Source of the DNA: Psychrobacter sp. DM4
Lineage (GTDB): Bacteria > Pseudomonadota > Gammaproteobacteria > Pseudomonadales > Moraxellaceae
Length of the DNA stretch: 32,000 nt
NCBI RefSeq assembly: GCF_051307035.1
Contig: NZ_CP195536.1
Location: forward strand, 930,001 to 962,000
Direction: 5' to 3'
Positions 1-32,000 of this stretch are shown here, in pieces (position 1 is the first letter of the stretch; each line of letters opens with the position of its first letter). The notes under the pieces are model-generated. The model worked only from the letters and a program-made list of their open reading frames with translations, did not search any database and was not told the origin of the DNA. Made by a program: the position numbers and the translations under genes.

Positions 1-384
1 CCTACTGCCAATTCGGCGTCAAACTATGGGTATCCTAGTCCCAATCAAGTGATACGTAATTTTGATGCACAAGCGGGTAATATGGGGATGTGGTTTGCAG
101 GTCAAGAAGGTGATCCAGTGATCGCAAGCCAGGCAGGTACGGTACTATACTCCGGTAATGGACTGCCTGAATATGGCAATTTGATTATGATTCGTCATAG
201 TGATAACTATATAACGGCGTATGCGCATAACAGCCAGCTTCTGGTAAAAGAAGGCGATCAAGTGCAGCGCGCGCAGCGTATTGCTAACATGGGCCGCAGC
301 GGTCAAACCGATCAGGTGGCCTTAGAGTTCCAAGTACGTCTAAATGGTAACCCTATCGATCCACGTGCGGTATTAGCGCGCTAA
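1..384 (+). CDS. nlpD: C-terminal part of an NlpD-like LytM (M23-fold) domain protein; the 5' end lies outside the window
   Basis: Frame 1 is open from base 1, with no stop before the listed Met at 49. GNLIMIRHSDNYITAYAHNSQLLVKEGDQVQRAQRIANMGRSG...LEFQVRLNGNPIDP aligns by eye with the C-terminal LytM domain of E. coli NlpD (GNLIIIKHNDDYLSAYAHN...LHFEIRYKGKSVNP). Confidence 0.8.
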   Translation, partial: PTANSASNYGYPSPNQVIRNFDAQAGNMGMWFAGQEGDPVIASQAGTVLYSGNGLPEYGNLIMIRHSDNYITAYAHNSQLLVKEGDQVQRAQRIANMGRSGQTDQVALEFQVRLNGNPIDPRAVLAR

Positions 385-421
385 TGGCATGCTCTAACAT
401 TCACGATATTTGAGAATTTTT

Positions 422-1732
422 ATGATAGTAAAAAAACAATATGCTGCTTTGCTCCCCGCGCTTTTCTTTATTGGCTGTACAAGCCAGCAAGCCATGCAAC
501 AGCCCAGTAATTCGGTACCGGTACGTCAAGGTAATGTCGATATCACCCAGACGCAAACCATTCAAATAAAACCCGCTCCAGTTGTTGTGACGCCAGCGCC
601 GCAGCCTGTTAAACCTAGCTATCGAAGCTTTTCAGATTGGAAGTCGGACTTTTCTATGCGGGCCATGTCATCAGGCTACAACAGTTATGATGTGCAGCGT
701 TTGCTAGCTTCTGCCAATTTAAATCAGCAAGTCATCTCCTTGGATTCAGGGCAGCCTGAGTTCTCAAAGATGCCATGGGAATACGTTGATTCTGCGGTAT
801 CAGATGGCAGGGTAAGCACAGGTAAACGTAAGTACTCTGAGCAGCGTTCGTTTCTGTCACAGTTAGAGTCCAGATATGGCGTGAATGCTGAGATTATCGC
901 CGCTATCTGGGGCATGGAGTCCTCATATGGTGTGGTTACAGGTAACAGCTATATCCCAAGCTCGCTTGCCAGCCTAGCTTACGATGGTCGCCGTCAGGAA
1001 TTCGCTGAAAATCAATTATTGGCCTTGATGACCCTGCTACAACGCGGTGATGTGTCTTGGTCGCAGCTCGATGGCTCTTGGGCCGGCGGCATGGGGCAGA
1101 CGCAATTTATCCCTGATACGTGGCTCAAGCATGGTGTGGATGGTGATAATAATGGTAGTCGTAATCCTTGGGCGACAGGGGATGCATTAGCCTCTACGGC
1201 CAACTATCTAAACAGTTCAGGCTGGGTACGTGGTCTTGCGCCCTTTTATGAGGCGACAATACCAGCTGCATTTGATTACTCTTTGGTAGGGACTAAGCAA
1301 TCAGCGGCTAGATGGGCGTCGTTAGGGATTGATACCTTAGATGATGTGGCTTTGGATGCCAATACTCAGATGGAGTTATGGCTTCCTGCGGGCAAAGATG
1401 GTCCTACGCTGCTACTGAGTCCTAACTTTGACGTTATCAAGGTCTATAATAATTCGTCAAGCTACGCACTTGGCGTAAGCTTGCTTGGCAAATCACTCGC
1501 AGGACAAGGCGGCCTACAAAAATCATGGCCTCGCTATGAGCGTCCATTATCTACAGTACAAGTGACCAATTTGCAACGTCGTTTGACCAGCTCAGGTTAT
1601 GATACTAAGGGTACTGATGGTATCGTTGGTACCAATACCCGTAACGCCTTCCAGCGCTGGCAGGCAGCCAACGGTCAGACGCCAGACGGTTTTATTACGC
1701 AGCGCAGTGCCTCTTCGTTAGCGTCATGGTGA
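422..1732 (+). CDS. Lytic murein transglycosylase lipoprotein (MltB/SLT_2-like) with a C-terminal peptidoglycan-binding domain
   Basis: The ATG at 422 gives MIVKKQYAALLPALFFIGC, a signal peptide with a lipobox. The track's TTG at 410 is an alternative start. AIWGMESSYG is the catalytic-Glu motif typical of this family. The C-terminal LQRRLTSSGYDTKGTDGIVGTNTRNAFQRWQAANGQTPDGFIT resembles PG_binding_1. Confidence 0.85.
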   Translation: MIVKKQYAALLPALFFIGCTSQQAMQQPSNSVPVRQGNVDITQTQTIQIKPAPVVVTPAPQPVKPSYRSFSDWKSDFSMRAMSSGYNSYDVQRLLASANLNQQVISLDSGQPEFSKMPWEYVDSAVSDGRVSTGKRKYSEQRSFLSQLESRYGVNAEIIAAIWGMESSYGVVTGNSYIPSSLASLAYDGRRQEFAENQLLALMTLLQRGDVSWSQLDGSWAGGMGQTQFIPDTWLKHGVDGDNNGSRNPWATGDALASTANYLNSSGWVRGLAPFYEATIPAAFDYSLVGTKQSAARWASLGIDTLDDVALDANTQMELWLPAGKDGPTLLLSPNFDVIKVYNNSSSYALGVSLLGKSLAGQGGLQKSWPRYERPLSTVQVTNLQRRLTSSGYDTKGTDGIVGTNTRNAFQRWQAANGQTPDGFITQRSASSLASW

Positions 1733-1856
1733 AGCGATCTGCTCACGCCATTTTTTATTAGCACCTACTGGCGGCGTCAGCAAACAGACTTTTAGGGACA
1801 AAGACCTTTGGGTAAATGCCTTTTGGGAACTATTACACTATTTTGATAGGTAAAAT

Positions 1857-2393
1857 ATGAACCAAGCTCAACCTACCGCGACTTATGTCAATAAATGGTC
1901 TGCGATTAGTCGCCTTTTTCATTGGGTCAGCGCCTTGCTACTGCTCGTCACTTGGATCATGATTTTCACTTATGAGAATACCGATGATTCATTTTATATA
2001 GGCCTTCATAAAGCCTTTGGTATTAGCTTGCTGCTATGGATGATAGCGCGAGTTATTAGTCGCGTATTTATCAAGGCGCCGCCGCCTGTTCCTATGCCTA
2101 AGTGGCAACAGATGATATCTAAGCTAAGTCATTTTGCGCTCTATGCCTTATTGATCGCGATGCCTACGGCAGGACTGCTTATGTCCGTGTATGGCGGGCG
2201 GGCAGTGAGTATGTTTGGCTTGTTTGAGATTCCAGTGTTTGTGACGCCGGATCGCGGTCTGGCACGTCTCTTTAATGATGTACATACCGATATTATTTGG
2301 AACTTAATTTTGGTATTTACCGCTTTGCATATTGCAGCGGCGCTCTATCATCAGTTCATAAAAAAAGACAAGCTCATTAACCGTATGATGTAA
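1857..2393 (+). CDS. Cytochrome b561 family membrane protein (CybB-like)
   Basis: 178 aa with four hydrophobic helices. Conserved His residues occur in RLFHWVSALLL, GLHKAFG, LSHFALY and ALHIAAALYH, as in CybB-type di-haem cytochromes. Confidence 0.8.
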   Translation: MNQAQPTATYVNKWSAISRLFHWVSALLLLVTWIMIFTYENTDDSFYIGLHKAFGISLLLWMIARVISRVFIKAPPPVPMPKWQQMISKLSHFALYALLIAMPTAGLLMSVYGGRAVSMFGLFEIPVFVTPDRGLARLFNDVHTDIIWNLILVFTALHIAAALYHQFIKKDKLINRMM

Positions 2394-2479
2394 CTGATTA
2401 CTATAGAATACATAAATTGTTAATACTGATTGGGCTTAGAGCAAATAAGCCAATAAAATAATATTGGAGGGTAATCAAT

Positions 2480-2767
2480 ATGGCAATATATGTAGATTTT
2501 GTCTGTATAGAATTTAAAGGTTACAGATGGTGTCATATGCTAGCAGATACTCTACAAGAGTTGCATGATTTTGCCGCACTGATTGAAGTGGATAAGCGCC
2601 TATTTCACCGTAATGCCAGTTATCCGCATTATGATGTCACTGTACAAATGCGAGAGACAGCGATTGAGTATGGTGCCATTGCTGCCGATAGAAAAAAGAT
2701 AATCGAATGCGCAAAGAAGCTTAAGGTGGAGTTACACGAGCAAGTAGCACAATCTGAAAACTACTAA
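2480..2767 (+). CDS. DUF4031 domain protein
   Basis: A GGAGG sequence lies 9 nt upstream of the ATG. GYRWCHMLADTLQELHDFAALIEVDKRLFHRNASYPHYDV matches my memory of the DUF4031 signature (WCHLxAD...HYD). Confidence 0.7.
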   Translation: MAIYVDFVCIEFKGYRWCHMLADTLQELHDFAALIEVDKRLFHRNASYPHYDVTVQMRETAIEYGAIAADRKKIIECAKKLKVELHEQVAQSENY

Positions 2768-2790
2768 TAAGTTAATTTTCTAAAAATTTA

Positions 2791-2826
2791 AAAAAGGTGG
2801 GATATGCTGTTGCTACCCACCTTTTT
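2791..2826. terminator. Bidirectional rho-independent terminator between convergent genes
   Basis: AAAAA-GGTGGG, a 14-nt loop, then CCCACC-TTTTT. An A-run and a T-run flank the stem, so it can terminate both strands. Confidence 0.75.
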
Positions 2827-2865
2827 ATTGCTTCAAATTCGACTGTTTTAAATTTCTACTGATAG

Positions 2866-3384
2866 CTACTTTGCGGTAGCGGCTCTACTGATACCATCAA
2901 GGGCTTTTGCGATGTTCACTAACTGGGTATCACACTCTTTTATATTGTGACGGTCTTTTAAATAATCAGGATTATTATAGGACAACCATACTCTCTGCTG
3001 CGCGTCTTCACTCATTAAGATTTTTTGCGGTAAGTCGATGGCGACACTTTGCTCGCATTGCATCAGGGGCGTACCCGCTTTCGGATTACCAAACACAATA
3101 ACTTGTGTGGGTCGTAGTGCTAAGCCTACACCTTGCGCATTTTTTTGATGATCGATGCGAGCAAATACTGTCATGCCTTTGCTTTCAATAAGTGCTGCTA
3201 GTTTATCAGCGGTGTCTTGGACGGAATGATTACTTTGCATTGTGATCAAACCTTTTTCGGCATTGATAGCAGTCATCGTTTTTGGTGTTGATTGCATGTT
3301 GTCCGGCGCATTCAATATATTTTCAACACTAGCGCAAGCGGACAAAGCTAAAGCTAGGGCCGCGATAGAGAGAGTCTTGATCAT
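2866..3384 (-). CDS. DUF302 domain lipoprotein
   Basis: MIKTLSIAALALALSAC provides a lipobox. TVFARIDHQKNAQGVGLALRPTQVIVFGNPKAGTPLMQ...AIDLPQKILM is typical of DUF302. Confidence 0.75.
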   Translation of the reverse strand: MIKTLSIAALALALSACASVENILNAPDNMQSTPKTMTAINAEKGLITMQSNHSVQDTADKLAALIESKGMTVFARIDHQKNAQGVGLALRPTQVIVFGNPKAGTPLMQCEQSVAIDLPQKILMSEDAQQRVWLSYNNPDYLKDRHNIKECDTQLVNIAKALDGISRAATAK

Positions 3385-3590
3385 AAAAAAGTCCTTTTAA
3401 TGATTAAAGTTGTGGCGAATGTGCTCTCACTGTTATGCATAAGACGCGTTATGATTGAAACATATTCAAAACTAATTAGCTACTATGCCAGCTGATGAAG
3501 AAGGTAAGAGTACTCGTACGGTGGTTCATTTTTATGAATTAATCTTAAACACACAGGTGATGAGTCTAGTTTTATAAAATTGAAAAGCTA

Positions 3591-3629
3591 AAATGCCGCC
3601 TCTATTGGGAAGATTGGGAAGCGGCATTT
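3591..3629 (-). terminator. Probable terminator downstream of the DsbA-like gene
   Basis: AAATGCCGC (3591-3599) pairs with GCGGCATTT (3621-3629). On the minus strand the stem is followed by AGCTTTTCAATTTT. The loop contains a tandem ATTGGGAAG x2. Confidence 0.55.
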
Positions 3630-3660
3630 TAGTAGGGGTTACTATAAGACGGTTATCAGT

Positions 3661-4323
3661 TTAATCTGGCATATCGGCCAATTGCTTTATAATACTCGTA
3701 AAATTTTCCTCGCCTTGTGCGCCACTGACCAGATGTCGCTCATTGAATATGACCGCAGGAACACTTTGGATACCTTGCTGCTGCCAATGTTGTTCAGCCT
3801 GTCGTACTTCTTTGGCAAAACGCTGGTCTTCTAATACAGCTAGCGCTTCACTACGATCAAGCCCAATCTCTGCGGCGATATCAGCAAGCACGGTAATATC
3901 AGAGATGTTGCGACCGTCAGTGAAGTGAGCGGCGAACAAGGCCTGTTTTAACTCGTGCATATGTCCTTGTATCTCTGCCCAGTGCAATAGTTGATGCAAA
4001 TCAAACGTATTGTGCATACGGGTGTCGTCATCGAAGTTGAATTCAAAGCCAACGTCATGACCTGCCTGAGTCATCGCCTCTCGGCTAGCATCAGATTGCG
4101 CTTTGGTGGAGCCGTATTTTTCTATAATATGCTCACGCAAGTTCTGACCTTCGCTTGGCATATTAGGGTTGAGCTCAAACGGATGCCAGTGTATCTCGTG
4201 CTCGGTATTGGTTTGTTCAAGTGCTTTTGCCAGTTGTCGATAGCCAATAACGCACCAGGGACAGACGACGTCAGAGACGATGTCTATACGTAGCGGTTGA
4301 ACTTGAGTGTTTAAATTACTCAT
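3661..4323 (-). CDS. DsbA-family thiol oxidoreductase (FrnE / 2-hydroxychromene-2-carboxylate isomerase-like)
   Basis: IDIVSDVVCPWCVIGY contains a CPWC active site near the N-terminus. It is 220 aa, has no signal peptide, and ends with the C-terminal motif VPAVIFNERHLVSGAQ. Confidence 0.8.
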   Translation of the reverse strand: MSNLNTQVQPLRIDIVSDVVCPWCVIGYRQLAKALEQTNTEHEIHWHPFELNPNMPSEGQNLREHIIEKYGSTKAQSDASREAMTQAGHDVGFEFNFDDDTRMHNTFDLHQLLHWAEIQGHMHELKQALFAAHFTDGRNISDITVLADIAAEIGLDRSEALAVLEDQRFAKEVRQAEQHWQQQGIQSVPAVIFNERHLVSGAQGEENFTSIIKQLADMPD

Positions 4324-4536
4324 AATGATTTTCCAATGTTATGTTTATAAAGGTAAGTCGGTATCTTTATTCTATGGCGTTTGTTCTCATCAAAAACAAG
4401 ACGTTTTTTTTAACCATTAGTCAGCATGTAAACCTAAATAATTTCAAGTAATGTTTAATGTGCTAAGCATCCCCAAAGTACTCATAAACTTGGTAGACTC
4501 TAGACATACCTTACTTTTATTTAATCTTAGGGGCAG

Positions 4537-5400
4537 ATGATGATGACCGAACAGCATATTCTAGCTTGTATCGATGGCTCAGCAGTCACAGGGTCTATCA
4601 GTGACTATGCAGCGTGGTACGCTAGTCGCTTAAACCTACCGGTTGCACTGTTGAACGTGACTGAAGTACCAGCCTCCAAACGCCGCGACTTGTCTGGAGC
4701 AATAGGACTCGACAGTCGCCAAATTCTACTAGAAGAGTTGTCTCATTTAGATGAGCAGCGAGCGCGAGTTGTCAATAGTTATAGTAATGCGCTGGTGCAA
4801 GATGCCAAAAGCCATATACAAAGCAATTTTGGTGTTAAGGTCAAAGTTTATCAGCGCCGTGGTAAATTACTAGCTGCTATTGAACATTTCAAAGAAGACA
4901 ATCGCGCTATCGTCATGGGACGACGCGGAGAGGACCACAAAAACGCTCGTATCAATATCGGTAGCCAGATAGAGACAGTGGCACGCGCTTCCAGCATACC
5001 GATTTTAATTTGTTCAGAAGTGTACAAAGAACCCACTTCTTACATGGTTGCTTTTGATGCGAGCAAAACGGCTATCAAAGCGGTCAGTCTAGTCGCCAAA
5101 AGTGAGCTGTTGAAAGGCTTGCTTGGGCATATTGTGATGATTGGTCACAACAATGATGAAGCAAAAGAGAGCTTAGTAGCGGCCGCCGAGCTACTGAACC
5201 AAGCTGGATTTGAGGTTGACACGCATCATTTACCAGAGACGGATGCGGTTAATGGTCTGCTCACCTTTCAAACTCAAAACAACATCGATGTCATTGTTAT
5301 TGGCGCTTATGGACGATCTAAGTGGCAACAGCTGTTTCTAGGGAGTACAACGACAGAGATTATCGCTAGTACTGTATCACCTGTAATTTTGGTGCGTTGA
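4537..5400 (+). CDS. Tandem universal stress protein (two Usp domains)
   Basis: 287 aa with two halves, each ending in a Usp-like G-x2-G-x9-G(S/T) region (VMGRRGEDHKNARINIGSQIETVARASSIPILI and VIGAYGRSKWQQLFLGSTTTEIIASTVSPVILV). Confidence 0.8.
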   Translation: MMMTEQHILACIDGSAVTGSISDYAAWYASRLNLPVALLNVTEVPASKRRDLSGAIGLDSRQILLEELSHLDEQRARVVNSYSNALVQDAKSHIQSNFGVKVKVYQRRGKLLAAIEHFKEDNRAIVMGRRGEDHKNARINIGSQIETVARASSIPILICSEVYKEPTSYMVAFDASKTAIKAVSLVAKSELLKGLLGHIVMIGHNNDEAKESLVAAAELLNQAGFEVDTHHLPETDAVNGLLTFQTQNNIDVIVIGAYGRSKWQQLFLGSTTTEIIASTVSPVILVR

Positions 5401-5486
5401 TAAAATAATTATTTATAAATGATGAGTAAGCACAAAAAATTAAAATTGAGCAGTATAGAACGATAACAATGATTAGGAGAGTGACA

Positions 5487-6458
5487 TTGGGCTTATTGGT
5501 TGATGGCAAGTGGCAAGACAAATGGTACGATACTGACGCTAGTGGGGGTCGCTTTCAACGTGAAGCGTCAGGTTTTAGGAACTGGGTCACAGTAGATGGT
5601 AGCGCAGGACCCACAGGTACAGGCGGCTTCAAAGCTGAGCCTAACCGTTATCATTTGTACGTCTCTTTGGCTTGTCCTTGGGCGCATCGTACGACTATTT
5701 ATCGTGCGCTCAAAGGGCTTGGTGACATGATATCATTATCTGTCGTACATCCCTTTATGGGCGATTGCGGTTGGACGTTCGCTGATGGCGTAGGGGTCAT
5801 CGCTGATCCTATTAATCATGCCAAGTATGCGTATGAGATCTACACCGCTGCTCAGGCGGACTATACAGGGCGGGTAACGGTTCCTATCTTATGGGATAAA
5901 AAAACCCATACTATCGTCAGTAACGAATCCTCTGAAATCATTCGCATGTTTAACTCAGCGTTTGATGAGGTGGGTGCATTGCTCGTTGATTTTTTGCCAG
6001 CTGACAAAATAGATGAGATTAACGAAGTCAACGCTTTAGTATATTCTACGGTCAATAATGGGGTGTACAAGTCGGGCTTTGCCACAACGCAAGAGGCCTA
6101 TGAAGAGGCAGTCGGAGCGCTGTTTGCAGCCTTGGATATAGTAGAGGCACGACTAGGAACTAGCCGTTATCTGATTGATGATAGCATCACTGAAGCCGAT
6201 TGGCGCTTGTTTACCACCCTTATACGTTTTGATGCCGTTTATTTCAATCATTTTAAATGCAATCAACGCCGAATCATCGATTATCCTAATTTATGGGGCT
6301 ATCTTAAAGATTTGTATCAAGTGCCGGGCGTCGCTCAAACGGTGAACGTGACTCATATCAAAGCGCACTATTATACAAGTCATGCCAATATCAATCCGAC
6401 AGGTATCATCCCTATTGGGCCTGAGCTTAATTTTAACGAGCCACATCATCGAGATTAG
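5487..6458 (+). CDS. yqjG: Glutathionyl-hydroquinone reductase (Xi-class GST, YqjG-like)
   Basis: YHLYVSLACPWAHRT carries the CPWA active site. The N-terminus GLLVDGKWQDKWYDTDASGGRFQREASGFRNW parallels E. coli YqjG (MGQLIDGVWHDTWYDTKSTGGKFQR). AGGAGA at 5475-5480 lies 6 nt upstream of the TTG at 5487, so I prefer that start over the track's ATG at 5469. Confidence 0.85.
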   Translation: MGLLVDGKWQDKWYDTDASGGRFQREASGFRNWVTVDGSAGPTGTGGFKAEPNRYHLYVSLACPWAHRTTIYRALKGLGDMISLSVVHPFMGDCGWTFADGVGVIADPINHAKYAYEIYTAAQADYTGRVTVPILWDKKTHTIVSNESSEIIRMFNSAFDEVGALLVDFLPADKIDEINEVNALVYSTVNNGVYKSGFATTQEAYEEAVGALFAALDIVEARLGTSRYLIDDSITEADWRLFTTLIRFDAVYFNHFKCNQRRIIDYPNLWGYLKDLYQVPGVAQTVNVTHIKAHYYTSHANINPTGIIPIGPELNFNEPHHRD

Positions 6459-6551
6459 TGTACATAAAAAAAGGGCTATCCAAATATATTATGGTCTGTG
6501 CAACAGACTCTAGATAGAATAATTCAAGAAATATAGGCAAACAGAAGCCAC

Positions 6552-6582
6552 AAAAAAACCTCAAACAATCTAATGTTTGAGG
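6552..6582 (-). terminator. Rho-independent terminator of the tRNA-Val/tRNA-Asp operon
   Basis: The minus strand reads CCTCAAACA-TTAGAT-TGTTTGAGG followed by TTTTTTT. Confidence 0.8.
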
Positions 6583-6613
6583 CGAAACTTGAGCAAAACT
6601 TAAGTTTTAAATA

Positions 6614-6690
6614 TGGCGCAGCGGACGGGACTCGAACCCGCGACCTCCGGCGTGACAGGCCGGCATTCTAACCAACTGAACTACCGCTGC
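6614..6690 (-). tRNA. tRNA-Asp (anticodon GTC)
   Basis: The reverse complement is GCAGCGGTAGTTCAGTTGGTTAGAATGCCGGCCTGTCACGCCGGAGGTCGCGGGTTCGAGTCCCGTCCGCTGCGCCA. It is 77 nt, folds as a cloverleaf, has the anticodon loop CTGTCAC, and is close to E. coli tRNA-Asp. Confidence 0.95.
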
Positions 6691-6726
6691 TAAGGTCATC
6701 TAGCTTTTTTACCACAAGCTATTAAG

Positions 6727-6802
6727 TGGTGGGTGATGACGGGCTCGAACCGCCGACATTCTGCGTGTAAGGCAGACGCTCTACCAACTGAGCTAATCAC
6801 CC
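6727..6802 (-). tRNA. tRNA-Val (anticodon TAC)
   Basis: The reverse complement is GGGTGATTAGCTCAGTTGGTAGAGCGTCTGCCTTACACGCAGAATGTCGGCGGTTCGAGCCCGTCATCACCCACCA. It is 76 nt, has the anticodon loop CTTACAC, and is close to E. coli tRNA-Val(UAC). Confidence 0.95.
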
Positions 6803-7041
6803 TGAGCGAGGATACAACGAAGCACTGCTTCGTCCGAGCGCAAGAGAATTTACATTGTCGTAAATTCTAAAAGCCATGCATCCAAACTAGGTGTTACTGA
6901 AATCCTTTAAATAGGATTTTCTAGAAACTCTACTTCCAAACTAGGTATAAAACCCCCGAAAGTCTTAACATCCAAAGTTGTCACCCTTTGAATAACTTCC
7001 CACAACTTAGAACCAATCAAAGCCCCTTGCTGTGGGTGTGT

Positions 7042-7069
7042 ATTATATAGACTTAACGAGGTCTGTCAA
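7042..7069 (-). promoter_or_regulatory. Near-consensus sigma70 promoter pointing toward tRNA-Val/Asp
   Basis: The minus strand reads TTGACA-16 nt-TATAAT, preceded by AT-rich AAAATAATATT (UP-like). The core CTATATAATA is also found at the tRNA-Leu promoter (31410-31437). Confidence 0.65.
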
Positions 7070-7172
7070 ATATTATTTTGCGCAATTTAGATAATCTTTA
7101 GAAATTTTGCATAACAGATTATAGGCTAAGACGGATCAGCAGAATTTAAATGCTATGAGTACAGGTCTGCTT

Positions 7173-7200
7173 TTGTACTACTAACAAAAATGATTATAAT
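7173..7200 (+). promoter_or_regulatory. Candidate sigma70 promoter of cls
   Basis: TTGTAC-16 nt-TATAAT, ending 57 nt upstream of the cls start codon. Confidence 0.5.
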
Positions 7201-7256
7201 GTCGCAGGTTATGTTTCTTTATATTTGATGACTTATATAGATAGATCTATACTGGA

Positions 7257-8897
7257 TTGACGGAGGTAGATATAGACGCTTTGGACATAGAGCAGCAATT
7301 TGCCACGTGGTCTTGGGGTGACTTTGCAGGACTTGGGTTATTACTACATATTATTCTTATGATAGTCATGACTTTGCGCATCGTATCGGTACAGCGTAAT
7401 ATTGGCGTGTCGATCGCGTGGATCGTTGTACTCTATACCTTGCCTGTGGTTGGATTGATCGCCTATATTTTGCTTGGTGAGCCGATGATCGGACGTCGCT
7501 ATCGTCAGCGTTTAGATCAGGCCCGTGGTCTTATGAACGATATGGCCAAGCGTGAACGTTTAATCTTTGATCAAGGTCAAGATTTGCTACCTACTCACTA
7601 CCGCGGTGTTAGTCAAATCGGGACACGTTGGACCGGCTTTGGGGTATTTGCCAAGCATCAAATGCAATTACTGACAGCGCCTCATTGTATCTTTGAGCGT
7701 TTAATCGCCGATATTGATAATGCGCGGCGTACTATTTTATTAGAGTTTTATATTATTTATCCAAAGGGTCAAGTGTTGGATGTGATACAAGCGCTGGCAT
7801 TAGCGGCAAAGCGCGGCGTTGAGTGCCATATATTGGCTGATAGCGTGGGGAGTTTTAGGTTCTTTAATAGTCCTGAGCATAAACTGCTTGAGCGAGCGGG
7901 CGTATTCGTGCATCAGTCGCTACCAGTTGGGCTATTCAAAACTTTGTTTGTGCGCTCTGATCTACGCAATCATCGTAAGGTGGTCGCGATCGATGAATAC
8001 ATCGGTTATATCGGTAGTTTCAATCTAGTGGATCCAAAATTCTTTAAGCAAGACAAAGGGGTTGGTCAGTGGATCGATATCATGATGCGCATTGTCAGCG
8101 AGCAGCCCGTCAACATTGCAACGGCTATGGCAAAGGTTGTCGTCACAGATATCGGCGCTGAAAATAAATACAACCTAGATGTGCTCGATCAGCGAGTGAA
8201 TAACTACACCCGTAAACTATATGTCATGTCGCCAACTATCAATGATATCAATAGCCGTATCAAAGTATTGGGAGCGAGCCTTGACCTTAGTGATGCTCCT
8301 GATACAGGGTCGACGTCCATTATCATCCCGCAGATGCCTGTCGTAGAGAATGTCACTGCGCAATTGATACCCTCAGCCCCACAAGTCACCGCCCATGTGA
8401 TTTACAATACCCTAGTAACTGTTATCCACCGCGCTAATAAACGTATCCAAATAACGACGCCGTATTTCGTCCCTGACGAGGCGCTATCAGGCGCGCTGGC
8501 GACAGCCGCTAAGCGCGGGGTAGAGGTCACTCTGATTATTCCCAAAAAGGTAGATTCGTTCTTGGTGCAACATGCCTCACAAGCTTACTACCAAGAATTG
8601 CTTGAGTCAGGAGTCAATATTGCCTTGTTTGAAGGCGGTTTGTTACATGCCAAAACAGTGGTCATCGATGATGACTACTGTCTATTTGGTACCGTAAATA
8701 TCGATATGCGTAGTTTTTATTTAAATATGGAGGTCAGTTTGGCGATTTACACTCCGCAAATGGTGGCGCAGGTTGCGAACTGTCAAGAGACTTATTTACA
8801 GGGCTGTCGCTTGTTGCCATTATCCGAATGGCAACGACGCTCAGGTCATAAGCGTTTATTCGACAATGTCGTACGCCTATTTAGTCCTTTATTGTAG
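7257..8897 (+). CDS. cls: Cardiolipin synthase (ClsA-type, two PLD/HKD domains)
   Basis: There are two N-terminal TM helices and two HKD motifs (NHRKVVAIDEYIGYIGSFNLVD and LHAKTVVIDDDYCLFGTVNIDMRS). The C-terminal RLFSPLL matches E. coli ClsA (FYFFSPLL). The TTG start at 7257 is uncertain. Confidence 0.9.
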   Translation: MTEVDIDALDIEQQFATWSWGDFAGLGLLLHIILMIVMTLRIVSVQRNIGVSIAWIVVLYTLPVVGLIAYILLGEPMIGRRYRQRLDQARGLMNDMAKRERLIFDQGQDLLPTHYRGVSQIGTRWTGFGVFAKHQMQLLTAPHCIFERLIADIDNARRTILLEFYIIYPKGQVLDVIQALALAAKRGVECHILADSVGSFRFFNSPEHKLLERAGVFVHQSLPVGLFKTLFVRSDLRNHRKVVAIDEYIGYIGSFNLVDPKFFKQDKGVGQWIDIMMRIVSEQPVNIATAMAKVVVTDIGAENKYNLDVLDQRVNNYTRKLYVMSPTINDINSRIKVLGASLDLSDAPDTGSTSIIIPQMPVVENVTAQLIPSAPQVTAHVIYNTLVTVIHRANKRIQITTPYFVPDEALSGALATAAKRGVEVTLIIPKKVDSFLVQHASQAYYQELLESGVNIALFEGGLLHAKTVVIDDDYCLFGTVNIDMRSFYLNMEVSLAIYTPQMVAQVANCQETYLQGCRLLPLSEWQRRSGHKRLFDNVVRLFSPLL

Positions 8898-8990
8898 TGG
8901 ATTGAGTTTTACGATAAGGTAGGCTGGTCGTTTATTTGAAAATTCTTATTTGCTTGTTATCACTTTACCTTTTAAGGAAATACCTGCGTA

Positions 8991-10502
8991 ATGTCTGCCT
9001 CACCTTTAACGCCTCTCGATTATATTGCTACAGGGTATTGGCAGGACTTCCTAGCGGGACGTCCTATCGCAGGCGGTCTAGCTTACGAGACAGAATTACA
9101 AAGCTGTAGGTTAGATGAGTCTTTGGATAGTTTGCAACGTATCGATACTTTGTTATCACAAATACGTCGTGAGCTAATAAAAGCGGATAGTTGGGATGAA
9201 GATAAAATAGTAGCAGATGAGCGTTATCGCAATTTTCTTATTTTTTTGGGATTTTATGCGGGGCGTGTTCTAGCGCTAGAGGGTCAGTATACAGCGCACT
9301 GGTATGGTCAGTTTGAGTTGCAAAAGCGTCATCCTAAGCTTGTATTAACGGTAGACGATTTTTATCAGCATATGGCCGTTGTTTATCGTCAGGATGATGA
9401 CGCTATTAATAAGCCAAACGACTTATTTTTCGCTTTGGAGCCTTTAGGACTGCGCTTGTTCGGTCATATCGATCGTCCCTTTATAGCAGTGCAAGGCGGT
9501 AAAGTCGCAAGCGGGCTATACCAAGCGGTTAAAATGCGTTTGCCTCCTAATATGCATTTAGAGAGTACGCGTTTACCTAAAAATACTCTTGATCAAAATC
9601 TTAACGCTCAACCTTCTATAACAAGTCCGCAAATAGCTAGTGAGTACACTAAAAGTATCGAGCCAGATATCAATATCGCAAATAATTCAAACGTTAGTCA
9701 AAACTTAGAATTAGAACCAAAAAATACTCAAAATATAGCATTCGAGCACCTAGAAAAGCCATTTGCCACGGAAACAGATAGTCAGTCGTTAAACTCTAAG
9801 TTATCTAAAGAGAACGCTTCGCCGTCGCAATCGACAGTAGCGCCTGCTGAAGTGAGTCTAGAACCTGCCACACAAAAGCCACAAGCACCCAAAATATCCA
9901 CTACGCCTGAGATCTTTGCTCAATTACTAAGAGAATTAGATGAGATCGAAGTCATACAGACCGCAGGTATGGATGATTACAACCGCGCACATAAGGTACT
10001 TGATCAGTTCGAGCAATATATCGCTAAGCAAAGCAAATCACGCCTTGAGGTTCAGTTTTCAGGGTCGCACAAGAGCGCTCGCCAAAAAGCCTTGTCTGTT
10101 TTGCAAACTTCAGCCCATGCTGGTAATAGCGCAGCGATGCTACGACTGGCAATGTATGAGTTGCTCTTTGAGGGTCTATCCAAGGATAAAGAGACAGGCA
10201 TGGCATCAGGAGTGAGTTTGGTTGAGCAAGCAGCGCATAAAAACGACAGCCGAGCCCAACGTCTACTCAGTAAACTGTATTATCAAGGTGTTGGAGTGAC
10301 GCAGGACGTTGACAAAGGTAAATACTGGCTAGAGCAAGCGGCGGATAATGGTCATAGTGAAGCTGCAAGTATCGTGAACCAGTGGCAGCAAGCAGATATG
10401 CTCATAACGACACAAAAACAAGAACAACATAGCATCAAGCGCTATCAATTATTAATTGGTGTGGTGGTTATTGTAGCGCTACTACTCATCATATTTGTTT
10501 AA
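8991..10502 (+). CDS. Sel1/TPR-repeat protein with a C-terminal transmembrane anchor; function unknown
   Basis: Sel1-like repeats are present (AHAGNSAAMLRLAMYE..., AAHKNDSRAQRLLSKLYYQGVGVTQDVDKGKYWLEQAADNGHSEAA). The terminal hydrophobic stretch LLIGVVVIVALLLIIFV ends the protein, and there is no N-terminal signal peptide. Confidence 0.7.
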   Translation: MSASPLTPLDYIATGYWQDFLAGRPIAGGLAYETELQSCRLDESLDSLQRIDTLLSQIRRELIKADSWDEDKIVADERYRNFLIFLGFYAGRVLALEGQYTAHWYGQFELQKRHPKLVLTVDDFYQHMAVVYRQDDDAINKPNDLFFALEPLGLRLFGHIDRPFIAVQGGKVASGLYQAVKMRLPPNMHLESTRLPKNTLDQNLNAQPSITSPQIASEYTKSIEPDINIANNSNVSQNLELEPKNTQNIAFEHLEKPFATETDSQSLNSKLSKENASPSQSTVAPAEVSLEPATQKPQAPKISTTPEIFAQLLRELDEIEVIQTAGMDDYNRAHKVLDQFEQYIAKQSKSRLEVQFSGSHKSARQKALSVLQTSAHAGNSAAMLRLAMYELLFEGLSKDKETGMASGVSLVEQAAHKNDSRAQRLLSKLYYQGVGVTQDVDKGKYWLEQAADNGHSEAASIVNQWQQADMLITTQKQEQHSIKRYQLLIGVVVIVALLLIIFV

Positions 10503-10628
10503 GTCTATACAGCGTCGTGTCTAGTTCAAAGTTCTAGCTCAAAGTTGTCGTTACTACGATAAGTAAAATTCTATTACAACAAGCGCGCTCATCAAACTTC
10601 ACGTTGTTTTTTTTATCTGAGCTATTCC

Positions 10629-12209
10629 ATGCCATCTTCCCATCTTCCGTCTTCGAGTACAACAGAGCAATCCGTGCTGTCAAAAACGTGTCAGCCGCCT
10701 TTTTATTATCGACTCATCATCAGCTTACTAAAGCCTTTGTATCGCATGCAAGTCTGGCGACGCTCGCATAAAAATGATAATTACCAGCAAGAAGTGGCGC
10801 AGCGTTTTGGCAAGTGTTATCCGCCGCGCCCAGTATCTCAAGGCATTACTAGTCAAACTCATCTTGATAGAAATGGCAACAATATAAATAACCATCAATC
10901 GGTGATTTGGTGTCATGCCGTGTCTTTAGGTGAGACCAATACCGTCGCGCCACTGCTCGATGCCTTGCTCGCAAAGGGCTATCAGGTGTGGCTGACCAAT
11001 ACTACGCAGACAGGATTTGCACGGGGTGCTAGTCGCTTCGCTGAAGATATCGCAGCAGGTAGGCTGAGTCATAGTTATGTTCCTGTAGACACACCTGCGG
11101 TGATTGAGACGTTCTTATCACATGTACGGCCTATCACGGCTTTATTTATAGAGACGGAGCTATGGGCTAACATTCTAAGCAAACTGTCCGAACATAGGAT
11201 ACCTAGCATCTTAGTCAATGGTCGTCTGTCCGCATCATCTTTTAAGCGCTATCAAAAGATAGAATCGGTCAGCGCTAGCATGATGGAAAATCTAACCCTC
11301 ATCATTGCGCAAGATGAAGAATCGGCCAAACGCTTTCGTCAGTTGGGCGCTTATAGCACAAAGATTCGGGTGGCAGGGTCGCTCAAATGGGTAATCAATA
11401 CGCCACAAATTACCGCGAAAAATCCCAAAGTATCAGCTGTACTTGAAGAAAAGACGGCTAAAAATGTAGTCACGAAAGAGCCAAGAGTGAAGCAATCTCT
11501 AAACCCTATCAACGCCGAACCAAACGCCTTAGCGCGTCCGATTTGGGTAGCCGCGAGCACCCATAGTGGCGAAGAGACGACAGCCCTTAGCTTACATAAA
11601 CGGCTGCTAGCAGTATCAGCGCTTAGCAATGCCTTGCTTATCATCGTACCCAGACATCCAGAGCGTTTTGATGACGTTGCTACGCTTATTAAAGAGTCAG
11701 AATTAACGCTGGCTCGGCGTAGTTTTGATGAACAAATCACGTCGCAGACCCAAATTTATCTAGCAGACAGTATGGGCGAGCTTATGCACTGGTATAAACT
11801 TGCTGATGTGGCATTGGTCGGTGGCTCTTTAGTTGATATCGGCGGACATAATCCAGTGGAACCTGCCAGCATTGGCACGCCAGTAATAATAGGACGCTAC
11901 ACGCAATCATGTCAGAGCGTGGTGGATAAGCTGGCGAGCGCTGGCGCGCTGTATCAACCTCATAATGACTATTATGTAGCCATCAAAAATAAAGTGCCAG
12001 AAATCTCTAAAGATGGCACCCACAACCAAGTCGAAGACGACAGCACACTGATTTATGAGCACTTAAAGCTATGGCTGAGTGATTCAGAGTTAGCATTAAA
12101 GGTAGGTAAGGCGGGCGAGAAAATGACGGTAGAGCAGCAGTCGGTTTTAACGCGGCAACTTACTATGATTGAAGCGATTATAGAAGAGTTTTCAGCGATA
12201 AAGGCTTGA
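10629..12209 (+). CDS. waaA: 3-deoxy-D-manno-octulosonic acid (Kdo) transferase
   Basis: HAVSLGETNTVAPLLDALL, GSLKW, WVAASTHSGEE, IVPRHPERF, ADSMGEL and VGGSLVDIGGHNPVEPA align by eye with E. coli WaaA (HSVSVGETLAAIPLVRAL, GSLKFD, WIATSTHEGEE, LVPRHPERF, GDTMGEL, VGGSLVERGGHNPLEAA). Confidence 0.9.
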   Translation: MPSSHLPSSSTTEQSVLSKTCQPPFYYRLIISLLKPLYRMQVWRRSHKNDNYQQEVAQRFGKCYPPRPVSQGITSQTHLDRNGNNINNHQSVIWCHAVSLGETNTVAPLLDALLAKGYQVWLTNTTQTGFARGASRFAEDIAAGRLSHSYVPVDTPAVIETFLSHVRPITALFIETELWANILSKLSEHRIPSILVNGRLSASSFKRYQKIESVSASMMENLTLIIAQDEESAKRFRQLGAYSTKIRVAGSLKWVINTPQITAKNPKVSAVLEEKTAKNVVTKEPRVKQSLNPINAEPNALARPIWVAASTHSGEETTALSLHKRLLAVSALSNALLIIVPRHPERFDDVATLIKESELTLARRSFDEQITSQTQIYLADSMGELMHWYKLADVALVGGSLVDIGGHNPVEPASIGTPVIIGRYTQSCQSVVDKLASAGALYQPHNDYYVAIKNKVPEISKDGTHNQVEDDSTLIYEHLKLWLSDSELALKVGKAGEKMTVEQQSVLTRQLTMIEAIIEEFSAIKA

Positions 12210-12263
12210 ATCATTTCTATGCTCAAACGCTCATAAATCAATTTACTGTAAACGGCATTTTAT

Positions 12264-13016
12264 ATGAACTGTATATTACTACCCGCCGCCAATATCACTT
12301 TGCCTACTGCGCAAATTGATGATGCCAAACATATTGAGCATATCAATAAAGTGCTTGGATTACAGATAGGGGATAGTCTGAAAATAGGGCAACTCGGCGG
12401 CAACCTCGGTAGCGCTATTATTGAGCGAATAGCGCCGCATCAGATTCAATTGTGCAAGGTCAAACTGACAGTTAAACCGCCACCTAAGCTTGATGTTACT
12501 GTAATTCTAGCATTACCACGTCCAAAGGTGTTGCGGCGCTTGATAATGGATATGACCGCCTTAGGGGTACGCGATATCGTGTTGATCAACAGCTACCGTA
12601 CGCAAAAGAGTTATTGGCAAAGTCCGATGCTGAATCGTCTCGATGAGTTTGTGTTAGAAGGATTACAGCAGAGCGTCGATACTGTTGCGCCTAATATCAG
12701 TCTAGAAAAACGCTTTAAACCCTTTGTCGAGGACAAGCTTGCAGACTTAATCACTACAAGTGCTATTGTCGCGCACCCTTATAGTCAGTTGTCACTGACG
12801 CAATACAACCAAGCATCGTCGTCCAATGAGACTCATCTGCAACAGCCACTACCTTCTGTGGTCTGTATCGGTAGCGAAGGGGGCTGGATCGATTATGAGA
12901 TTGAGCTACTCGCCAAACAAAGATGCCAAGCGGTCAACGTTGGGTTAAGAATATTGCGTACTGAAGCGGCGGTCAATGTGATTTTAGGGCAGTGGTTACT
13001 GGGTAGTCATTGCTAA
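12264..13016 (+). CDS. rsmE: 16S rRNA (uracil1498-N3)-methyltransferase family protein (RsmE-like SPOUT methyltransferase)
   Basis: ILALPRPKVLRRLIMDMTALGVRDIVLINSYRTQ, IGSEGGWIDYEIELL and LGLRILRTEAA are the characteristic RsmE blocks. Confidence 0.8.
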   Translation: MNCILLPAANITLPTAQIDDAKHIEHINKVLGLQIGDSLKIGQLGGNLGSAIIERIAPHQIQLCKVKLTVKPPPKLDVTVILALPRPKVLRRLIMDMTALGVRDIVLINSYRTQKSYWQSPMLNRLDEFVLEGLQQSVDTVAPNISLEKRFKPFVEDKLADLITTSAIVAHPYSQLSLTQYNQASSSNETHLQQPLPSVVCIGSEGGWIDYEIELLAKQRCQAVNVGLRILRTEAAVNVILGQWLLGSHC

Positions 13017-13095
13017 CAAATAGGGTTCAAAAGCCTACTATATATAACAATGAGTAAAGAAATTTATAGAGGGTTAGTTATGCTAAATAAATGTA

Positions 13096-13124
13096 TTGAT
13101 AATTAATCTCATTTAGATTAGTAT
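13096..13124 (+). promoter_or_regulatory. Candidate fbpA promoter (TTGATA-17-TAGTAT) overlapped by a Fur-box-like site
   Basis: TGATAAT-T-AATCTCA (13097-13111) matches the 7-1-7 Fur consensus TGATAATnATTATCA at 12 of 14 positions. It sits between the -35 and -10 hexamers upstream of an iron-uptake operon. Confidence 0.45.
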
Positions 13125-13284
13125 GTTGTTTTCGGACTTATGAGTCCATTACACTTATTACTTGATATCTAAAAATAGTAGTTATTGATGCAAAGTATTT
13201 TACTAATATTTCTTAGCAAAAGTAGCTATTACAAAATCATTTATCCTAAAAAGCATCTATTATCATAGTACTGCGGAGAGAACC

Positions 13285-14388
13285 ATGTCATCGAACGCTA
13301 TTAGCACACCTTTAGCCAAAAAGATCCTACCTATTGCCGTATTTGGCGCTATGTTAGGGTTAGCAGGCTGCAACAATGCCTCTACTCCTGAGACTAACAC
13401 TGATAGCGAAGCGGTTACCGATCCCTCCGAGAACACGGCTGTTAATAGCGATGAGCCTACGGTTACGATCTACTCGTCACGTAATGAGCAGCTGATTAAG
13501 CCGTTACTCGATCGCTATACCAAAGAGACAGGTATCGAGGTTGAGCTGGTGACTGATAAAGATGGCCCTCTCATGGCGCGCCTGCAAGCTGAAGGCAATA
13601 ATACTCCTGCTGATATGCTACTAACCGTTGACGCAGGTAACTTGTGGCAAGCAGGACAGCAAGGTCTCTTACAACCGGTTGCATCAGAGATTCTAACTGC
13701 TAATGTTCCTGCCAAATATCGCGATCCAAAAGGTCAGTGGACCGGTTTGTCACTGCGCGCGCGTACTATATTCTATGATCCAAGCAAAATCGATGCCGAA
13801 GAACTGTCTACTTATGCTGATTTGGCTGATCCAAAATGGAGGGGCAAGTTATGTTTGCGTACCTCTAAAAAAGTCTATAACCAGTCTTTGGTCGCCAGCA
13901 TGATAGAGCACTTAGGTGAAGCTGAAACTGAAGCGGTCATACGCGGCTGGGTGGATAACCTCGCCACTGATGTATTTAGTGATGATACGAGCCTGCTTGA
14001 AGCTATCGCAGCGGGTCAGTGTGAAGTCGGTATCGCAAACAGCTACTATTATGGTCGTCTACTCGATGAAAAGCCTGATTTCCCTGTTAATATATTCTGG
14101 GCTAATCAAGGTGACACCGGCACTCATGTCAATATATCTGGTGCAGGCGTAGTCGCAGGATCGGACAATCCAGATGGCGCGCTCAAATTGATGGAGTGGT
14201 TGTCATCTGATGAGGCGCAAGGTATCTATGCTAGTGCCGATAAAGAATATCCTGTAAAAGCAGGCGTTGATGAGTCAGATATGCTTAGATCTTGGGGTAC
14301 GTTTAAACAAGATGATATCTATGTACAAAAATTCGGCGAGCTTCAAACTGGGGCTATTCAGATGATGGATAAAGCGGGTTATAAATAA
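13285..14388 (+). CDS. fbpA: Fe(3+) ABC transporter periplasmic substrate-binding lipoprotein (FbpA/AfuA/HitA family)
   Basis: LGLAGC provides a lipobox. VTIYSSRNEQLIKPLLDRYTKETGIEVELV, DMLLTVDAGNLWQA, GLSLRARTIFY and IANSYYYGRL are typical of ferric-binding proteins. It is the first gene of a binding-protein/permease/ATPase operon. Confidence 0.85.
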   Translation: MSSNAISTPLAKKILPIAVFGAMLGLAGCNNASTPETNTDSEAVTDPSENTAVNSDEPTVTIYSSRNEQLIKPLLDRYTKETGIEVELVTDKDGPLMARLQAEGNNTPADMLLTVDAGNLWQAGQQGLLQPVASEILTANVPAKYRDPKGQWTGLSLRARTIFYDPSKIDAEELSTYADLADPKWRGKLCLRTSKKVYNQSLVASMIEHLGEAETEAVIRGWVDNLATDVFSDDTSLLEAIAAGQCEVGIANSYYYGRLLDEKPDFPVNIFWANQGDTGTHVNISGAGVVAGSDNPDGALKLMEWLSSDEAQGIYASADKEYPVKAGVDESDMLRSWGTFKQDDIYVQKFGELQTGAIQMMDKAGYK

Positions 14389-14491
14389 CAGCAAAAAATA
14401 AGAGCAAATAGAGATTATCGGTAATAAAAACACTCTCATCTAGCTTTATTTATATACAATAGAGATAGATGAGGACTATACCGAAAACGTC

Positions 14492-16144
14492 TTGCAAGGT
14501 AATACTATTAATAAATCAAATTTTAGCCAAAAGCGTGCTATCAACCGTGATTATACGGTTATACAGCATATTTTATCGAAATCAGTCTTAGGGCTGATTT
14601 CGTTGTTTATGCTGGTGCCGATTTTGATTGTACTGCTGTCATGGACGCAGCCAGTAGCTGATATTTGGACGCACATGGCGGACTACGTGCTGCCACAAGT
14701 CCTCAAAAACACTGCTATCTTGCTCGTCATGGTGACGGTACTCTCTGGTAGCATCGGGACGATATTAGCTTGGCTGACCAGCATGTACCGCTTCCCAGGG
14801 CAGCGGTTTTTTACTTGGGCACTGATGCTACCGCTTGCGATACCCGCTTATGTTTTGGCGTTTGTCACTGTAGGTATCGTTGATTTTAGTGGACCCTTAC
14901 AGACTTTTTTAAGGGATACTGGATTGACCACTGCCATACCGTCTGTGCGCAATGTCTGGGGCGCAGGGTTAATACTGTCACTGGCCTTTTATCCTTATGT
15001 ATATCTGCTTGCGCGTCAGGCTTTTTTGTCGCAAGGACGCCGCGCTATTGAAGCGGGTCAAATGCTAGGGTTTAGCCGCAGTCGGGTGTTTTTCAGATTG
15101 GCATTGCCGCAAGCGCTGCCTTGGATCATTGGTGGTTTGCTACTCGCTTGTATGGAGACTTTAGCGGACTTTGGCGCGGTATCGGTTTTCAATGTCGATA
15201 CCTTTACCACTGCCATCTACAAGGCATGGTTTGGGTTCTTTAGTTTAACGACCGCCGCCCAACTTGCAGCGTTATTAATTGGCGTGGTGTTTATTGTTGT
15301 GCTCTTTGAGCAGTATTGGCAAGCGCGGCGCGGTAATGTGGTGACTCAAGGTAGCAACCGACGCTTTGAAAGCAGTATTGTGAGCAAACTGGCTATGACG
15401 CTGTTTTGTACGACTGTCTTTTTGATTGCATTTTTGATCCCGTTTTTGCAGCTGATCTATTGGACCGCGATAAATTATCAAGAGGATTTTGACGCACGCT
15501 ACATCGATTTTGTGACCAATAGCTTAATGATTGCTAGCATGACTACTTTGCTTATTGCCTTTTTTGCCATTATTATCGCTTGGATCAAACGTCAATATCC
15601 TGACAAAACCACCAAGCTATTGACTACTTTAGCTAACCTAGGTTACGTCGTGCCCGGTACTGTGTTAGCCGTAGGGGTATTTATCCCTATTGCTTGGCTC
15701 GATAATCAGCTCATCGCCTTCGGTATTACCTCAAAGCAGTTTCTATCAGGTAGTGTGATTGTCATGCTGCTGGCATTATCAACGCGATTTTTGACCGTTA
15801 GTTTTCAGCCTGTGGATCGCCAATTACAGCGCTTGACTGTCAATCAAGAGGCTGCGGCCAAATTGCTCAGTGATAGTCCACTACAACGATGGCGACGTGT
15901 GGTATTACCTGTACTCAGTCCTGGCGTCCTTACTGCGCTCCTTATGGGTTTCGTTGAAGTGATGAAAGAGATGCCGATCACCTTGATGACGCGCCGCCAA
16001 GGCTGGGATACTCTAGCGGTACGAGTGTTTGAGATGACCAGTGAAGGCATGTGGGCGCGGGCAGCGCTACCAAGTCTGCTCATTGTGCTGGTAGGTCTTA
16101 TTCCCGTTTGGATACTCCTCAAACAAAGCGAAAAACAGGGTTAA
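14492..16144 (+). CDS. fbpB: Iron(III) ABC transporter permease (two fused permease halves, FbpB/HitB-like)
   Basis: About 12 predicted TM helices. There are two EAA-like loops (IEAGQMLGFSRSRVFFRLALP and QEAAAKLLSDSPLQRWRRVVLP). The TTG start is uncertain. Confidence 0.85.
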   Translation: MQGNTINKSNFSQKRAINRDYTVIQHILSKSVLGLISLFMLVPILIVLLSWTQPVADIWTHMADYVLPQVLKNTAILLVMVTVLSGSIGTILAWLTSMYRFPGQRFFTWALMLPLAIPAYVLAFVTVGIVDFSGPLQTFLRDTGLTTAIPSVRNVWGAGLILSLAFYPYVYLLARQAFLSQGRRAIEAGQMLGFSRSRVFFRLALPQALPWIIGGLLLACMETLADFGAVSVFNVDTFTTAIYKAWFGFFSLTTAAQLAALLIGVVFIVVLFEQYWQARRGNVVTQGSNRRFESSIVSKLAMTLFCTTVFLIAFLIPFLQLIYWTAINYQEDFDARYIDFVTNSLMIASMTTLLIAFFAIIIAWIKRQYPDKTTKLLTTLANLGYVVPGTVLAVGVFIPIAWLDNQLIAFGITSKQFLSGSVIVMLLALSTRFLTVSFQPVDRQLQRLTVNQEAAAKLLSDSPLQRWRRVVLPVLSPGVLTALLMGFVEVMKEMPITLMTRRQGWDTLAVRVFEMTSEGMWARAALPSLLIVLVGLIPVWILLKQSEKQG

Positions 16145-16245
16145 TATTTAAATCACTAAGCAGACCCTAATTTTGCACAGTATAAAACAATACAAAAACC
16201 CATCTCTAACCGCTGTTGCTCTCAATTATCTATCAATAGCTACTG

Positions 16246-17442
16246 GTGCCGTCTATGCCTACTGACCCAACTTACGATCAACCACATGCCAATAGCGCGA
16301 CTAATGGCGACCCTTATCTGCAAGTGCAGGACTTGGTCGTTGGCTACGACGATTTTGTTGTCGTAAAAGACCTATCGCTTGAGCTGCAACAAGGTGAGAT
16401 TGGCTGCTTTTTGGGTTATAGTGGCTGCGGCAAGACCACCGCATTACGGGCGATTGCCGGTTTAGAGCCGACTCGCGAGGGTATCATTAGCTTAAATGGT
16501 AAGCGTCTGACTAAGCAAACCGCGCGTACCTCTTTTGCAATCGCGCCAGCCAAACGCGGCATGGGTATGGTATTTCAGGACTATGCGTTATTTGGGCATC
16601 TAAGCGTCGCCAAAAATATCGCTTTTGGTCTCAATAAATGGTCAGCGGCAGACAGACGCGCGCGAGTAAACGAGATGCTCACCCTTGTTGAATTAACTGA
16701 GCATGCTGACAAGCGTCCCAACGAGCTCTCTGGTGGTCAACAGCAACGCGTGGCGCTAGCACGAGCTTTAGCGCCCAAGCCCAAACTACTATTACTCGAT
16801 GAGCCGTTTTCAAACCTAGATGTTATGTTGCGTGAGTCGTTGGCTATGAGTGTGCGCGATATTTTAAAACGTACCAATACTACTGCGATATTAGTGACGC
16901 ACGATCAAAACGAGGCATTTGCCATCGCGGATAAAGTTGGTGTTATGCATCGCGGCAAGCTCGTCCAGTGGGCAACGCCAAGTGAGTTGTATCATGAGCC
17001 AATCAGTCCCTTTGTCGCCGAATTCGTGGGCGAAGGGGCGATGATAGATGGCATTATAAAGGAAGGTCACGTTGAAACGGCGCTCGGTGATATTTATCGG
17101 CGCATGGAGGTCTATGATGAGATGGGACAATCGACATATTGTGAGTATGACTATCCTAATGGCACGCCTATCAAGGTACTGGTGCGACCTGACGATATCA
17201 TCCATGATGATGAAAGCACACAGACGGCGCTCGTCGTAGGACGGGTGTTTCGTGGTGCCAACTACCTATATCGCTTGCAACTCGATGACGGTCAGACTAT
17301 TTTGTCTTTAGTCCCAAGCCATCATAATCACGAAATTGGCTCACATATCGGTATTCTGCCTATACTTGAGCATGTGGTAGTATTCGATGAAAAAGAGATC
17401 AATGCTACGACGTGGTCAGAATATGACCGAGTAAATAGTTAA
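16246..17442 (+). CDS. fbpC: Iron(III) ABC transporter ATP-binding protein (FbpC-like)
   Basis: Walker A is GYSGCGKTT, the signature motif is LSGGQQQRVALARAL, Walker B is LLLLDEPFSNLD, and the H-loop is VTHDQ. A C-terminal TOBE-like domain is present. The start is either the GTG at 16246 or the ATG at 16255. Confidence 0.9.
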   Translation: MPSMPTDPTYDQPHANSATNGDPYLQVQDLVVGYDDFVVVKDLSLELQQGEIGCFLGYSGCGKTTALRAIAGLEPTREGIISLNGKRLTKQTARTSFAIAPAKRGMGMVFQDYALFGHLSVAKNIAFGLNKWSAADRRARVNEMLTLVELTEHADKRPNELSGGQQQRVALARALAPKPKLLLLDEPFSNLDVMLRESLAMSVRDILKRTNTTAILVTHDQNEAFAIADKVGVMHRGKLVQWATPSELYHEPISPFVAEFVGEGAMIDGIIKEGHVETALGDIYRRMEVYDEMGQSTYCEYDYPNGTPIKVLVRPDDIIHDDESTQTALVVGRVFRGANYLYRLQLDDGQTILSLVPSHHNHEIGSHIGILPILEHVVVFDEKEINATTWSEYDRVNS

Positions 17443-17472
17443 TTGAGTGCTTTAATTTATAATAATAAATCG

Positions 17473-18342
17473 TTAAAGACGACGCGCTAAGATATGTAAG
17501 TAACGCCCCATATGCTTAAAGGGTTCTTGATTAGAATAGCGTAGCTCCATTCGTATCACATCTTCAGGATTGTTATGGCCGCCGCGTTTGAGCGGTGCAT
17601 AATCGTGAAACACTCGCAAACCACTCTCTAACACTGTTTGATACTCATGCTGCTGTAGCCACGACTCTACCTCGACCTTGGCAACAGGGTAGTTGGGCGT
17701 CAGGCTTTTTTTATTATCTGCCTTGTAATCAGGGTTTTCTAATAAATTAAAATTACCCATAATCAGATTGCGATATACGAAGCTCGCTGGATTATAAAAG
17801 CACAAAGACAGTGCCCCGCAATCCGTTAAATGACGATCGAAGAAACGCATAATATCGCTAGGTTCTGCTAGCCATTCAAGCAAAGCATGACATAAAATTA
17901 AATCAAACTTATCCATCTTATTAATAGCAAGTTTATCTTCTAACTTCTGATAGGCGCAGGCGTGCCACGTTGTATTATCTAAAGTGTCCTGACAGGCTAT
18001 ACTGGCTTTAGCTTTATCTAGCATATTTGCGGAGATATCGTTAATCGCGACAGTATGACCTAACGCTGCCAGCTCAATCGCTATTTGCGCAAGTCCTGCA
18101 CCTACATCCAAAATGCGTAAGGGTCGCTCAAGCGTTTTACTCATATCTTCTGCATATTCAAAGATATCACGCCGCAACACGGCCAGTCTAATATCCCCTT
18201 TTAGACCGCCATAGACCTTTTTGGCAAAATGATCAGCGATATCATCAAAGCTACGATCAGATCGCTTATCTTCTGACTCTTGCTCTACTGAACTTGTCGT
18301 TTGGTGGGTGTTATTTTGATAAGTCTGATCTTCAATCTGCAT
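17473..18342 (-). CDS. cmoM: SAM-dependent methyltransferase, CmoM (SmtA)-like tRNA mcmo5U34 methyltransferase
   Basis: FDDIADHFAKKVYGGLKGDIRLAV, LRILDVGAGLAQIAIELAALGH, ALLEWLAEP, SLTPNYP, GLRVFHDY and MGRYLHILARR align by eye along the length of E. coli CmoM (FDDIAEKFSRNIYGTTKGQLR, LRVLDAGGGEG, AVLEWVADP, TLSPDYP, GVRVFHDY, LGRYIHVTARK). Confidence 0.8.
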   Translation of the reverse strand: MQIEDQTYQNNTHQTTSSVEQESEDKRSDRSFDDIADHFAKKVYGGLKGDIRLAVLRRDIFEYAEDMSKTLERPLRILDVGAGLAQIAIELAALGHTVAINDISANMLDKAKASIACQDTLDNTTWHACAYQKLEDKLAINKMDKFDLILCHALLEWLAEPSDIMRFFDRHLTDCGALSLCFYNPASFVYRNLIMGNFNLLENPDYKADNKKSLTPNYPVAKVEVESWLQQHEYQTVLESGLRVFHDYAPLKRGGHNNPEDVIRMELRYSNQEPFKHMGRYLHILARRL

Positions 18343-18605
18343 AAGGGTATGGTCTTGAGTTAATTAGTTTTTATTGTCTTATTGATAATTTAAAATATTA
18401 TAAAGACAGGTAGCTACTAGAGTAGCTACTATTTACCCTAGTATTGAATCTAATATTATTAAAGTGAACGGCGAGGATATTATACCAGTAGCTTTTAACA
18501 GTGTTTTACGGTATAAATAGTTAGGCTCAAACATTTAGCCCTTACCACTTGACTGCCAAGGATTTCAGGCAATATTTTGCTTTAACTATGCTAAGGACAG
18601 CACAC

Positions 18606-20276
18606 ATGATTATAACCAAATCGACCTCTAACAATAAACCTATTACGACTCGTTGTATTTTATCAGTCGCTATTGCTAGCAGCTTGCTGCTAGTGGGTTG
18701 CGGCGATGATAATGACTTCGATGAAAAAGTAACAGACAACTCAGACATTAGCGTGAAGTCTATCAGTCAGTTTAATAAAGCGACGATAAATGCTGCTTTT
18801 AGCACAGGTGATTCTTCGACACCCGACGCTAAATGTGATATCAAAATAGAAAAAGTCAGCTACAAAACCAAAGGCGCTGCGGGTGAAGACGCTACTGCCA
18901 CAGCGGCATTGATGTTACCTAGTGGTGATAGCGCTGACTGTCAGGGCGACCGTCCTATCTTGCTCTATGCGCATGGTACCACAACCGATAAAGCCTATGA
19001 TTTTGCTCAAGTAGGCAACCCACAAAACTCAGCCGTTGGTGAGGCTACTCTTATTGCAGCAAACTTTGCTGCTCAAGGGTATATCGTCGTTGCTCCTAAC
19101 TATGCAGGTTATGATGAGTCAGACCTAGATTACCACCCGTACTTGGTAGCCGAGCAGCAATCCACTGATATGATCGATGCGCTCGAGAGTGCACGCGATA
19201 TCATAGACGATGAGCAAGATAACAACAATACCAATTATACAAGCATTGAGGACTCAGGTAAGCTGTTCGTTAGCGGCTACTCGCAGGGTGGACACGTCGC
19301 TATGGCAACCGCACGAGCGTTGGAGCAAGATGGCGAAACAGTGACTGCTATAGCGCCATTATCTGGACCCTACGCATTAGCTGCATTTGGTGATGCTATT
19401 TTTGCTGGTAATGTTAACCTTGGTGCCACTCGCTTTGCACCATTGCTAGCTATTGGTTTACAAAAAAAGTATCCAAATATATATAATAATACTTCTGAGA
19501 TATTTAAAGATCAATATGCTAATACTAAATTACCGAATGTATTGAGCTTTGATCAGTTAGTAAACGCGAAAAAACTTCCTGAGTTTGCCTTGTTTGAAAG
19601 AAGTCCTAGCAACCCACTTTTAATCGCTCTACCACCATCTGAGTTACCTTTTGCACCATTGGGGTTTGATAATACTAGCTATCTTATAAAGACTGATTTT
19701 AGAGCAAATTTTGTCGCAGATGCGATTCAGAATCCTGACGGTTTAGTTCCAACGGTTATCAATGCTCTACCAGCAGCGAACCCACAAAACAACCTTCGTA
19801 AAGCGTTAAAGGATAACGACTTACGCGGTTACATACCAAAAATGCCAACACTTCTTTGTGGTGGTAATAATGATCCAACCGTGTTTTATGATTTAAATAC
19901 AGGGTCTATGTCTGCTATATTGCAACAAGCAAGCGCTGCGCCATCTGTTAATTTAAACATTACAGTTCTGGATGTAGATGCGACCAATGATGATGACCGT
20001 GATCAAAATACAGTCACTTCAATCGGTAGTGCTATGAGTAATGCTTGGATGAGTACCGATACTATTGATAATATTCAAAATAGATTTGCCGCAAGTTTAA
20101 CCGCTGTGCAGAATCGAGCTATATCAAATGCGACAGCAGCAGGGGTGACTGATTCTGTACTATTAGCGCAAGCTGCAGGCGCTGCGGTATTAGAAAACTA
20201 TCACGGTGCTCTTGCGAGTACCGCTTGCACTCAAGCAACGCGTGAATTCTTCGAGCAAAACTTTAATCAATCTTAA
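18606..20276 (+). CDS. Secreted or lipoprotein alpha/beta-hydrolase (putative lipase/esterase)
   Basis: The ATG at 18606 gives MIITKSTSNNKPITTRCILSVAIASSLLLVGC, a lipoprotein signal. The track start at 18549 (TTG) adds 19 aa. The nucleophile elbow is GYSQGGH. Confidence 0.7.
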   Translation: MIITKSTSNNKPITTRCILSVAIASSLLLVGCGDDNDFDEKVTDNSDISVKSISQFNKATINAAFSTGDSSTPDAKCDIKIEKVSYKTKGAAGEDATATAALMLPSGDSADCQGDRPILLYAHGTTTDKAYDFAQVGNPQNSAVGEATLIAANFAAQGYIVVAPNYAGYDESDLDYHPYLVAEQQSTDMIDALESARDIIDDEQDNNNTNYTSIEDSGKLFVSGYSQGGHVAMATARALEQDGETVTAIAPLSGPYALAAFGDAIFAGNVNLGATRFAPLLAIGLQKKYPNIYNNTSEIFKDQYANTKLPNVLSFDQLVNAKKLPEFALFERSPSNPLLIALPPSELPFAPLGFDNTSYLIKTDFRANFVADAIQNPDGLVPTVINALPAANPQNNLRKALKDNDLRGYIPKMPTLLCGGNNDPTVFYDLNTGSMSAILQQASAAPSVNLNITVLDVDATNDDDRDQNTVTSIGSAMSNAWMSTDTIDNIQNRFAASLTAVQNRAISNATAAGVTDSVLLAQAAGAAVLENYHGALASTACTQATREFFEQNFNQS

Positions 20277-20310
20277 AATAGTTCCTATTCTTGAAATTTG
20301 GCGAGCTCAA

Positions 20311-20341
20311 AAAAACTGTATCCAATCGGATGCAGTTTTTT
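20311..20341 (+). terminator. Rho-independent terminator after the hydrolase gene
   Basis: AAAAACTGTATCC-AATC-GGATGCAGTTTTTT. Confidence 0.8.
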
Positions 20342-20710
20342 ACTTTATAAGCTAAATTACTACGTCAAAAACTGTCCTAAAGTATCAATGGTCAAGTCAG
20401 AAAAAGTCAAAAATATTCCTCTAAATTCTACCGCTCAAAATGACTGAAAATATTAGCCAAAATTTAGCGCTTTTGCTTGATTTTAATGACACTCAGATAC
20501 CCCTAACGCCCTAAATTTATGCTAAAATAGCTTCTTTATTTAAACCTTAAAACTATCGTCATTTTCCTACTGTTTTGTACCATTCAAAGTGCTTTTTTAT
20601 AGCCAGTTTTTATGAGTAATGACGCTTTTGGGCGTCTTACTTGTGTATAACGAGTGGCTGTTTGGACAAAAGCACAAACGGTAGTAGAGAATGCGAGTGA
20701 AGGAGTGTAT

Positions 20711-23551
20711 ATGAGCGACTCGATCAGTCCTATTGCCATCGTAGACGAGTTAAAGCAATCCTATTTGGATTATGCGATGAGCGTGATCGTCTCGCGCGCG
20801 CTACCTGATGTGCGTGATGGATTCAAGCCTGTGCATCGCCGCGTAATGTATGCGATGCATGTGCTATCAAACGACTATAACAAGGCTTACAAGAAGTCTG
20901 CACGTGTGGTCGGTGATGTCATTGGTAAATATCACCCGCATGGCGATAGCGCCGTCTATGACGCTATTGTGCGTATGGCACAGGACTTTAGCTTGCGTTA
21001 TCCGATGGTGGATGGTCAAGGTAACTTTGGCTCAATCGATGATGATCCACCTGCGGCCATGCGTTATACCGAAGTACGCATGACCAAACTGACCCATCAG
21101 ATGCTTGCTGACTTGGACAAAGATACTGTCGATTGGGAAGATAACTATGACGGCTCTGAGCGTATGCCAAGCGTGTTGCCAGCGCGTATTCCAAACTTGC
21201 TCGTTAACGGTGCAACTGGTATTGCGGTCGGTATGGCGACCAATATGGCACCGCATAATTTGACCGAAGTCATCAATGCCTGCCTCGCTTATGCCGATAA
21301 TCCGCAAATATCAGCGGAAGAGCTGATGACGCATATCTCAGGTCCTGACTTTCCGACTGGTGGTATCATTTATGGCCGCGGTGGTATCTTGGATGCATAT
21401 CGCACGGGCAAAGGCCGCTTGCATGTGCGTGGTCGTTATATCATCGAGCCGATGAGTGATACGGGCGTCAACCGTGATCGTGAGCGTATTGTATTTACCG
21501 AAGTGCCTTATCAGACCAATAAAGCCAAGCTGATTGAGCGTATCGCAGAGCTCGTCCGTGACAAAAAGATCGAAGGCATCACAGAGATTCGTGATGAGTC
21601 GGACAAAGACGGTATGCGCATCGCTATCGATTTGCGCCGCGGTGAGACGGCTGAAGTCATCGTTAATAATTTGTTTCTTCAAACGCCGCTTGAATCAAGT
21701 TTCAGTATCAATATGGTGGCGCTCGACAATGGTCAACCTAAACTGTTGACCTTGCGTCAGCTGATTGCCGCCTTTGTCCGTCATCGTCAAGAAGTGGTGA
21801 CACGCCGTACTATTTATGAGCTGAACAAAGCACGCGTCCGTGGTCACCTGCTTGAGGGTTTAACGGTAGCACTTGCCAATATCGACGAAATTATCGCCAC
21901 GATTAAAGCTTCTGCCAACCGCGGGGAAGCTCGCGAGAGCTTATTGGATAATACTTGGGGCTCAGGTAGCGTCGTTGCGATGCTTGCCGCCGCAGGTAGC
22001 CAGTCAGTACGTCCTGAATATATCGAAGGCGAAGATCCAAAAGCGCCGTTTGGATTGATCGATGGCTCGGTACAAGGCGAACAAAGTTACCGCTTATCGC
22101 TTGAGCAGGTCAATGCAATTTTGGATATGCAGTTGCATCGTTTGACGGGTCTTGAGCAGGATAAATTAACCGAAGAGTATCAAGATCTACTGCGTGAAAT
22201 CGCCAATTTAGAATCTATCCTTGGTGATTTCGATAAGCTCATGACCATTATCTCTAATGAGATGATTGAGATTCGTGAAAACTTTGGAGATGAGCGCCGT
22301 ACCGATATTATTGACTCGCGTACTGACTTTAACCGCGAAGATCTAATCCCTGAGCAAACAGTAGTTATGACGGTATCGCGTACAGGCTATGCCAAAACTC
22401 AGCCGATTGATGATTATGTCGCACAAAAACGCGGCGGTAAGGGCAAGTCTGCAACGGCGATGAAAGAAGACGACGTCATTGATCATTTAGTGGTGACGTC
22501 AACGCATGCGACTGTCTTGTGCTTCACCGATACGGGACGCGTCTTTAGTTTGCGTGGCTTTGAAGTACCTATCGCTAGTCGCGGCGCTCGCGGTCGTCCA
22601 CTGGTTAATCTCATCGGTCTGACAGGTGATGAGACGGTTACAACGATATTGCCTATTCCGAAAATAGTCGAAGAATTATCCAAAACAGATAAGACCTTAT
22701 TAGTTGATGATTCATCGGAAGATGGCAGTTCAGAAAGTAGCGCTCAAGCTGTACCGCCTTTTGTCTTCTTTGCCACCGCTAACGGTACGGTAAAGCGGGT
22801 TGAGCTTAAACAGTTTGCTAACATTCGCTCTAATGGCCTCATCGCTGTTGGATTAGAAGAGGGCGACAAGTTAGTCAGTGCTCGTATCACAAGCGGTAGC
22901 CAAGAGGTTATGTTGTTTGCCTCAAGTGGTAAGGCTATTCGTTTTGATGAAAATGATGCTCGCGCTATGGGTCGTACCGCAAAAGGCGTCCGCGGTATGC
23001 GTCTGAGTGATAGTGAGTTTATCAAATCATTAGTCGTTATCGAAGATGATGTGCGCGAGATTCTCATCGCTTGTGAAAACGGCTTTGGTAAGCGTACCTT
23101 TATTGATGAGTTCAATACGCAAAATCGCGGCGGTGGCGGCGTTATCGCTATCAAAACCAGTGCGCGTAATGGTGCTCTAGTTCGTGCGACTAAGGTTGAA
23201 CCAGAAGACGATATTATCTTAATATCAGACAAAGGTACGCTAGTTCGTACGCCCGCCCGTCACATTGCAAGCTCAGGTCGTAATACACAAGGCGTCACTT
23301 TGATTCGTCTATCAAAAGATGAGAAACTCGTCGCTATGGCACGTGTTGAGCATGATGAGAGTGAGAATGCGCTCGTTGATGCCATGCGTGAAGATGGCAC
23401 GTTTGATGTTGACGCTCAAGAGCAGATCGATATAGATGCTCAGACAGACAGCAGTGCTCATACTGACGTCAATGAGTCTATTGATATCGCAAACGACTAT
23501 ACCTTGGACAACGATGAGGTCAACGACAATGAGATTAACGACGAGGATTAA
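20711..23551 (+). CDS. gyrA: DNA gyrase subunit A
   Basis: AGGAG lies 5 nt upstream of the ATG at 20711; the track ORF begins at an upstream GTG at 20654. [52 protein letters not shown] (catalytic Tyr) and the [21 protein letters not shown] are unmistakable. About 946 aa. Confidence 0.97.
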
Positions 23552-23603
23552 TCCTTTGTAGTAACACTCTGAGTTGATAACACATTTTTATTTTTAACTT
23601 TCC

Positions 23604-23643
23604 AAAAACCTCTGGCGCTATCGTCAGGGTTTTTTAGTTTTTT
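23604..23643 (+). terminator. Terminator after gyrA (module A)
   Basis: CCTCTGGCG-CTAT-CGTCAGGG followed by TTTTTTAGTTTTTT. Confidence 0.7.
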
Positions 23644-23727
23644 GACAAGTAGCAGCATATTCACGCTATGACTACTGCAGCGTAATAGTCTATACTTCAT
23701 TAACAATTCTTTATCTCTGGGATACTT

Positions 23728-24396
23728 ATGCTACATTTGCATCATTTAGAAAACTCGCGCTCGTATCGTATCGTGTGGCTACTAGAAGAGCTGAATATTG
23801 ACTACGAGCTGACTTGCTATGAGCGTACCAAGGCTTATTTAGCACCTAAAAGTCTCAAAAAAATCCATCCGCTAGGTCATGCACCTATTTTGGAGGTCGA
23901 TGGTCGAGCCTTAGTTGAGTCAGGCTTTATCATTGAGTATTTGCTTAAACATTATGATAAAGAGCAACGTTTTAAACCTGCTGATGATAATGAATCAGCT
24001 TGGGAAGATTATACTTTTTGGATGCATTTTTCTGAAGCTTCAGCGATGCCTCCTTTGGTGATGCGCTTAGTATTTAATAAGATCGTAGAAAGATCGCCCT
24101 TGCTCATAAAACCGGTTGTCAAAGGTATTCAAAAGCAGGTTGAAAGTAGCATGATTGCAGATAGTATCGCTAATGTTTTGACTATGATGGAGCAGCAACT
24201 TAAGGACAATCTCTGGTTTGCAGGCGATACCTTTAGCGCTGCTGATATACAGATGTATTTTGTGGCCATTGCTGCCAAATCTCGTACCAAGTTAGGTAAC
24301 GGTGATTACAAGAACGTAATCGATTGGCTAAAACGTTGTCAAGAGCGTGATGCCTTTGAACGAGCGGAAACCAAAGGGGGACGTATTAAGTTTTAG
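23728..24396 (+). CDS. Glutathione S-transferase family protein (GTT1-like class), paralog 1
   Basis: 222 aa. MLHLHHLENSRSYRIVWLLEEL...IHPLGHAPILEVDGRALVESGFIIEYL is a thioredoxin-fold GST N-domain, followed by an alpha-helical C-domain. Confidence 0.85.
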   Translation: MLHLHHLENSRSYRIVWLLEELNIDYELTCYERTKAYLAPKSLKKIHPLGHAPILEVDGRALVESGFIIEYLLKHYDKEQRFKPADDNESAWEDYTFWMHFSEASAMPPLVMRLVFNKIVERSPLLIKPVVKGIQKQVESSMIADSIANVLTMMEQQLKDNLWFAGDTFSAADIQMYFVAIAAKSRTKLGNGDYKNVIDWLKRCQERDAFERAETKGGRIKF

Positions 24397-24569
24397 ACTT
24401 CTATCTACAGAGTCTAAGCCTAATCAAACATACAAAAATAATTTAGATTGGCTATTGCAGCTGTTTTAACCTGCTACACTTAAAGATATATCAATATTAT
24501 CGACCTTTGATTAGTGATCTTATACATCGATACGTACTAACTTTGGTCCTAAAAAATTCTAGTAAGAAG

Positions 24570-24603
24570 CCTCTGACGTTATCGTCGGGGGTTTTTAGTT
24601 TTT
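24570..24603 (+). terminator. Terminator after GST paralog 1 (module B, a copy of module A)
   Basis: CCTCTGACG-TTAT-CGTCGGGGG followed by TTTTTAGTTTTT. The roughly 36-bp core is nearly identical to 23609-23645. Confidence 0.65.
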
Positions 24604-25157
24604 GAATGAGCTGTTTTTGTCAGATTATCATTAGGGTGTGTTTGATATTCGACCGTGGCACTGACAGAGACTATTTAGTATCGACTATATCAAGGATTAT
24701 ATGACGCGTCGCACGGATGATAGTCTGTACAGGTACAACGAGCCAAAAGTTAACAGTTTCCCGCCGCGCCGCCGCTTACAAAGTCAACGTATCAAAGGCG
24801 CACTAGCGGTCCATTGATTTCGCAAAATTAAAAAGTATCCGTAAAAGATAGATGAGTTATCACAGAAAATAGAAAACCTAAGCTAGATATCAGAGCGGAT
24901 GAATTAAGGTCGTAAGCGTACTGCTAAAATATAAACTTTTAATGTAAAAAACCAAAGTTTTAAGAATCAAAGTGTTAAGCGTCAAAAAATACGCTATGAT
25001 TAGTAACCACTGATTTTTGCTTTGCAGGGTGTCAACGACTTTACAATTATCCTGCTATTGATAATTAAAGATAACAGGATGCGCAGGTAGAAGCTTTACA
25101 ATAACTCAAATTTATCATATTCATTTATTCATACTTTACTTATGACTAGGACGATTT

Positions 25158-25826
25158 ATGTTGCACCTTCATCATTTAGAGAATTCACGTTCGCATCGCA
25201 TCTTGTGGTTGCTTGAGGAGCTAAAGACCGACTATAAGCTCACTTGTTATGTACGTAATAAAGCTTACCGCGCGCCAGATAGTCTCAAACAGATACATCC
25301 TATAGGTCATGCGCCGATACTAGAAGTCGATGGACGCCCCTTAATTGAATCAGGATTCATTATCGAGTATTTGCTCAAGTATTATGACCCAGATCATAAG
25401 TTTAAACCTGCTGACGATGAAGAGACGGCATGGGAGGACTATACATTTTGGTTGCATTTTGCTGAAGCATCAGTCATGCCGCCATTGGTCATGCGTCTGG
25501 TATTTACCAAAGTCGTCGAGCAGTCTCCTATGCTCATCAAGCCTGTCAGCAAAAAAATTCGCGATCAAGTTGAAAAGAGCATGATCAGTAGCAGCTTGGA
25601 TAAGATGCTAAAGATGATGGAGCAGCATCTAGAGGATAACAATTACTTCGCTGGTAGCGAGTTTAGTGCCGCCGATATTCAGATGCATCTAGCGGTGCTC
25701 GGTGCCAATGCGGGTAAGGGACTGGACAAAAGAAAATATGCCAATCTACTCAACTGGCTCAACCGCTGCGAAGAGCGCGATGCCTTTAAACGCGCTGAAA
25801 AAAAGGGCGGCCGTTTGAAGTTTTAG
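25158..25826 (+). CDS. Glutathione S-transferase family protein (GTT1-like class), paralog 2
   Basis: 222 aa, collinear with paralog 1 without gaps. My hand count gives about 153 of 222 identical residues. Confidence 0.85.
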   Translation: MLHLHHLENSRSHRILWLLEELKTDYKLTCYVRNKAYRAPDSLKQIHPIGHAPILEVDGRPLIESGFIIEYLLKYYDPDHKFKPADDEETAWEDYTFWLHFAEASVMPPLVMRLVFTKVVEQSPMLIKPVSKKIRDQVEKSMISSSLDKMLKMMEQHLEDNNYFAGSEFSAADIQMHLAVLGANAGKGLDKRKYANLLNWLNRCEERDAFKRAEKKGGRLKF

Positions 25827-25877
25827 ACTGTTTTGATTTCTAATACTTGTGGTTTTTAACACGACTTAAAGTAAGAT

Positions 25878-25926
25878 ATAGGGTGCGTTATCGATTAAAA
25901 TATTGATAACGCACCCTATTTTTTTG
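25878..25926 (+). terminator. Strong rho-independent terminator after GST paralog 2
   Basis: A perfect 15-bp stem, ATAGGGTGCGTTATC (25878-25892) with GATAACGCACCCTAT (25905-25919), followed by a T-run. Confidence 0.9.
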
Positions 25927-25945
25927 ACCCAACTATAAAGGTAAT

Positions 25946-26173
25946 ATGATGGCAGACCCAAAAAATATAAAAAATCCCTTTAATGAAGAGGATATCGTTC
26001 AGCAGCCAGTATCGATGAAAGCTTGGGGACAAAAGCTGATAGTTGCGCTGTTATGTGTAGCAAGCTTTTATGGGGGCTGGAAATCGTACGAGTCCAATAT
26101 GGTTAATGAATGTTATGGCAGTGGTGGTCAAATCAGTGAGGGCGAGAGAACGCTATTATGTCAGCTGCCTTGA
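25946..26173 (+). CDS. Hypothetical small membrane protein (75 aa, one TM helix, four Cys)
   Basis: The ORF has one hydrophobic helix (LIVALLCVASFYGGW) and sits between a strong terminator and rnz. I recognise no homology. Confidence 0.4.
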   Translation: MMADPKNIKNPFNEEDIVQQPVSMKAWGQKLIVALLCVASFYGGWKSYESNMVNECYGSGGQISEGERTLLCQLP

Positions 26174-26219
26174 TGTCATCAGCGGTCTCTATGCTACTGA
26201 CCAATGAGAGTTATCATTT

Positions 26220-27374
26220 ATGCTCAAACTAACCTTTTTGGGTACCTCAGCGGGTGTGCCTACCAAACAGCGTAATGTCACAGCACTTGCGGTTGAATGT
26301 CTCAATCCTTATTTATCTCACTCAAAAGCGTCTGGCTCAAAAGTGTCTGGCTTAAAGATGTCTGCTTCAAATTCACAACAGTCTAAGAAGTCACGTCCTT
26401 GGCTTTTAATAGACTGCGGTGAGGGCACTCAGCAGCAATTATTACGTACCACATTACCGCTCAATCAACTGAGCGCTATCGGTATCACTCATGTCCATGG
26501 CGATCACTGTTACGGACTGCCAGGCTTGCTCGCTAGCGTGGCGATGTCTGGGCGCTCTGAGCCGCTAACGATTATCGCGCCACGAGCAATCGCTCAGCTA
26601 CTCGACGCTGTCAAGGCAACGACTGACTTGTACTTGCCTTATGCGATCGATTTTATCGCGATCGAAGAGGTGCTGTCGCAAGTTAAAGATGACAAAAAGA
26701 ATAAGGTTTGTCTGAATCTAACCGATCAGCACAGTGTCGATATCGATGTCACGCTTTTATCACACCGCGTACCCTCACATGCGTTTGATATCACTCAGAG
26801 GATAAGTCGGCGTACGCTCAATACAGTTAAGTTAATCGATGACGGTATACCCGCTGGTAAAGTGTGGGGTCAATTGCAACGAGGCGAGGACGTCTATACC
26901 GAAGACGGTAAGCGGCTATGTTCAGCTCATTATGTCAACACCGAGCAAAAGCGCACTCGCATCGTCGTTGCAGGAGATAACGATACGCCTACTTGCCTGC
27001 AAACCGCTCTACAGGATACAGACCTGCTTGTGCATGAAGCCACTTATACTACTGAAGTACTAGCCAAAATTCAGGCAAAAAACCTTGAGTTCGATCCCAT
27101 GCATAGTAGCGCGATGCAAATCGGACAGTTTGCACAAGATATGGCGTTGCCCAATCTTATCCTAACGCACTTTAGCGCCCGTTTTCAGAGCTTTGACAAC
27201 CCTGATAGCAATACGCCAAACATGGGTCATATCCGCATAGATGCTCAAAGCGTCTATCAAGGCAATCTATGGCTAGCAGCGGACTTTGCTCAATACTTGG
27301 TTGAGGGCGCTGATAGTCAAGTGACTTATTTGGGTTCGGCTTTGGATTCTGTTCTCGACCACGAGAGTTCGTAA
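26220..27374 (+). CDS. rnz: Ribonuclease Z / RNase BN (metallo-beta-lactamase fold)
   Basis: [35 protein letters not shown] and [15 protein letters not shown] align with E. coli RNase BN ([49 protein letters not shown]). Confidence 0.9.
   Translation: [384 protein letters not shown]
26322..26366 (+). repeat. In-frame 15-bp tandem repeat (3 copies, plus a degenerate 4th up to 26381) inside rnz
   Basis: The units are TCAAAAGCGTCTGGC, TCAAAAGTGTCTGGC and TTAAAGATGTCTGCT, encoding [10 protein letters not shown] and LKMSA. Confidence 0.8.
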
Positions 27375-27383
27375 ACTCTGATA

Positions 27384-28334
27384 TTAAGACTCATCATCTG
27401 TTGCCAATTGCGCCTGTCCTATCCAGTAGCGACTAAATTGATACGCCACTCGTCCAGAACGTCCGCCGCGCTGTGATGCCCAGCGTAGTGCTTCAGCTCT
27501 GATTGGGCCTGGCAAGTTTTCGTTTTGATTACTGTTATCACTGACAGTTTTTTCGCTTTCATCAAATACGGTACTAACAGACATAGTGTTTAGATAATGC
27601 TGAACAATGTGCAAATAGGTGCGTTGATCCATCGGATGAAAGGACAACCACAAGCCAAAACGATCCGCTAGCGATACCGTCTCATCTATAGTCTCGTAAG
27701 GGTTGACCTCATCGGTCTGACCATCATAAATGCTGACATTATCTTTCATCAGCTGCGGCAGTAGATGGCGTCGATTACTAGTAGCATAGACGAGTAGCTT
27801 GTCTTGCTCAGAGTCTAGTGCGCCGTCGAGCACGCTTTTGAGGGTGCGATAGCTCTCATCTTGACCATTGAATGCCAAGTCATCGCAGTAGACCACGTAG
27901 CGGCAGGGGCAATCGACTGGCAGTGCATTGATCGCCGCACGAATCTTATCTAGTACCTTTAGATCGTCACGAGCAATCTCTATGATACGCAGACCCTCGT
28001 TATGGTAGGCTTGTAACAGCGCTCTTATGAGTGATGATTTACCTGCGCCGCGTGTTCCTGTCATTAACACATGATTAGCAGGATAGCCTTTTAGGAATTG
28101 ACGGGTGTTCTGTACCAATTTTGCTTTTTGGGTATCAATACCCTGCAAATCGTTCAGGCTCAAAAAAAGATTGACAGCCAAAGGCTCTAGATGACCTCGC
28201 GCGCTGCCAACCCAGCGATAGGCTAGCTGATCGGGATTGAGCTCAATAGCAGGCGGCAATTGCTCTTGTAAGTACTGAGTGAGCAAGTCTAATAAGGGAT
28301 TAGGTAGGGCATACTGAGCAGTAGATTCAGACAT
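27384..28334 (-). CDS. DUF815-type P-loop (AAA-like) ATPase of unknown function
   Basis: Walker A is LMTGTRGAGKSS and Walker B is YVVYCDDL. The size (316 aa) and the overall pattern (NRRHL, DRFGLWLSFHP) fit my memory of the DUF815 family. Confidence 0.7.
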   Translation of the reverse strand: MSESTAQYALPNPLLDLLTQYLQEQLPPAIELNPDQLAYRWVGSARGHLEPLAVNLFLSLNDLQGIDTQKAKLVQNTRQFLKGYPANHVLMTGTRGAGKSSLIRALLQAYHNEGLRIIEIARDDLKVLDKIRAAINALPVDCPCRYVVYCDDLAFNGQDESYRTLKSVLDGALDSEQDKLLVYATSNRRHLLPQLMKDNVSIYDGQTDEVNPYETIDETVSLADRFGLWLSFHPMDQRTYLHIVQHYLNTMSVSTVFDESEKTVSDNSNQNENLPGPIRAEALRWASQRGGRSGRVAYQFSRYWIGQAQLATDDES

Positions 28335-28411
28335 AGTTTTTCTTATAAAGGGTCGTTAAAATATGGGCGATAGGGGTTTTTATCAGTTAAGTATAAAGGC
28401 TTTATTTTATC

Positions 28412-29374
28412 ATGAAAGATAGTTCCGTGAAGTCTTTAGAACAACAGGCCTTACAAGTACAAGCGGATCAGCTGCTACCTATCGTTACGCGCGAGTTATC
28501 CAAACTCGACTATCAAAAAAGCACTCATCAACGACTCAGCCAGCAGACTAATGATACGGTTATCTACCAAGGTCTAACTCGGGCTCATCATTTGCAATTT
28601 GGATCAGTCATGATTAAATGGCAACTGAGTTTGAGCATGTATCATCATTCCTCTGACCTCTATCACGAGGCTCAAGTCTTGCATACTCTACAGCAACATC
28701 AAAACAATCCTACGGCTATCGCGCCGTCAGTATTAGCCTTTGAAACTTTGCGTCTAACGGTATTAGAGAAACATCATTCATTAACCCTGCTTGTTATGCA
28801 TTATTATGCGCAGGGTAGTTTGGCAAAGTATCTTACTCAGCCTTTAACCGTTGCACAAAAGCATCAGCTTATAGTACAAGTAGCTCAGCTTATTGCTCAT
28901 TTGCATCAAGCTGGCTGGATACACGGCGATATTAAACCGAGTAATTTTTTACTTAGCGACGACCAACTTATCAATACAAATAACCTTACTTTACGACTCA
29001 CCGACTTTGCGTTGGCAAAACCGATTAATCTTAATCGAAGTATATATAAACCTAGTCTAATAGATAGCGCAGGCACGCCCGCATACCTTGCGCCTGAGTG
29101 TTGGCAAGGACAGGGTATAACCATGCAAAGTGATATTTATGCTTTTGGTATTATGCTGTATGAGATATTAGTAGGTAGGCGACCATTTGCCATTGATGCG
29201 CAAAGTGATGAGCCGCTAAGAGACTGGGCGACTCAGCATTGTCAGCAGCCTATTCCGACTTTACCTAGTCAATACAGCCAGTATCAATTGATTGTGGATA
29301 AGGCGATTGAAAAGCGGGTAGAGAAGAGGTATTTGAGTATGGATGAGGTGTTGGGGGAGTTCTGTGAGCTTTAA
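28412..29374 (+). CDS. Eukaryotic-like (Hanks-type) Ser/Thr protein kinase, catalytic domain only
   Basis: The motifs are VMIKW (subdomain II Lys), YHEAQVL (III Glu), HGDIKPSNFLL (catalytic loop), TDFALAK (DFG-like), GTPAYLAPE (APE) and DIYAFGIMLYEILVGRRPF (IX). No canonical GxGxxG loop is present. Confidence 0.85.
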   Translation: MKDSSVKSLEQQALQVQADQLLPIVTRELSKLDYQKSTHQRLSQQTNDTVIYQGLTRAHHLQFGSVMIKWQLSLSMYHHSSDLYHEAQVLHTLQQHQNNPTAIAPSVLAFETLRLTVLEKHHSLTLLVMHYYAQGSLAKYLTQPLTVAQKHQLIVQVAQLIAHLHQAGWIHGDIKPSNFLLSDDQLINTNNLTLRLTDFALAKPINLNRSIYKPSLIDSAGTPAYLAPECWQGQGITMQSDIYAFGIMLYEILVGRRPFAIDAQSDEPLRDWATQHCQQPIPTLPSQYSQYQLIVDKAIEKRVEKRYLSMDEVLGEFCEL

Positions 29375-29420
29375 CATATTTGAGATATACATATTAATTT
29401 GAAAGGTATCTTTCGTAAGG

Positions 29421-31160
29421 ATGAAAAGCATGGAAGAAAAAATTTTAAATTTTGAAGATGTTCATTTGCTATCAATTAAAGCTGATAACCTGTTATTAAG
29501 TAGCGATGATAGAGGGCTTAGAGAGTTTATCGAGCAGATTTTGTCTGTTAATTACATTTTTGAAAATCTATCTGATGAAGCGCAGTTCTGTTTTACGGTA
29601 GGTAACTGCTTACAAGAAATTTATAAATATAGAGAGTTGGATTGGTTCTCTGACAACTTGAGTCAATCCATAATTTTTTACCGAAAAGCCTTGTATGCCT
29701 TACAGAGAATAAAACATTTAACTGATATTGATTTGGTTATAAAGGGTAGTATTGAAACTAACTTAGGTAACAGTCTTAGCTCTCAAGGACGTGTTTTTTG
29801 TTGTATTCCTTTTTGGGATAGTGCATATAGTTGTACTAATAATCCGGTATCTTTAATCTCTAAAGCGAACAATGAGCTATTTATTGCTGGAAATTTATAT
29901 GATCATGGACATGCTGAATATCATCAATACATTGCATATAAGTTTGTATTATTAGGTATCGACACTATCGAGGAACTATATCCCGAGCAAAAAGCCGCCT
30001 ATGCAGAAGGAAGCAATTTCATAAATTTTAAAATATGGTTTGAGAGTAATTATGAATTAGAAAGCTTTAAATATTTCGATGATTTTGAGGAGGTTTTTGA
30101 AACTAAGAAACAGGAAGAGTATCTAGAATGGTGTGGTAATAATAGGCTCTTTATTAACGACTTAAACGATGTTTGTACATCTGAAGTTGTTTATCAAGAT
30201 ATAATGACATTACCTTCAATTTCAGCTGAAATAAACATATCTTTAACTTTAGATGAAGAGCTTGTTTACCATGGCAATTTCGACGAAATCAAGAATGATT
30301 ACTGCTACGCACGTTATCTAACATTTATTGCTCAAAATATGTCGAATGAAGAAGAGCATATATTTAATAAGACATATCCTCATGCTAACGATATATCTCA
30401 CTCTATTACAAACATAAAAGCTAATCACTATAAAAGTGCTTTTAGAACTCTATATTCACTCTTTGATAAAATTGCATATTTTATTAATAGATTTTTTGAT
30501 CTAAACAATATTGCAAAAGATCATAGAATTAGTTTTGATAGCCTTTTTAGACAGTTAAACAATAATAAAGGGTGGAAGCCGAACGACAAGCTCAGAGAAA
30601 GTAATAACTATTTCATTCATGCATTATTCTATATTCTTAAAGACATTAAGGATGTAAAGGGAGTCACCCCTACAAGTCATTGGCTTGATCCCAATACGAA
30701 AAAAATTTCAGAGATTAGAAACTCTATAGAACATCGTTCTTTAAAAATAGTCGATGATTTTGGAGACAAGTTAAACCAATTAGATAAGGTGTCCAAAGTA
30801 TCTGAGCTGGAAAATATAAGAAGTGAAGTAATAGATTTAGAAAATAATATTGAAGTGTTAAGTGCTGAAATCACTGTGATAGGAAAAATAGAGAATAATG
30901 CACTTAAGGAGCTTTTACAGAGCAAAATGCTAAACTTGAAAGATGATCTATTGGTTAAGAAATCAAAAGTTTATGAAAAGAATAAGCTTTCAAGTCATTC
31001 TTTGACTATTACAGAAAGTGACTTCAAAGAAAAGCTCATAACCTTGATGAAGCTTGTTCGTAACTCGATTATGTATATGTCATTGGCTATTCACTTAGAG
31101 GAAAGGAACAAGCTCAAGGATGATAGGCCTGTAATCAGTAGAGAGACACCTTTAAAATAG
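29421..31160 (+). CDS. Large HEPN-motif protein (helical repeats, Rx4H HEPN core and a coiled-coil-like insert), possibly LA2681-like; putative RNase effector
   Basis: EIR433-NSIE-H438-RS (nt 30717-30734) fits the HEPN Rx4-6H signature. The N-terminal region of about 300 aa is TPR-like and helical. The DNA is about one-third G+C. The ATG at 29430 has better SD spacing (AAGGA at 29417-29421) than the ATG at 29421. Confidence 0.6.
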   Translation: MKSMEEKILNFEDVHLLSIKADNLLLSSDDRGLREFIEQILSVNYIFENLSDEAQFCFTVGNCLQEIYKYRELDWFSDNLSQSIIFYRKALYALQRIKHLTDIDLVIKGSIETNLGNSLSSQGRVFCCIPFWDSAYSCTNNPVSLISKANNELFIAGNLYDHGHAEYHQYIAYKFVLLGIDTIEELYPEQKAAYAEGSNFINFKIWFESNYELESFKYFDDFEEVFETKKQEEYLEWCGNNRLFINDLNDVCTSEVVYQDIMTLPSISAEINISLTLDEELVYHGNFDEIKNDYCYARYLTFIAQNMSNEEEHIFNKTYPHANDISHSITNIKANHYKSAFRTLYSLFDKIAYFINRFFDLNNIAKDHRISFDSLFRQLNNNKGWKPNDKLRESNNYFIHALFYILKDIKDVKGVTPTSHWLDPNTKKISEIRNSIEHRSLKIVDDFGDKLNQLDKVSKVSELENIRSEVIDLENNIEVLSAEITVIGKIENNALKELLQSKMLNLKDDLLVKKSKVYEKNKLSSHSLTITESDFKEKLITLMKLVRNSIMYMSLAIHLEERNKLKDDRPVISRETPLK

Positions 31161-31177
31161 CCATAAACATTCAAACA

Positions 31178-31200
31178 CAAAAAAACCTGCTAATAAGCAG
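31178..31200 (-). terminator. Terminator of tRNA-Leu (a weaker terminator for the convergent HEPN gene)
   Basis: The minus strand reads CCTGCT-TATT-AGCAGG followed by TTTTTTT. Confidence 0.7.
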
Positions 31201-31236
31201 GCTTTGATATTTGGTCTAAGAAGTACTATCGAATAA

Positions 31237-31321
31237 TGGTGGGGCTGGAGAGACTCGAACTCTCACACCTTGCGGCGCCAGAACCTAAATCTGGTGCGTC
31301 TACCAATTCCGCCACAGCCCC
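31237..31321 (-). tRNA. tRNA-Leu (anticodon TAG)
   Basis: The reverse complement is GGGGCTGTGGCGGAATTGGTAGACGCACCAGATTTAGGTTCTGGCGCCGCAAGGTGTGAGAGTTCGAGTCTCTCCAGCCCCACCA. It is 85 nt with a long variable arm, and its central part is nearly identical to E. coli tRNA-Leu(UAG). Confidence 0.95.
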
Positions 31322-31409
31322 ATTTTGGTCACTCTATCATTAAAAGCGTTTATATTCAAACGCTATCAAGACGAATAACTGATCCGGTAGTGCGTCTCAG
31401 TGGTTGGCT

Positions 31410-31437
31410 ATTATATAGAGTTTGACTGGTTTGGCAA
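31410..31437 (-). promoter_or_regulatory. Near-consensus sigma70 promoter of tRNA-Leu
   Basis: The minus strand reads TTGCCA-16 nt-TATAAT, about 85-90 nt upstream of the mature tRNA 5' end. Confidence 0.6.
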
Positions 31438-31530
31438 CCCCTTTTGGTGATTATTTTTACTTTTTAGTAGTATTTCATTTTATATGAATAGTATTTAGCT
31501 GCTTTTAGATCGTTTTAGTTAGCGATACTG

Positions 31531-32000
31531 CTAGGACGGTATATCGAGTTGTCGTAATTTGCGAGTCAAAGTATTGCGGCCCCAGCCGAGCAAGTTGGCA
31601 GCCGCTATTTTTTTACCGCCCGTATGCTCAAGCGCTGCGGTTAGTAGGACACGCTCAAACTCAGGCATTGCAGTTTGCAAAATATCAGTCGCGCCTGATT
31701 GCAAAGCTTGCTGCGCCCAATCAGATAAGAGTAGTTGCCATTTATCAGGGTCATAAGAGTCAGACGCCGCCGCTATCGATGAAGGCTGACTGCTTTTTTG
31801 TGCATCGTCGCTAATGGACGTTTGAGCGAGCAGTTCAGGCGGCAAATCTTCACTCATAACGGTATCGCCTACTGTCATAACCGTGAGCCATAGGCAGACA
31901 TTCTCCAACTGACGGACATTACCACGCCACTCAAACCCTTGCATAATACGCATGGTGTCCGTGTGTAGCTGCTTTGGCTCTGTACTCATTTGCTCAGCTG
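31531..32000 (-). CDS. glnG: C-terminal part of a sigma54-dependent response regulator, NtrC (GlnG)-like; the 5' end lies outside the window
   Basis: WRGNVRQLENVCLWLTVM and the Fis-type HTH GGKKIAAANLLGWGRNTLTRKLRQLDI align with E. coli NtrC (WPGNVRQLENTCRWLTVM, GHKQEAARLLGWGRNTLTRKLKELGM). The frame stays open to base 32000. Confidence 0.85.
   Translation of the reverse strand, partial: AEQMSTEPKQLHTDTMRIMQGFEWRGNVRQLENVCLWLTVMTVGDTVMSEDLPPELLAQTSISDDAQKSSQPSSIAAASDSYDPDKWQLLLSDWAQQALQSGATDILQTAMPEFERVLLTAALEHTGGKKIAAANLLGWGRNTLTRKLRQLDIPS

Follow-up and report, generated by a model that had tools for sequence, protein, structure and literature searches.

What is encoded by the AT-rich gene that separates a Ser/Thr kinase gene from tRNA-Leu(TAG) in Psychrobacter sp. 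DM4, how did it come to lie there, and does it serve in defence against phages? The window analysed is a stretch of 32,000 nucleotides of this genome, in which the original prediction had described an open reading frame (ORF) of 579 codons at this place; it is present in the ORF list at 29421..31160 on the forward strand. The reading we prefer, with a probability of roughly 60%, is that the gene encodes a stand-alone, single-protein RNase effector of the abortive-infection type from the LA2681 HEPN family. Since its relatives travel on mobile elements beside known anti-phage systems, the gene makes a good, though unproven, candidate for one-protein phage defence.

The start codon of the gene (29430..31160, + strand) is likely the ATG at 29430, which gives a protein of 576 aa, given that the Shine-Dalgarno sequence AAGGA (29417-29421) lies 8 nt upstream of it and that the NCBI protein and the homologues have 576 aa; the alternative upstream ATG at 29421 gives 579 aa. 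The peptides quoted in the original prediction (EIRNSIEHRS, FYRKALYALQ, NLGNSLSSQGR and YSLFDKIAYFINRFF) are all found in the translation, with EIRNSIEHRS at nt 30717-30734, where R433 and H438 in the 579-aa numbering correspond to R430 and H435 in the 576-aa numbering used here. The gene had also been called AT-rich, and its GC content of 0.312 agrees with this when set against other 1731-nt windows of the stretch (mean 0.441, sd 0.024, minimum 0.380; z = -5.3). Its GC3 of 0.284 is the lowest among the 22 ORFs of the window. Another low-GC3 ORF of 575 aa, at 18549, was considered as a possible relative and has no relation to the HEPN protein.

An LA2681-like HEPN identity had been proposed, with a profile search as the way to check it. 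Against the Pfam family HEPN_LA2681 (PF18733), the protein scores 130.2 bits, far above the gathering cut-off of 27, with E = 8.7e-38. The best stretch covers residues 278-459 and profile positions 5-172 of 204, a second stretch also matches, and the protein matches HEPN_Cthe2314 as well (E = 8e-8). The NCBI name of the identical Psychrobacter sp. DM4 protein is already that of the LA2681 HEPN family, and PF18733 is present in 120 of 120 homologues among the matches listed. These results support, as far as computation reaches, the assignment of the protein as a full-length member of the family. No family of NCBIfam or PHROGs was matched, PADLOC-DB v2 returned none at E <= 10, and a profile search against PDB chains found no solved relative. 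The LA2681-like family was defined by Anantharaman et al. 2013, who described it as 'fused to TPR' (PMC3710099), and HEPN RNases serve as the effectors in many Abi, toxin-antitoxin and CRISPR systems (PMC3710099).

The putative catalytic signature, R430-N-S-I-E-H435-R-S (Rx4H; 30717..30740, + strand), is conserved as R430-N-x-x-E-H435-R-S, with R430, N431, E434, H435, R436 and S437 invariant in 71/71 sequences, and the motif of the family as a whole is [IL]RNxxEH[KR]. In the model, the Rx4-6H motif closes helix 421-434 on its C-terminal side, in agreement with the published position of this motif in HEPN domains, where helix 3 ends or the helix 3-helix 4 loop begins (PMC3710099). The conserved acidic or polar residue that characterizes helix 2 of the HEPN superfamily is here D346 (in LFDKIAYF), which is invariant across 71 homologues and sits in model helix 328-355. 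Estimates of dN/dS (0.10-0.19 for the whole gene) show that selection on the gene is purifying, and strongest on the HEPN core.

Full-length homologues that are 46-59% identical to the protein are distributed patchily in Vibrio, enterobacteria and others, all with a GC content of about 31-36%. The LA2681 family comprises about 860 clusters at 50% identity, has been seen in Vibrio, Shewanella, enterobacteria, Psychrobacter and even archaeal plasmids, and occurs in at least 11 of 5,426 complete E. coli genomes. The full-length homologues are cargo of mobile elements, namely prophages, plasmids and islands. In E. coli, the places occupied are the position right behind the integrase of an ssrA island, a Rac-like prophage and the margin of a conjugative element. 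An IncF plasmid carries a homologue as well. Four full-length homologues, from Pantoea, Serratia and two IMG/VR proviruses, occupy the P2-like gpA-portal slot, in two cases with a further defence-type gene next to them (CBASS in one, a KAP NTPase in the other). It is in this slot (tin/old position) that Rousset et al. 2022 documented a reservoir of anti-phage systems (PMC9122126). Among the full-length homologues, CBASS is the adjoining system in Vibrio and in Serratia, and a retron I-C RT-Toprim and PDC-S32 are further neighbours. Hence, a defence role gains support from four occurrences in the P2 hotspot and from CBASS (twice), the retron and PDC-S32 as neighbours, which together with the KAP NTPase amount to the guilt-by-association pattern of an anti-phage gene, in qualitative terms.

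An E. coli LA2681 protein is labelled a 'predicted novel defense gene' by DefensePredictor, with a log-odds of 9.1; this machine-learning score is the only functional call found for the family. Peptides of the family matched none of the cloned systems in the searched portion of the DefensePredictor supplement, and the family was not found among the P2-hotspot systems tested in PMC9122126 and PMC13586616. The gene had been called experimentally uncharacterised, in keeping with which the literature search returned no experimental study of the LA2681 family, whether by phage challenge, toxicity or RNA cleavage.

The alternative that survives best takes the protein for a selfish or addictive toxin, or for a weapon in competition between mobile elements, for instance a self-inhibited toxin that stabilises its element or excludes others, with no dedicated role against lytic phages. 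We consider it possible, although improbable. In nearly all cases the family is carried by prophages, plasmids or integrative elements, toxin-antitoxin genes (HigB, Hok, ptaRNA1, GNAT/DUF1778) often lie near the homologues, and toxin-antitoxin systems with a HEPN toxin are well documented (PMC3710099), yet no conserved antitoxin, MNT nucleotidyltransferase or partner gene was found across 21 homologue loci. No neighbour family recurs in these loci either, any sharing being confined to at most three near-identical loci. Moreover, the Psychrobacter gene persists without a surrounding element and under purifying selection, which is unexpected for the addiction module of a lost element, and the P2 gpA-portal slot is known for anti-phage systems. 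The absence of an MNT antitoxin or integrase beside the gene, as originally stated, was confirmed; neither the interval from the kinase to the HEPN gene nor that from the HEPN gene to the tRNA contains an ORF. A HEPN-MNT or other two-gene toxin-antitoxin system was rejected, given that there is no adjacent ORF here and no antitoxin conserved in the 21 loci.

Within Psychrobacter, comparison of the kinase/tRNA-Leu interval upholds the claim that the gene is accessory: it is absent from 80/80 other Psychrobacter species loci, and the nearest relative, Psychrobacter sp. DM8, has an empty site. Copies 74-83% identical occur in the same slot of two other Psychrobacter lineages, and the relatives of one carrier, L086, have empty sites (kinase 81-82% identical). 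The spread among Psychrobacter was probably by homologous recombination of the flanks and not by a tRNA-directed integrase. The argument that the AT-rich block is foreign stands in part: the gene is accessory, but its AT-richness says nothing about the date of acquisition. Members of the family have a GC content of 0.30-0.36 in every host, even where the flanks are at 0.50, so that AT-richness is a trait of the family and cannot date its arrival.

Several points weigh against the defence reading: no model of PADLOC or PHROGs matches the protein, the neighbours of the gene in DM4 are housekeeping genes, the locus is not a defence island, and the other Psychrobacter fillers of the slot are ordinary genes (an FAD protein, lipoproteins, a membrane protein and a DJ-1/PfpI-like gene). 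On account of these fillers, a dedicated defence hotspot at the kinase/tRNA-Leu junction was rejected. The housekeeping neighbours also speak for a second and less probable alternative, in which the protein is a horizontally acquired RNase for host RNA processing or stress response, outside conflict systems, with a conditional housekeeping role (e.g., under cold or nutrient stress in marine or psychrophilic bacteria). The gene is probably co-transcribed with the native kinase, given that no terminator or consensus promoter lies between them (none of the latter was found on the + strand in the leader of the gene). It has been kept in the same slot in three Psychrobacter lineages, and its TPR half and HEPN core are well conserved. 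A housekeeping role is nevertheless unlikely, given the very patchy distribution (0/80 Psychrobacter species representatives and the few E. coli genomes mentioned above), the location of the family on mobile elements and in phage hotspots, and the atypical GC content in every host.

The AlphaFold model separates the protein into an N-terminal half and a HEPN domain interrupted by a hairpin. The N-terminal half (residues 1-237; 29430..30140, + strand) is a helical-repeat region with pLDDT mostly >90, and is a putative sensor or partner-binding domain. It had been described as TPR-like, which accords with both the Foldseek TPR matches of the model (among them LGN 4wne, with a probability of 1.00 and E = 0.01; query TM 0.26) and a profile match to a designed consensus TPR, covering one repeat at residues 110-140 (E = 9e-5). 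No Pfam TPR model matches the protein at E <= 10. The label 'TPR-like' is thus justified for this half, while a label of canonical TPR goes beyond the matches. The TPR surface is fairly conserved (entropy 1.46), which fits a conserved host ligand as well as a phage sensor.

The HEPN core, with helices 1-3 (residues 274-441; 30249..30752, + strand), comprises model helices 274-302, 328-355 (with the invariant D346), 394-406 and 421-434, and presents an entropy of 0.91 and a dN/dS of 0.05. Helix 4 (residues 525-560; 31002..31109, + strand) is similarly constrained, with invariant R544, S546 and Y549, an entropy of 0.86 and a dN/dS of 0.05-0.09. Between them, in the loop from helix 3 to helix 4, the model places an antiparallel helical hairpin specific to the subfamily (residues 442-524; 30753..31001, + strand), formed by helices 443-487 and 490-522 with short strands on either side. 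These two helices, between the Rx4H helix and the last helix, match the coiled-coil insert that had been foreseen before the last helix. The hairpin surface is variable (entropy 2.2, dN/dS 0.24-0.48), and about 140 aa follow the motif in the close homologues, versus 80-89 aa in most of the wider family.

Structure searches of the model did not recover the HEPN fold significantly: the only HEPN entries returned were HepT (7bxo and 6m6w), with E = 1-2 and a target TM of 0.42. Given these matches are weak, the assignment of the HEPN fold rests on the sequence profiles. Structural searches mainly return TPR and coiled-coil features, as would be expected if the protein were a relic without catalytic activity or acted only structurally, as a TPR scaffold, but we regard this as very improbable in view of the intact ORF, the motif invariant in 71/71 sequences and the strong constraint on the HEPN core.

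How the gene reached its position can be followed by comparison with empty sites. The kinase gene (28412..29374, + strand; Pfam Pkinase E = 2e-30) is native, and the insert starts directly after its stop codon; this left boundary, as originally placed, is exact both in composition and in the homology break seen in the alignment to the 67-bp empty site of DM8, the closest relative. The leader of the HEPN gene (29375..29429, + strand), of 55 nt from the kinase stop codon to ATG 29430, came in with the gene, as nothing in the empty sites of relatives corresponds to it. It is conserved solely among the three Psychrobacter copies, and a conserved regulatory leader travelling with the gene was rejected since the upstream region is conserved within Psychrobacter only.

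The right boundary, which had been set at the terminator and the 3' end of the tRNA, has to be moved. The bidirectional terminator hairpin at 31182..31205 (no strand assigned) and the preceding AACACAAAAAA are ancestral, being present in DM8 and all empty sites, and the same terminator sequence directly follows the kinase stop codon in DM8 and every empty-site relative. Hence, the inserted DNA ends at about 31165-31173, some 65-70 nt short of the tRNA, and the hairpin lies outside the insert and now terminates the HEPN gene. The accessory unit, made up of leader and ORF, measures about 1.8 kb and occupies the interval from the kinase stop codon to the kinase/tRNA terminator. An 8-nt identity is seen between the 3' end of the HEPN gene and some empty sites, which may be a deletion scar or chance.

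The tRNA-Leu(TAG) (31237..31321, - strand) is native, intact and unduplicated, and is 96-100% identical in other Psychrobacter loci. Its 3' end had been taken for the landing site, which is probably not the case: the insert abuts the kinase stop codon, the ancestral terminator intervenes before the tRNA, an integrase is lacking, and 29200-31450 contains no second copy of the tRNA 3' end. A tRNA-targeted genomic island was accordingly rejected, with neither an integrase nor an att repeat of the tRNA end. An integron gene cassette was also discarded, as there is no suitable inverted repeat and the 11-14 nt from the HEPN stop codon to ancestral sequence leave no room for an attC site. The weakest alternative pairs the protein, as the nuclease, with the upstream Ser/Thr kinase in a two-component system comparable to RNase L and Ire1, whose HEPN/KEN RNase is under the control of a kinase-like domain. 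It can draw on the immediate adjacency on the same strand with no terminator between and on KEN domains being HEPN domains fused to kinases (PMC3710099), but is largely refuted by the comparative data, given that the native kinase adjoins tRNA-Leu without the HEPN gene in all other Psychrobacter loci and that homologues elsewhere have neither a kinase nor another conserved neighbour, which makes the adjacency a by-product of the insertion site.

For the preferred reading, that of a lone abortive-infection-type RNase, a mechanism may be proposed. The C-terminal HEPN domain would be a metal-independent RNase with R430, H435 and D346 in its active site, which would be completed by homodimerisation, as in other HEPN enzymes. 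Purely by inference, the TPR-like half would hold the nuclease inactive until a phage-derived or infection-induced ligand binds, and the long helical hairpin, which emerges beside the catalytic motif, would mediate or gate the dimer contact. The activated enzyme would then cleave host and/or phage RNA (tRNA, rRNA or mRNA), and phage production would be halted. In a tentative and more specific form, the subfamily of about 576 aa would be a single-protein immune receptor-effector, in which a TPR-like sensor gates the HEPN RNase without an NTPase switch and the hairpin is a dimerisation/activation arm or a phage-targeted surface. Such a minimal 'sensor-arm-nuclease' would be distinct from ApeA and from Abi-type, Avs and toxin-antitoxin HEPN proteins.

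If validated, the family would extend the catalogue of defence systems by a compact one that consists of a single gene and targets RNA; it is widespread yet rare, recurrent in the P2 prophage hotspot and missed by current detection tools (PADLOC has no model for it). Its architecture, in which helical repeats and a HEPN domain are accompanied by a coiled-coil arm at the active site and an NTPase is lacking, would also make it a tractable model for the restraint and release of a lone HEPN nuclease. For the DM4 genome alone the significance is modest: an annotated accessory gene whose family is named but unstudied.

In comparison with known systems, the proposed logic resembles that of STAND/Avs receptors with TPR sensors, in which a helical-repeat sensor is fused to a nuclease effector; the window protein is far smaller and has no NTPase/oligomerisation module, hence the analogy is functional only. 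Four homologues lie in exactly the slot of P2-like gpA-portal cargo (PMC9122126; PMC13586616), whereas the window copy is outside any prophage. A predicted HEPN RNase toxin domain is shared with HepT of HepT/MntA (HEPN-MNT, type VII toxin-antitoxin), although the window protein has no MNT partner, is about four times larger and carries extra domains. Further comparisons are the single-protein HEPN anti-phage systems and the lactococcal Abi proteins (ApeA, AbiD/AbiF, AbiJ, AbiV and CBS-HEPN DS-11 of DefensePredictor), each of which, like the window protein, is one polypeptide with a C-terminal HEPN Rx4-6H motif (PMC3710099; PMC13092281). They share with the LA2681 family an N-terminal non-catalytic domain thought to be regulatory or sensing, the lack of a gene for an antitoxin, and residence on mobile elements or within defence islands (PMC3710099; PMC13092281). 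The window protein differs from them in belonging to another HEPN family (with no PADLOC match), in having a TPR-like module instead of CBS or AbiJ-NTD, and in the coiled-coil hairpin beside the active site. The nearest comparison is with the LA2681-like HEPN family (PF18733) itself, of which the protein is a member and with which it has in common the [IL]RNxxEH[KR] motif and the N-terminal TPR-like region; within this family its subfamily, of about 576 aa, is distinct and set apart by 55-60 extra residues in the helix 3-helix 4 loop, which form the hairpin.

The ORF scan of the window places the HEPN gene on the plus strand at 29421..31160, where the original prediction had it, and the peptides then cited, EIRNSIEHRS among them, are all found in its translation. 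The likely start is ATG 29430, given that AAGGA precedes it at 29417-29421 and that the resulting 576 aa match the length of the database protein and of its homologues. The gene presents a GC of 0.312 and a GC3 of 0.284, the lowest among the 22 ORFs of the window. Against all other 1731-nt windows in the 32 kb (mean GC 0.441, sd 0.024, minimum 0.380), this corresponds to z = -5.3, which bears out the claimed AT-rich composition. The second-lowest GC3 (0.34) belongs to an ORF at 18549-20276 (+) encoding a 575-aa predicted lipoprotein with the alpha/beta-hydrolase motif GYSQGG and no Pfam match; when compared with the HEPN protein, it proved unrelated. Within 23728-25826, an AT-rich spacer of about 760 bp separates two glutathione S-transferase paralogues (23728..24396 and 25158..25826), with a GC of 0.33 at 24800-25199 and no ORF of 120 aa or more.

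The best Pfam match of the protein is HEPN_LA2681 (PF18733), with E = 8.7e-38 and 130 bits for a cut-off of 27, followed by the related HEPN_Cthe2314 (8e-8); PADLOC, NCBIfam and PHROGs yielded no matching model. Alignment of 71 full-length homologues, 46-83% identical, shows the signature R430-N431-x-x-E434-H435-R436-S437 to be invariant, together with D346, R544, S546 and Y549. When 1.84 billion representative proteins were searched exhaustively, 858 clusters matched at E <= 1e-3 and 68 at E <= 1e-30, and the motif common to the wider family is [IL]RNxxEH[KR]. The LA2681-like HEPN assignment proposed from the Rx4H motif is thus borne out by the profile search, and membership in this family is practically certain. 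The gene is already annotated, as NCBI lists the identical Psychrobacter sp. DM4 protein under this family name; the family itself is named but experimentally unstudied, as had been stated. The term 'LA2681' was found in one paper only, the 2013 HEPN survey (PMC3710099), and the family goes unmentioned in the P2/P4 hotspot papers.

The AlphaFold2 model (pLDDT 84, pTM 0.81) is all helical and reproduces the predicted layout of helical repeats, motif and coiled-coil-like insert. TPR proteins are the sole structural and profile matches of the repeats at residues 1-237, and no Pfam TPR model matches this region; 'TPR-like' is the right label for it. The HEPN core comprises helices 274-302, 328-355 (containing D346), 394-406 and 421-434. 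The Rx4H motif closes helix 421-434, in exact agreement with the 2013 survey, which puts it at the end of helix 3 (PMC3710099). After it come a short strand and two helices, 443-487 and 490-522 (about 45 and 33 residues), that form an antiparallel hairpin; a second strand then leads to helix 4 (529-559). Of 120 close homologues, 103 have a tail of about 140 aa beyond the motif, against 80-89 aa in 84 of the 133 representatives of the wider family, and the hairpin extension is restricted to this LA2681 subfamily. Alignment entropy is lowest, at 0.9, in the HEPN core and helix 4; it rises to 1.5 in the TPR half and to 2.2 in the hairpin and first 45 residues. dN/dS is 0.05 in the core versus 0.24-0.72 in the hairpin and N-terminal tip. 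At the sequence level, conservation and selection both fit a catalytic core with a variable periphery.

The insertion site was examined in 80 Psychrobacter species loci, collected by anchoring on the conserved gene for a DUF815 ATPase that lies two genes upstream. None of the 80 encodes the HEPN protein, as expected of an accessory gene. In the closest relative, Psychrobacter sp. DM8, the site is empty: the kinase stop is followed by AACACAAAAAA, a terminator hairpin and the tRNA, with a gap of 67 bp. Aligned with DM8, the insert begins immediately after the kinase TAA, where the compositional step had been noticed, and its right edge falls at about 31165-31173. Since this edge precedes the terminator (31182-31205), the terminator is ancestral, and the inserted DNA stops short of it and of the tRNA 3' end, where the step had been placed. 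The downstream tRNA-Leu(TAG) (31237..31321, minus strand) is probably not the insertion target, given that neither an integrase, whose absence had been anticipated, nor a repeat of the tRNA end was found around the gene; a landing at its 3' end is not demonstrable. An integron cassette was also rejected, for lack of space for an attC site.

The nearest two homologues, at 83% and 74% identity, come from metagenome contigs and occupy the same slot in other Psychrobacter lineages, beside kinases only 54-58% identical to that of the window; for one such lineage the site is empty in relatives whose kinase is 81-82% identical. Either the gene was inserted long ago and then lost repeatedly, or it spread when the conserved flanks recombined. 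In the contig L086, which carries one homologue in this slot, the last 8 nt around the HEPN stop codon (AAAGTAGC) are repeated at the kinase stop of its closest relatives' empty sites (L086:2520-2614 versus L041:8660-8960 and L030:8705-9005), which may be a coincidence of AT-rich sequence or a precise-deletion scar. Across loci L004-L083, the junction (window 29375-31236) is empty, at 67-185 bp, in about 35, and 11 Psychrobacter loci lack the tRNA within 8.7 kb of the kinase. Elsewhere it is filled by a gene for a membrane protein of about 175 aa, by a DJ-1/PfpI-like gene plus a small ORF, by a set of three lipoprotein genes, or by a gene for a 538-aa FAD protein. Given that the fillers in other Psychrobacter species are ordinary genes, a dedicated defence hotspot is ruled out.

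Full-length homologues are patchily distributed among Vibrio, Photobacterium, Shewanella, Alteromonas, Maridesulfovibrio, Pantoea, Serratia, Edwardsiella, Enterobacter, Xenorhabdus, Proteus, Yersinia and Klebsiella plasmids, and the family occurs in at least 11 of 5,426 complete E. coli genomes. Their GC is 30-36% whatever the host, even with 50% flanks. Hence AT-richness is a family trait and not a sign of recent arrival. The homologues' contexts are mobile and defence-rich. The Vibrio chagasii gene adjoins CBASS, AAA_21+HNH genes and an integrase. Pantoea, Serratia and two IMG/VR proviruses hold a homologue in the gpA-portal slot of P2-like prophages, the tin/old variable locus described as a reservoir of anti-phage systems (PMC9122126); there it lies with CBASS (CD-NTase and Cap15) in Serratia liquefaciens (L109:8001-12651) and with a KAP-family NTPase in Pantoea (L003:8001-11770). 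In other IMG/VR proviruses, one homologue has a retron type I-C RT-Toprim gene 369 bp downstream (L101:10095-11867), and another has a PDC-S32 candidate defence gene 275 bp upstream (L089:6836-7726). The Edwardsiella homologue lies in a prophage early region. In E. coli, copies are found right after an ssrA-island integrase, within a Rac-like prophage and at one edge of a Trb conjugative element, and in Klebsiella beside IS1 on an IncF plasmid. When ORFs within 3 kb were clustered over 21 loci, no recurring partner gene emerged, which suggests the protein works alone.

The protein is best read as a single-protein abortive-infection RNase. In favour of this are observations of the catalytic signature, of purifying selection, of the gene's accessory status, of its mobile and defence-rich surroundings and of the lack of a partner gene; we put the probability of a defence role at roughly 0.6. 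Less well supported are a toxin with which mobile elements act selfishly or compete, an RNase with a conditional housekeeping role, and an inert relic. A kinase-HEPN pair is essentially excluded, since the kinase is native everywhere and absent beside homologues elsewhere. The original prediction of an accessory HEPN effector is therefore upheld, with corrections regarding the terminator, the tRNA and AT-richness, and the gene is a good candidate for a simple phage challenge.

The mechanistic details of such an RNase are tentative and rather doubtful. Judging from the architecture, the TPR-like half may sense a trigger or autoinhibit the nuclease, and the hairpin would project from beside the active site as a fast-evolving surface, either mediating or gating the dimer contact or being contested by phages. 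As in HEPN enzymology, two Rx4H motifs would be brought together by homodimerisation for activity. By annotation, plasmid NZ_CP098515.1 of the haloarchaeal Haloplanus sp. GDY1 carries an LA2681 HEPN gene adjoining a separate TPR protein, resembling the 'in operon with TPR' arrangement of the 2013 survey (PMC3710099). In the portion of the DefensePredictor supplement available, an E. coli LA2681 protein is listed as a 'predicted novel defense gene' with a log-odds of 9.1, and no sign of its having been cloned was found there.
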